From positions 168,208,001 through 168,272,000 of the forward strand of contig NC_086097.1 of the NCBI RefSeq assembly GCF_963921235.1: DNA of 64,000 bases, in the 5' to 3' direction. The stretch comes from Mobula hypostoma. Its lineage: Eukaryota. The notes under the pieces were generated by a model. That model ran no database searches. It was not told where the DNA came from and worked only from the letters and a program-made list of their open reading frames with translations. Positions 1-64,000 of this stretch are shown here, one piece after another; position 1 is the first letter of the stretch, and each line of letters opens with the position of its first letter. Both the position numbers and the translations under genes were made by a program.

Positions 1-810
1 TTCTTTGCCCCCTCAAATTAATCCAGTATATTAACATCAATTTTAACTTGCGCAATCGTAAGAGTAATTGTCCCATTTCAACCAGTGAAGCCAAAACAGG
101 GTACAACCTTATTGCACCACAACACAATCTTAAAGCCTGAGCTTGTATCACATCCAAACATTGTAAAGTTGAAGATGAAGCTGACCCATAAGCCACACGG
201 TCATAATCAAGAACAGATCTAATCAAACTGATATAAATGGTCAACAAAGATTTTTGTGTAGCACCCCAAGAATACCCACATAGACACCTGAGAATATCTA
301 ATGTTCCCTTAAATTTATCAATTATTTTACTCATACAGTGCTTCCATGTCAGCTTATTATCCATCCATATTCCTGGAAATCTTACCACTAACACTTCTTC
401 AAGAGCTTGACCATATAATTTCAAATCAATTGCAGATCCATTAATCCTCTTTGTAAAACACATAACTTGAGTTTTAGCTACTGAAAGCTTAAATCCCCAA
501 CTGCTTGCTCACTGGTCAACCTTATTAATCACTAATTGTATTCCTACATACAGTAAAATTAAAATTCTGCCTCTTCGTCATCCGCATATTGTGATGTACT
601 CACTCCAGAACCAATCTCAGAGAAAATATCATTAATCATAATATTAAGTATTAAAGGACTATATTGACTGCCTTGTAGAGTCCCATTTTCTATCTCATAG
701 AAACCTGAATATACTTTGCCCAACCTTAGCTGCACAGACTGTCCAAATAACAAACTCAGGAAAAAAGTATACAATCTCCCTCTTACTCCTAATTTCCATA
801 GTTTAATCAC

Positions 811-1216
811 AAGTCAAGTCAAGTCAAGTTTATTGTCATTTAACTACATACATGTATATAACATTTTATATAGAAATGAGACAATGTTCCTTTAAACTAG
901 GTGTAAAGCACGGTAGTACACATAACACATCACACACAATAACTTATAAAGGTAAGGGTAAAATCTACAGAATAACAAACTAAAGTGCATACATGTTAAA
1001 TATTGTATTGGAACAGATTAACCAGTGACACTTTGAATGTGATGCCGCAGGGAGTTCAGAAGCCTAATAGTCTGGAGGAAGAAACTGTTTCTCATCCTGA
1101 CCGTTCTTGTTCTTACGCATCGGAGTCTCCTGCCTGATGGTAGAATGTCAACGGGGATTCTAGATGGATGGGTGGAATCCTTATACTATGGGCCCTGCAT
1201 ACACAGCACTCCTGAG
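811..1216 (-). mobile_element. Rex1/Babar-type LINE 3' fragment inserted in the I/Nimb RT region
   Basis: (AAGTC)n tail at 811-829 followed by a LINE 3' UTR and ORF2 end; host RT sequence resumes at ~1220. Confidence 0.6.
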
Positions 1217-2712
1217 AAAAGAGCTTCCTTCCGTATCTTATACCTTTTCAATATCAAAAAATATTGCTGTTACAACTTCTTTATTTACCTGTACTTTCCT
1301 AAAATCATCTTCCAAACATAAAAATTAATCCAATGGCATTCTATCCTTCCAAAATCCACTCTGATAAAACATTATATCACACCTCTTTTCTGAAATATAA
1401 TTGAAACACTCTATTGCCATACACTCCATAAGTTTATACAAAATGACATGTTAACAATATAGCCCTATAAGTAGAAGGACCCGTCAAGGTTTTAGACAGC
1501 CACTTTCCTTGAAAAATGAAGATGTGTTAACCTCCAAATATGATTTTAAAATGTTAATATTATCTCAACAGAGTTGTCAGTCATATATCCAACCATACAA
1601 TAACATACTGTATATCATCCATTCCCAGAGGCGTCTGGCCTGCATTAATAATAGCCGCCTTAAATTCATACAAAGAAAACCCTACATCAGTAATCCTATC
1701 ATTGCTGCAGCTGGCTTCCAACACATCAGTGTATTCACTTGGAACCTTGTCCCTACATTGTTTAACCTCTTCAGTTAAATTATCTTTATTATGAATCGCA
1801 GCAAATGACCTAGCCAGTAACTCACCCTTCCCTATTTTGGTAACAGTCATTTTACCCTGATCAATCAATACTGGAATATTTTTATCCCTATAAAGCCCAC
1901 CCTTTCCCCCCATTTTCTTTTTCATTCCCCAAATATCTCAAAGTTTTAATATCTTTTCAAAGTATCACAATATGATTTCCAGGAAACTTTTTCCCACTTT
2001 CCTCACCAAGGCCTGTACCTTTTTATACTTAATAAGGTCACTTGGAGAATGATACTTAACTTTCCTAACCACCTTATTTCTCTCCCTAATTGCCTCTGCA
2101 CACTCCTCAGGTCACCATGGTATAGCCTTTCTCCTATTAATGCCCTTTTTAATAGGGATCAGTTTGATGAATAACGTGACATAACTTTTCATTGCATAAA
2201 TCCACATCATCCTCAACATTCAGCCCAGACAGACATTCACCACATGAAACCTTAAACATCTCCCAATTTGCTTTACCAAAATTCCACCTCCTAAAAGTGG
2301 CCATTTGTCCCCTATATAACTCCAAGCCCAAGCTTATAAATGTAGGAAAATGATCACTCCCCGATGTTTCATCACCCATAACATTCCACGTATTCACTCC
2401 AGCCAGTAAGTTCAAAACTAAAGTTAAATCTATAGCAATTTCAGAACTATCATGAACATTCAATCTCGTACCCCTCCTATCATTAAGAAGAACATGTTGA
2501 GAAATATCTAAAAATTCTTCTGCAGTCAAATCATTACCATTAGTTTGCGAACAACCTCACAGGGAACTATGTGCATTAATATCCCCACACCACTCAACCC
2601 TTAATGAATAACATATCAATAGAAAGTTTTCCACAAGGATTGTAAAAATTAACCACTTTAATACCCCTATTTGTTGAATCAAATATTTCTACAACAAGTG
2701 CCTCATACGTTT

Positions 2713-3107
2713 AAGGAGATCTCATTAAGAGATCTTACATAAACATATAAAATTATGAAAGGGATAGATAAACTAGAGACAGGAAAGTTGTTTCCACTGG
2801 TAGGTGAGACTAGAACTAGGGGACATAGCCTCAAGATTCAGCAGAGTAGATTTAGGATGGAGATGAGGAGGAACTGCTTTTCCCAGAGGTTGGTGAATCT
2901 GTGGAATTCTCTGCCCAATGAAGCAGTGGAGGCTACCTCAGTAAATATATTTAAGACAAGGTTGGATAGATTTTTGCATAGTAGGGGGAAAAGGCAGGTA
3001 GGTAGAGATGAGTCCATGGCCAGATCAGCAATGATCTTATTGAATGGCAGAGCAGGCTCGACAGGCCAGATGGCTGACTCCTGCTCTTATTTCTTATGTT
3101 CTTGTGT
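2713..3107 (+). mobile_element. CR1 LINE 3' fragment
   Basis: YKIMKGID...TRGHSLKI...RRNCFSQRLVNLWNSLP C-terminal peptide and TTCTTATG tail; a closely similar copy lies at 55222-55581. Confidence 0.85.
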
Positions 3108-4370
3108 TTCCTTCACATTCACAACTCTGTACCCTACCCCTTTCCTGATTAAACTGGCAACACCACCCCGTCTCCCAAATAACCGATCATGCCAAATAAC
3201 AACATAATCCTGCAAAGAAAAACTTAAATGTGGTAACACTAGGTTTCCTGAATACATACAACATTGGGAGAAATTGATGAATCAGAAATAAACTTCTTAA
3301 AATCTTGATTCAAAATCGGGCTTCTCACATTCCACTGTAATACTCTAAATCCCATTACGTACCTTCACAAGTAGACTGGTTTACAAATATCCCACCTATC
3401 AAGAGTTTCATTTACAGCTTCCCACTTCACACCAGTTATACCAAGATACTTTCCTGCAGCTTTCACAATAATTTTAATTTTCTCAGTATAACTAGATGTC
3501 TGAGCAGTACAAGTCACCATATCTGTTATAAACATTACAAACTTCATTTTATCCACAAGTAAAGTATCTTTAATAAGAGAACAGTGATGCCAACACATAT
3601 CCACTGACTTCACAGTCTGGTCTCTGACTGGTAAAACCTTATCAACATTCTGTTTAACTTTTTGCAAGGCCTCTGAATAAGATACACCTTATTACACTTT
3701 AATCTGTTGAACAGCAGCTGCCTTCTTAAGCACTTCACATCCTCTATATCCTGCAGTACGTTCTCCTCCACAATTACGACAGTTTAACTTTACACCTTCT
3801 CCAGTCTTCATACTTAAGTTCCCCACCCCCCACTTACTGTACTACACCTTACTTTCCCATGACATACTGCTGCCACCCAAACCTCTGACATTTAAAACAT
3901 CTAAGCAGAGGTGGAATATAAACTTGTACATACCCTAAACTAATCTTATCAAGGAGCTTCATCTCATTAAAATAAATCAATACAGATAAACTATCCATCT
4001 TCTCCCCATTTCTTACTACTAGACTTCCTCCATTGAAATCTCCAACAAAACACCCATTTTGACACCCCAATACCTCTATTTTCATAAGGCAACATTGATA
4101 CTGTCTTTTTGCCAAGCAAAGCCTTCAAATGTAATGCCTTCTCACAATGTTTCTTATCCTTACAAACGATTTTCACATTCCCTTCTCTCAAGGTATGAGC
4201 AAAATCTGTATCCCCTATAGCAGATTTCAACTCTTTAGTTAACTTAATTGGATTGATGGAAGGGAGCTGTTCCAGGTCAAATTTAAACAATAGCTTAAAG
4301 TCTTCCTTTTTTTTTCAAAAAAAATCCTGCCCTTCCTCTTCAGCAATAAAACTCACTCCACTATTATCTT

Positions 4371-5338
4371 TTGGGCACGTCTGCCATCACCCCATCGTCC
4401 AGCCACCCCACCAGAGATAGGGTTCCTTTAGTCCTCACTTGCCACACCCCTGGTCGCTGCATCCAGCACATAATTCTCCGTAACTTCTGCCATCTCCTGC
4501 GGGATCCCACCACCAAGCACATCTTTCCTCCCCCCCCTCACTTTCCACAGGGATCACTCCCTACTGACCTCTTTCCTAGTATTTGTCCTTGCAAGTGGAA
4601 CAGGTGAGGAAACACTTCGCCTGTGATTCTTGTGGGGTTGTCTAATGTTTCCGCTGCTCCCGGTGTTGTCTCCTGTATATCAGTAAGGCCTGACGTAGAT
4701 TAGGAGACCACTTCACCGAGCACCTTTGCTCCTTCCACCAGAAAAAGCAGGATCTCACAGTGGCCACCCATTTCAATTCTAGTCCTATTCCCATTCTGAC
4801 ATGTCAGTCCACAGCCTCCTCTTCTGTTACATTGAGATCGCACTCATATTGGAGGAACAAGATTTTGTATTTCCTTTGAGTAGCCTACAGCCTGATGGCA
4901 TGAACATTGTTTTCTTGAACTTCTGATAATTGTCCCAACCCTCCTTCAACATTCCCCATTCCCATTTCCCTCTCTCACCTTATCTCCTTACTTGTCCATC
5001 ACCTCCCCCTTCCTCTCCTTCCACGGCCTTCTACCCTCTCCTATCAGAATCCCCCTTCTCCAGCCCTGTATCTCTTTCACCTATCAACTTCCCAGCTCTT
5101 TACTTCATCCCCTCCCCTGCTCCTGGTTTCACCCATCACTGCACCTTGTACTTCTTCCTCCCCTCCCCCCACCTTCTGATACTGATTCTTATCTTTTTTT
5201 CCAGTCCTGATGAAGAGCCTTGACCTGAAACATAGACTGTTCACTCCTTTCCCTAGATACTGCCTGACCTACTGCTTTCCTCCAGCATTTTGTGTGTGTG
5301 TTGCTTGGATTTCCAGCATCTGCAGATTTTCTCATGTC
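4371..5338 (+). mobile_element. Penelope-like element 3' part (degenerate GIY-YIG endonuclease + terminal repeat with hammerhead motif)
   Basis: DRVPLVLT peptide, degenerate GIY-YIG region homologous to 29599-30076, pyrimidine-rich UTR, CAGTC-CTGATGA...GAAA...GACTG at 5202-5239. Confidence 0.8.
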
Positions 5339-5580
5339 AATATTTCTTTTTCCATTTTACAGGTCTAGGTTCAACTTCATTCCAACCACCTCCCGCCAAC
5401 CCACACTCTTCCCCAACGTACACTTCCAGTTTCTTTTCTGTGTCCTCCTCACTAACTGAACCTACTCTACTTCCCAGCATCCCCACACCAACCACCCTGT
5501 GCTTCGACACTCATTCATCAGTTCCTGCTGAGCCGAGTCAGCCAATGTGCTTTCCTACTTGCTACTTCCTGACTGCACCA

Positions 5581-6180
5581 TAAGGCTGCACCAAGAGCAC
5601 TGGACACAATAGATGACCCTTACAGATTAATAGATGAGGTGTTGCCTCACCTGCATGGACTGTTTGGGACCCTGAATGGTGGTGAAGGAAGTGGTGTATA
5701 GTACTTGTCCCACTTGCAGGGCTAAGTGCCAGGAGTGAGACCAGTAGGGAGGGACGACTGGGCAAAGGAGTCACATATAGAGCAATTCCTACAGAAGGCA
5801 GAGTGAGTGGAAGAGTGAAGGAAGGACGTGCTTAGTGGTAGGATCCCAATGGAGATGGCGGAAGTTACAGAGATTGTTGTTGCTGGATATGGAGGGACAT
5901 TAGGAGCTCGGTAAGGACAAGGGGAGCCCTATCCCTATTAAGATAGTGGAAGGATAGGGTGAGAGCAGATGTGCAGAAAATGGAGAAGATGCGGACAAGA
6001 TCAGCATAGATGGTGGTGAAAGGGGAGTATTGTTCTTTGGGGGGGAAGGAGGCTATTTCAGATGTTCTAGTATGGAAACCCTCTTCTTGAGAACAAGTGC
6101 CTTGGAGATAGAGGAACTGAGAAGAGCAAATAGCATTTTAACAAGTAATAGAGTGGGAAAAGGTGTCTTTCTCCTAGAGT
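5581..6180 (-). mobile_element. Penelope-like element fragment (degenerate)
   Basis: Reverse-complement similarity to the ORF region at 4371-4700 and 29880-30076. Confidence 0.65.
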
Positions 6181-7529
6181 AGACTAAATAGTATGAATTT
6201 AAAATGAGAGGGGGTATGTTTAAAGGAGATGTACAGAGCAAGTTTTATTTTTGTTCAACACAAAGGGGTGGGTGCCTGGAACAGGTTGCTAGAGATGATG
6301 GAGAAACTGGACACAGTTGACAGGTTGACACATCAGAGGGCATCTAATCAGAGATAGATGAATTTGTATGAGGAGGTGCAAGATGACTAGAAGCTCAGGC
6401 CTTTAGAACGAGGGCAAAGGAGTTTAGTTTAATTTGGCATTGTTCAGCACAGCCATCATGGGCCAAAGAGCCTGTTCTATTTTCTAACCATTTGTTTGTC
6501 ATGAAAGCTTCCATCACAGAGTCTCCAAATCCTATTTGCAAAGCACAATGCTGTGTTGAGAGTTTTCACCACAAAGGAAGTAGTTATGGCCTCAAATTCT
6601 TTGTCTTTACAGGAAAGGGTTATCAGATTTCAGAGAATTGGAGAGGCATTTAGAACATTTTGCAGGGCTCCAGGGAAAAATTGCTGGAACGGGACTGAAG
6701 GGAGCCAGTGGAGACATAATGAGCCAAGACACCTCCTGTGTTACATTAGTTTCATAATGAGTATCACTAGACTTACTGGCTGTATTAATAAAAACAAACT
6801 ACTAGTTTTCTTGATTCGTGGTTTCTGATATTTCTTCCCCACAAGCAGTGGAAAGGTGTATTGTTTGCCCACCATGTTAACAGCGGGACTGAGTTAGTTA
6901 ATGAGGTTTGTGCTGACAACTCAGAAGTGACAGTCTATCTACTCAACATCAGTCAGAGTCAATCACTGAGCTCCCCAATATCCCCAGTCCTTGTGCAGTT
7001 CCAGATATTCGTCACTCTAATGATGATCAAACAAAACTTGTCCATTGATTTGAAACGTTTTAAGTATTTCAAAGGTTATTCTAAGGGTACACTATATGGG
7101 CCAAATGCAGGCAATTGGGACTAGCTTAAATGGACATGCATGAGTCAGGCTGAAGGGCCAGCTCCCATGCTATACACGTCTGACTCTCTCCTTTCTCCAG
7201 CTTTTCTGTTTTTGATGTTATAGCTGTGGTTTGTTGGGATGGGGGTGGGGGGGACTTTGAGTTGAATAGAGCTGACTTTTGCTGGGTTAATCTGCGTATT
7301 CCAGTGTTACCCTGCCAAAGCTCACTTCATCACACCATGGAAATGTGTGTCCTCTGTGCCAGATAATGAGCATGAATTGTCTGGCAGCTAGATGTGCCTC
7401 CTACCGTGCATGTGGGATTCAATTTATTGGTTTTAGTGATCTAATCTTGGGAAGTGAGGTACGCTGTCTGTCATTACGCTCATTTTACACGGCATATAAA
7501 ACAGAACAGTCCAGCACAGGAATGGGCCC

Positions 7530-8435
7530 TTTGGCCCTCAGAGTCTGTGCAGTCAAACTAAACCTCTCTGCCAGCACATGATCCATATCCTTCCATTCCT
7601 TGCATATTCATGTGTTAGTCTAAATGCCTCTGAAAGATCACTATCTTAACTACTCCATCACTACCCCTGACTGCACGTTCCAGGCAGGCAACTAGCACTT
7701 TCTTTATACACCTCCGTTAAACTTTCTCCCTCATCTGAAAGCTACGTGCTTTAGTATTTGATACTTCAACGCTGGGAAAGAGACTCTATCTATACTATCT
7801 ATGCCTCTCATAACTTTATAAAGTTCTAGCAGGTCTCTGCCACTTCAGAGAAAACAACCCACGTTTGCCAAGCCTTCTCTAATCCAGGAGCATCCTGGTG
7901 AACTTTGTCTACACCCTCCCTGGAACATCCACATCCATATGATGGCATGTCACCCAGTCTTCTAACAAACTTCTACAGATATACTGTTGAAAAATATCCT
8001 ATCTGACTGCATCATGGTCTGATCTGGCAGTTCTAATGTGCAGGAATGCAAGAACCTGCAGAACGTAGTGGACTCAGCCCAGTGCATCATGGGCACGTCT
8101 CTCTCCCCACTATGAGTCGTACCTGTATGAGGCGTTGCCTCAGGAAGGCAAAATCTCCCACCATCCAGGCCATGCCATCTTCTTGTAGCTACCAATGGCC
8201 AGGAGGTATGTGAGCCGGAAGTTCAATACCAGCAGGTTCAAGAGCAGCTACTTCCCTTCGACCATTCGGTTCTTGAACCAACCTGCACAACCCTACTCCT
8301 GGATGAATCATACATAAATTATCTATTTCTTTTGATTATTGTGTCTCTAATACTATGTTCCTGTCATGCCTTTGCAAATAAGTTTTCTGTTTCACCTGTG
8401 TTGTGAATAGGGCATAAACTTGAGATTGACTTTGC
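7530..8435. mobile_element. Degenerate CR1 3' fragment (-, ~7490-7950) followed by a Rex1/Babar-type 3' fragment (+, ~7960-8435)
   Basis: Similar to the other CR1 and Rex/Babar ends in this window (e.g. 43700-44215, 45440-46082). Confidence 0.55.
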
Positions 8436-11400
8436 AGTGGGGTGACTTGAGCTACAGACAGGTAAACAAGGATTGGTAAAGTGCAGGACAACAGGAAGCT
8501 TGAGTCTGCTTTTACAAACTCTCCTTCAGCTATGGTTCTCCTGTTACAGGTGGGCCCTTGGACCTCATGTCCCGCAGGGTGGTGGCAGCCGGCACTTCAC
8601 AGCTAGCACAACAAATTGCCCAGGAGCTAGAGCCCGTCGCTTACGAAAGGGATGACAGCACAGAAGAAGCAAGTGACTCTCAGTCCAAATAAAGACATTC
8701 AGCAGCTAAGCCACAGCAGACAACATGCGGGTGCCAGACTGCTGCCTCGTGGAAACTGTGGATCGGCCAACCGATTGGTCAACTCTCACTGAGGGCTTCA
8801 ACAATATGCAACTTCTATAATGAGTGTTGAACTAATTTAGTTGCCATTTAATGGGGAATTTGTCTTTGGTTAATAGCATCTGGTCAGGTGGAGGCCCTCA
8901 GTCCTACTCATTCAGCTCCATCTACTTCTGCTGAACTAATTATTGTGCACATTTCTAATGCTGAGGACTGAGGACAAATTTCTTCCCCAGAGACGGTGGT
9001 TGGGTTGATGAGGTGGGGGCCGGGTACAGGGAGGATGAGACCGAAAGGACTGGGCAGTTCACTGGTGAAATAAAAAAAATCAAACTGGGCATAGAGCCAG
9101 TGACTTGCCTGATCAGCCAAGTTCGAGCCAATATTTCGACAACTTGTGTTCAAATTGTCCCTGATGCAGCCATTCAAGAGTTGGCAGGCTAGAGTCGACA
9201 GGGTAAGTTTACAGGAGTGAAACTGGTGTTCTAAGAACCTATAAATATTGAGTATCTTCATATTCTCACACACACTAGGTGGCATTTCAGACCATCAAGT
9301 CTGTGCTGGCTCTCTGAGCACTCCCATCAATCTGACTTTCTATTATTTCCCTGCTACTTGGGCTCTCGTCTGTATGTCAGCTCCCCAGAGTCTCCTCTGA
9401 GCCATCTACAGTAGAAGCGATTTACACTTGGTGTTTAACCCTAACAACCTGCACATCGTTAGCACATGCCAATCTTTAAGAAAGGTCTCAGCCCAGAACG
9501 TCCCTCCGCAGATAATGCCTGACCTGCTGAGTTCCTCCAGCATTGTGTGTGTGTTGCTCAAGATCAGCAGATCGCTGAATCTCTTGTCTCATCACTAGTG
9601 TGCAGGAAGAAACCCGAGCACCCAGGGGAAACTCCACACACACAGCAGGCTCAAGCCCAATTCACTGGAGCTGGGTTTTATCTTGAAACAAATAAAAGCC
9701 CTGGAAGAGCTCAGTGGGTCAGACAGCATCCATGGAGAGAGAAACAGAATATAACAATTCACATCAACGATCCTTCTTAGGGACCTGGTCGTCTCTGTTG
9801 ATGCTGCTGGACTTTTCTCAAGGCTTCCAGCATTTTCTGTTTCTGTTTTAGATTCTCGTCATTCGGCTTGAATCATTTTTAGAGACCGATTTCCAGATCA
9901 GGTCCCGCTTTTATCCAAGATTTAGCCATTTGCAAATTGTAAAGAAAATGTGCCCTGCTGCTTATTTTGTTCTTTGTGGTCAGCCGTTGCCCTACAGGTC
10001 ACATCAGGCTTAAAAGTAATGGGAGAGCAAAACAAGCATCAGCCAGCCATCAGCACTTAGACAGTAAGGGTAGGGTATTCTTATTCAGGGTCCTCAGATT
10101 AGGAAAATGTCTTGCAAAATAGGCTTTGAAGGTTCACTTGTCAATGAATCACCTGGAGGTATTGGGACTCGCATTCCAAAAGCGCAGTCTTAAAGGAGGG
10201 AAGAGAGTCCAAAAAGAATTCCCAAGTTTTATGTATCGAGTAGCATGGTTGCCAAAGGTCTGAGAATTACATTTTGTTAATGGCGAAGAGGCCAAGAGCA
10301 GTGGAAGTTAGTGAAGAAGATGAATGATGGTGAGGTTAGTGGATGGTAATGGTTGAGCAGGATCTAAACTCATCTGTTGTTGTTAAAGATAATGCCTCTA
10401 GCCTCTTGGAATTTGTTCACTCATCAACCCGGGCCCCTTATCTTCAAGAGCCAAAACGTTTGAATGGATCTAACCCATTTTCTCTCCTGAGTTTCATTAT
10501 CGTCACTTGAGGGGTTTTGGCTGCAAGGTCTCACAGTCAAAAAAAAATACGGATAACTTTACAATTTAATCATAATTTTAAAAGAGATCTTATTTCAGGG
10601 TTTTACTAGGTCTACAGAAAATGTGACAAAACAATAGAAATAAATTCTGACTGAATTGTTCATGAATAAACAGATCTGTTTTTGTATCAGTTCAATTCTC
10701 TTGCTTATTTAGATACATTTCTACACTTCCATACATTCAGATTCAAGTAGGACATGTGTAGACAGAAGAGATCTAGCTTAATTTGGAATTGTGCTCAGCA
10801 CCAACAGTGTGGGGTCAAGGGCCTGTTCCTGTGCCATACTGCTCTATGTCTATAGCTTTGTGGTGAAAGGGGGAAAGTTTAAGGAGATTCTTGTGGCAAA
10901 GATTTTTTTACACAGAAATTGGGTGCCTAGAACGCAGAGTAAGGGTAAGTGGTGGAAGCAGAAATGACAGCAATGTTTATGAGGTGCTTAGACATTTGAA
11001 CAGGCAAGGAATGAAGGAATATAGACCATCTGTGGGCATTGTGGTCAGCACACTGTACAGTTTCAACAAAATTAAGATATTGCAGCATAAAATATCCCGT
11101 GCCCTTTACACTTGGAATGACAGCCATGCTCAAATCTCACATTGTCCCAGTGAAGCAGTGGTGTACATCACAATTTAATTGTGGGACAGATGGAAGCAGA
11201 TGAGGAAGGAGGTGATTGCTAGGTGGGGTAAAAAGGAAGAGGGGGAAGTTAGATACAGGCTGGTAGGAGATAAGTGAAACCAAATAAGGGAGGGTTGATG
11301 GGGAGATGGAGCCAGGTGAGGTTCCAGCTATCACCTACAACCCATTTCACCCCTCCCTCTCACCTCTTTGTACTGTCTATCTTCCCTCTACAATCAGTTC

Positions 11401-13094
11401 TGATGTAGGACCTTGACCCTAAACATTGACTATTTCTTTGCCTTCACAGATGCTGCTTGATCCACCATCTTTCTAGCAGTTTGTTCTTTGTTCCCGTTCC
11501 CAACTATTTTGTCTTGTATCAATCTTCGACTGCTGGGTCTGTCTCAGTTAGTGACATCTTTATCCCCAAGTCTGATGTCCAGAGACTGGAGATGGAATGC
11601 TGCCTTTCAGAAGATAATCTAAACTTTTCTTTCACTTTTCCTAAGTAAAACTTTGTCTGTGACCAAAATTCATCCCTCAGCCAACTTCAATGAAAGGAGA
11701 TTATCTGATTATTGCTATATAGCTGTTTGTGGGAGCTTACTGTGCACAGATGGCTGCCATTGTTGCCCAGGGTACAATGGTGTGCACACTTCAGAGGTAT
11801 CTCACGGAATATAAAGGACTTTGGGTTTATGTGTAGGGGTGAACGGTATTGGAGCAATGTAGGTCTTGTCCAGTATTTATAAACCAGGAGGGGAGAGTTA
11901 TTGGGCCTGGCCAGTTGGCATAAAAAGAGGGACAGAAAATGTAATTAACTTTTGGAAATTCTCCGTTTTAACTGAATCCTGCACTGTGATTCTGTTTTTT
12001 CCATGAATGTGTCAGTCCCTTTACAATTGAGATTTGTGCCTGTGAGCAGTTGCCAGCTCCAACCACAGGGTGATACTCTAGAGCACATCCTTGCGCAATC
12101 TCTGATGCCCCCACTGCGTTTCAGCTCCAGAGTATGGTTAAACATAAAATGTGTAAATCATAAAAAGATGGTGTTTTTTTTTTAACTTAGAGGAGGAGCA
12201 GGTCATTCAGTCTGCAAGTCCATGTCAATAAATAGTTCTGCAGCTTAATTCCATCTTCCAGTACTGGGTCTATAGCATGACTGATCTCAGTTCTTCACGT
12301 AACCATCAGCCAATTTATGAACGTGACGACCTTCAGACCGCTGGTTGGCCTCCAGATATGTTTTTAAGCAGCACACACAAAATGCTGGAGGAATTCTTCA
12401 AGCCAGGCAGCATCTATGGGAAAGACAAGAGTACAGTCGACGTTTTGGGATGAGACCCCTCAGCAGGACCTTCATCCCTTCATCCCTTCATCCGGGTATT
12501 TTTTATATATATTTTACACCCTTAATTGTTGTCCCTTCTGCTGAGGGAAATGCATCCTTCCATTGTACTATAACACGTGCTCCCATAATAGTATACATCA
12601 CATTTAACTTCCCTTCGGGGTCCTCTGTTCCAAAGAAAATAACCTCAGCCTGTCATTAACCTGGAAAAGAATGGAAAAAGGATTCACGAGAATGTTGTTA
12701 GGATTGGAGGCTTGAGTTATACTGAGGCTCAATAGCTGCGACCTTTGTCCCTGGAGTGTTGGAGACTGAGGGGTAACCATCTAGAATAATGAAACATAAA
12801 GAATATTTTTTTAAACTATGCTGGAAACATTCGTTAGGGTAGGCATATCTGTGGACGGTATAGAAAAATCATGAAGTGCGTAGATAAGGAGGGTGGACAC
12901 CCTCTTTCTCCCAGGGTAGGGGATGACAAATTTAAGATGAGAGGGGAAAAACTGAAAGAATTTAAAAGGGACCTGAGGAGCAGCATCTTCACAGAGTGGC
13001 TGGTGAGTGCATGGAATGAGATGTCAAAGGAAGTGGTTACAAGTACCACGTTTAAAATACATTTGGACAAGTACATGGAGAAGAAAGATTTAGA

Positions 13095-13540
13095 GAGACA
13101 TACACACAAATGCTGCATGAATTCAGCAGGTCAGACAGCTTTTATGGAAATGACTAAACAGTGGACATTTCAGGCAGAGACCCTTCATCAGGACTGGAAG
13201 GAAAGGGGGAAGATGCCAGAATAAAACGATGGGGGGGGGGGGAGAGAGAGTCAAGCTAGATGGTGATAAGTGAATCCACGTGGGTGGAAGAGGTAAAGGG
13301 CTAGAAAAGAAAGAATCTGATGGGAGAGGGGAGTGGACCATGGGAGAAAGGGAAGAAAGGGGCACCAGAGGAGGTGATAGGCAGGTGAGGAAAAGATGAG
13401 AGGCCAGAGTAAGGAATAGAAGAAGAGAAAAGGGAGGAGAAAATTACTGGAAGGAGGAATTGATGTTCAAGCCATCAGGTTGGAGGCTATCTTGATGGAA
13501 TATGAGGTGCTGTTCCTCCACCATGGGCTACCTAGATGGG
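13095..13540 (-). mobile_element. Penelope-like element 3' end with hammerhead motif
   Basis: End of the ORF (QPDGLNINS), UTR purine-rich on +, hammerhead motif at 13159-13196. Confidence 0.75.
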
Positions 13541-15231
13541 ATATGAGAATTAGAAGGATATAGGCCAACACAGGTGAATGAGACCAGCTCAGATGGACTA
13601 CTTAGTCAAAAGATAGTAAGGCTGTATGGCCTAGTTCTGTATTGTATAATTCTTTGACTCTGTAACACTATGATGCAGTATCATAGTTCCTTACAGTTAA
13701 AATCTACAAATCTGAAAATATCTTGGTAACTCTTCTCTCCACCCTCTCCAAAGCTTCTTTCCTATAATGTGATGACATGTGTCCTGGGAAACACTGTATA
13801 AAAGTCTAATCTCCCAGCTCTTATATTCTATGCTACTGCCAATAAAGGGATGATTAAGATGAGAGAGTTGAATGCCTTGCTCAAAGATTGGTGAACGTAA
13901 AATGCACTTTAATTGATTGGAAATTTGACACTCATACTGGGAAAGAGGGATTGTCCATTGGGATGTGCTTGGCATCAGTTGGACTGGGACCAGTGCCCCA
14001 CTGAATCTTATAACTAGTGATAGATACGGCTTTGAACTAATTAGTTGGGAGGTGGGTTGTACTGATGGTAAATTTAGAAAGGAGGAAGGACAAGATGGTG
14101 GTGAAGGGTAGGAAAGTAACTAAAATGTCAGAGACTGACAGAAGTTTATAAAATTATTAGAGGCATAGACAGTCAAAATCAATTAAAGTTTCATCTCTGA
14201 GACCCTTCATTCAGGACAGGGAAAGAGAATGGCTGGAACTTCAATCATTGAATTCATTCAAAAAACAAACAGACAGGTTCCTACACATTAAAGCAATCAT
14301 GGAATATTCGGACCTGATGCAGGGTTTCAACCCAAATGTTAATCATTCCTTTGCCTGCACAGATGCTGCTGGACTACCTGAATTTTTTCAGCAGCTTTTT
14401 TTTTTGCTCCAGATTCCAGCATCTGCAGTCTATTGTATCTCCAAGGGACATGGGACCTGAAATGGCCAAGTCCACCACTTTCTTGTGCACTGGAGTTTCT
14501 GTACACAGATGTGATGCAACCAGTCAAAATGCTTTTCACTGTATATTTGTAGAAGAGTGTCAGAGTCTTTGCCAATTTGTCACACCTACTTAAATTCACA
14601 GGAAAGTAGTGACCCTAGATCTCTTCTTTCATGGTTGCATCTATGTGCTGGGCCCAGGATGGGTCTTCCATGATGTTGAAACCCAGGAACCCTTTGCACC
14701 GCAGACTCTTCAATTAGGATTGGCGTGTGTTTGCCTGATTTCTCCTTACTAAAGTCCACAATCATTTCCTTGATCTTCTTAACATTGACCATGAAGTTGT
14801 TACACCACCACTTGACCATCATCTATCATCTCTTTTGCTTTCAAAGGCTATGGGGCATATGAAGTATGAAGTCACTCCACAAACACTGTCAACACCCTTG
14901 AATGGAAAATCCTACAAAAATGATACAGCCCAGTCCATCATGGGTAAAGTCCTCTTCACCATTGAGCACCTCTACACTGAGTGCTGTCACAAGAAAATGG
15001 CTTCCGTCACCAAGAACCTGACACTCAGCCAGGCCATGCTCTCTCCTCATTGCCACCGTCAGAAAGAAGGTATAGGAGCCTCAGGACCCACACCACCAGG
15101 TTCAGGAACATTATTACCCCTCAACCATTATGTTCTTGAACCAGAAGGGATAACTTCACTCACCCCATCACCGAACTATTCCCACAGCCTATGGACTCAC
15201 TTACAAGGACACTTCATCTCATGTTCTCCAT

Positions 15232-18200
15232 TTTTTTTAATACTTAATCACAATTGAAGATGTTCAAAACAATACAAAGGAAATACAACTCCAGGTGGAG
15301 CTCAGACAAAACAAATCAAGAACAAAAAAAAGGCTGCCAGACAATTTACAAGATTAAATAAATAAACTTCCAGGTAAAGAGTTGACACAATAGTGACATC
15401 ACGGAAGCAATGTAAAGTAAAATGAATAAAGAAATCCGGTTAGGCACCACTCATGAGACTAGACAGGTCAAGGTCACTATGTATGTGAAGTAATATGACA
15501 CCGAGCCAGTAAGGGTCCCCATATTCTCTCAAATGTATTCCGTGTATTGGGTTTGTGCAGACGCAGTCTTTCCACTTGTATAATAGACAACATCTCCTTG
15601 AGCCAGTGTGCGAAGGTGGGTGGAGTAGTAGACTTCCAGGTCAGAAGAATAAGTTTCTTAGCCACCACCATTCCTAGATGCAGAGCAGTCTGCATGTCGT
15701 GCGGCAAAGCAAGAGTCTCTGCAGAGCATCCAAAGATGGCGAGGTTGTGATTGGGCTGAATGTCTCTAGAATAGACTTTGAGAGCCACTCAAAAACTGCA
15801 GTCCAAAAGTTGTATAATATCGGGCAAAACCAGAAAAGATGTGCTAGTGAGCCGTCAGCAGAGCGGCACTTATCGCATTCAGGAGAGACAGATGGGAAGA
15901 CGCGATTCAGTTTTGTTTTTGAATAATGTAATCTATGCATCACCTTGTACTGGATTAATCTGTAGCGTGAATTAATAGAACAACAGTGAACCGGGGACAT
16001 TGCCTCCTCCCAAAGTTCCGCTGATATCTCTGAGTTCAAGTCCCGGACCCAAGCTTCCCTAATAAAATCTGTAGAAACCAAAGGAGCAAAGCAATTCACA
16101 AATTTTGATATTAACTGTTTGGAGTCAGGAGGGAGCAAGAGGTTTTCAAGAAAGGGATGGGTGGTGGAAGCAGGCTCGAAGTGTGGGCACTTTTCCTTCA
16201 CGTAGTGTCTGACTTGGAGATAGCGAAAAAAATGTGAATTTGGAAGGTTAAACTTAGTGCTTAATTGTGTGAATGATTCAAACCGGCCGTCGATGTACAG
16301 ATCTAAGAAAGTTTTGGTACCCCTCTCTCTCCAGACTGCAAACACCCCGTCTAATTATCCAGGCTTGAATGAATGATTTTGACAAATGGGAGTGTGTATG
16401 GAAACACTGGGAGTTTGGTGAGCCACTTTTATCTGGTTTAATATTCGTAAAGAATTCTTTAAGGTATAGTTTTGCCGGATTAGCTTGTCTGTTGGAAAGT
16501 GGAAAGCAGGAGAGCAGGAAGTGAAGAATATTTAACAACAGAGGGTTCCAGCTGTAGAACATAGAACATAGAATAGTACAGCACAGTACAGGCCCTTTGG
16601 CCCACAATGTTGTGCCGACCCTCAAACCCTGCCTCCCATATAAGCCCCCACCTTAGATTCCTCCATATACCTGTCTAGTAGTCTCTTAAACTTCACTAGT
16701 GTACCTGCCTCCACCACTGACTCAGGCAGTGCATTCCACGCACCAACCACTCTCTGAGTAAAAAATCTTCCTCTAATATCCCCTTTGAACTTTCCACCCC
16801 TTACCTTAAAGTCATGTCCTCTTGTATTGAGCAGTGGTGCCCTGGGGAAGAGGTGCTGGCTTTCCACTCTATCTATTTCTCTTATTATCTTGTACACCTC
16901 TATCATGTCTCCTCTCATTCTCCTTCTCTCCAAAGAGTAAAGCCCTAGCTCCCTTAATCTCTGATCATAATGCATACTCTCTAAATCAGGCAGCATTCTG
17001 GTAAATCTCCTCTACCCTTTCCAATGCTTCCACATCCTTCCTATAGTGAGGTGACCAGAACTGGACACAATACTCCAAGTGTGGCCAAACCAGAGTTTTA
17101 TAGAGCTGCATCATTACATCGCGACTCTTAAACTCTATCCCTCGACTTATGAAAGCTAACACCCCACAAGCTTTCTTAACTACCCTATCCACCTGTGAGG
17201 CAACTTTCAGGGATCTGTGGACATGTACCCCGAGATCCCTCTGCTCCTCCACACTACCAAGTATCCTGCCATTTACTTTGTACTCTGCCTTGGAGTTTGT
17301 CCTTCCAAAGTGTACCACCTCACACTTCTCCGGGTTGAACTCCATCTGCCACTTCTCAGGCCACTTCTGCATCCTATCAATGTCTCTCTGCAATCTTTGA
17401 CAATCCTCTACACTATCTACAACACCACCAACGTTTGTGTCATCTGAAAACTTGCCAACCCACCCTTCTACCCCCACATCCAGATTGTTAATAAAAATCA
17501 CGAAAAGTAGAGGTTCCAGAACAGATCCTTGTGGGACACCAATAGTCACAATCCTCCAATCTGAATGTACTCCCTCCACCACCACCCTCTGCCTTCTGCA
17601 GGCAAGCCAATTCTGAATCCACCTGGCCAAACTTCCCTGGATCCCCCATGCCTTCTAACTTTCTGAATAAGCCTACCGTGTGGAACCTTGTCAAATGCCT
17701 TACTAAAATCCATATAGATCACATCCACTGCACTACTCTCATCTATATGCCTGGTCACCTCCTCAAAGAACTCTATCAGGCTTGTTAGACACGATCTGCC
17801 CTTCACAAAGCCATGCTGACTGTCCCTGATCAGACCATGATTCTCTAAATGCCTATAGATCCTATCTCTAAGAATCTTTTCCAACAGTTTTCCCACCACA
17901 GACGTAAGGCTCACTGGTCTATAATTACCCGGACTATCCCTACTACCTTTTTTGAACAAGGGAACAACATTCGCCTCCCTCCAATCCTCCGGTACCATTC
18001 CCGTGGACAACGAGGACATAAAGATCCTAGCCAGAGGCTCAGCAATCTCTTCTCTCACCTCATGGAGCAGCCTGGGGAATATTCCGTCAGGCCCCGGGGA
18101 CTTATCTGTCCTAATGTATTTTAACAATTGCAAAACCTCCTCTCCCTTAATATCAGCATGCTCCAGAACATCAACCTCACTCATATTGTCCTCACCATCA

Positions 18201-19997
18201 TCAAATTCCCTCTCATTGGTGAATACCGAAGAGAAGTATTCATTGAGGACCTCACTCACTTCCACAGCCTCCAGGCACATCTTCCCACCTTTATCTCTAA
18301 TCGGTCCTACGTTCACTCCTGTCATCCTTTTTTTCTTCACATAATTGAAGAATGCCTTGGGGTTTTCCTTTACCCTACTTGCCAAGGCCTTCTCATGCCC
18401 CCTTCTTGCTCTTCTCAGCCCCTTCTTAAGCTCCTTTCTTGCTTCCCTATATTCCTCAATAGACCCATCTGATCCTTGCTTCCTAAACCTCATGTATGCT
18501 GCCTTCTTCCACCTGACTAGATTTTCCACCTCACATGTCACCCATGGTTCCTTCACCCTACCATTCTTTATCTTCCTCACGGGGACAAATTTATCCCTAA
18601 CATCCTGCAAGAGATCTCTAAACATCAACCACATGTCCATAGTACATTTCCCTGCAAAAACATCATCCCAATTCACACCCGCAAGTTCTAGCCTTATAGC
18701 CTCATAATTTGCCTTTCCCCAATTAAAAATTTTCCTGTCCTCTTTGATTCTATCCTTTTCCATGATAATTATAAAGGCCAGGGAGCGGTTGTCACTGTCC
18801 CCCAGATGCTCACCCACTGAGAGATCTGTGACCTGACCCGGTTCATTACCTAGTACTAGATCTAGTATGGCATTCCCCCTGGTTGGCCTGTCCACATACT
18901 GTGACAGGAATCCATCCTGGACACACTTAACAAAGTCTGCCCCATCTAAACCCTTGGAACTAATCAGGTGCCAATCAATATTAGGAAAGTTAAAGTCACC
19001 CATGATAACAACCCTGTTATTTTTGCACCTTTCCAAAATCTGCCTCCCAATCTGCTCCTCTGTATCTCTGCTGCTACCAGGGGGCCTATAGAATACCCCC
19101 AGTAGAGTAACTGCTCCCTTTCTGTTCCTGACTTCCACTCATATTGACTCAAAAGAGGATCCTGCTACATTACCCACCCTTTCTGTAGCTGTAATAATAT
19201 CCCTGACCAGTAATGTCACCCCTCCTCCCCTTTTTCCGCCCTCCCCATCCCTTTTAAAGCACTGAAATCCAGGAATATTGAGAATCCATTCCTGCCCTGG
19301 TGCCAGCCATAAAGGTTTTTCTTGGGTCTCAGCACCTCCATATTTCCAGTATGTAAGAGCCCCTGGCAACTGGCATTAGGGGCCACACACACATTAAAGG
19401 TATTAAGTTGGGCAATATTGAGACCCGTGTGACTCTGTACGCGGACGACTACCTTGTCTGTCTAGCCGACCCAGCGGTCTCTATTCCTATCCTACTAGAA
19501 TATATAAATTCCTTCGGGAGTATTTCTAGCTATACCATAAACTGGGGAAAGAGCGAATTCATGCCCTTAGAGGATCAATTTACTGAACACTTCCTGAAAA
19601 AGTTGCCTTTTAGAGTAGAGAAGGACTGTTTCACCTACTTGGGGCAGGTATTGTATTTTTAACTGATTAAGAACCCAAATCATCTTTTCAAATTTAATTT
19701 TATAGAATCATTAGAAAAACTCAAAACAAATATCGAGTCCTGAAGGATACTTCCCTTGTCCGTGATTGGACGGGTAAATGCGATTAAAATGGTGAGCCTA
19801 CCCAGGTTTCTATATCTTTTTCAAAACCTGCCTATATACTTAAATACATCCTTTTTGAACTTGACTCTATCCTATTGCCCTTTGTGTGGGGCTACAAATC
19901 ACACAGGATATCAAAGGCTCACCTACACAAACCTCTTAAGAAGGGCGGTCTTGGTCTGCCAAATTTCAAACATTACTAACTCCAGGGCTCTTACATA
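15232..19997 (-). mobile_element. L1/Tx1-clade LINE, 5'-truncated with an inverted 5' segment (19368-19997 on +), interrupted by CR1
   Basis: Minus-strand L1 ORF2 C-terminus (FFRYLQVRH, QYKVMHRLHY, CDKC...HLFWFC zinc knuckle). Plus-strand RT segment (TLYADD, GRVNAIKMVSLPRFLYLFQNLP). T-tract at 15231-15238. 11-bp TSD at 15221-15231 and 19998-20008. Confidence 0.85.
16557..19308 (-). mobile_element. Young 5'-truncated CR1 LINE (APE C-terminal half + RT + 3' tail), a few frameshifts
   Basis: Long ORFs 17546-19138, 16986-17630 and 16622-16996 with MGDFNFP, LDLVL, KSPGPDGI, NYRPVSLTS, DFSKAFDKVPH, GVPQGSVL, FSDD, TRGH. (AGAACAT)n tail at 16557-16575. Confidence 0.95.
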
Positions 19998-20415
19998 ATG
20001 TTCTCCATATTTATTGCTTAATTATTTATTTTTATTTTTCCCTTTTGTATTTGCACAAATTTGTCGTTTTTTTGCACATTGTCCTTTTGGATGCATTTTT
20101 TAAAATTGATTTTATTGTGTTTCTTTGATTTCCTTCGTATGCCTGCAAGTAAACGAATATGACATATATGATAATAAATTTACTTTGAACTTTGATGTTC
20201 TAAGTGTCTCCAGCAATATGTTTCTGACTCAAGTACGAAGTTCTTCCTTTTAATTACACTGTGTTGCAAGCAGGAAGCTGGCTTCTTGGAAGTGAATGAG
20301 TCAGGATTTCCCATTATTTCGGAGTTGAAGCTGCGCTGTGGCAAGTTCGCAGTAAGGACCTGGCGAAGCAAGTGAAATTACGTTGCGAATTGTTTTCATC
20401 ACATCGTCCCAAGGT

Positions 20416-22125
20416 ATGGACGGGGATGATCCCTGCACATCCAGCCAGACTGAAACGGATCGGGACGAAACGGAGGGAGAGAATTCGCCTAGAATTAAAA
20501 TTAAAAGGAGTTCAGAAACCTCCCTGCCCTCTGGCCGCCACTTGGTTACATTCCGCAGAGGGAAGGCGGAGGCAACTCTCGCAGATAATGTCGCGGCGGC
20601 CCGAGCTTTGCAGAATATGGTCAGAACCAGCCTGGGACCCAAGGGCACCGTGAAAATGTTAGTGTCGGAGGCGGGCGACATCAAAATAACCAAGAGCGGA
20701 GGGCTTCTGCTGCGGAGCATGAGACGGCAGCAGCCCGCCGCCACCTTCATCGCCCAGACAGTACTATCCATGAGTGATAGAACTGGAGACGGCGCCACGT
20801 CCGCTGTGCTATTGGTCGGGGAGATGCTGAAGGAGGCCGAACGCTATGTCTCGCAGGGAGTCCACCCCAGGGTCATCGTGGAAGGGCTGAAAGCGGCCAA
20901 GAAGGAAGCGATCTTTTGCCTTGATGAGCTGTGGGAGGACGTGGACAAATCCATTATGCAGAAGGTGGCTCGGACCTCGATCGGCACCAAGGTCTGCGCG
21001 GAGCTGGCGGAGGTTCTAGCCGAGCCGGTGGCGACCGCGGTGAATTCAGTCTCTCAATCGAGGGAGCCTGTCGACCTGAATCGGGTGCAGCTGGTGGCGA
21101 TGGGGCACGAGATGGAGCAGGATGTCAGGCTGGTTAAGGGGATTGTCCTGGAACAAAGGGCCCGCCATCCCGACAGGAAGTGGCGAAAGGAGGATGCATT
21201 TGTCCTCGCCTTGAACGTGGCCTTGAAGCTCGCGAATCGCAAGGGCAGCTCCCGCCACTTCTGCGTGGACGCGGGGGAGAAGCAGGGGTCGGCGGAGGCG
21301 GAGTGGAGGGTAATCCGGGAGAATGTGCAGAAGATCATAGCGCTGAAGTGCGATGTGTGCGGCACCTCCAATAAAAGCTTCATTGTGGTCAACCAGAAGG
21401 GGCTGGATACAATGGCTCTTGGGGCATTTGCTAGCGAGGGGATAATGGCGCTGTTGAATGTCAAAAAGCACGACGTGGAGATGCTGCCCCTCGGCTGCGG
21501 GGGTCGGGTGGTGAGCTCCATGCAGGATCTGAGCGCAGAGTGCCTGGGGCACGCAGGGCTGGTGTACCAGGAGACCCAGGAAGCGAGCACCTACACCTTC
21601 TTCGAGCAGTGTGACGACCCCCGGTGTGTCACCCTGCTCATCAAGGACTCCAATGAGCATACTCTCGCCCAGATCAAGGAGGCCGTCTTGCATGGCATGC
21701 GGGCGGTTAAGAACAGCATCGACGACGGCAGCGCCATGCCCGGGGCCGGGGCGGTGGAGCTGCGCATCAGAAACCAGCTGGTCCACCACAGGGATACCGA
21801 GATGAAGGGCGCGGCCCTGCTGGGGTTCCAGGCTTTCGCCGACGCCATCCTGACTATCCCAAAGACGCTGGTTGAGAACGCGGGCCTTGACCCCTACGAG
21901 GTCGTGTGCAAAGCTCTAGAAGCGGAGGAGCAAACCACCATCCCCGTGGGGATTGACCTGTCCTCGGGTGAATTAGTTGATGATTGGCAGACTCCCGTCT
22001 GGGACAATAGCCTCGTCAAACACCAGCTGATACACACCAGCACTGCCATCGTCTGCAATCTTCTTTTAGTGGATGAGATTGTAGAGACAGGTAAAACACT
22101 GACGCCAGTGGATTTGGCCAGATAG
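20416..22125 (+). CDS. CCT6-like: Intronless, divergent T-complex protein 1 subunit zeta (CCT6)-like chaperonin, 569 aa (probable retrogene)
   Basis: Single uninterrupted ORF from the first in-frame ATG (20416) to TAG (22123-22125). CCT6-type segments: LGPKGTVKMLVSEAGDIK, ARTSIGTKVCAELAEVL, ARHPD, NQKGLD, CLGHAGLVY, VTLLIK, HTLAQIKEAV, AVKNSIDDG..PGAGAVE, QAFADA, VWDN..VKHQLIH, NLLLVDEI. Confidence 0.9.
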   Translation: MDGDDPCTSSQTETDRDETEGENSPRIKIKRSSETSLPSGRHLVTFRRGKAEATLADNVAAARALQNMVRTSLGPKGTVKMLVSEAGDIKITKSGGLLLRSMRRQQPAATFIAQTVLSMSDRTGDGATSAVLLVGEMLKEAERYVSQGVHPRVIVEGLKAAKKEAIFCLDELWEDVDKSIMQKVARTSIGTKVCAELAEVLAEPVATAVNSVSQSREPVDLNRVQLVAMGHEMEQDVRLVKGIVLEQRARHPDRKWRKEDAFVLALNVALKLANRKGSSRHFCVDAGEKQGSAEAEWRVIRENVQKIIALKCDVCGTSNKSFIVVNQKGLDTMALGAFASEGIMALLNVKKHDVEMLPLGCGGRVVSSMQDLSAECLGHAGLVYQETQEASTYTFFEQCDDPRCVTLLIKDSNEHTLAQIKEAVLHGMRAVKNSIDDGSAMPGAGAVELRIRNQLVHHRDTEMKGAALLGFQAFADAILTIPKTLVENAGLDPYEVVCKALEAEEQTTIPVGIDLSSGELVDDWQTPVWDNSLVKHQLIHTSTAIVCNLLLVDEIVETGKTLTPVDLAR

Positions 22126-22484
22126 TCAAAGTCGCCTTCATTGCAGTATATCGTCTCACAATTTAGACGGGGGCCATTATACCCATTGCGCTTGTGTCGG
22201 CTCAGATTGTTCCTATCATCTCCCCATGTCTCTCCTCCAGCACTGACACAAGCGTAGAAGTCAAGCATCTTGCCAGCGTTCTTTTGGGATATGGGTGGGT
22301 GGGGAAGCAAAACCTCTGGAGAATCCACACAGTGTGTAAACTCCTTACAGACAGCACCCAAAGTCAGGATCGAACCCTGGTTTCTGAAGCTGTACCACCC
22401 CAAGTGATTGATTTTACTTTTGCAACAGAGGTGGGTAGGATTTGATTAAAAGGACATAAAATAATTCAGGTGCAAGGAAGAGTA

Positions 22485-22547
22485 AATAAACATCACACAC
22501 TGTTTTGGAATGTATGGATGAGATTGAAGAAACTAAACCTGAATAAA
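22485..22547 (+). terminator. Candidate polyadenylation signals for the CCT6-like gene
   Basis: AATAAA at 22485-22490 and 22542-22547, about 360-420 nt after the stop codon. Confidence 0.4.
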
Positions 22548-23224
22548 TGCTATCAAAATGCTATCAATATGTCTCAATGTCCTTCCTAAACACCATCATT
22601 ACAGTGCATGGTAAGAGTAGTCACTGACGTGGAGTGTGGAATTGCAGCCACAGTCCCCATGATAGTACTGTGAAACTCACCGCAAGTGAAATGGCTGCAT
22701 GCAAGTTAAATGCAGAATTATGATTCTGATTGTGCACAGCCTATGTAACTAGATTAATAGTCTATAGATTTAGATTACTGTAATCGTGAAATTCCTGGAT
22801 TATTTTTAAAACCCGCTTGAACAAAAGAGGTTACTGCTCTCATCAGTTGAAATGTCCCTGTAATCATTGATCTCTCTTTAAGAAGACTATGCATTACTAA
22901 ATGACAATAAAAGGAGACTGCGTGGCCTCATAATCTAATCTAAATAATCTAAATCTTGTTGTTACATGCTCTCATTATTTATTGTTATTTATTTATATTA
23001 GTATTTGCAGTTTGTTGTCTTTTCTACTCTTGCTCTTTCATTGATCCTGCTTACAATGACTATTTGCTGAGTATACCCATAGGAAAAATAATCTCAGGGT
23101 TGTATGCAGTGACATGTATGTTCTCTGATTATGAATTTTACTTTGACTTTTGAACTTTGAAAAACCCAAATGGCTTTCTGATTTATTTTTCAATAAGGGA
23201 ATCTGCCATCCTTACCCCTTCTGG

Positions 23225-24295
23225 CCTGACAGGCAGAAGACAGTGAGTGGGAATAAAAAGGGCTTTTTTCTGTTTGACTGCCAGTGACTAGTGGGTGCTC
23301 CTCAGGAGTCAGTATTGCACCTGCTATTTTTCACATTGTTTCTCAATGATTTGGATAATGGAATTGATGGCTTTGTGGCCAAGTTTGCGGATGATGCAAA
23401 GATAGGTGGAGGGGTAGATAGTGCTGGGGAAGTACTGTAATGTGGTTGCAACAGGACTCAGACAAATTGGAAGAATGGGCAAAAAAGTGGCAGATGGAAT
23501 ACAGTGTTGGGAAATGGATCATAATGCATTTTGGTAAAATGAACAATAGTGCAGGCTATTATCTAAATGGGGAGAAAATTCAAACATCAGAGGAGCAGAG
23601 GGACTTAGGAGTCCTCATGCAAGACTCCCAGAAGATTAATTTACAGGTTGAGTCTGTGGTAAAGAAGGCAAATGCAATGTTGGCATGTATTTCAAGGAGA
23701 ATAGAATATAAAACCAAGGCGATAATGCTGAGCCTTTATAAGACACTAGTCAGGCTGCACTTGGAGTATTGTCAACAGTTTTGCACCCCAATACTCAGAA
23801 AGGATGTGTTGTCATTGGAGAGAATCCAGAGGAGGGACATGAGGATGATTCCGGGAATGAAGGGGTTAACATATGAGGTGTGTTTGGTAGTTTTGGGCCT
23901 GTACTCACTGGATCTTGGAAGAATGTGGTGGGATCTCATTGAAACCTACCGAATGTTGAAAGGGCTAAATAGGGTAGATATGGAGAGGATGTTTCCTGTG
24001 GTGGGGGTATCCAGAACTAGAGGGCACAGCCTCAAAATTGACGGATGACCTTTTAGAACAGAGTTAAGGAGGAATATTTTTAGCCAGAGAGTAGTGAATC
24101 TGTGGAATGCTGTGCCACAGGCTGCGGTGGAGGCCAAGACCATGGGTATATTTAAGGCAGAAGTTGATCTTTTCCTGAATCATTAGGACATCAAAGGATA
24201 TGGTGAGAAGGTGGGATCAGCCATGATGGAATTGCGTAGCAGACTTGATGGGCTGAATGGCCTAATTCTGCCCCTATGTCTTATGATCTTATGTA
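23225..24295 (+). mobile_element. CR1 LINE 3' fragment (RT C-terminal half)
   Basis: KFADD, WQMEYSVGK, RDLGV, LYKTLVRLHLEYC, TRGHSLK peptides; TCTTATG tail. Confidence 0.9.
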
Positions 24296-25639
24296 TGTGA
24301 CTCCAGACCCATCGTTATACAGCATGGCAACAAGCCCCACAGGCCAACTTTTACATGCCAACCAAGAAGCCCATTTATGCCTCACTTGCCTCTGTTCACC
24401 TTATACTCCGAGTCTAACCCTTTCCTATCCATGTACCTGTCCAAATGTCTTTTAAATGTTGTGATTTTAACTGTCTCAACCACTTCCTCCGGCATCTCAT
24501 TCCATACATGCACCACCCTCTATGTGACAAAGTTGCTCCTCAGGACCCTTTCAAATCTTTTTCCCTCTCACCTTAAACCTGTGCCCTCTAATTTTAGATT
24601 CCCTTTTCCTAGATTTCACTATTGATTCACTATATCTATGCCCCTCCTGCTTTTATACACCCTTATTGATTCATTCATTTGTAACGGTGGCCTGAAAGGA
24701 TCCAGTTGAGCACTGAATTCAGGAACAGTTACTGAAGGCAATATATCCCTCATCTCACAAATAAGTACATTGTTAAAAATCCTGGAACTGTTTTCCGTCA
24801 ATCTCTACTCAAATATGGGACATGCACAGATCTGCAATCTCCTTAATTCTCACCTTTGAACATCAGTGACCCATTGAAAGGTTAAAATATATTAAAATAA
24901 TTTTCATGCAAAATGCTCTGAAAATATTCCGTCCTTTCACAAGAAGTGAGAAAGTATCTTCTGGAGATAATGTCACGTATAGAACTGAGAGGTGAACATC
25001 AGGTGTGGGTAAACATCGATTGGTTTTACGCTAGTTCAGTAAGGATTAAGCAGGCAATGATGAAGGGTCTCAATCCATAACAGCAATTGTCCTTTTCTCT
25101 CCATAGATGCTGCCTGACCTGCTGAGCTCCTCTAGCATTTTGTGTGTTGCTGGGAGAGAGAAGACAAGTTTGTTTTAATTAGCAGAGAGGATGAAGTCAT
25201 GATGGATAGGAGAAAGGGAATTTTGCTAAGGCCAGGTCAGGTAGCAGTGGTGATGAGCTGCTGTTGGTACCATTTGGTTAATGAGGACATATGGGAAGAG
25301 AAAGAACACAAATGCAGCTCATCATGTGGGAAACGATGAGCAATTCAGACCGTGACAGTGAGAGAGAAAAGCTGAGCCAATGTTACTGATGAGTGACTTA
25401 CAGCAAAACTGACTGGTTCTGATGTAAACAGAGCAAGTAAGTTTCCTAAATTTGTTGCACTCAATATCAGGAGGAAGATTCAATACTATTACTCAAGTGT
25501 AGGTTGGGTCTTTTGTAACCATGCAGAAGGCCACAGATATATTAAGAGTGGGATTGAGGAGTACAGAGACAGGTAAGTGGAGGTTCAGCCTGAAGGCAGG
25601 TGTCTGCAAAACAGTCACATAATCTGTGTAACACACACA

Positions 25640-26500
25640 CATACACACACACACAAAATGCTGGAGGAACTCAGCAGGCCAGGCGGCATCTATGGAAAAG
25701 AGTGAACGGTTGATGTTCCGGGCTGAGACCCTTCAGCAGGACTGGAAAAAAAAGAGAAGTCAGAGCAAGAAGCTGGGTGGAGGGGAGGAAGGTGGTAGGT
25801 CATAGGTGAAACCGGGAGGGAGGGGTGAAGTAAAGAGCTGGGAAATTGATCGCTGAAAGAGATAAAGGGCTGGAGAAGGGGGAATCTGATAGGAGAGGGT
25901 AGAGAACCATGGAAGAAAGGGGAGGGGGGAGGTGATGGGCAGGTAAGCAGATAAGGTGAGAAAGTTAAACAGGAATGGGAATGGTAAGAGGGGCGCAATT
26001 ACCAGAAGTTCAAGAAATCGATATTCATGCCATCAGGTTGGAGGTTACCCAGATGGAATATAAGGTGTTGCTCCTACAACCTGAGTGTGGCCTCATCACA
26101 GCAATAGAGAAGGCTGTGGACTGACATGTCGGAATGGGAATGGGAAGTAGAATTGAAATGGGTTGGCCACTGGGAGATCCTGCTTTTTCTGTCAGGTGCT
26201 TGGCGAAGCAATCTCCCAATCTATGTCAGCTCTCACCGATATACAGGAGGCCACACCGGGAGCACCAGATACAGTAAATGACTCCAACAGATTCACAGGT
26301 GAAGTGTTGCCTCACTTGGAAGGACTGTTTGGGGCCCTGAATGGGTGTGAGGGAGGAGGTGGTGGGGCAAGTGTGGCACTTGTTCTGTTGGCAAGGCTAA
26401 GTACTAGGAGGGAGATCAGTGGGGAGGAACAAATGGACAAGGGAGTCACGAAGGGAGCGATCCCCGTGGAGAGCAGACCGTGGTGGGGAAGGATCAATGT
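25640..26500 (-). mobile_element. Penelope-like element 3' part (GIY-YIG + hammerhead-bearing end)
   Basis: Homologous to 29209-30076; degenerate hammerhead motif at ~25706-25744. Confidence 0.85.
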
Positions 26501-28137
26501 GCTTCACTGCAGGAGAGGTTACATTGCGAATACCAAATACAGTGCACTGGATTAGAAGAAGTGCACTTGAATCTCAGCGTTCCAAAGGATCAGGGAAGCT
26601 CTCACTTCCAATTCTAACCCCTCACTGAGTATTTGTAAAAACAGATTAATTGATTGTCATTACAGTAGTAAATTTGGCACTTTCTACTTCACAAGTGACC
26701 GCACTTACGAACAAAGCATTTGGGATGATGTGCAAAGGACTGGCTATATGAATGCAAGCTTTTCGAACTAACCATCATTAAATTGTTCTTTGCACTTACA
26801 CCAGTGAAAGGAACATTATGTGAAGATCATGCTGGGTCAGCAGAGGAGTGCCCTCTTAATACCAGGGTCTTGGCAAAAGTACATGTTTTCACTGGATAGA
26901 AAATCACCCATTTTTATCTCCTCCAAAGACTTGCACTTGCGCCAAAACATGGAGTGTAGAAATGATTATGGCCCTATGAGACTGATTGTACTCGAGTCAT
27001 CCTTAAAGAATACCCCAGGCTGATATATAGTCATAGAGTTATAGAGCCAACTTCAGTCCCAACTTGTCCATGCCAACTATGCTTTCTATTTGAAAATATT
27101 TCCCCTCAGGTCCCTTCATTTTTTCTCTTCTCACCTTAAATCTATGCCGCCTAGTTTTAGACTCCCTTGCTGTGGGGAAAAAAGCTGTCACCATTTGCTT
27201 TAGCTATGCCCTTCCTGATTCTATGTTCCTCTGTAGGCCACCCCTTAGTTTCCTAAGCTGCAGCTTAGTTCTGCAGCCTCTCCGACCTAATGACATCCTT
27301 CCTATAGCATGGAAAGCAGAAATGGAACCTCCAAGTGTGGTCTCACCAGCATCACGTACAGTTGTCACAACTCTTGTACTCAGTGTACGGACATTGACGG
27401 CAGTCAACAAAACACTCCCAAGGTTTTCAGAAATCTCATGGACCATCCAACGTCCAAAGCCAGTAGTGGAACACGACCCAAACCCCTGCCAACACGGACC
27501 GTCCCACCCCTAAATGGTGAACTTCCTGGCTGACCACCAGCATCACCGACCCAGGTGACGCAGAGCAAAATGGCCCTCAGCTCCATGATGTAAGACTAGG
27601 GCAGATGTGGCCAACTGCTCCACAAGTGAGGAACAGCTCAAACTGTGACTGTGATGATTGAGTTAAACTGAACTCCCACCAGTTCTGGTGACGTTCCAGC
27701 TGTTCACACTGTCTCACCTAAAGCTGTTGAAAGGATTGCTACTCCTGGAGTTAAACTGTGGCTGCCGCTTCTGCCTCACAAATTGACAGATGGGTTAATA
27801 ACAAGTCTTTTTCATGGGGTCAAACAGTCTAAAGCTAGAGGTCATAGGTATAAAATGAAAGGGGAAATAATTAAAGGGGATCCAAGAGGCAAGTTTTCCT
27901 CATCAACAGTGGTGAGTATATGGAATGAGCTGCCAGAGCCAGAGGTAGAAGTGGGTACAATTGCAAATTTAAAATACAAGAGAGTGCAGATACTGAGTAA
28001 CACACACAAAATGCGAGAGGAACTCGGCAAGTCGGGCAGCTATGGAAAGGAATAAACAGTCAAAGCTTTGGGCCAAGACCCTTCATCAGGACTGTGGCTG
28101 CTTCCTCTGCCATACACATGTGTTACAAACAATAAAG

Positions 28138-28427
28138 TAAAGGCATCCGTTAGTCTTGTGAGACCATGGATCTGCGCCTGGAAAGTCTTCACTCTCCTGG
28201 GCAAGGTTGTATGGAAGACCAGCACTTGCCCATGCTGCAAGTCTCCCCTCTCCACGACACCAATGTTGTCCAAGGGAAGGGCATTAGGACCCATACAGCT
28301 TGGCACCAGTGTTGTCACAGAGCAATGTGTGATTAAGTGTCTTGCTCAAGGACACAACACGTTCCCTTGGCTGGGGCTCAAACTCACGACCTTCAGGTCG
28401 CTAGTCCAATGCTTTAACCACTTGGCA
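28138..28427 (-). mobile_element. tRNA-derived SINE
   Basis: Minus strand begins GTGCCAAGTGGTTAAAGC (A-box-like) and GAGTTTGAGCCC (B-box-like), followed by a CCTTGAGCAAGACACTT core. Confidence 0.65.
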
Positions 28428-29208
28428 CAAACAGACAGACAGGGTAAATGATCACAGTCTTCAAGAAGGCTCTTGGCCAAATTGTCAACTGCTAATTCCT
28501 CTCCATAGATGTTGCCAGACCAGCTGAGTTCCTCCAGCAATTTGTGTGCGTTACTCTGCAACATTTAAAACACATTTCAACGGGGAAATGATTAGAGAGA
28601 TATCAGTCAAAGGCAGGCAAATGGGCCTAGCTCAGGCAGGCACCTTGGTCAACAAGGACGAGTTGGCCTGAAGGGCCTGTTTCTATGCTCTGTGACTCTT
28701 ATTAGGATCAGAGGTAGCTGTGGTTCTGAGGATTCGGGGAACATCCAGGAATATGCATAGTTGGAGGTAATAACCAGGGGATTGTCTCCTCTGCTCTGCA
28801 TTTGGGTCAAACTTATACATGTCTTGATAGGAGAGGTATAGGAGGCTTGACCCAAACACGGAGCAGTGGAGATGATTTGGTGGTGAGTGATTAATAATAA
28901 ACTGCAAAATAGCAAGACATGAGGGGCCACAAAACAAGAGAGAACAGATGTGTAGTTCAACAAGGTAACTGAAGGCTCGGAGTAACTGGTTGAAGTCGGA
29001 TGGTTTCATATGAGTGAACAAGAATTGTGGATGAGAGCTAGATTTAAATGGGAGGCAGGTGAAGTGTTGGAAGTGAGTGACAGGTGACTCCTATTAGCTA
29101 GGTGGAGTCTGGAAGGACAACACTCCTGACCCAGGATTTCTCAGCCAGCAGTGAGGGTTTCTCTCTGTCCAAGCATCAGAGTGACTGCAAATGACATCTA
29201 ATAAACAA

Positions 29209-30076
29209 GCAACACACATCAAAGTTGCTGGTGAACGCAGCAGGCCAGGCAGCATCTCTAGGAAGAGGTACAGTTGACGTTTCAGGCCGAGACCCTTTGT
29301 CAGGACTAACTGAAGGAAGAGTTAGTAAGAGATTTAAAAGGGGGAGGGGGAGATCCAAAATGATAGGAGAAGACAGGAGGGGGAGGGATGGAGCCAAGAG
29401 CTGGACAGGTGATTGGCAAAGGGGATATGAAAGGATCATGGGACAGGAGGCCCAGGGAGAAAGACAAGGGGGGGCAGGGAAACCCAGAGGATGGGCAAGG
29501 GGTATAGTCAGAGGGACAGAGGGAGAAAAAGGAGAGTGAGAGAAAGAATGTGTGTATAAAAATAAATAACGGATGGGGTACGAGGGGGAGGTGGGGCATT
29601 AGCGGAAGTTAGAGAAGTCAATATTCATGCCATCAGGTTGGAGGCTACCTAGACGGAATATAAGGTGTTGTTCCTTCAACCTGAGTGTGGCTTCACCTTT
29701 ACAGTAGAGGAGGCCGTGGATAGACATGTCAGAATGGCAATGGGATGTGGAATTAAAATGTGTGGCCACTGGGAGATCCTGCTTTCTCTGGCGGACAGAG
29801 CGTAGGTGTTCAGCAAAGCGATCTCCCAGTCTGCGTCGGGTCTCGCCAATATATAAAAGGCCACATCGGGAGCACTGGACGCAGTATGTCACCCCAGTCG
29901 ACTCACAGGTGAAGTGTCGCCTCACCTGGAAGGACTGTCTGTGGCCCTGAATGGTGGTAAGGGAGGAAGTGTAAGGGCATGTGTAGCACTTGTTCCACTT
30001 ACACGGATAAGTGCCAGGAGGGAGATCAGTGGGGAGGGATGGGGGGGATGAATGGACAAGGGAGTCGCGTAGGGAG
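29209..30076 (-). mobile_element. Young 5'-truncated Penelope-like element with open GIY-YIG endonuclease reading frame and 11-bp TSD
   Basis: ORF 29599-30076: CxxxxCxxC, GVTYCVQCSRCGLLYIGETRRRLGDRFAEH, PVATHFN, LQPDGMN. TSD CTAATAAACAA at 29198-29208 and 30077-30087. Hammerhead motif at 29271-29308. Confidence 0.9.
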
Positions 30077-31589
30077 CTAATAAACAAAACTGGAAGGCTG
30101 CAGGCTGCTGTGATTTCAATCCCTTTTTGACCCTGGTTTAAAAATATCTGCGGAATGAAGGGTGGGCCTTCTTCTTTGCTTTAAACAAATGTTGATTAGC
30201 AAGTATATTGTTAGCAGGTGGAGTACAGTAACTACACTGAGATTAGCAAACAGATGGTTGTAACCACAACAGTTGGTGCAAAGCAAAAGGAGCTGTACTT
30301 GCTGGAAGGTGAGAGGAAAGAAGGCTCTGCTCATTGCTGTTGTTCTATTTTCTGTCTCTCTGTCACTAGACAGGGAAGTAACCACTTCCTCTTGTTACTC
30401 TTTTAGCACTTGGAACGCTTATAAAATTCGAGCAAACCACCTTGCTCCCCAGCCTGCATCACTTTCAACGGGAACTTGTTACACAGTAAGATGTGGCATT
30501 CAGTGATCGAGGAGCCAGGAATGAAGAGAGTGAGATATAACACTAAGTGCAAAGGTATTTGGATCTCAGATGTTGTAAAGTTACAAAATTTCCTTCAGAA
30601 TTAGTGGCTGAAAGCAAGTCTTTGTTGATATTTAATAGATTAGATAGAGGAGTGAAGGAGAGGGGATTGCAGAAGGATTAGTACTGCTCCCGGTGTGAGG
30701 GATGGACACCAGTCAGGAATTTATAAACTGGAGAGCATCATTTTAGCAAGGAGCCGTCATGTAAAGTTAAAGTAACTACCATTTTAAAATATTCCCTTCT
30801 TTCATGACCTGCATTCAATTGCCTAGAATGAAATAATTCTGCCTAATTAATTTGCCAGCATTTCCAAGTTTGTACAATGAGGAAGAGAGGTGTTTGAAAG
30901 CTGAAGGCCAGTCTCAGCCAGCCAGCTGGGAGAGTCAAATGACGACCTCAGATCCCTGGAGCTGAGAGAAATCTTTCATACCCCCACCCCCACCACTCCA
31001 GCAGCTGTCAGTGAGCCACAGTGCGGTTCACTTTTGCTCACACACCTGCCACACTGCATACACCCTGTGACAAGAAGCTTTATGCATTTTCTAAATTTAA
31101 AGTGACACATTAGCTTTGGTCACAGATGTAAAAAGAAAGGATTTGCTCCAGATCCTTCCCTATTTAGAGAAGCAATAAGCCTAATGCAAAGAACAGAATC
31201 CTTATGACATACAAAGCAACCATTCATGCCAGTGAAACCTTGGTTCCCCGTGAGGCAATTCCTTCAGTCTCGATCCCCTGTTTATGTTCCCCCAGATAAA
31301 CTACAGGATTTCTAATTTACTTTCCAAAATCCTGATTGGTTGTTTCCATCAGCTGTATAGGCAGCAAGTTCCAGACCTTCACCATGATGTGTTTCTTCAC
31401 ACAACTTCTTTGACTATAATCAATTCTAATGAAAGATCATTGAAATGAAATCTGTTTCCCCATCACCCATAAATGACCTGAAGGTTATTTCCAATATCCG
31501 TGTCACTTTTTAGCTTTCGAAACTGTTTTATATTGGTTCAATACAAACTCCTTAAATATTGGGTGCAAACTTTTCGAGAAATTAACTCC

Positions 31590-32125
31590 AAAGGATGACA
31601 TTTTTATTGCCTAGTTGGAGTATTGTGTTCATTTCTGGCCGTCTCATTATGGGAAGGATGTGGAAGCTTTACTGAGGGTGCAGAGGAGATCGACCAGGAT
31701 CAGAGAGCATGCCTTATGAGGAAAGGTTGAGCAACCTAGGACATTTTCTGTTTGGAGAGGTGGAGGATGAGAGGTGACTTGATAAGATGATAAGCAGCAT
31801 AGACCGAGTGGACAGCCAACAGCTTTTTTCCCTGGGCGGTAATGGCTAATATGCAACGGCATACTTTTAATGCAATTGGAGGCAAGTCTAGGGGATTGTC
31901 AGGGGCAGATTTTTTGAGATTTTTTTACACAGCATATAAAGCATGAAATGCTGGGAGTGGTGGTAGAGGTAAAACATTAGGGACATTGAAGAGACTCTTA
32001 GGTAGGCATATGGATGAAAGAAAAATGGAGGACTATGGGGGAGGCAAAGTTTAGAACGATCTTGGAGTAGATTAAAAGGTCAGTACAACGCCAAAGGGCC
32101 CGTACAGTACTCTTCTGTTCTATTG
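31590..32125 (+). mobile_element. Degenerate CR1 3' fragment
   Basis: LEYCVHFWPSHYGKDVEAL peptide and CR1 3' UTR. Confidence 0.75.
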
Positions 32126-33759
32126 TCAATGCTCTTGTACTTGACTTCATAAAACATAAAAAAACACTGAACACAAAACACCTGCATCAGCATTAATTAC
32201 TGTTGTTTCTGGGTAGACAAGTTCCTATGAAGGGTCCTCAACCTGAGACATTCACTCTCTTTCTCTTTCCACACCCAGGGATCCTCTTTCTGCTTCATGA
32301 CCAGTTGACTATCTACACAATCACACTACAGTAACTTTGGATAGTAGTTTCCCCGTAAGTTTCTTCCTGGTCAAATATCTGCAGGTCAGATATTCTAGCC
32401 TCCCAAAACCTGTCTGCTGGGGGTCAGAGGGATATCGATTTGCTGAGGTTAGTGGTCAGTATGTGCTCAGTGTTGTAGGAAGTTACGGAGTATTGAGGTT
32501 AATTGCAAGATCACACAAAGAGACGCATCAACAGGCACAAGAGATCCTGCAGATGCTGGAAATCGTGAGCAACACATGTAGATACTGGTCTCCCCTCACC
32601 TGATCTACTGGCTTCTACTCCTTCCTCTCTCCCCACCTTCTTATTCTGGCTTCCTCCCACTTTCTTTCTAGTCCTGACGAAGGGTCTTGGTTCAAAACAT
32701 TGACTGTTTATTCCCCTTCATAGATACTGCGTGACCTACTGAGTTCCTCCAGCATTTTGTGCATATTGCACAGTAACTTTTTTAAAGAGTTAATATGTTG
32801 TTTACAGGTCACATCCATCCTGGGGGATACAGTGGGCCTTACGGTTCCAGCCACACAGGTTCAGTCCTGACTTCTGGCACTGTCTATGTGGAATCTGAGT
32901 GTTCTCCCTGTGACTATGATAGTTTCCTTTGGGTGCTTCTCTTCCCTCCACATCTCAACAATGTTTTATAGGTGGAACTGAGAAATAAGAAGGAAATAAT
33001 CACATTGTTGGGATTGTGCTAGGGGCCCCGAAGTAATCAGTGGGAGTTAGAAGAACAAATAGACAGGAAAATTGTGGAGTTCTAAGAATAATAGGATTGT
33101 CATAGTAGGGAATTTTAAATTTCCTAATGTAGTCTGGAACTGCCATACTGTTAAGGACTTACATGGGGTGGAATTTGTTAAATGTGTTCAGCAAAGTTTC
33201 CTTGGGCAATATATCGGGGCCCTACTCAGGTGAGGACAGAGCTCAACCTACACTTAGGGGATAGGGCAGGACAGGTGACTGAAGTGATAGATGGGGAGCA
33301 ATACGAGACCAGTGATCATAAATCTATTAGTTCAAAATGGTTATGGAAAGGAACAGAACTGATCCTCTGCTTCAGATTCTAAATTGGGGTAAAGCAAATT
33401 TTGATGGTATGAGAGTAGATATGACCCAATCCATCATGAGTAAAGCTGCCCCCCCCCCCGCCACCATTGAGCATATCTACACAGAGCATTGTTACAGGAA
33501 AGCAGCGTCCAAAATAAGGAACTCCCTCCACCCAGGTCAAGCTATCTTATTGCTGCTGCCTTTGGGAACCTCAGGACTCACAGCACCAGATTGCAGAACA
33601 GTTATTACCCCTCAACCATCACGTTCTTGAACCAGAGGGGATAACTTCACTTATCTTTTCACTAAACTGACTCCACAACCTATGGGCTCACTTTCAAGAA
33701 CTTTTTATTTCATGTTCTCAATATTAATTGCTGATTTATTTGTTAATTTTTTTTCTCAA

Positions 33760-35215
33760 CTCAAGCTGTGGTAGGGGCAAAGCCAGGCACACTCATTTCT
33801 CATTGCGTGGAGCTTTCAGACTATGCTAGGGGTGTTTAGTATTGTGGATCTCTGAAGATTTACATAAATATTGCTGTATAGACCTAATTATTTAATGCTA
33901 TAGTGCAGTGTCTTTGGGATGATACCAGTTGTAGATATTACTATTGGAACATTGTATACCTTGTTTATGTTCCATAGTCTTTCGATTTCCTCTTGTAATT
34001 CAGGTTATTTCTTGTGTTTTTACTTACTGATTTCTGTACATTATGTGTGTTTGGAATGATTATATCTATTAAGTAAGTTGTTCTTATTTATCCTGTATTA
34101 TATCTGGATGGTTATTATGGATTGTCATATCTGTAATAAAGGATCAGTTGTAATATAATTTGTAGGACACTGACTCTAAAACTGGATCAGTCTTGTACTT
34201 ATAGTAAGGTATGGTGTCTTTTATGAGTTTGTACCTCAAAGCAAGACCTTGATGAATGGTTTTTGCCATTTGATTGTACTTGTGCAAGTAATCAGATTGA
34301 GTTCAACCACTGTATGTTGGATTGTTTCTGATTTCTCTTAGCATTTTCTGCATTTATCATCTTGGTTTGTTGGTTTTTTATTATGTATTTTGATCATTTT
34401 TGTGTTAACCACGTGGTCCTGTATTGTCACAAGGAATCTTTTTATTTCTGGGAAGTGATCTCCAACTCTGAGCCAGGTATTCGATGCCTCCTTGTTGACA
34501 TCTAGTCTGCTGAGATCGTGGAGATGTCTTCCACGGAGGGTCATGTTCTCCTGTTGGGTAACTTTTTCTTCTTTTGTGATAATTTCTTCATTTTTCCGTG
34601 TTGTGCTTTCATTTAAGTTTAGTGGTGTGTTCTTCTTATCAGAATTACATAGTCATAGTCATACTTCATTGATCCCGGGGGAAATTGGTTTTTGTTACAG
34701 TTGCACCATAAATAATAAATAGTAATAGAACCATAAATAGTTAAATAGTAATATGTAAATTATGCCAGTAAATTATGAAATAAGTCCAGGACCAGCCTAT
34801 TGGCTCAGGGTGTCTGACCCTCCAAGGGAGGAGTTGTAAAGTTTGATGGCCACAGGCAGGAATGACTTCCTATGACGCTCTGTGTTGCATCTCGGAGGAA
34901 TGAGTCTCTGGCTGAATGTACTCCTGTGCCCACCCAGTACATTATGTAGTGGATGGGAGACATTTACCAAGATGGCATGCAACTTAGACAGCATCCTCTT
35001 TTCAGACACCACCGTGAGAGAGTCCAGTTCCATCCCCACAACATCACTGGCCTTATGACCGCATGGAGTGCTGAATCCTTTTTTTGTTGATGAAAATATA
35101 TCTGACTGTTGTGTAATTTTTTAATGTTTGTTATTTCTCTTCCTCCTTCTGTCCTAGGTAGTGTTAGTATAAGTACATTCAAGTGAACATAGTGATTTCT
35201 AAAATTTGTCATTTC
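33760..35215 (-). mobile_element. R4/Dong-like non-LTR retrotransposon remnant with restriction-like endonuclease domain, interrupted at ~34630-35055
   Basis: Minus-strand peptides LRGRH..VNKEASNTWLRVGDHFPE..FLVTIQD, KCRKC, YLHKYNQ (RHN-type motif), TIHNNHPDI..LIDI (PD..D), VPIVISTTGIIPK. Confidence 0.7.
34630..35055 (-). mobile_element. Young Rex1/Babar- or L2-type LINE 3' fragment nested in the R4-like element
   Basis: Open peptide HPLHNVL...CNTERHRKSFLPVAIKLYN; (ATAGTC)n tail near 34630-34645. Confidence 0.75.
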
Positions 35216-35385
35216 TATTCTTATTTTTCTTTTTTTTCCTTTTTTTGTATTTTCACAGTTTGGTGTCTTTAGCACACTGGTTGTCTGTCCTGTTGGGTGT
35301 GGTCTTTCATTGATTCTACTATGGCAATTGGATTTATTGAGTATGCCGACAAGAAAATTAATCTCAGGGTTGTACATGGTGACAT

Positions 35386-35593
35386 GAAAAGGACTCACGA
35401 GAGAGCATAGGCCGTCAACTTTTTGCTGTTGATGTTTCTGTAGCAGGCAATTTCTTTTTTACGAGGTTGAGTTGCTAGCTCGATGCTCAACCCAGCATGG
35501 ATGGAAAGTGTGCACAGGAGCCGGCTGGGTTCGAACTCGGGACCTTCCGCCCCAAAGTCCAGCATTGATGCCACTATGCCACCAGCCGGCCAG
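35386..35593 (-). mobile_element. tRNA-derived SINE with near-perfect TSD
   Basis: A box TGGCATAGTGG and B box GAGTTCGAACCC on the minus strand; flanks CATGGTGACAT (35375-35385) and CATAGTGACAT (35594-35604). Confidence 0.75.
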
Positions 35594-35639
35594 CATAGTG
35601 ACATACATGTACTTTAATAATAAATTTACTTTGAACTTT

Positions 35640-38600
35640 GATTAAGAGCTTACAAAAGTTGTTTGGAGTAGGTAGTTTGTTGGGCAGATGGTCTACAGTC
35701 AAGTGGGAGGCTTTTAAAGGTGAGATTTGCGAGTTTAAGGTCGGCATATTCCTGTTAAGAGTCAAACACAAGGCTAGCAGGAATAAGAAAACCTTGAAAA
35801 TGAGGGAGACTGAGGCCCTGGCAAGGCAAAAGAAGATGGCATAGGTCAGGTACAGGCGATGGGGATCAAGTGAATCCTGGGAGGAATATAGGGGATGTAA
35901 AAGTGTTCTCAAAAAGTAAGTCAGGAAGGAAAAATGGGAACACGAAATAACTTTGGCAGAAAAGATTAAGGAAAATCCAAAGAATTTTACAAGTCTATGA
36001 AGGGAAAAAAAGTAACACTAGAGAGAATAAGGTCTCTCAGAGACTAGGGGACACACTTGTGTGGAGCCACAGGAGATGGGCAAGGTCCTAAATGAATTTT
36101 TCTCCTCAGTTTTTACAGTGGAGGGAAACATAAAGACTTTGGAACTAGGAAAACTTAAATCGAGAGATCTTGGGAAAATTCACCATTACAGTAGAGAAGG
36201 TGCTGAATGTCTTAAAAGGCACAAAGACCATAAAACCATAAGACATAGGAGCAGAATGCGGTCATTTGGCCCATGGCATCTGTTCTGTCATTCTATAGCA
36301 AGGGGGTTTCGTCTTTTATGTTACTGCGGAGGCTAATTAAAATGGCGTCTTTGTTATGTTATAATCGGGAATGCTTCTTTGTTATGCTAAACGCTGAGAA
36401 AGTTTGCGCTAGCAGCTTGTTTTGGTTTAGAGTGTGATAAGAAATATGTTATTAACCAATTGGGATAGCTGTTATGGTTTTGGTGTATTTGAAGATACTG
36501 TATGTGCGGGGTTTTGGGGCAGAAGGCGGGAGAGCGAGGCAGAGGATGGACGAGGTGCTGTGATGTCCGCTAACGGGGTCGGACCCCAAGGAGGGCGTTC
36601 GGTGAGGAGACGGAGACGAACTCGTGTGGAGCGTCTGGTCGACCACTGTTGTTGGTCCCAGGCAGCCGGTCAAGGTGATCTGAGGGGTTGCAGGGTGAAG
36701 AAGAAGGTCCTTGAGCTCCAACTGTTTTGTGCACGAAGAGATTGAACTTTGATAAGTGTGGTGCCTTTTATTTTCCTTTTATATTTTATTCTCTCTTAAT
36801 TATATAGTTCCAGTAATATCTATAAACTGTAAATCATTTGATCGTATCTGGTGTATTGTCTGTTATTTGGGCGGGGTGGGGTGCATCTCACAGCATCCAC
36901 ACAATCTAATTACGCAGTCTGGTGGGGCCGAGGCTGTTTCCCTAGACGACAGCGAGCCGACCAACCCTGAGGCTGATTTATTATCCTTCTCAGCCCCATT
37001 CTTCTACCTTCCTCTTGTAACCCTTACTGGCTACCTAACATTCATACTTACCTTTTCTTTCCTTATTGTTTTTCTTAGTATTTTCTGTTGTTTTTTTAAA
37101 AGCTTCACTATCCTCTAGCTTATCACTAATTTTTTGCTATATTACATGCCCTCTCTTTTGCTTTTGTGCAGTCTTTGACTGCCTTGTCAGCCACAGTTGC
37201 CTCATCCTCCCTTTAGAATACTTCTTCATCTTTGGGATGTATCTAAACCTCCCGAATTGCTCCCAGAAACTCCAGCTATTGATGTATGCCATGCAGCCAT
37301 GAAGGTTGACAAATCTCCAGAGCCTGACAACTGTTCTTATACAAAAACACTGTGGAAGCTAAACAAGAAATTACAGGAACCTTTGCTGAAATATTTACAT
37401 CATTCTTAGCCACAGGTGTGGAGCTGGAGGGTGGCAAATTTGGTGCTTTTATTTATGGACTGCAAAGAAACGCCTGGGAATGATAGGTTTAAAATTGATG
37501 ATAGGTAAGTGACTGGAGATGATTCTGAAGGATATGCTATACATCCATCTGGAAAGACAGGACTTAATCAGAGGTCATCAGCATGGCTTTGTGCATGGAA
37601 GATCATACCTTACAAACTTGATTAGAGTTTTTTTTTGATGAAGCATCCAAGAAAGGCCTTTGATATGGTTCCATGTGGTAGGTTGCTCTAGACGTTTAGA
37701 TCGCATGGAATCTAGGGAGAGCTGGCTAATTGGATACACAATTGACTTGATGTTAGAAAGCAGACCTGTGACCAATGGTGTGCCTCAGGGAGCAGTACTG
37801 GGACCATTGTTGTTCAGCGTCAACATTAACAATTTGGATAAGAACGTTAGTACATTTCCAAACAAACTAAAACAGGTAATATAATGGACAATGAAGGAGA
37901 TTATCACAATTTACAAAGGGATCCTGATCAGCTGAGTGAGTGGGCTGAGGAATGGCAAATAGAGTTTAATTCAGATAAAGGTGAGGTGATGCATTTTGGA
38001 AAGTCAAATCCAAGTAGGACTTCCACAGTGAATGACAGGGCTGTGAGTGTGTTGTAGAACTGGGGAATCTTAAGATTGCAAGTACATGGTTCACTGAAAG
38101 TTGGAGTCACAGGTGAACAAGGTGGTGAAGAAGGCTTTTAGGATGCTGGCCTTCTTAAGTCAGGGTATTGAGTATAAAAGTTGGGAGTTCATGATGCCCT
38201 TTTACAGGACACTGGTAAGGCCAGACTTGGAGTATTGCTTTCCATTTTGATTGTCCTGCTGGAGGAAAGATGATATTAAACTGAAAATAGTGCAGCAAAG
38301 ATTTACAAGGATGCTGCCAGGGTTTGAGGGATGGAGTTGTATGGAGAGGTTGGACAGGTGAGGACTTTGTTCCTTTGGAGACTGAGGGGTGACCTTACAG
38401 AGGTATATGAAATCATGAGGGGCATAGACAGGGTGAATGTACACAGCCTTTTTCCTAGAGTTTGGGAATCAAGAACTAGAGGACATAAGTTTAAGATCGG
38501 AGGGTAAAGATTGAAGAAAAACTTGAAGGGCAGCCTTTTTACACAAAGGTTGGTATCTATGTGGAACCAGCTGCCGACTTTTAAAAGACAGTTGGATCAG

Positions 38601-38740
38601 AACATGGATAGGAAAGGGTGGGAAGGCTATGGACCAAATAGTGACAAAAGGGACAATTTTGAATAGGGCTTTTTGGTCATCATGGACAGGTTGAGCCAAA
38701 GGTCCTGCTTTCATGCTGCATTAACTCTATGTCTCTCTGA
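35640..38740 (+). mobile_element. Old fragmented CR1 LINE, interrupted by an inverted CR1 end and a probable LTR (~36220-37295)
   Basis: IKENPK, VLNEFFSSVFT, KSPEPD, QHGFVHGRSYLTNL, GVPQGAVLGPLLF, WQIEFNSDK, TRGHKFK peptides. Confidence 0.8.
36294..36972 (+). mobile_element. Probable solo LTR inserted in a CR1 3' UTR
   Basis: CpG-rich ~680-bp block interrupting CR1 sequence, with AAAATGGCG, CCAAT and TATAAA motifs. Canonical TG..CA termini and a TSD are not clearly preserved. Confidence 0.45.
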
Positions 38741-40420
38741 TTTTTTGTGCAGGTAGGTAGATTAATTGTAAGTTGTCTCTGGTTAGCGGGTGAGAACTAG
38801 TAGTTTGGAGAAGTGGGTGGGAGTTGCGGGAGGTGGAAATAATAATGTGCAATTGTAGCTACCAAAGGAACTTCCAGACACTTTCAGAGCAAAGGAAAAT
38901 ATGTAAAACACTGGGAAAATTCAGCAAAGGAGGACCAAAGTAAAGAAAATTAGTGCTTGAGAGTCAGCTAGCAGAAAACATTAAACCAGGCGATGGGAGT
39001 TGTTGTGGACAGGTAATAAAGAAAAGAACAGCAATACAGCAGAAAACAACAGCAACATAGCAGAAATTACTGGGTAATGATGAAATGGCGAGAAATTAAA
39101 CACGATTTGTGTCTGTCTTCATAAAACTAGAGGAAAGTGTCCAAAATTAATGGAGATCTACAAGCCCAAAGTGAATGGCACACTCAAAGAAATGAGCAAT
39201 GGTAAAAAACTTAGGACTGGAGAAAATAGAATGACGGAACGCTGATGAATCCCCAGGAGCTGAGGGTCCATATCCGAATGTTTTAAAGGAGGTGACTATG
39301 TAGAAAGCAATGCAATGGTTATCATCTTCTCAACTTACATAGGTTCTAGGATAGTCCCCACTGATCGAAAAATAATGTAAACCCATTATCTAAGAAGGAA
39401 GGGATAAGGAAAACAGGGAGTTATAGACTGGTTAGACATCAGAAGTAGGGAAGAAATTTATTCTTAAAGTGGTTACATGTACTTCAAAAATGATGGAGAC
39501 AAGAGTCTGGAGCAACAAGCAAAATGCTGGAGGAACTCAACAGGGTAAGCATCATCTGTACAGGGAATTGATCAGTCAGCATTTCAGGTCAAGGCCCTAC
39601 TCTCGACCTGAAATGGTAACTGTCCTTTTATCTACAGACATCCCCTGACCTACTGAGTTCCTGCACATTTAGTTCGTTACTCATTGGGAAATAATATATA
39701 GGAATGGGCAGATTCAACATGGATTTATAAAGAGGAATCATATTCGACAGGCCTTTGGAACTGTTTATGGCTATGGTTCCAGTGCAGATCGCTAGGAGTA
39801 GGCAGTTTAAATGGCTCAGCTTGGACTAGATGGGCTGATGGCCCTAATTCTGTGCTGTACTTTTCTATGACTTTATAATTAGCAGAACTGCAGTGAAATG
39901 TTACACCAGCAATCATTGAGCAAATTTGAGTGCATAGTATTGGTTTTAATATACTGGTATGGGTTGAGAATTAGTCAGCAGAGAGATCATTGTCAACCTG
40001 GGATGCTGAGACTGCAATAGGTCCTGAGACACCAACACATCTGATCACAATCTATATCTCAATCTGAATAAGGAATCAAGTGTAATATCTCCTACAAGGG
40101 AACCCTTCCTGATGAAGGGTTTCAGACCGAAACATGGACTATTTACTCTCTTCCATAGATGCCACCTGGCCTGCTGAGTTCCTCTAGCATTTTGTATGTG
40201 TTACTCAGGATTTCCAGCATCCGCACTAGTTAGCTAATAATGTAAAGCTAGGTATAATGTGGACGGTCACAATCTGTGTCCCAGAATAGAGGAGCCTAAA
40301 AATAGTAGGCATAGGTATAAGTTGGGATAAGGGGTTCTGAGGGGCACCTTTTTCACACATAAGGTGCTGGGGATGTGGAACGAGCTGCCAGAGGAAATGG
40401 TAGAAGAGGGTACAATTACA

Positions 40421-40923
40421 ATAGAAACAAAGAAAAACCTACAGCACAATACAGGCCCTTCGGCCCACAAAGCTGTGCCGAACATGTCCTTCCTTAGAAC
40501 TACCTAGGCTTACCCATAGCCCTCTATTTTTCTAAGCTCCACGTATCCATCCAGGAGTCTCTTAAAAGACCCTATCGTTTCCACCTCCGCCACTGTCGCC
40601 AGCAGCCCATTCCACACACTTATCTCTCACTGCATAAAAAACTTACCCCTGACATCTCCTCTGTAGCTACTTCCAAGCACCCTAAAACTATGCCCTCTCG
40701 CATTAGCCACTTCAGCCCTGGGAAAAAGCCTCTGACTATCCACATGATCAATGGCTCTCATTATCTTGTACACCTTCTATCAGGTCACCTCTCATCCTCC
40801 GTCACTCCAAGGAGAAAAGGCCGAGTTCACTCAACCTGTTCTCATAAGGCATGCTCCCCAATCCAGGCAACATCCTTGTAAATCTCCTCTGCACCCTTTC
40901 TATGGTTTCCACATCCTTCCTGT
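40421..40923 (-). mobile_element. CR1 3' fragment nested in an opposite-strand CR1 fragment (~40265-41000)
   Basis: Reverse-strand CR1 3' UTR and ORF2 end; the host CR1 sequence resumes at ~40924. Confidence 0.75.
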
Positions 40924-41094
40924 ATATTTAAAAGACATTTGGATAGAAAAGGTTGAGAGGGATATGGGCCAAATGGATCTAGCTCAGGTAGGCACCTTGT
41001 TGGAAGTGATCTTCTAGCACACTCCGCCACTGAGTTCTGCAGTAGAGCAGTGACGTGGTGAGGGAGGGGAGAAGCACTTCACACCTGCCTCTGA

Positions 41095-41730
41095 AAAAAG
41101 TAAATTTATTATCAATGTACATACATACAGTATATGTCACCATATACAACCCTGAGATTCTTTTTCTTGCAGGAATTTACAGGGAAAAAATAAATACCAT
41201 AGGATTTATTAAAAACTATGCATAAACAAACACTGACAAATAACCAAAGTGCAAAAGAAGGCAAATAGTGCAAAAATGTAATTCTGAGATTGTGAGTTAT
41301 AGAGTTCTTGAAATTGCGTCTGTAGGCTGTGCAATCAGATCAGAGTCGAAGTGTGTGAACTTACCTACACCATTTTAGGAGCCTGATGATGGTGGGGTAG
41401 AACTGTTCCTGAACTTGGTGTTGAGGGACCTAAAGCTTCTGTGCCTCCTGCCTATTGGCAATAGCAAGAGGAGAGCATGGCTTGGATGATGGATGCTGTG
41501 CTCTTGTGGAATCACTCCATGTAAATGGGCTCAATGATGCGGAGAGCTTTGCCTGTGATGAGCTACTTTCTGTAGACTTTTCCGTTCCTGGGCATTGGTG
41601 TTTCCATACCAGGCTGTGAGTATCAGGATACTCTCCACTGTGCAGCTATTGAAGTTTGTTGAAGTTTTAGATGACATGCCAAATCTGCTTAAATTTCTAA
41701 GAAAGTGGAGGCACTGTTGTGCTTTGTTTG
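41095..41730 (-). mobile_element. Rex1/Babar-type LINE 3' fragment
   Basis: KAQQCLHFLRNLSRFGM...ESIL..AWYGN..ERKSLQKV peptide. Confidence 0.7.
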
Positions 41731-42587
41731 CTGCCTCCTTTCTATTACAGTGACCAGAACTTTGCACTTTCATCCAAGCGTGGTCTCACCACTGACTTGT
41801 TCAGCTGGAACATGACATCCCAACTCCTGTACTTAAAGCCCTGACCGACAAAAGTATGTGTGCAGAATGCCTTTCTCTTCACTCTTTCAACACAGTTATA
41901 CATGGGTGAATGTGTAAAGTGTCACTGCCCTCCTTGCTTGATAAACCTCTTGTGAAGTACAATGCGACATCCTGCTGAATTAAATGTGCTCCCTAATGCA
42001 CATCATTGGGCCAGATATCTCCCTGTGTAATCAGCTGGTCTCCAATTCCATATCCAATTACAGAACACAACAAACAGGCCTCAGAAAGCCCAGTGCTCAG
42101 CATAGGCAAAAGCCAGCACAGTGAGCTTGGCCGCTTCACTGATCTTTGCATTCCAAGCATTCATCAGACTTTACATCAGAAACAATACAGCTCTCCACAT
42201 GTCTACTCTAGTCTGCAGGACAGTACATCTCTTTACTAACTGGCTAAGATAACATTGACTGGAAAACACCCTGAAATTTCCAGCATCTCCTCTAATTTGC
42301 AGTTGTTTTAATTCTGTACGCCAGTGGAGCCTCAGTAAGTTTGATGCTGCAGGCTATGGACTATACATGGGTATTTATTATCGTTCTACCAATGTAAGTC
42401 AAACACCACCTTTGGTGTGGCTAAAGCCTGACACACAAAAATTTTCATGTTTGGGGCCATGACACCCTGAGCTCACTGAAATCAGATAGACCAGTGGATC
42501 TCACTGGAGTGGCAATAGTTATCTGCAGTAACTCTCCCAGAAGGATCAGAGAGTGTCAGTGGAGGCCTCCTCATTAGGCCTGATGCC

Positions 42588-42682
42588 TGTGTGTGTGTGT
42601 GTGTGTATGTGTGTGTGAAAAAAAATGTGTGTTTGTGTGTGAGGGCTTGTGTGTATGGGTGTACATAATAGTGTGAGTGTGA
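42588..42682. repeat. (TG)n-rich microsatellite
   Basis: Interrupted GT dinucleotide runs. Confidence 0.85.
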
Positions 42683-43699
42683 GAATTAGAATTGGTTTAT
42701 ATATGACATGAAATCTGTTGTTTCAGCAGTGGTACAGTGCAAAGGTATAACATTAGGATAAATAACAACACAGAGAAATAGTGCAGATAAAAGGAATAAT
42801 GAGGTAGAGTTCAGATGAAGGTTCTCAACCTGAAACGTCATCTCTCTGTTTCGTTCCATAGATGCTCTCTGACCTGTTGAGTTCTTTGTGCGTGTTGCCT
42901 TTGAATTGAGTCTGCTTCCATCTTCCTGATTACAACAGCTCACTGGATTAAACCTTTCAGGAGGCCCCGGCAGCAACCTCAGTGTTCTTACATCAGAGAA
43001 CAGGTCTGTGGAAGAGAGTCCCTCTTAATAGGGATATAGTGAGTCCCTCTCATGAAGCAGGTCAGATGGGTTGGAAGCCTGCAATGTGTTTGCTGCTTAT
43101 TTATTAATTGTACTCTGCAACAGTGAAAAAAAGGTTGGTCTTGATTTTTTAATGTAAGGCCAAAGTTCAGGATATAATAGAGCTCAATATAGGTTATTCT
43201 TGGAAGAAGACCCATGAAATCCAATTGACCAGGTGTGGCTTTCTGTAACCGCACATTATTAACTGTGTTTGCCTTTCCTTTATGAAACAAGATTCTCCTG
43301 ATGACAAACCTCATAGCCACACAGTTCTCACTGCACAGTCACTATTGCCGAGAGATGAGTGACAGCACAACTGGCCGCGGGCAGCTGAACCCACCCCTGC
43401 CTTATGGAGAATGTTTGAGCACACACCGTCGTCCGCTGGTTCAAACTGACGCTGCTCCCAGAGACAATTACAAAGTCGCTGCTCACTCTTCAGTGGGAAT
43501 TCTCAACGTTTAATAAGGTGTATTGCTTATTAGTGACCTTGACAACAGTCCTCATCTCATACAGGAGGAATTTGCTTTGTAAATTTGAGACTGTCAGTAC
43601 TACACAGAACAGGAGAGTAATTTTGTGGAAAGTGGAGGGGTACCCTAGGCATTGGTATGGTAGCCTACATAAACGTCTTTCCATATTCCATAAAGGGTA

Positions 43700-44215
43700 G
43701 AATGTAGAACAGTCCAGTGCAGGAACAGTCCTTCAGCCCGTGTTTTCTGTGCCACACACAATGTTAGATTAAATCAAATCCCTTCTGCCTACACATGATC
43801 CATACCCCTCTAATCTTTGTATATTCATGTGCCACCTCAAAGCCTCTGAAATGGCACTTTGTATCTGCTTCCACGACTACTCCTGGCAAACCGTTCCAGG
43901 CACACAAAACTCTGTGTAATAAATTTGCTCAACTTATCCCTTAAACTTTCTCCCTCTCACCTTAAATGCATGTCCTCTTGTAGTTGACATTTCTACCCTG
44001 TCTTTCCTGTCACCACCTTTCAATTTATGAATTTCATTCAGGGCTCTCCTCAGCCTCTGCCTCTCCAGAGAAATGGCTCCAGCTCTGTCCAACCTCTCCA
44101 ATAGCTCATACCCTCTAATCCAGGCGATCCTCTTCAAAACCTCTGCATCCTTCCATCAATGGACTGACCAGAATTGCAAATGGTACTCCCAAATGCGGCC
44201 TAACCCAAGTTTCTT
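43700..44215 (-). mobile_element. Degenerate CR1 3' fragment
   Basis: TTRGHAFKVRGRKFKG peptide and 3' UTR. Confidence 0.75.
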
Positions 44216-45439
44216 GTAGGAACCATGTATAATTTGCTTATGCTTTCCTTGTGAATGCTGCTTCAGTGATGCTCTGTGCCGGTGATGCTGTTGCAAGGAA
44301 GTTTTTCATTGTGCCTCCGCACACATTTACTTGTGCACATGACAATAAACTCAAATTTGACTTTAAATAGCTGAAATACAGAGTCACAGAGCACGACGGC
44401 ATAGAAACAGGCACTTCGGCCCATCCAGTCCATGCCAGCCTGATCTTCTGCCTGCGGCTGGGCCATATCCATCCTTGTACCTATCTGAACTTCTCTTAAA
44501 CTTTGCAACTCAGCTCACTGTTCATTCCACACTCAGGACACCCTCTGAGCGAAGACTTGACTTCTGACAAAGAAAGAGGCCACTTGGTGAACTGAGTTCA
44601 TGCTGGCCTAATTTTCCCTGTAATCTATTCTTCCCATATTCCCAGCATCCCTTCTCAGAATCTAAGATCACGTACACATTTGCAGGCAATTTATCGTGGA
44701 AAGTTAACCTATCGAACAGCAGCTCTTTGGGATGCTGGAGGAAACAAAAGCACCCAGAGGAAATCCAAGAAGTCGGAGGGGAAACATGCAATCTGAGGCC
44801 AAGGTTGAACTTTGGTCACTGGAGCTGTAAGGCAGCAGTCCCACTGCTGTGCCAGTGGAACAAAAGCATGATGGATGATTACTGAGGCTATTCAGCCCAT
44901 TGCCTCTGTCCTTGCCGTTTCAGCTAAACAATGTTTTCCCATCTCTGCTCCTCCCCCATAATCCTGCAATTCCTTTCCGTCTTCTAACCACAGTAGCGTG
45001 TAACAATGAAAGCCACACGTACAAGATGCTGAGCTCCAGTCCTTCCAACTGAAATATGACAGGTACACACATCCCCAGTTTCATGTGGTTCACTGGTGAA
45101 GGTTAGACATCAATTCCATTCTTTACTCCAGAATAATAATGTCCAAACAAGAGACTCCATTTTATCAGATGGGACTTGGTTGTGTCTACAAGGAGTTGCC
45201 ACAGTTCTTGCTCACGTTTCCACACTAGTTGCTTCCTGTGTAGAGTGGACCCTGTAATATGATCGATACACTGAGTGACTGTTAACAAGACAGGTTGTCT
45301 ACTTTGTGGGCGCAAAGGAATCTGGGAGTGTGGCAACAGATTCCAGAAATAGGGAATGCAGTCTCAATAGAAGTGTTTCAACATTTGAGACTGCAAAAAA
45401 GAAACATTTCTTTAGGTCGAGGTATGTAAATTTCTGTAT

Positions 45440-46082
45440 GGGGGGGCGCTGTGGAAATGAGAGGGTGAACAGCTTCAAGTTTCAGGGTTTCAGCATCTTA
45501 GAGGATGTATCTGAGCCTTGCACTTTAATGCAATCATGAAAAAAGCATTGCAGGGGCTCCACTTCATTGGAGTTTCAGGAGATCTGGCAAGTCTCTGAAG
45601 ACTTTTGCAAATTTCTACATGTGTATAGTGGAGAGCATTCTGACTGATTGCATCAGTGCCTGGTACGGAGGCTGTAATGAACAGGATCAAAAGGGGCTTC
45701 AGAGGGTTGTAGACTTAGCCAGTTCCTTCATGGGCACTAGCCTCCCCACTGTCCAGGGCATCTTCAAAAGGCTGTGCATCAAGAAGGTGACATCCATCAT
45801 TAAAGACTACCACCATCCAAGATATACCCTTTTCTTATTACTTACCAGTAGGGAGGAGGTACAAGAGTCTGAGGACCCACTGCCAACGTTTTACGGACAA
45901 CTTCTTCCCCTCCACCATCAGATTTCTGAATGGGCCATAAGCACTACCTTGTTATTCCTTATTTACACTGTTTATTTATTATCTTTTGCAACATCATAAT
46001 TTTTATGTTTTGTATTGCACTGGTGCCACAAAACAACAAACTTTATGAAAAGTCAGTGATAGTAAACCTGATTCTGATTCTG
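45440..46082 (+). mobile_element. Rex1/Babar-type LINE 3' fragment
   Basis: ESILTDCISAWYGGC..QKGLQRVV peptide; (GATTCT)n tail at ~46070-46082. Confidence 0.75.
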
Positions 46083-47479
46083 AGTGGTGAAACAGAATTG
46101 AAGGTACAAGTGGTCTAAATTTCAAAGTTCAAAGTACATTTATTATCCAAGTAGGTAATAAAATACATCATGCAAACAATAAATGCAAGCAAACAGTATT
46201 TTGAAGTGGTCTGTACAGAGAGTCCCATCGTTCACTGTAGTTCAGCACAGAGACAAGTAACTGTCGTGGAGCAGCGATTTGAACCTGCCCATCCCTCACC
46301 TCAGGCCCTGACACCCCGATCTTTTCAATCTGGCCTGGCGCATAAGTCGACATCCAAACATTGGGTTCAAGCAGCCAAGCCAATCAAAGACCCATTATTC
46401 TCTCTTCTTCCACCACCTGTTTGGGAGAAGAACAAAAGCTTGTGAAAAGGCACCACCAGGCTCAAGGACAATTGCTACAAGACTCATGAACTGACCTCTG
46501 TACGATAAAGACGAACTCTTGCACTTACTCCGTAAGTCAATACTATGTACTGTATATTCTGCATTCTGTTATTGCTTTTCCCTTTGTACTACCTTGATGT
46601 ACTGATGTTTGGAATAATCTGTCTGCATGGCACACAAAACAAAGTTTTTTAACTTTTTCTCAGTACATGCAACAATAATAACCAGTTGCCAATTACGACT
46701 ACTCTGGCATTGACTTGCTTAAACTAGCATCAACTGAGTAATCTCCTTTGTTGAGAGATCCAAGATTCCCCTGCATAATAGGTGCTCATTTGGTAATTAT
46801 GCAAATAAACATGTAGGTTGAGTAATTGATTGCTTTAAACATTACCAACAGTGTAGGTGGATGCTGGCAAATCACTTAGTTCAATGGGTAACAAGGGATG
46901 AGGAACAAACTCCATCCATTTGCAGGAATGAATGAGAGAAGCCCTCACAGTCCTGACTCAGAAAGTAGGTACCAGATTGACCATGCATACAAACATAAGC
47001 AAGAAGAGCAGGTGAAGGCCATTCCGCCCATATACCTGCACCACCAATCAGTAGCATCATGCCTGCTCTGACCTTCGTCTCAGCTCTCTTCCCTTCCAAA
47101 TCTTGACTTGTCTAAAATCCAGTGATTTACCCCAGGCTTCAATATATTCAATGATTCCGCCTCCAGAACTCGCTGGGGTAGAGAATTCCAAGCATTCATA
47201 ATGCTTTGGGGGAGAGAAATCCTTTTCAGCTTCAACTGAAAAGGGCAACTCCTTATTCTGAAACCATGTCCATGCTGTTGAATCCCCTCAAGTCTCAGCA
47301 GAACCCTGACAAAGCCCATCAGAACCATACCTGTCATGATGAGATAAAATATAGTACAGGCCCTTTGGCCCACAATGTTGTGCTAACTTTAAACTACTCC
47401 ATGATCAGTCTAACCCTTCCCTCCCACATAGCCCCCTATTTTTCTTTCATCCATGTGCCAATCTAAGAGTCTCTTAGAT

Positions 47480-47635
47480 AGGCATGGTGGCATTACATCT
47501 AGCGTAATGCTTTGTAACATTAGCGATCGGGGTTTGTCTGTAGAGTTTGGACATTCTGGAGTTTGTACATTCTCCTGTGACTGCATGGGATTCCTCTGGG
47601 CATTCCACATCCAATGACATACAGGTTAGTAAATT
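47480..47635 (+). mobile_element. V-SINE (HE1-like) fragment; similar decayed copies near 9590-9670(-), 22250-22400(-), 32830-32960(+), 44640-44850(-), 60200-60340(+)
   Basis: GGAGTTTGTACATTCTCCTGTGACTGCATGGGATTCCTCTGGG resembles the vertebrate V-SINE central domain. Confidence 0.55.
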
Positions 47636-47836
47636 GTGGGCCCCAGAACCAGGGATTGCTTCACAGCCACAAGTTTCACCTGCCAAGCAGAGTGACCCCC
47701 CTCCCTTGTTGGGAAAGACATTATCCCACAAGAGTAAGAAATCCTCCATAGTGATTAAATCTTTAGGCCTGAACAGGATATTCTTATATACACACATTCT
47801 TTATTGAGTTGGAGTTTATAGCTGAGCAGGATGGAG

Positions 47837-47985
47837 TGTTGTGTTAAATAATTCATTACGAGTTATATGGAATGGCATACGCCACCATGCCGCCACCTTG
47901 CTTAAAGACAAAATGTAGATGTTCTCCCAGGCTCCCGTCTTTTTCTTTCAATTAGGTTTATATCTTGGAGTTACAAAACATAACA
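47837..47985. mobile_element. Possible short solo LTR or small TIR element
   Basis: Ends TGTTGTGTT and AACATAACA form an 8/9 inverted match; no TSD seen. Confidence 0.3.
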
Positions 47986-49314
47986 TCTCAGTCCACCATT
48001 CACCTTGGACCCCTGCATCACCTTCCTTCCCTTCTCCATACATGGGAAGTCATGTTGCAGCTGTATAAAACTTTGTTAGTCCACGTCTGGAGTGTTGTGT
48101 GCATTTCTGGAAGTTACATTACAGGAAGGACATGAAGACTCTGTAGAAATGTGGAAGTGTTTACTTGCCTGTATTAGCAAGGCGAGGTTGAACAAACGGA
48201 AATTGTTTTTTCTAGAGTTTTCAAAGCTGAGGAGGCGATTGATAGAAGTTTCTAAAATTATGAGATGCACAAACAGGGAAGATAGCCTGAGCCTTTACCC
48301 TGGGTGTAAATGTCAAATACTGCAGGGCCTAGGTTTAAGCTGAGAGGGGGAAAGTTTAAAGGAGATCTGTTTGGTGAGTTTTTACAGAGAGTAGTAATGT
48401 GCCTGGAATGGGCTGCAGGGGAAGAGGTGACAGGAGATACAATCGCAGTGTTTCGAGGTATTTAGTCAGACATGTGAAAAGACAGGAAAAGGGGAGATAC
48501 GGACCATGTGAAGGCAGTTTAAATTGGCATCATGGTCAGTGCCTGTGCCGAAGGGCCTGTACATGCGATTATAATCTTCGATGTTCTAAGCCGCAGGACG
48601 TAGGCCATCAGGACCAGGAAATCAGTCAGCCCTTGGTTCCATTCATTCTCCTAGTCCTCCTGCTCTGGTGACAGCGTTTTCTGGCTCTCCAAAGTCTACT
48701 CAGCAAGCCATGAGACACCATGTGATCTTTGTTCAGCAATTTGAAGAAGGTGTGAGAAAACAAGATTAACCCAAGGACATAAATGACATCATGTTCTTTT
48801 CCCAAAGATTACTAATCTATTTGTTTGTTGAATGCCTGCAGAGTGGGAGCAAGTTCTTCAGGCGCTGATAAGCTCAGAGCTCTCCCAGACTCCCACAACG
48901 TTCCAGTGAAGATTGATGACGATGAAATAACTGGACTAATTGGGTTAGAGTCCATGGGCATACAAGGTAAATAGTTGCAAAGTGAGGGGTTCATGTCAAT
49001 TAATTATCACATGCGTGACTATTTTCTACTAGAAAAAATACTGAGGTAAGCACCAAGAAGGGCAGTTTTCACAGAGTAACTGAGCAGATTCAGCCTGTGT
49101 ATCACAACCACCTCCCCCCAACACACCGGGTGAGTTGGAGAATCAGAATCACAGCTGATAACATAGGAGCTGAATTTATTGTTAGTTAAGAATTAAAAAC
49201 CATGTAAGATTGTTCAAGTATCAAACCCTGCAGCAGTACATGATTCTTTATTATAGTTTCCAGCATTTATCATATATGTGCAAGTCTTTTGAGATTTCTT
49301 GTAATATGTTTTGT

Positions 49315-50062
49315 AGTACAGGGTAAATGGTAAGGCACTGAGGAACGCAGGAGAACAGCGGGAATACAGATACAAAAATTCCCTAAAAGTGGCGTCACAG
49401 GTAGATAGGGTCGTAAAGAGAGCTTTTGGTACATTGGCCTTTATTAATCAAAGTATTGGGTATAAGAGCTGGAATGTTATGATGAGGTTGTATAAGGCAT
49501 TGGTGAGGCTGAATCTGGAGTATTGTGTTCAGTTTTGGTCACCAAATTACAGGAAGGATATTAATAAGGTTGAAAGAGTGCAGAGAAGGTTTACAAAGAT
49601 GTTGCCGGGACTTGAGAAACTCAGTTACAGAGAAAGGTTGAATAGGTTAGGACTTTATTCCCTGGAGCGTAGAAGAATGAGGGGAGATTTGATAGAGGTA
49701 TATAAAATTATGATGGGTATAGATAGAGTGAATGCAAGCAGGCTTTTTCCACTGAGGCAAGGGGAGAAAAAAACCAGAGGACATGGGTTAAGGGTGAGGG
49801 GGGAAAAGTTTAAAGGGAACATTAGGTGGGGGCTTCTTCACACAGAGAGTGGTGAGAGTGTGGAATGAGCTGCCAGATGAGGTGGTAAATGCAGGTTCTT
49901 TTTTAACATTTAAGAATAAATTGGACAGATACATAGATGGGAGGTGTATGGAAGGATGTGGTCCGTGTGCAGGTCAGTGGGACTAGGCAGAAATTAGTTC
50001 GGCACAGCCAAGAAGGGCCAAAAGGCCTGTTTCTGTGCTGTAGTTTTTCTATGGTTTCTATG
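49315..50062 (+). mobile_element. Young CR1 3' fragment
   Basis: 159-aa ORF with LEYCVQFWSPNYRKDI..VQRRFTKMLPGL..TRGHGL; TTCTATG tail. Confidence 0.9.
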
Positions 50063-51454
50063 TCAAAGATTTTATATTAATACCTGTGCTAGTAGATTTC
50101 AATAAACTTTTGAATGAGTTCTGAGTTGCGCTGCTCTGTGAGATTTGGCTAGTTGACCCTACCAGGATGGGCTCAAGGCCAAAAACAAATGGTCAGTATC
50201 AGTCAGTACATACTGCAACACAGATACAAAATAGTCACTCACACAGACAGTGCTCAAGGTCAGGATTGAACCCGGGTCTCTGCAGGCGTGAAGTACCAGC
50301 TCTGCCAAACCTGATCTAGAGGCTATTTTTGTGACTTCTGATACCTACACACCATCAAGACCTCTGACTCTTGGCTCCATTCTTAGTACAGTGATTATAT
50401 CACTAGATGCATTTCTGTCCCTGCTGGGCAGAGTCATTGAGCCTTGCCAGTCCTTTGCATCATAGAGTGACTAAATACAAGGTGGATAAGGAATTAAATA
50501 TTGGTATAAATAAATATTGGTCTTTTCCTGAGTGGAAATTTCAAATACTGGCGGGTATAGGTTTAAGATGAAGTGGGAAATTTTAAACCAGATTTGGAGT
50601 CATAGAGTCACAGAGAACTACAGCACAGAACAGATTCTTCAACCCATCTAGTCCGTTCTGACCTATATTGCTGCCTTGTCCCGTCTACTCAAATCCAGAC
50701 CATAGCCCCGCAAACTCCTCTTATTTGTGTGCCTATCCAAACATCTCTTAAATGTTATCCACATCCACCACTTCTGCTGGCAGCTCATTCCAGCTCGTTG
50801 TGAGTTATTTTGCAACGAGTATTGGTTGCCTGGAATGTGCTGACAGAAGAAGTGGTGGAAGCAGATACATAGTGATGTTTAAAAGGCAGTTAGACGGGGA
50901 CAAGAACAGGCAGAGAATGGAGAGACGCAGATTATGTGTTTAAATTGGCATCATGTTTGGCACAGACACTGCAGTCCAAAGGGCCTGATCAGGTGCTGTA
51001 CTATTCTATGTTGCTGAGTGTTCCCATTAAGCAGGTTATTGGTTAGTGCTCCTTGATGGCTCTCTCAAGGATATCTTTGCTGGTATATGGGAGTCAACCA
51101 ATTGTGTGGAAATTAGCTGGATTGGTTTGTCCTGGGAATTTAGCACATTGTCAGGAAGATGCTAGTGTTGTAACTTTAGAGCAACAGCTTGGCCAGAAGC
51201 ATGGCTGGTCTGGGAGCTCAGATCTTCAGTATCACTGGTGGGAGGTGGTCTGGTTCTGTATGTTGTGTAGTGTCCTACGTTCTGGATGCCATGTGGAGTG
51301 ATGGCAACTGAAGGCTGGTGACTGGGGTGATGGAGGTTGCAAGAGGAAGCATAGATGGATCATCCTCTGACTCAGGATTTTATAGAGGTATACAAAATTA
51401 TGAGGGATATAGATAGGGTTCTTGTGTGATAGATAGATGAAGATGTTTTCCCCT

Positions 51455-52067
51455 TGTGATGGGATCCTGGATTACCCCTATTAACTGTGCTTTTGAAAAG
51501 AGAGAGAGAGAGTTATTTAACACCGACAACTTGTTTGTAAAAGAGAGAGAGAGATGAAGACTAACTGTTGGACTGTCACTTTAAGAACTGGTTAACTTTT
51601 GGATATCTGCTGAGTTGGAGAGAGATAGCACCGAGCATCTCGAAAGTTGCTATGGTGACCGAAGGCAGGTTGTTGATACTTCTTCAAGGACTTTTTGCCT
51701 GCTTGCATTTCTTACACAGACAAAGGAAGGAGGGATTATTTGAATGACAGTAGATGCTCAGCATGGGAAGATAAAATAGGAGGTCAGATGATAGACCTTA
51801 GACACATGTTCTGGACACTGAATGAGCACTGTTGTGCCAGCAGGAAAAGTGGGTTTTAGAGGTTCGATTAGGCGGATTGATCCGTCGCTCTTGCAGTGGA
51901 AAGAGGAAAAGGGTTGACTGGTGGGGAGTTGTCCATGTGTCCACCCTCGCCTGGGGGATAGCTCCTCCACAGAAAACCGGTCCCCTTTATTAAAGTCACA
52001 GTTGGTGACTTTTAAAGGAGTTCGAAGGACAACGAGAAGATTGACGATGTCAGCCCACCTGAAGACT

Positions 52068-52106
<39 letters not shown>

Positions 52107-52379
52107 CTACTCAACTCAATACCACGAACTGAACTGAACTTTACTCATCATCGTAAGACTCTATCTTTTTACCCCTAGACTTAAAGAAGCTTGGTTTTTC
52201 ATACATATATTTCCACACTTACTGATATATATAATTATTGCTAACCTGTTTGATTTATCTACATTTATATTACTGTATTGTGTAGTTACTAATAAATATT
52301 ATTAGTTTATAGCAAAACTGGACTCCAAAGTGTTTTCCATCTCTGCTGGTTCTTTATTCCCGTCACAGGGTTCGTGACA
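51455..52379 (+). mobile_element. Solo LTR (Gypsy- or ERV1-type), 925 bp, inserted in a CR1 fragment
   Basis: Starts TGT, ends ACA; 4-bp TSD CCCT at 51451-51454 and 52380-52383; AATAAA at 52291-52296; internal (AG)n and (CT)n tracts. Confidence 0.85.
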
Positions 52380-53262
52380 CCCTGAGGTTGAGGGAGATGT
52401 ATTATAGTTTCAAGGTGAAAGATGAAATATTTAAGGGGGATCTGAGGGGGGAACTTTTTTAAAAATGTGGAATAAGTTGTCAGCAGAAATGGTAGATGAA
52501 GTTTCAATTGTAACCTTTAAAATAAATTCCGATTGGTACATGGATGAGAGCAGTCCAGGTGCGGGTAAATAGGACTGGATCAACACAGACTCGATGGGCT
52601 GAATGGCCTACTTCTGTATTGTAGTGTCCTATGACTCTATGTGCTAAAAAGCTTCTTCTGACAACCTTGAAATGGATGTGAAGGGTGCTATAGAAATGCA
52701 AATCTCTTGTTATTTTGACTGAGGAAGTGTTATTCATACAAAAGTTTCTGCTGGAGGTTTAAGCATGAAATAAATTATGAGAAGATGGTCAATATCCTCA
52801 TTCCCTACATCAACTTTGAGAAATTAATTTGCAGTGATAACAGTAAACAGTTGCTTCCAACTCTGCACCATACATTTGGGGGAAGATAATTAGTCATTCA
52901 AATGTAACGCAGTGTCCAGCAGCTAAAGCCTGTCTGTATCCATTCCCCCACAACTGGCTCCCTTCCCTTACTCATGTCAACGTATCTGTCTGACTCACTC
53001 TGACTTCATCCATTTTGCTGTCTTTGGCTTGTATCTGTCTGTGTTCTCCATGTATCGTTCATGCTGTGATCTTCTACTGGTCTGTGTCCACTCTTCCACT
53101 CTTCATATCAAAATGTAAAAAAATGCCGTGAATACTGACTGCTCCACAGGGCAACTTATCTTGAATGGTCCTGATTCCCGGAGGGGAAGGTTATTCGGCA
53201 ATACAGCTACTTTCTACCAGATGTGCCCATAACTTAAGCACCCAACAGAAGACAAACGTTAA

Positions 53263-53460
53263 CACAAAATAATCTGCAGATGCTGGGATCAAAGCAACAC
53301 TCACAACACTCTGGAGGAACTCAGCAGGTCGGGCAGCATCCGTGGAAATGATGAGTCGACGTTTCGGGCCGGACAAAGGGTTCCGGCCCAATACGTCGAC
53401 TCATCGTTTCCACGGATGCTGCCCAACCTGCTGAGTTCCTCCAGTGTGTTGTGAGTGTTG
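53263..53460. mobile_element. Non-autonomous Penelope terminal-repeat-derived inverted-repeat insertion with 17-bp TSD
   Basis: TSD CAGAAGACAAACGTTAA at 53246-53262 and 53461-53477; inverted arms 53295-53373 and 53382-53460. Confidence 0.85.
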
Positions 53461-53799
53461 CAGAAGACAAACGTTAATGTGCAATGGATCCTGATGAAAG
53501 TCCTGATGAAAGGCCTGATGAAAGTCCTTGGCCCAAAATGTTGACTGTTCATTCCTCTCCACAGGTACTGCTTGACCTGCTGAGGTCCTCTGGCATTTTG
53601 TGTGTGTTGCTGTGGACTTCTGCAGTATCTTTTCTGGTTAACATTTTTAAAAAATTTGGAAGAGCAGCGATCTGCAAGAAGAATAGAAATAAACTTCAAG
53701 GAGCTATAAAGAGGGTGGTAGAATGGGAAACTAGGTGGCTGATGAATTTTAGTGCTGAGAAGCTAGGAAATATGCAAATACCCATACTCTGTAAATATC

Positions 53800-53802
<3 letters not shown>

Positions 53803-53845
<43 letters not shown>
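53803..53845. repeat. (CA)n microsatellite
   Basis: Uninterrupted AC run of about 20 units. Confidence 0.95.
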
Positions 53846-53848
<3 letters not shown>

Positions 53849-54269
53849 TTGTGTAAAACCCACTTAAATATTCACACTCGTTCCCTGTTTCTATTCACAC
53901 ACTCCATTAATTTCCAGATTCCCTGTAAATATTCAGGGCCTCACTCCCTATGAATATCCAAACCCACTCCCTGTACACAACACCCTAATATCTCTTTCTT
54001 TCCTTCTGTTGCCCCAAAAGTCACAACAGAAATACAGCACGGTACGGGCCCTTCAGCCCGCAATGTTGTGCCAACCTTTTAACCAATTTGTCACCCAGCT
54101 CAAAGTAAATAGTAGGATTCTCAATGTCCGATGTACTGAAAGCAGATGATCAGATGGATTCTTCTGGGTTCTCTCCAGTGGGTGTCACATTTGTTACAGC
54201 CAATCCTCTATGCATCAGTACATCAAATTGTTTTAAAAATCCTTCCCAATGTTTTAAGTTAGCAGGTAT

Positions 54270-55755
54270 ATTGGAACAGGATATAATTACAGATTGCAGT
54301 TAGAACTACATTAGTTAAAAGGCATTTGCTTATACTTAGAGAGGAAAGCTGTGGAGGGATACAAGCCTGAAGGGATTGGTGCAAATAAGTACCATCGTTG
54401 GCAAAGATGATATGGGCTGTTCAGTTCTATGTTTCTAGCTGATTGTAGGGTGTGCAGCTAAGTATACCTTGAAGCATCAGTGGGCTTGGGTTTGGGTGGG
54501 ATGGTGGGATTCCTGGCCTGGAGGCCATTAGTGATCCTGTAGTAGATGGAACGTTGGGCATTACAATCTTGCTTTTAATATCAAGTTTGTGGACAACACG
54601 ACTAGCGATTTGTGGACAGTGATGAAGGTTGTGAAAGGGCACTGTGTAGGGTGCAGATCAGTTGCAGATTTTGGCAGAGAAACAGCTGTGTTGAAATTTG
54701 AAAAGTGCAAGGTTTGAACTTTGGAAGGTCAAATATAAGGGGAGAGAGCACAGTAGACGGCAGGACCTTTAACAACATTGATTTTGGGGTCCAAGTCTAT
54801 AGCTCCTTGAAAGTGGCCACAAAAATAAATAGGCATATGGCACACATGGCTTTACTGGTCAGAACACTGAGTGTAAGAGAAATGGAGTCTGTTGTAAACC
54901 TTGTTCAGGCCTCTGAGTGCAGTTCTGTTCACCCCATTAAAGGAGGGATGTGGATGCTTTGAAGAGGTTCACCAGGATGCTGTCTAGATTAAGGAAAGTT
55001 TGGACAAACTTCAATTGTTCATCTGGACACCTGATAGAAGTTTAAAAAATTAGGAGAGGTATAGATCCGGAATAGTGTCAGAGTCGTTCTTCCAGGAAAG
55101 AAACATCCAAAGCATATGCATTTAAGGAGAGAGGGGGAAAGTTCAAAGGAGACATGTCAGACAGCTGTTTTACAGAGAGAGAGAGAGAGCTGGGTGCTTG
55201 GAATGCGTTGTCAAGGGTGATGGATAAGAAAGAGACAGGAAAGTTGTTTGCATTGGTAGGTCAGACTGGAACTAGGGGACATGGCCTCAAGATTTGGGGG
55301 AGTAGATTTAGGATGGAGATGAGGAGGAATTGCTTTTCCCTAAGATTGGTGAATCTGTGGAATTCTCTGCCCAATGAAGCAGTGCCCAATGATGCTACCT
55401 CAGTAAATATATTTAAGGCAAGCTTGGATAGGTTTTTTGCATAGTAGGGGAATTAAGGGTTATTGGGAAAAGGCGGGTAGATAAAGATGAGTCCATGGCC
55501 AGATCAGCCATGATCTTATTGAATAGCAGAGCAGACTCAATGGGCCAGATGGCCTACTCCTGCTCCTATTATTTCTTATGTGATGGACACAGATATCACA
55601 GTGGTGTTTACAAGATCTTTAGGGAGACACATGAACAGCCAGGGAATGGAGAGGTGTGGGTTATATACAGGCAGATAAATTTAGTTTGGCAACATGGTCA
55701 GCACAGCTATCGTGGGCCGAAGGGGCCTGTTCTTGTGCTCTACTATTCTGTGTTA
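54270..55755 (+). mobile_element. Old CR1 fragments with a younger CR1 3' end nested at ~55222-55581
   Basis: CR1 ORF2 C-terminal peptides; the nested piece closely resembles 2760-3107. Confidence 0.75.
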
Positions 55756-55799
55756 TACCAAGCTCCACAAATGCCCTGGTAGGAGTTGAACCGTGAATC

Positions 55800-56026
55800 A
55801 CGGGACTCCTCGACCAGTAAGTTTCCCACCGACGGCTTTCGCCGCCCAGTCAGTCGGAGGTTTCAGCGTCCCTTGCGTTGGCTCCGCCTCTGGACTGAGT
55901 GGGACGGTCAGGAATGCGGGTGGGTGGGTGGGCGCCGCGCCTACTTTATAAAAAGGGCCGAGGGAGCCGCCCAAGACCGGGATCAGAGGACAAGTGGTCG
56001 ACTCGGAGCCCGTGAAGAGGAGCACC
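55800..56026 (+). promoter_or_regulatory. CpG-rich TATA promoter and 5' UTR of the beta-tubulin gene
   Basis: TATAAAA at 55947-55953, GC/GT boxes just upstream (GGGTGGGTGGGTGGGCG), CpG-rich context, Kozak-like CACCATGC at the start codon. Confidence 0.75.
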
Positions 56027-56083
56027 ATGCGAGAGATTGTTCACATTCAGGCGGGACAGTGCGGGAACCAGATCGGGAGCAAG
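56027..56083 (+). CDS. TUBB6: Beta-tubulin exon 1 (MREIVHIQAGQCGNQIGSK)
   Basis: ATG at 56027; GT donor at 56084; MREI autoregulation motif. Confidence 0.97.
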
Positions 56084-56394
56084 GTGGGATAAATCCCGAG
56101 CTGCTAACTTCTGTGCCGTGTCCCGGGAACGAACGCGTTCAGTATCGGGGTATTCACTGAACTTCCTCCCAAACTCTTCAAACCTGTAGCAGGGGAGAAG
56201 AAATCTCTCAAAACCACTTGTTGTTTTTGGGAGGGGCTTTAGATTTTCCGTTAGGAATTTTGGGCGATTTATACACTCTAATTCTGGAGTTGGGCCAGAC
56301 CCCGCGCCTGTCTGGTGATTAGACAGGGAGCGACTTGTCTCCATACTCACAGACTGAAATCCAATTTATTCTCTCTCTCTTTACTTTGCTGTAG

Positions 56395-56503
56395 TTTTGG
56401 GAGGTGATTAGCGACGAGCATGGCATCGATCCCGGGGGCAATTACATTGGAGACTCGCGCTTGCAACTGGAGAGAATCAACGTGTACTACAACGAAGCGA
56501 TGT
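56395..56503 (+). CDS. TUBB6: Beta-tubulin exon 2
   Basis: Pyrimidine tract and TAG acceptor; [42 protein letters not shown] donor. Confidence 0.97.
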
Positions 56504-56626
56504 GTGAGTTTCTGGTGGGGAGGGGGAATTCTTGCAACGGGTGGGGGGAGGTGGCTGGTGTTTCCGCCGGCTGTTGTCTTTCAGTATGTGACTCTCACTA
56601 ACATGGCAAATCGACTAACCTTGCAG

Positions 56627-56737
56627 CCCAGAAGTATGTTCCCAGAGCGATCCTCTTGGACTTGGAGCCGGGGACGATGGACAGTGTTCGCTCGGGGAGT
56701 TTGGGACAACTCTTCAAACCGGATAATTTCATATTTG
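56627..56737 (+). CDS. TUBB6: Beta-tubulin exon 3
   Basis: CTAAC branch-like site and TTGCAG acceptor; [42 protein letters not shown] donor. Confidence 0.97.
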
Positions 56738-58034
56738 GTGAGTCTCCTGGGTGTGTCGACCTTTTGAAGGATGCCCGCTGTCCCAGATCCTGTCGATTTC
56801 CTTTCGCTTGAAACTTGATCTGCACGAGAAGGGGTTAATATTCCGAGTGTTCGGCCTGGGCTATCCCAAAATGTAAAACAAGGCCGGCGCAGTGATGTAA
56901 GAGCTGCCAGACAAGTGCAAAATTTGCTTTCCAACAAATAATTCGCAGACCCTTTGTGTTAATGGGGTACATTGACGTTGGGCAGAGTAACGTTTCCTGC
57001 ATGTGCTGTTGTGCTGGCTTGTGATGCTATGGCTGTGTCATCTTGGAGAACCCTTGTACAGACCCTTCTCAGCTTAACAGTGACTGGGGAGCCACTAGGT
57101 TTTGAGACAGGAGTTCTTTATAACTTGCTGCAAATCAAAACTGACTTGCCAGCTCATTGACTGCTCTTCTGCCTTTGGATAGGGAGTTTTCCAATGTTTG
57201 TGTACTGTGACGCTGAAAGGCAGTCACAGGCTTTCCACAGGCTTTCTTTCCTTGTCTATATTACATTAGAAGGTTTCAACTGGGCCCTCTTGTTCTGAGA
57301 TGAATGGAGGGAGGAGAAGGTCTGTGGATTCCCTCTGATCTCACAGGTGGCTTCTCTGAGAGTGAACAGTAAAGAGGCCTGGCTGGAATAAGTCCTTTGG
57401 GAAAAAGAGCTTACTGACTAATGAAGGGCTGGGATGTCACAAAGTTGCTGCAGAGGACAGAAAAGTGAGAACATTGGGGGGATGTGTGTCTAACTGAGAT
57501 TAGGCCGGGAAACCAAACCTAGACAAGTGTCCTTCCTTGCACCATGTGTAGCAACAGCTTAGGATGGACGACAGGTTCTAGTTAACCAAAGATCCTACAT
57601 GTTATCCCTAGAGGAACTCTGTTTTGTTTAGCCGTATACATGTGTATGGGTGAATGACAATTAAACTTGAAATGGCCGATGGTGTGATCAGAACAAAAAT
57701 ATATCAAACCATTGGAGGAACTCAGTGGACCAAGAGTGTCCGGGGCCGCAAAGAGGTGGTGGGCAGCTTCAGCCGAGAGCCTACACGATGAGGTAGAATC
57801 CAGCTGTGAGTGATGGTCTTTAGTTGCCTGATCTTTCTAGGTCACTCAACACTCCGCATCCTGGAGTTCTGTTTTGGTCTGTGCACCTTCCATTACTCCA
57901 ACTTGTGGTCACCATGCTGGAGATGTGGGTAACTAAAAGTGCTTTTAAATTTGGCAGATTCAATGCAGAATGTACAACTATATTTTTATAGTTTGCTAAG
58001 AACCTAATTTAGAATCTGAGACGCAAATCATTTT

Positions 58035-58440
58035 GAACATAGAACAATACAGCCCACAACGTTTTGCTGACCTATATAAGTATACTCCATGATCGATCTA
58101 ACTCCTCCTTCCTATGTTGCCAATAGCATTCCATTTGTTTTTTTCCATCTGTGTGGCCATCTAAGAGTCTTGTAAATGTCCCTAATATATCTGCTTCTAC
58201 CACTACCCGTGGCAGTGTGTTCCAGGCACACACCACTCTCTGTGTATAAAAACCTACCTCTCACATCTCTCCTAAACTTTCCTCCACTCACTTTTAAAGG
58301 ATGTCCTATCTTATTACCCATTGCCATCCTAGGAAAAGGTGCTGGATTAGCTATGCCTCTCATAATCTTACACACCTTAATAAGTCTCCTCTCATCCTCC
58401 TTCACTCCAAAGAAAAAAGCCTAGCTTACTCAACCTTGCA
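58035..58440 (-). mobile_element. CR1 3' fragment in tubulin intron 3
   Basis: GHPLKVSGGKFRRDVRGRF peptide and CR1 UTR. Confidence 0.8.
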
Positions 58441-60744
58441 TTTTGTTAAGATTTCAAAGTAGGTTTACTGAATACAAAGTAAAGCTGAGATGAACCTTGC
58501 ATGTAATGAGGCAAAAAGAAATACATCTCTAGCATTTTGCATTTGAGTTCACGTAATGTTGCTTTTTCTCTTATCTCCCTGGGCTCTGGAAGTGCAAGCC
58601 CATTCCTGTTTTGAACACAGTATCATTGGTTAGCTGACTTCGATGGAAACAGTTTGGCTGTCATGCTCTTTGTCAGCCAGTGAGACTTTGCAGATGGTGG
58701 AGGGAGGGGTTCTGATCTGATTTACGGCAGTGGGATTGAAGTCTCAAGAGGTGGAGTCCTGTTCCTCTGCTGCCTTCAAATATAGGCATAATGTAGAAGA
58801 CAAAATGACACGATTTCAAAGAAGTGGTTCAGCTTAGATAAAATATTTCTTTTGCTTGCATTCAAGAACTGAGAGTCTTTGACCCGAGTCTGTGCAGTTT
58901 GTTTTTGAGAGAATCTAATTTTAAACACTGTCAGATATAAGTGCTCCATTTCTAACGGATCTCCCTGTTTCTGTGGAGTCATTTAGAAGAGATGTGGGAT
59001 CATCTCCAATGTACCGTACGTAAACCAGATGGCCTGAGAACTGTCTGCTTACAAGAACTTACTCTCAGAAGTCCCCCCACCCCTGCTGATCTCCAAACAG
59101 AGATAAACTCTGGATAAAGTCATCAAATTGTTGCACAGAAGGAAACCATTTGGCCCATCGGATCTATGATGTCCTCTGAGAGACAATTGTACCAGTTCTA
59201 TTCCCCTGCCTATTATTCTCTAGTGCCAGTTTAATTTGATTTAAAAGACACTGATTCAGTTTCCAGCTTTCCTGCAGATAATCAATTCCAAATTTCAACT
59301 ACTCCCGGAATTAAATGGTTTATTTCTAATATTCCTTGTGCCGTTTGCCTCAGGCTGTTACCTCTGTTCCACACACAGAAGTACATCTCCTCTTTCACAA
59401 GCAGTGCCGGAGAGTATAAGCAAGCACGTGTTCTTGGCCGGACTTCGTTCAACAAGATGATGCAGCAGCTGGATTTCTGGTCGGCCGATCGCCCTTTTGA
59501 AAAAGCTGGCTGCTAACCAGTGAGGCTGATGCAGCCAGTTTGGAATTGTTCAGCTTATTCAGCAGTGTGGCTGTAAGCTTCATTCAGCTCACACTGCAGT
59601 TTACTTTCAGGGTCACAGATAATTCGGGATGAGCTGAAAAGGCGTGTAACAACACACTGAAAGAAAACCAGCCACCAGTTCTCATTAATCCATTTGTTCC
59701 ACTGCTGGGTTGGAGTGGGTTTATTTTAAAACACGTGGTATGCATTAATTCAAGGGACATGGGCTTCATAGGACAAACCAGCATTGAATTGTACATGGAG
59801 ATACAAGAGATGCCACAATCTGGAGCAACTCATCTGCTGGAAGAACTCAGTGGAGACCCAATTCAGGGTTTTGACCTACAATGTCGCTGGTTCGTTTGCC
59901 CCCACAGATGCTGTTTGACCTACCAAGTTGCTGTAGCAGATTGTTTGTTACATTTAACTGCCCATCCCTAGATACCTTTGAGAAGGTGGTGATGAGCTAC
60001 CCTCTTTAACCACTGCAGCCCTTGGAGAGATCTCCGGTATTTTGACCCAGTGACACTGAAAGAACAGCAATATATTTCCAGGTCGGAATGGTGAGTGGCC
60101 TGTAAGGCAACTTCCATATGGTGGGAAGCAATGTTGCAAGATGAACCTCTGTTCCCACAGGGTGTTTCTGGGATCTGGAGGAATATGCTGGAAAGTGGAA
60201 GCATGGAGATGCATCAGTTGCCAGTACTGCCTCACGGCTCTAGGAATCTGGGTTCAATTCTGACCCCTGTGCACAGCTTGGGCATTCTACTTGTGACCAC
60301 ATGAGTTTTACCTGGATGTTTCTGTTGCCTCTCAGATCTCAAAAGTTTGGTGGAAAGAATATGCTTTCTGCCTTTGACAGATTTCAGGGCCTTTATGACA
60401 TCCAGTTCATTCATTCTGTTTAATGCTTTATCCTCTACCAATCTCAGCATTTTAATATTTAGAAAAGATTTTCAAAACCAACTAATAATAAAAGTCCTTA
60501 AAATGTGTAGTGATGGTTTCAAGGCAAGAGAATGTGAAGATATGTAAGGGGTACAAATGAATACTTGTTCGAGGTGATCATTAATTCCTGACTCTTTTTA
60601 CTTCTGTTCATTGTTTATATAAGATTAAAATGCAATTGACAATCTTTAAAACATGTGTTTCTTTCTGCATTATGGACTAAAAACTCCTGGAAATTTTATG
60701 TAGCAGTTCAATCAGCACTTGTGATTTTAAATGTCGATCTGTAA

Positions 60745-61845
<1,101 letters not shown>

Positions 61846-62065
61846 TATACATCCATACACTTAAATATCTTTTCCATTGCTAACAACCATCAATGGTTTT
61901 TGGATGATGAGAGTGAAGCTAATACTAACCTTTTGTTTATCATCCATTGCCTGCTTGATGTGCCTTTGCTGTAATTCCCGTGTAAGAAAACTTGAAATTT
62001 TAATAGTAGAAATAATTGGCAGTTCAACATATCTGACAATTGATCTTGAATTACAGGTAGAATTT

Positions 62066-62071
62066 ATTAAA
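62066..62071 (+). terminator. Candidate polyadenylation signal ATTAAA of the tubulin gene
   Basis: About 220 nt after the stop codon, followed by a GT/T-rich downstream element at ~62095-62116. Confidence 0.55.
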
Positions 62072-62164
62072 AGGCTTTGAAATTAACTGGTCACTGTCTG
62101 TATGTTTTTGCCTTTTCACCTGGTCTCCTATGTCAGTGGATACAGTATCAGCTCGGTGAAGAGG

Positions 62165-62360
62165 GGTGACCCACAGTGATGGTGATGTTGCTCTGACGGT
62201 GACACTGTTGAGTCCAGCTGTGATGCTGACAGTTACAGTGTTGATCCCAGCTGTTAAGGTGTGACAGTGACGCTGTTAACTCCACATGTAAAGGTGTCAT
62301 GGTGTTGATGTCCAGCTGTAAAGTGTTGCAGTGACAGTTGTTGATCCCAGCTTTAAAGCT
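62165..62360. repeat. Degenerate ~33-35 bp minisatellite (5-6 copies)
   Basis: Repeated TGACAGTGAC..TGTTGATCCCAGCTGT.AAGG units. Confidence 0.75.
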
Positions 62361-62539
62361 ATACCTCAGTTACTTCAAAGGCCGGACAGAAAGAGTCCTC
62401 CAAAAGAAAAGTAAACACTGCACACCTTAAGCAACACAAAAAGCTCTGGAGGAGCTCAGCAGGTCAGGCAGCATCTATGGAGGGAAATGTTCACTACTTA
62501 AGATCCTCTGGATCAGCTTGGTAACAGATTCAATTGTTT

Positions 62540-62836
62540 CATTTTCCCCTATTCGTTCTTCACCTTTCCTGCTTATCCCCTCCCTGCTTCCCCTCCCCCA
62601 CCCCTTTATCTTTCCCCTTACTGGTTTTTCACCTGGAATCTACCAGCCTTCTCCTTCCCACCCTCCCCCCACCTTCTTTATAGGGCCTCTGCCCCTTCCC
62701 CCTACAGTCCTGAGGAAGGGTTCTGGCCCGAAACGTTGACTGATCTTTTCCACGGATGCTGCCCGATCTGCTGAGTTCCTCCAGTGTGTTGTGAGTGTTG
62801 CTTTGACCCCAGCATCTGCAGAGTATTTTGTGTTTA
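62540..62836 (+). mobile_element. Non-coding Penelope terminal fragment with 14-bp TSD
   Basis: TSD AGATTCAATTGTTT at 62526-62539 and 62837-62850; pyrimidine-rich UTR, hammerhead motif and conserved tail. Confidence 0.85.
62705..62742 (+). ncRNA. Minimal type I hammerhead ribozyme motif (best-preserved copy)
   Basis: CAGTC (stem I) CTGAGGA A GGGTTCTGGCCC (stem II) GAAA CG TT GACTG (stem I'); palindromic ACGT in place of stem III. Confidence 0.75.
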
Positions 62837-63069
62837 AGATTCAATTGTTTGACCTTTGGCACATCTACAGTTGGGCTGGGTGTCTGCCTCCTGTACTGTC
62901 CGTAATCCTTTCTAAATGGTAGAAGCATGCCAACAGACAACATTTACTGAGGAACAGAAATGGGGGTGGGAGGTGGGGAGCAGGGTGGTGCAAACATGCA
63001 TTTTCTGGGCATGAAATCATGCACATTACTAGCCATTAATTTGCCTGAGAAGATTAAACACTAAAAAAC

Positions 63070-63512
63070 ATTAAACTGGAAAGAGTGCAAAGAAGATTTA
63101 TGAGGCTGTTGATAGGACTTGAGGGCCTGCATTATGGGGAGAGGTTGGGCAGGCTAGGACTTTATTCCTTGGAACAAAGGGACTTGACTGGCAAACTTAC
63201 TGATGTGTACAAAATCATGAGGGATGAAAATACAGTCTTTTTCCCAGGGAAGGGGAACCAAAATAACTAGAGGCTAGTAAATAAGGTGAGAGGAAAGATT
63301 TAAAAGGGTCCCAAAGGACAACTTCTTCATGCAGAGGCCGAGGAGTATATGGAATGAGCCACCAAAGAAAATGAATGAGGCAGGTATGACAGCAGCAGTC
63401 AAAGGACATTTGGAAGAGTATACGGGCCAAACATGGGCAAGTGGGACTAGATTGGTGTGGACGAGTTAGGCATTAAGCTTCAGGGCCTAATTGTGTGCTG
63501 TAGCTTTATGAT
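63070..63512 (+). mobile_element. Degenerate CR1 3' fragment
   Basis: LERVQRRFMRLLIGLEGLHYGERLGRLGLYSLE peptide. Confidence 0.8.
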
Positions 63513-64000
63513 CAAAAGTTTAGAGGCCACTTGCTAAAGTGCTCTAGTCTCACTGATGGCAGATTGCTGCTTTGTAGACTACAGATTTCTGTTGCGCTGT
63601 CTGAGGTGTCTTTCAGATGTGATATTAAGATGATACCCAAGCACTCTAGGACATTCTGAAAGGTCCTGTAAAAAAAGAGAATCTTTCTCAAAGCTCGTTT
63701 CATAAGGTGGTATCCAAAACATCACAGAACCCTCATCAGTCTGTAACATTTACTTTCTATAAAAAACTAGAGGGTGTTAGGGTGAGGGATAAGAGTTTTA
63801 GAGGGGATCTAAGGAAGAATTTCTTCACCCAAAGGGTGGTTGGTACCTGAAACACACTGTCTATTTGGATGATGGAGGTAGATAATACCAACCTTTGAGA
63901 AGTATCTAGATGAGCCCTTTAAATGCTTAGAAGTTGACGGATCTAGTGCTGGCACATAGGATTACTGAAGATGGGTAGTTAATGCACATAGTGAGCCAAA

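What the first reader, a model, noticed from the sequence alone, without database searches (positions are those of the whole stretch)
20416..22125. Intact, intronless, highly diverged CCT6 (TRiC zeta) paralogue: candidate lineage-specific chaperonin-like retrogene
Seen: a 569-codon ORF with no stop, frameshift or intron, colinear with CCT6 along its whole length. By eye only about half of the residues match the vertebrate CCT6A sequence I recall. Known: canonical CCT6 is multi-exon and very strongly conserved, and chaperonin offshoots with new roles exist (CCT8L retrogenes, BBS6/10/12, testis CCT6B). Inference: this much divergence with the frame still open, among heavily decayed neighbours, points to a retrocopy kept under selection for a new or specialised function.
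Basis: partly seen in the sequence, partly recalled or inferred. Interest (0 to 1): 0.85.

Follow-up and report, generated by a model that had tools for sequence, protein, structure and literature searches.

The report
Ancient shark-ray chaperonin CCT6 retrogene
An intact, intron-free second copy of the protein-folding gene CCT6, with relatives in sharks, rays and a chimaera, has lost two ATP-splitting residues in rays and likely serves as a swap-in subunit of the cell's tubulin- and actin-folding barrel.

Summary
In detail: window 20416-22125 (+) is an unbroken 569-codon, intronless CCT6-like ORF, 48% identical to canonical CCT6, which sits elsewhere in the genome in 14 exons. It is not a young or narrowly lineage-specific copy. 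Orthologues occur in 12 of 23 chondrichthyan species seen, including a chimaera, so it is likely over 400 million years old, and trees reject orthology with mammalian CCT6B. It folds like TRiC zeta (TM 0.89). Sharks keep the catalytic aspartates and an ~80% conserved apical domain; rays lost both aspartates, and stingrays/devil rays also remodelled the substrate-binding region. Purifying selection is clear back to the stingray split but is not detectable on this species' own terminal branch (13 replacement: 3 silent). Transcription is likely, but a probable full-length transcript in shark embryonic fin buds argues against strict testis specificity. Best reading: a hydrolysis-dead variant subunit for the CCT6 slot of TRiC (ring incorporation untested). 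The same genome holds an intronless CCT8L that groups with crocodilian and mammalian CCT8L, so that family is likely not mammal-specific. Auto-annotated as 'zeta-like' in databases; not found described in the searched literature.

The parts
20416..22125 (+). CCT6-like (here CCT6L) single-exon ORF, 569 aa + TAG
   Evidence: AlphaFold2 model of residues 46-569 pLDDT 86, TM 0.89 to human TRiC zeta
20416..20547 (+). 44-residue acidic/Ser-rich N-terminal extension, shared with the stingray orthologue only; first ATG in a strong Kozak context (G at -3 and +4)
   Evidence: (5 differences in 44 residues vs Hypanus); translation of it is inferred
20548..20550 (+). position of the start Met used by sawfish, skate and shark orthologues; here ACA (Thr)
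20695..20697 (+). Ser94 in place of conserved Asp59 of the TKDG motif (human CCT6A numbering)
20785..20802 (+). phosphate-binding loop GDGATS (canonical GDGTTS; Asp kept, Thr92 to Ala)
21454..21471 (+). apical basic motif RRAKRR replaced by LNVKKH
21691..21693 (+). His426 in place of conserved Asp393 (aligns with residue 393 of the Thermococcus thermosome alpha chain)
   Evidence: catalytic role of this Asp is recalled
20356..20415 (+). probable short 5' untranslated region: contigs of three runs from three studies begin at 20356, 20360 and 20376
   Evidence: weak hint; runs are only guessed to be RNA
22126..22860 (+). probable 3' untranslated region, with AATAAA/ATTAAA hexamers at 22445, 22485, 22542 (and 22906 just beyond)
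8504..8689 (+). open frame holding the last coding exon of the upstream IMPA2-like gene (context, not part of the finding)
   Evidence: IMPA2 label from synteny, recalled
56027..61845 (+). downstream four-exon beta-tubulin gene, TUBB6-like (context)
   Evidence: followed by AFG3L2-like and PRELI-family genes; isotype label recalled

Best explanation
This is an intact, intronless CCT6 paralogue shared with sharks, rays and a chimaera that likely arose by retroposition, is likely transcribed, and likely encodes a hydrolysis-dead variant subunit that would take the CCT6 slot in some TRiC/CCT rings. Shown: intact frame, loss of all introns, one clade of orthologues, chaperonin fold (predicted), loss of Asp59 and Asp393 equivalents in rays. 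Inferred: the CCT6 slot tolerates a subunit that binds nucleotide but does not split ATP, so a second gene could drift in its equatorial (ring-to-ring) surface while keeping the apical face; in sharks it would act as a near-normal subunit with altered ring contacts, and in rays, most of all stingrays and devil rays, the remodelled lid and substrate groove would change which clients or anchors that ring binds. Tissue is unresolved: low or moderate somatic expression is likely, testis enrichment possible.
For: Intact orthologues in 12 of 23 chondrichthyan species seen, one clade at 100 SH-aLRT (11 rows). Window vs Hypanus: 67 differences, no indel, changes more conservative than 400 of 400 neutral simulations at each of two settings, and avoiding sites invariant in six other family members (15/232 vs 46/289, p=0.0009). 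Hydrophobic core kept at 122 of 133 columns, Gly/Pro 31 of 39, but invariant charged residues only 29 of 57. Only a 2-aa deletion and 1-aa insertion, no BBS-type inserts; stem-loop KMLVS..GDI and C-terminal LLVDEI strand kept (their role in ring contacts is recalled). Family-diagnostic changes avoid the apical domain (2 of 33, p=0.0007); sharks keep 79-81 of 87 conserved apical sites. Mutating CCT6's active site has little effect on CCT activity or yeast viability (PMC9704529 passages) and catalytic-Asp mutant subunits still assemble and fold substrate (PMC5413064 section). A CCT6 paralogue entering TRiC has precedent (CCT6B; bioRxiv 2024.11.19.624414 passages). Transcription.
Against: No test of ring incorporation was possible. 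The window protein has lost 55 of 154 near-invariant CCT6 sites (sharks 16-20, CCT6B 0-4) and keeps only 46 of 87 conserved apical sites, far more than any known incorporated isoform; it falls below the CCT zeta cut-off (542 vs 587 bits). Window-vs-Hypanus changes do not avoid canonical CCT6-conserved sites (26/238 vs 33/273, p=0.78). Against a close relative: 17 replacement and 9 silent changes, dN/dS 0.6-0.8, not different from 1; the window's own branch has 13:3. In PMC5413064 the CCT6 hydrolysis mutant had the weakest folding of the eight variants. No orthologue record was seen for 11 of 23 species.
Confidence: 0.5

Rival explanations
1. It has left the ring and works like the BBS/CCT8L class: a chaperonin-fold monomer or member of a small assembly complex with its own clients, at least in rays.
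For: Same signature as described for CCT8L and BBS proteins: fast evolution and altered hydrolysis motifs (PMC2846930 passages and section 12). Lid identity only 35% and apical 50% to canonical CCT6 in the window protein; new 44-aa N-terminal extension in stingrays and devil rays.
Against: Shark members keep an apical domain as conserved as invertebrate canonical CCT6 (79-80% vs 76-78%) and both aspartates; no large insertions. The published contact-position table could not be read.
Confidence: 0.25
2. It is a sperm-specific TRiC subunit, a convergent counterpart of mammalian CCT6B, used for spermiogenesis or flagellar anchoring in these internally fertilising fishes. This is a narrower version of the best explanation.
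For: CCT6B and CCT8L2 are testis genes (PMC2846930); TRiC is tethered in mammalian sperm tails through CCT3 and CCT6 apical domains (PMC12701526 part 1). Shark CCT6L shows E-M/L-K at the three helix positions where CCT6B shows acidic/medium/Lys and CCT6A D-A-K. CpG-rich ORF, observed/expected 0.79 vs 0.19 in canonical CCT6 exon matches. Fast evolution.
Against: A transcript in a bamboo-shark embryonic fin-bud assembly has the best hit and score expected of full-length CCT6L (686 bits; calibration 666-693). Four listed runs in each of three studies hold the stretch at equal share (tissue unknown, RNA a guess). The TUBB6-like exon is just as CpG-rich (0.77).
Confidence: 0.3
3. Functional in the ancestor and in sharks, but now under relaxed selection in devil rays and drifting toward a pseudogene.
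For: 13 replacement vs 3 silent changes on the window's branch, dN/dS 1.4-1.8, not different from 1; ancestral start Met lost; 55 of 154 near-invariant sites lost.
Against: Relative B's branch shows 4:6, dN/dS 0.2-0.3 (p 0.02-0.07); its contig covers the ORF without a gap; no stop where about 3 are expected since the Hypanus split (P about 0.04, indels not counted). Counts are small; positive selection would look the same.
Confidence: 0.15
4. It is a proteostasis adaptation to the high urea content of cartilaginous-fish tissues: a broadly expressed subunit that keeps TRiC working in denaturant.
For: Found only in chondrichthyans among the 120 listed of 913 profile hits; likely somatic expression. 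Urea retention in these fishes is recalled knowledge.
Against: Purely correlative; trees favour an origin before the chondrichthyan stem; fast drift is unexpected for a housekeeping adaptation.
Confidence: 0.06

Closest known systems
CCT6/CCT6A (TCP-1 zeta), canonical TRiC subunit
   Same: Parent gene; same fold (TM 0.89), colinear, keeps LGPKG, GDG, PGAGA and WD nucleotide-pocket motifs.
   Different: Single coding exon vs 14; 48% identity; Asp59 and Asp393 lost; RRAKRR and lid remodelled; ray-shark identity 59% vs 93% for the canonical gene.
Mammalian CCT6B (zeta-2)
   Same: Second CCT6 gene beside a conserved one; similar substitutions at substrate-binding positions in shark members.
   Different: Not orthologous (AU p=0.010 and 0.025); CCT6B has 14 exons, 79-83% identity to canonical and 0-4 near-invariant sites changed, and is testis-restricted.
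CCT8L1/CCT8L2 retrogenes
   Same: Intronless, fast-evolving CCT retrogene with altered hydrolysis motifs; an apparent CCT8L orthologue lies in this same genome.
   Different: Derived from CCT8, not CCT6; far more diverged from its parent.
BBS6/MKKS, BBS10, BBS12
   Same: Chaperonin-fold offshoots with degenerate ATPase sites.
   Different: CCT8-derived with insertions thought to block ring formation (PMC2846930); CCT6L has none and is much closer to its parent.

Membership tests
CCT zeta equivalog (TIGR02347) | score above curated cut-off 587.15 bits | tested here: not met
   window 541.9; Hypanus 550.5; sawfish 667.9, skate 602.2 and three sharks 752-761 pass; canonical 916
CCT zeta equivalog (TIGR02347) | group II chaperonin three-domain fold | tested here: met
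   predicted model pLDDT 86, pTM 0.84; TM 0.89, rmsd 3.1 to 7nvn chain z
CCT zeta equivalog (TIGR02347) | nucleotide-pocket motifs LGPKG, GDG, PGAGA, WD | tested here: met
CCT zeta equivalog (TIGR02347) | hydrolysis residues Asp59, Thr92, Asp393 | tested here: not met
   S, A, H in the window; both Asp lost in all 5 batoids and altered (E, G) in the chimaera; kept in all 5 sharks; role of the residues recalled
CCT zeta equivalog (TIGR02347) | D/A/K at the helix substrate-binding positions (PMC2846930 Table 6) | tested here: not met
   G/A/S in the window; E/M/K or E/L/K in sharks
CCT zeta equivalog (TIGR02347) | incorporation into the 16-subunit TRiC ring | not testable with these tools
   needs biochemistry; contact table S6 unreadable
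CCT6B | descent from the mammalian CCT6A/6B duplication | tested here: not met
   AU p=0.010 (LG+G4, 21 rows) and 0.025 (PMSF, 17 rows)
CCT6B | testis-restricted expression | tested here: inconclusive
   no tissue-labelled data; probable transcript in shark fin buds
CCT8L / BBS chaperonin-like | origin from the CCT8 lineage | tested here: not met
   zeta 542 bits vs theta 183
CCT8L / BBS chaperonin-like | degenerate ATP-hydrolysis site with Gly-Pro kept | tested here: met
CCT8L / BBS chaperonin-like | insertions interfering with ring formation (BBS) | tested here: not met
functional retrogene | parental introns all absent, parent elsewhere in genome | tested here: met
functional retrogene | purifying selection | tested here: met
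   window vs Hypanus and deeper; terminal branch inconclusive
functional retrogene | transcribed and translated | tested here: inconclusive
   contigs in 4 of 4 laid runs, RNA status a guess; shark transcript matched by score only; no peptide data
processed pseudogene | stops, frameshifts, neutral decay | tested here: not met

The most novel reading that the evidence does not exclude
Two retrogenes, CCT6L and CCT8L, arose before sharks and bony vertebrates split and replace the two adjacent low-ATPase subunits (CCT6, CCT8) to build a second kind of TRiC ring for sperm of internally fertilising vertebrates. Bony vertebrates lost CCT6L, mammals re-invented it as CCT6B, and rays have pushed it to a hydrolysis-dead, remodelled subunit that may anchor the ring rather than fold with it.
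Probability: 0.15. Interest if true: 0.82.

Novelty: new variant of a known kind. Interest (0 to 1): 0.56.

Why it matters
TRiC's eight-subunit order is treated as fixed, and the only vertebrate variants in the papers read (CCT6B, CCT8L) were called mammal-specific. An independent CCT6 paralogue kept across cartilaginous fishes, with a natural series from catalytically intact (sharks) to hydrolysis-residue-free and apically remodelled (rays), would show that the CCT6 slot has been duplicated and specialised more than once. It gives ready-made material to test what the low-ATPase half of the ring is for, and whether axoneme-tethered TRiC tracks internal fertilisation, an open question raised in PMC12701526. 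The ray CCT8L would also move the origin of that family back from early mammals to early jawed vertebrates.

Tried and rejected
No RNA holder listed as such (all 'RNA?' or '?'); this is no evidence either way. In one search three runs have no cover at 20218-20331; two of them have 26 and 36 loose letters at that end, which could be a splice or an indel, so the 5' end is not fixed; no credible splice joint touched the ORF among those shown. The careful 43-row tree did not finish; the quick tree is reported, and it joins the chimaera with rays, likely by long-branch pull. First dN/dS count (8) treated two changes in codon 498 separately; corrected to 17:9. The Hypanus record's 68-residue upstream extension is rejected as conserved coding: the window has stops and frame breaks there. 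CIDE-N search gave no hit on this contig (absence not shown). Catshark tissue-atlas supplement unreadable; contact-residue Table S6 unreadable; one supplement opened was irrelevant. Both may bear on tissue and ring-contact claims. No complex prediction was run: chaperonin pairs would tend to pass by likeness to solved rings. Literature searches for a description found none relevant: 0 papers; 0; 0; subscription journals are largely not covered. Earlier scan findings: nothing.

Full report
Observation. The frame at window 20416-22125 (+) is open for 569 codons. It is a single Cpn60_TCP1 domain whose best subunit model is CCT zeta at 542 bits, under the curated cut-off of 587 and far above other CCT subunits. 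Identity to a canonical ray CCT6 is 256 of 529 positions, with one 2-residue deletion and one 1-residue insertion. The first 44 residues are an extension shared only with the stingray orthologue; the Met at which other orthologues start is ACA here. A protein identical to another gene of this genome is labelled Mobula hypostoma by the tools, so the window is very likely from a devil ray.

Retro-origin and setting. The genome holds a canonical CCT6 on another contig in 14 exon matches over about 40 kb. Neither indel lies at an exon junction, as expected if the copy came from a spliced mRNA (inference). The ORF is intergenic, about 12 kb after the last exon of an IMPA2-like gene and 34 kb before a TUBB6-like gene, followed by AFG3L2-like and PRELI-family genes (gene labels rest on Pfam hits plus recalled human synteny). 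A Pfam scan of the genome (55 matches, best candidates only) showed one other full-length intronless CCT gene, a CCT8-like ORF of 563 aa on contig C12.

Age and distribution. 'Zeta-like' records exist for Hypanus (88% identical), Pristis (69%), Leucoraja (60%), three sharks (58-59%), further skates and sharks and Callorhinchus. In all, 12 of the 23 chondrichthyan species for which I saw any CCT6-family record have one; the other 11 may be unannotated or lost. Eleven full-length members form one clade (SH-aLRT 100, stem about 0.6 changes per site; quick tree of 43 rows; the partial C. punctatum record and a Logan fragment were left out) and share indels and 33 diagnostic residues. The chimaera member dates the gene to before the chimaera-elasmobranch split, over 400 million years by recalled dating. 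AU tests reject grouping with mammalian CCT6B (p=0.010, 0.025) and also with chondrichthyan CCT6 (p=0.007, 0.011), which favours an origin on the jawed-vertebrate stem and loss in bony vertebrates. This is not secure: the stem is long, no lamprey, hagfish or amphioxus CCT6 was available, and at 20 gnathostome-derived sites the family has the gnathostome state 8 times, the invertebrate state 6 times and another 6 times. No bony-vertebrate member was among the 120 listed of 913 profile hits, which does not show absence.

Selection. The family evolves much faster than its parent (ray vs shark 59% against 93%). Between the window and Hypanus, 67 residues differ with no indel; neutral simulation expects about 3 stops (none in about 4% of runs), the observed changes are more conservative than all 400 simulations at each of two transition biases, and they avoid sites invariant in six other members (p=0.0009). 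They do not avoid sites conserved in canonical CCT6 (p=0.78), so the constraint is no longer the parent's. At short range the signal is weak: of 31 differences to relative B's contig 29 were listed, 26 in the ORF, 17 replacement and 9 silent; 13:3 on the window's branch, 4:6 on B's. Relaxed or positive selection in this species cannot be excluded.

Anatomy of the protein. The model is confident (pLDDT 86) and matches TRiC zeta chains (TM 0.89); it was built with an alignment rich in canonical CCT6, so this shows compatibility, not proof. The core is kept (122 of 133 hydrophobic columns) while invariant charged residues are halved (29 of 57). Pocket motifs remain, but Asp59 and Asp393 are lost in all five batoids and altered in the chimaera, and kept in all five sharks. 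Family-wide changes concentrate in the equatorial domain and avoid the apical one (2 of 33); the apical domain then erodes stepwise, 79-81 of 87 conserved sites kept in sharks, 68 in sawfish, 58 in skate, 46 in the window.

Expression. Four of four laid runs from four studies carry a contig across the ORF at depth 22-258; three start within 20356-20376 and two run about 720 bases past the stop. The runs' contig sets are 69-307 million letters against a 3.5-billion-base genome, which fits RNA or capture better than whole-genome DNA (inference); the tool calls RNA a guess, so this is a weak hint. Independently, the supplement of PMC7932699 lists two CCT6-labelled transcripts in a stranded mRNA assembly of bamboo-shark fin buds; one shares its best hit with gene model g16760 (the C. 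punctatum CCT6L record) and scores 686. My calibration reproduces the canonical model's 915 exactly and gives 666-693 for full-length shark CCT6L and 460-475 for the partial model (table: 478). The match is by score, not sequence, and pooled deep sequencing can assemble a weak transcript, but it argues against strict testis specificity.

Mechanism. CCT6 and CCT8 are neighbours in the ring and CCT6 makes a like-with-like contact across rings (PMC9117761 passages); both hardly turn over ATP and tolerate active-site mutation (PMC9704529 passages), and catalytic-Asp mutants still assemble (PMC5413064 section 20). A paralogue with an intact fold, pocket and (in sharks) apical face but altered equatorial surface fits a swap-in subunit best (0.5). 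The ray proteins are diverged enough that exit from the ring is a real rival (0.25). The sperm-specific reading is a subset of the first (0.3).

Comparison and novelty. It works like CCT6B or CCT8L but belongs to neither. PMC2846930 (passages, section 12) did not mention sharks and called both mammal-specific. The ray CCT8-like gene groups with crocodilian and mammalian CCT8L (SH-aLRT 100, in species order), shares an AKKS tail motif, and grouping with the ray's own CCT8 is rejected (p=0.0002); long branches and biased composition weaken this. Seven literature searches found no description of the chondrichthyan gene. Papers seen: PMC2846930 (passages, one section, supplement list), bioRxiv 2024.11.19.624414, PMC9704529, PMC9117761, PMC8176918, PMC13043943 (passages), PMC5413064 (passages, one section), PMC12701526 (first part of the text), PMC7932699 (passages, two sections, supplement rows and two files), PMC3428356 (abstract), PMC11979771 (listing only).

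Verdict. A real, old, constrained retrogene family that databases label automatically but that appears undescribed: a new variant of a known kind, interest 0.56.

Noticed in passing
L002:1441-3132 (G000:C12:106360389-106362080, +): Intronless 563-aa CCT8-like gene; groups with sawfish, crocodilian and mammalian CCT8L, suggesting CCT8L is not mammal-specific as published. The phosphate loop reads GDGRAT.
   Followed up: partly
L020/L024, G000:C2:235413293-235414494: Degraded, apparently processed copy resembling CCT7, with a stop; subunit label by eye against the C9 locus.
   Followed up: no
L028, G000:C63:16659875-16660222: Intronless, diverged HSP60-like stretch in a 388-aa open frame, apart from the multi-exon gene on C18.
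   Followed up: no
L054/L055, G000:C1 about 168148001-168168000: Exact (100%) tandem duplication with a period of about 11,150 bases, 60 kb upstream of the ORF; recent duplication or assembly artefact.
   Followed up: partly
G000:C1:168403462 and 168448350: Two equal-scoring first-part matches to the PRELI family 45 kb apart; possible local duplication.
   Followed up: no
window 8700-56000: No CIDE-N match on this contig, although CIDEA lies between IMPA2 and TUBB6 in human (recalled); CCT6L occupies that interval here.
   Followed up: partly
window 36431-37000: Small CpG-rich patch not repeated among held sequence; looks like a mobile-element remnant, not identified.
   Followed up: no
window 17546-19003 (-): 485-aa open piece of a LINE-type reverse transcriptase frame 1.4 kb upstream of the ORF (label by eye).
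   Followed up: no
PMC7932699 supplementary file 3, gene model g23757.t1: A second CCT8-labelled bamboo-shark gene model at 611 bits against 974 for the other; possibly the shark CCT8L.
   Followed up: no

Follow-up and report, generated by a model that had tools for sequence, protein, structure and literature searches.

The window analysed here, a stretch of 64,000 nucleotides from the ray Mobula hypostoma, contains a CCT6-like gene (Table 1), a single uninterrupted frame of 569 codons. It aligns in one piece, with 49.6% identity, to the canonical CCT6 of the ray (residues 15-525). The ordinary CCT6 gene of this species is spliced and lies on a different contig (C71), with six or more exons spread over about 35 kb. 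The window gene lacks introns where this parent has them and occupies a separate locus, and is therefore an intronless, retroposed CCT6 paralog, about 50% identical to the housekeeping gene and distinct from it; a remnant of the poly(A) tail or a target-site duplication would hardly persist in a copy this old. The observed/expected CpG ratio of the frame is 0.79 versus mostly 0.1-0.4 in the rest of the window, and its surroundings consist of LINE fragments. No host gene was found, the 137 frames of at least 75 amino acids elsewhere in the window yielding retroelement-type matches only, and an Rfam search of positions 10000-40000 gave no match. Near-complete LINE reverse-transcriptase frames, which we take to be of the CR1 type from their sequence, lie on the reverse strand at 16622-19138, ending 1.3 kb before the gene. 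On the strand of the paralog, 34 kb downstream of it, there is an ordinary beta-tubulin gene with four exons (56028-61850; best PDB match beta-3, class V-like by its motifs); beta-tubulin is a TRiC client.

Table 1. Features of the CCT6-like gene and its flanks (positions in the window; residue numbers D59, T92, K159, D393 and similar refer to human CCT6A)
Feature	Position	Strand	Basis or remark
CCT6-like ORF	20416..22125	+	intronless, 569 aa (P0001), CpG-rich
N-terminal extension, 45 residues, common to Hypanus	20416..20550	+	alignment; predicted disordered, pLDDT <50 for residues 1-39
ACA (Thr45) where sawfish and skate copies have the start Met	20548..20550	+	alignment
LGPKG nucleotide-binding motif, intact	20632..20646	+	alignment
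TKSG: D59 to Ser94, all batoid copies	20689..20700	+	alignment
P-loop GDGATS: D90 (Mg-binding) retained, T92 to Ala127	20785..20802	+	alignment
Lys192, equivalent to K159, intact	20989..20991	+	alignment
Built-in lid (helical protrusion)	21217..21300	+	25% identity to canonical ray CCT6
His426 at catalytic D393	21691..21693	+	Cys (sawfish, skates), Gly (chimaera) or Asp (sharks) in other copies
PGAGA adenine-pocket motif, intact	21739..21753	+	alignment
Asp530, equivalent to D496, intact in every copy	22003..22005	+	alignment
ATTAAA, first poly(A)-signal-like hexamer downstream, candidate	22445..22450	+	sequence scan

The frame opens 44 codons before the ancestral start site, and because the ancestral start codon has been lost, translation would have to begin at the ATG of position 20416. 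A possible GT-AG intron with a pyrimidine tract at 20414-20558, the splicing of which would delete this upstream ATG, was considered and rejected, all four contigs that cover it running through unspliced. These single contigs, from four sequencing runs on four organisms in four studies, with RNA as the presumed source, span the ORF from end to end with no gap-size joint. The contig from the same organism as the window has no differences over 2166 bases; the unique flank at 22522-22863 is uncovered in two of the runs. One contig stops 15 bases past the ATTAAA hexamer, although neither the ends nor the levels of an RNA can be read from contigs. The gene is likely transcribed. Several studies have four runs each that contain it, and such a spread could indicate that expression is broad and not confined to the germ line; by analogy with CCT6B and CCT8L2, we infer that the paralog would be mainly a male germ-line variant.

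The encoded protein matches the group II chaperonin family Cpn60_TCP1 (PF00118) at 424.9 bits, with 489 of its 490 positions covered, and zeta is the closest of the eight CCT subunits (TIGR02347, 541.9 bits versus 244.6 for the next CCT family). This score lies below the TIGR02347 equivalog cut-off of 587.15, which counts against a role as a ring subunit; orthologues from four other groups score above it (shark 760.6, sawfish 667.9, skate 602.2, chimaera 663.5). In an AlphaFold model of the protein (pLDDT 78.3, pTM 0.75), the best structural matches are the zeta chains of TRiC (TM 0.74-0.79), in agreement with a CCT6 fold. A canonical CCT6 control modelled on the same 46 rows reached a pLDDT of 80.1 with identical weak segments, and these segments therefore say nothing against the paralog.

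The original prediction was that this protein lacks both catalytic aspartates, and the three codons on which it rested read exactly as described: AGC at 20695-20697 (TKSG), GCC at 20794-20796 (GDGATS) and CAT at 21691-21693 (EAVLHG). HMMER alignment with human CCT6A puts S94, A127 and H426 in place of D59, T92 and D393, such that the marks of canonical zeta, D59, D393 and GDGTT, appear as S94, H426 and GDGAT. No acidic residue slides into the D59 or D393 column, the neighbouring E422 pairing with D389 and not with D393. The nucleotide-binding motifs GPKG (within LGPKG), GDG and PGAG (within PGAGA) are all present, again as claimed. We take K159 to mark the nucleotide-sensing loop and D496 the ribose contact. 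Likewise, we assume from motif position that D59 and D393 of CCT6A correspond to GroEL D52 and D398, an equivalence that fits the observed column conservation. A pairwise alignment with a group I fragment from the same genome left the Asp column unaligned; the spacing from the Asp to the GG motif does agree, by eye only. According to PMC10723157, the attacking water is held in GroEL by D52 and D398.

Among the canonical-type CCT6 matches, TKDG is found in 122 of 123 (the stretch is missing from the remaining model) and D393 in 123 of 123, a conservation that argues against chance as the source of the substitutions. On our own list of 27 pocket positions, compiled after the alignment had been seen, 24 are intact in the window protein, with only D59, T92 and D393 differing; in the chimaera copy, only D59, T93 and D393 differ. 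Of 284 CCT6-invariant columns, 116 (41%) are altered in the window protein, and it keeps 43 of 52 near-universal group II positions, the other nine having changed mostly conservatively. Given that the remainder of the pocket is spared against this 41% change at invariant sites, the loss of the aspartates is targeted, or selective. Very divergent group II chaperonins lose both residues not infrequently: among 109 full-length representatives of this sort, 11 have neither Asp and 30 are without D393. Two such chaperonins unrelated to the paralog, P0150 and P0206, combine TKSG with the absence of D393, a convergent motif.

We surveyed the distribution of the paralog with two homology searches, each confined to about 8000 best-word candidates. 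It was found in Hypanus (88%, the closest protein among the candidates searched), Pristis, Leucoraja, Amblyraja, a skate-like record, five sharks and Callorhinchus; a further shark record (P0024, 380 aa), which is incomplete, was excluded from every count. In a tree of 35 rows, a branch of length 0.52 with 100/100 support splits the 12 paralog rows from all canonical CCT6. Orthology with mammalian CCT6B was rejected, CCT6B being sister to mammalian CCT6A in this tree and not grouping with the paralog. Since the paralog clade includes Callorhinchus, the paralog must predate the divergence of chimaeras from elasmobranchs some 400 million years ago. The data are compatible with an origin on the cartilaginous-fish stem (AU p=0.083), certain paralog copies carry states special to cartilaginous-fish CCT6, and the distribution suggests that the paralog is confined to cartilaginous fishes and absent from bony vertebrates.

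The expectation that orthologues share the substitutions holds for the batoids and fails for the sharks. In all six batoid copies the motif reads TKSG and position 393 is His or Cys, with neither Asp left, whereas the five full-length shark copies have TKDG, GDGTTS and RDG, and keep both; in the chimaera copy the motifs read TKEG and GDGTIS, and residue 393 is Gly (D59E, D393G). Because the shark copies retain both residues, the paralog is not inherently dead and the aspartates were lost later. Most simply, an active ancestral paralog would have lost them on two separate occasions, in batoids and in the chimaera. The loss may instead have been a single one common to the two, as the tree puts the chimaera beside the batoids. 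Comparison of this placement with one outside elasmobranchs gives AU p=0.02 for the whole protein, and 0.09 and 0.36 by partition, and the grouping may reflect long-branch pull or convergence. The idea that the parent had converted the shark copy was rejected, because shark copies join the paralogs in both the apical and the non-apical trees. The Callorhinchus protein (P0044) shares with sawfish, but not with sharks, 15 derived sites, versus 10 common to sharks and sawfish, which may be due to convergence or hidden paralogy.

The reading that we favour, and to which we give somewhat less than an even chance, is that the batoid paralog is a nucleotide-binding, non-hydrolysing CCT6 substitute with a passive, structural role in the low-ATP half of a variant TRiC ring, comparable to mammalian CCT6B and CCT8L. 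The dead chaperonin of the original prediction is upheld in part: the shared batoid loss, the kept binding motifs and the CCT6 fold agree with it, whereas the shark aspartates, the diverged lid and substrate domain, and the weak constraint do not. Without both aspartates, and with T92 also lost, no attacking water would be positioned and ATP would stay unsplit. Binding of Mg-nucleotide would persist, and the bound nucleotide would steady the equatorial domain and the ring contacts. The paralog would occupy the zeta slot between CCT3 and CCT8, with the power stroke coming from the opposite half of the ring, so that the loss would be tolerated, not necessarily selected. The diverged lid and apical domain would alter or abolish client contacts.

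Published work on TRiC bears on several of these steps. It had been proposed that the low-ATP half of the ring could tolerate such a loss, and according to PMC5413064, catalytic-Asp mutants in this half still assemble: fungal TRiC with the CCT6 Asp-to-Ala change assembles and closes with a marginal loss of ATPase, and in yeast, ATP-site mutations in CCT3, CCT6, CCT7 and CCT8 are without growth effect. In open flagellar TRiC, CCT6 and CCT8 remain ADP-loaded (bioRxiv 2024.11.19.624414), and the homo-rings of CCT6 are blocked by removal of the P-loop (bioRxiv 2021.02.24.432666). CCT6 assembly thus depends on binding and far less on turnover, and the paralog conserves just this pattern. Since hydrolysis is reported to begin at CCT3/6/8 in a kinetic study (PMC7914283), a zeta subunit unable to split ATP might slow the ring as well. 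Several observations count against a ring subunit. The CCT6 hydrolysis mutant has the weakest folding activity of the eight (PMC5413064), and the comparable CCT8L and BBS proteins are argued not to join rings (PMC2846930). Furthermore, sharks have orthologues with a complete catalytic site, all paralog copies begin without the first ten residues of CCT6, the window copy has lost the ancestral start codon, and the paralog differs between the window species and Hypanus at 60 of 522 positions versus 4 of 531 for the parent, that is, it evolves about 15 times faster.

The main alternative, which is unlikely but has appreciable weight, is a pseudoenzyme independent of the ring: a monomer, a homo-oligomer or a scaffold similar to BBS6/10/12, with a re-purposed apical surface, that would meet TRiC or cilia proteins only transiently. 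The lid is just 25% identical to the canonical one in the window protein, and its identity is 25-54% in batoids, 57% in the chimaera and 79-82% in sharks, this element having diverged mainly in rays. The apical domain evolves about twice as fast as the rest of the protein between the window species and Hypanus (29/165 versus 29/345, p=0.004), the reverse of sharks, and the N-terminal strand is truncated, with an acidic extension in its place. There is precedent as well, in CCT8L and MKKS (PMC2846930) and in the open homo-rings formed by yeast CCT6 alone (bioRxiv 2021.02.24.432666). All this is opposed by the retention of ring contacts. The stem-loop that pairs with the neighbouring subunit is the best-kept region of the window protein (74% identity to the parent), and the HP motif (H115/P116) and the C-terminal strand are kept too, which is not the case in the CCT8-like protein described below. 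Moreover, at about 50% identity to CCT6, the paralog is far above the BBS-type genes of the same genome, candidates for which are, in our reading, separate loci with long open frames on contigs C22 and C9.

Next in probability, and doubtful, is that this is a once-useful retrogene under relaxed selection, in which the Asp losses are early decay in a lineage of rays where the gene is drifting towards a pseudogene. In comparison with the closest of the relatives compared, dN/dS is about 0.60 (17 nonsynonymous and 9 synonymous changes, counted from 29 of 31 listed differences, 26 of them within the frame), a value compatible with neutrality (p=0.25). On the window's own branch it is about 1.4 (13 and 3), with several changes at conserved sites (H71Q, R264W); in addition, the myliobatiform stem branch is long (0.48), the start codon is gone and 41% of CCT6-invariant sites are altered. 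However, on the sister branch there are 4 nonsynonymous against 6 synonymous changes (p=0.016 against neutral), and the frame is open in 12 of the 12 full-length copies compared. The differences between the window and Hypanus proteins are more conservative than expected under neutrality (z 3.2-3.8) and avoid near-universal sites on either of two counts (1/52 versus 59/468, p=0.02; 6/140 versus 54/380, p=0.001), whereas under a looser definition of the core there is no avoidance of conserved sites (22/204 versus 38/316, p=0.78). The Asp loss is older than the skate-ray split, yet the remaining pocket residues have stayed. What an unselected copy looks like can be seen in the same genome in a frameshifted CCT7 retrocopy, with a CpG observed/expected ratio of 0.43 versus 0.79 in the CCT6-like gene. 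This decay control, at L024:626-2187 (G000:C2), is an intronless processed pseudogene. Taken together, these comparisons show continued purifying selection on the paralog across species and a constraint in batoids that is real but weak, and that may be fading in the window species.

It is very improbable that ATP is still split with another base (His426 or a residue of the neighbour), or that assembly errors in the ordinary CCT6 gave rise to the changes: K159 and D90 are intact and His can serve as a general base in other enzymes, but the residue is His, Cys or Gly depending on the lineage, with no substitute chemistry conserved, and the same-organism contig is identical, the orthologues share the changes and the ordinary CCT6 lies elsewhere.

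Degenerate CCT paralogs are a known kind, represented by CCT8L, MKKS, BBS10 and BBS12; what is new here is an old, zeta-derived paralog that is predicted to occur in both active and dead forms. Compared with CCT6A, the TRiC zeta subunit and product of its parent gene, the ray protein is about 50% identical and shares the three-domain fold, the GP, GDG and PGAG motifs, K159 and D496, but its gene is intronless and it differs in D59S, T92A and D393H, in the diverged lid, in the replaced N-terminal strand and in its TIGR02347 score below the cut-off. Mammalian CCT6B (zeta-2), a testis variant (PMC8176918) present within the TRiC of sperm flagella (bioRxiv 2024.11.19.624414), is likewise a second zeta paralog, but is of independent origin, keeps both aspartates and changes only about 2% of invariant sites. 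CCT8L1 and CCT8L2 are similarly intronless, retroposed and fast-evolving yet constrained, with altered hydrolysis motifs and the Gly-Pro kept, and their ESTs come mostly from testis (PMC2846930). They are, however, derived from CCT8, and are called mammal-only and predicted to be ring-less in the same source, while the CCT6-derived paralog retains more ring-contact residues. MKKS/BBS6, BBS10 and BBS12 are chaperonin-like with degenerate hydrolysis sites too, but are far more divergent, CCT8-derived and pan-vertebrate. The same functional lesion was engineered in HYD6, a TRiC with the CCT6 catalytic Asp changed to Ala, although that is one mutation in a canonical subunit, and folding is partly impaired (PMC5413064). 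Our search of the freely available literature found no paper on the ray CCT6-like gene.

TRiC has been treated as a fixed eight-subunit machine, and the need for the zeta ATPase has been probed only with laboratory mutants. One gene with a complete form in sharks and two apparently separate dead forms, in batoids and the chimaera, would constitute a natural test series for the roles of the ATPase and the lid of zeta. A genome-wide scan for the family gave 55 matches, among which there is one other intact single-frame CCT-type paralog. This gene (L002:1441-3132, G000:C12) is intronless and CpG-rich and encodes a CCT8-like protein of 563 aa with a GDGR P-loop, for which theta is the best match at 359.9 bits; the Pristis orthologue is 71% identical, and the ring-contact residues are altered. 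It resembles mammalian CCT8L, which is called mammal-only in PMC2846930, a study that did not examine sharks. CCT6 and CCT8 are ring neighbours and are the same two subunits that have testis variants in mammals, the one for CCT8 being CCT8L2 (PMC2846930). Together with the CCT8-like gene, the paralog suggests that specialisation of the low-ATP part of the ring, where CCT6 and CCT8 lie, has recurred in vertebrates.

It is conceivable, if improbable, that cartilaginous fishes independently evolved a sperm-specific TRiC in which zeta and theta are swapped for intronless variants, and that zeta in rays and chimaeras is a pseudoenzyme with a dead lid within a locked-open, structural barrel. Such a barrel could be likened to the one tethered between the radial spokes of the mammalian flagellum. 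Beyond the CCT8-like companion and the mammalian testis variants, this idea draws on the TRiC of mammalian sperm, which is tethered open via CCT3 and CCT6 and for which a mechanical role has been queried (PMC12701526), and on internal fertilisation, which is common to cartilaginous fishes and mammals and is listed for elasmobranchs in PMC11856307. According to PMC12701526, tethered TRiC was unseen in the sperm of zebrafish, eel and sea urchin. The direct prediction is a TRiC barrel in shark and ray sperm, and if the idea is true, it would provide natural evidence that flagellar TRiC is a mechanical and not a folding machine.

An HSP60-like stretch in a frame of 181 aa, seemingly several exons' worth, at L028:1501-1848 (G000:C63), is probably a decayed HSPD1 retrocopy.
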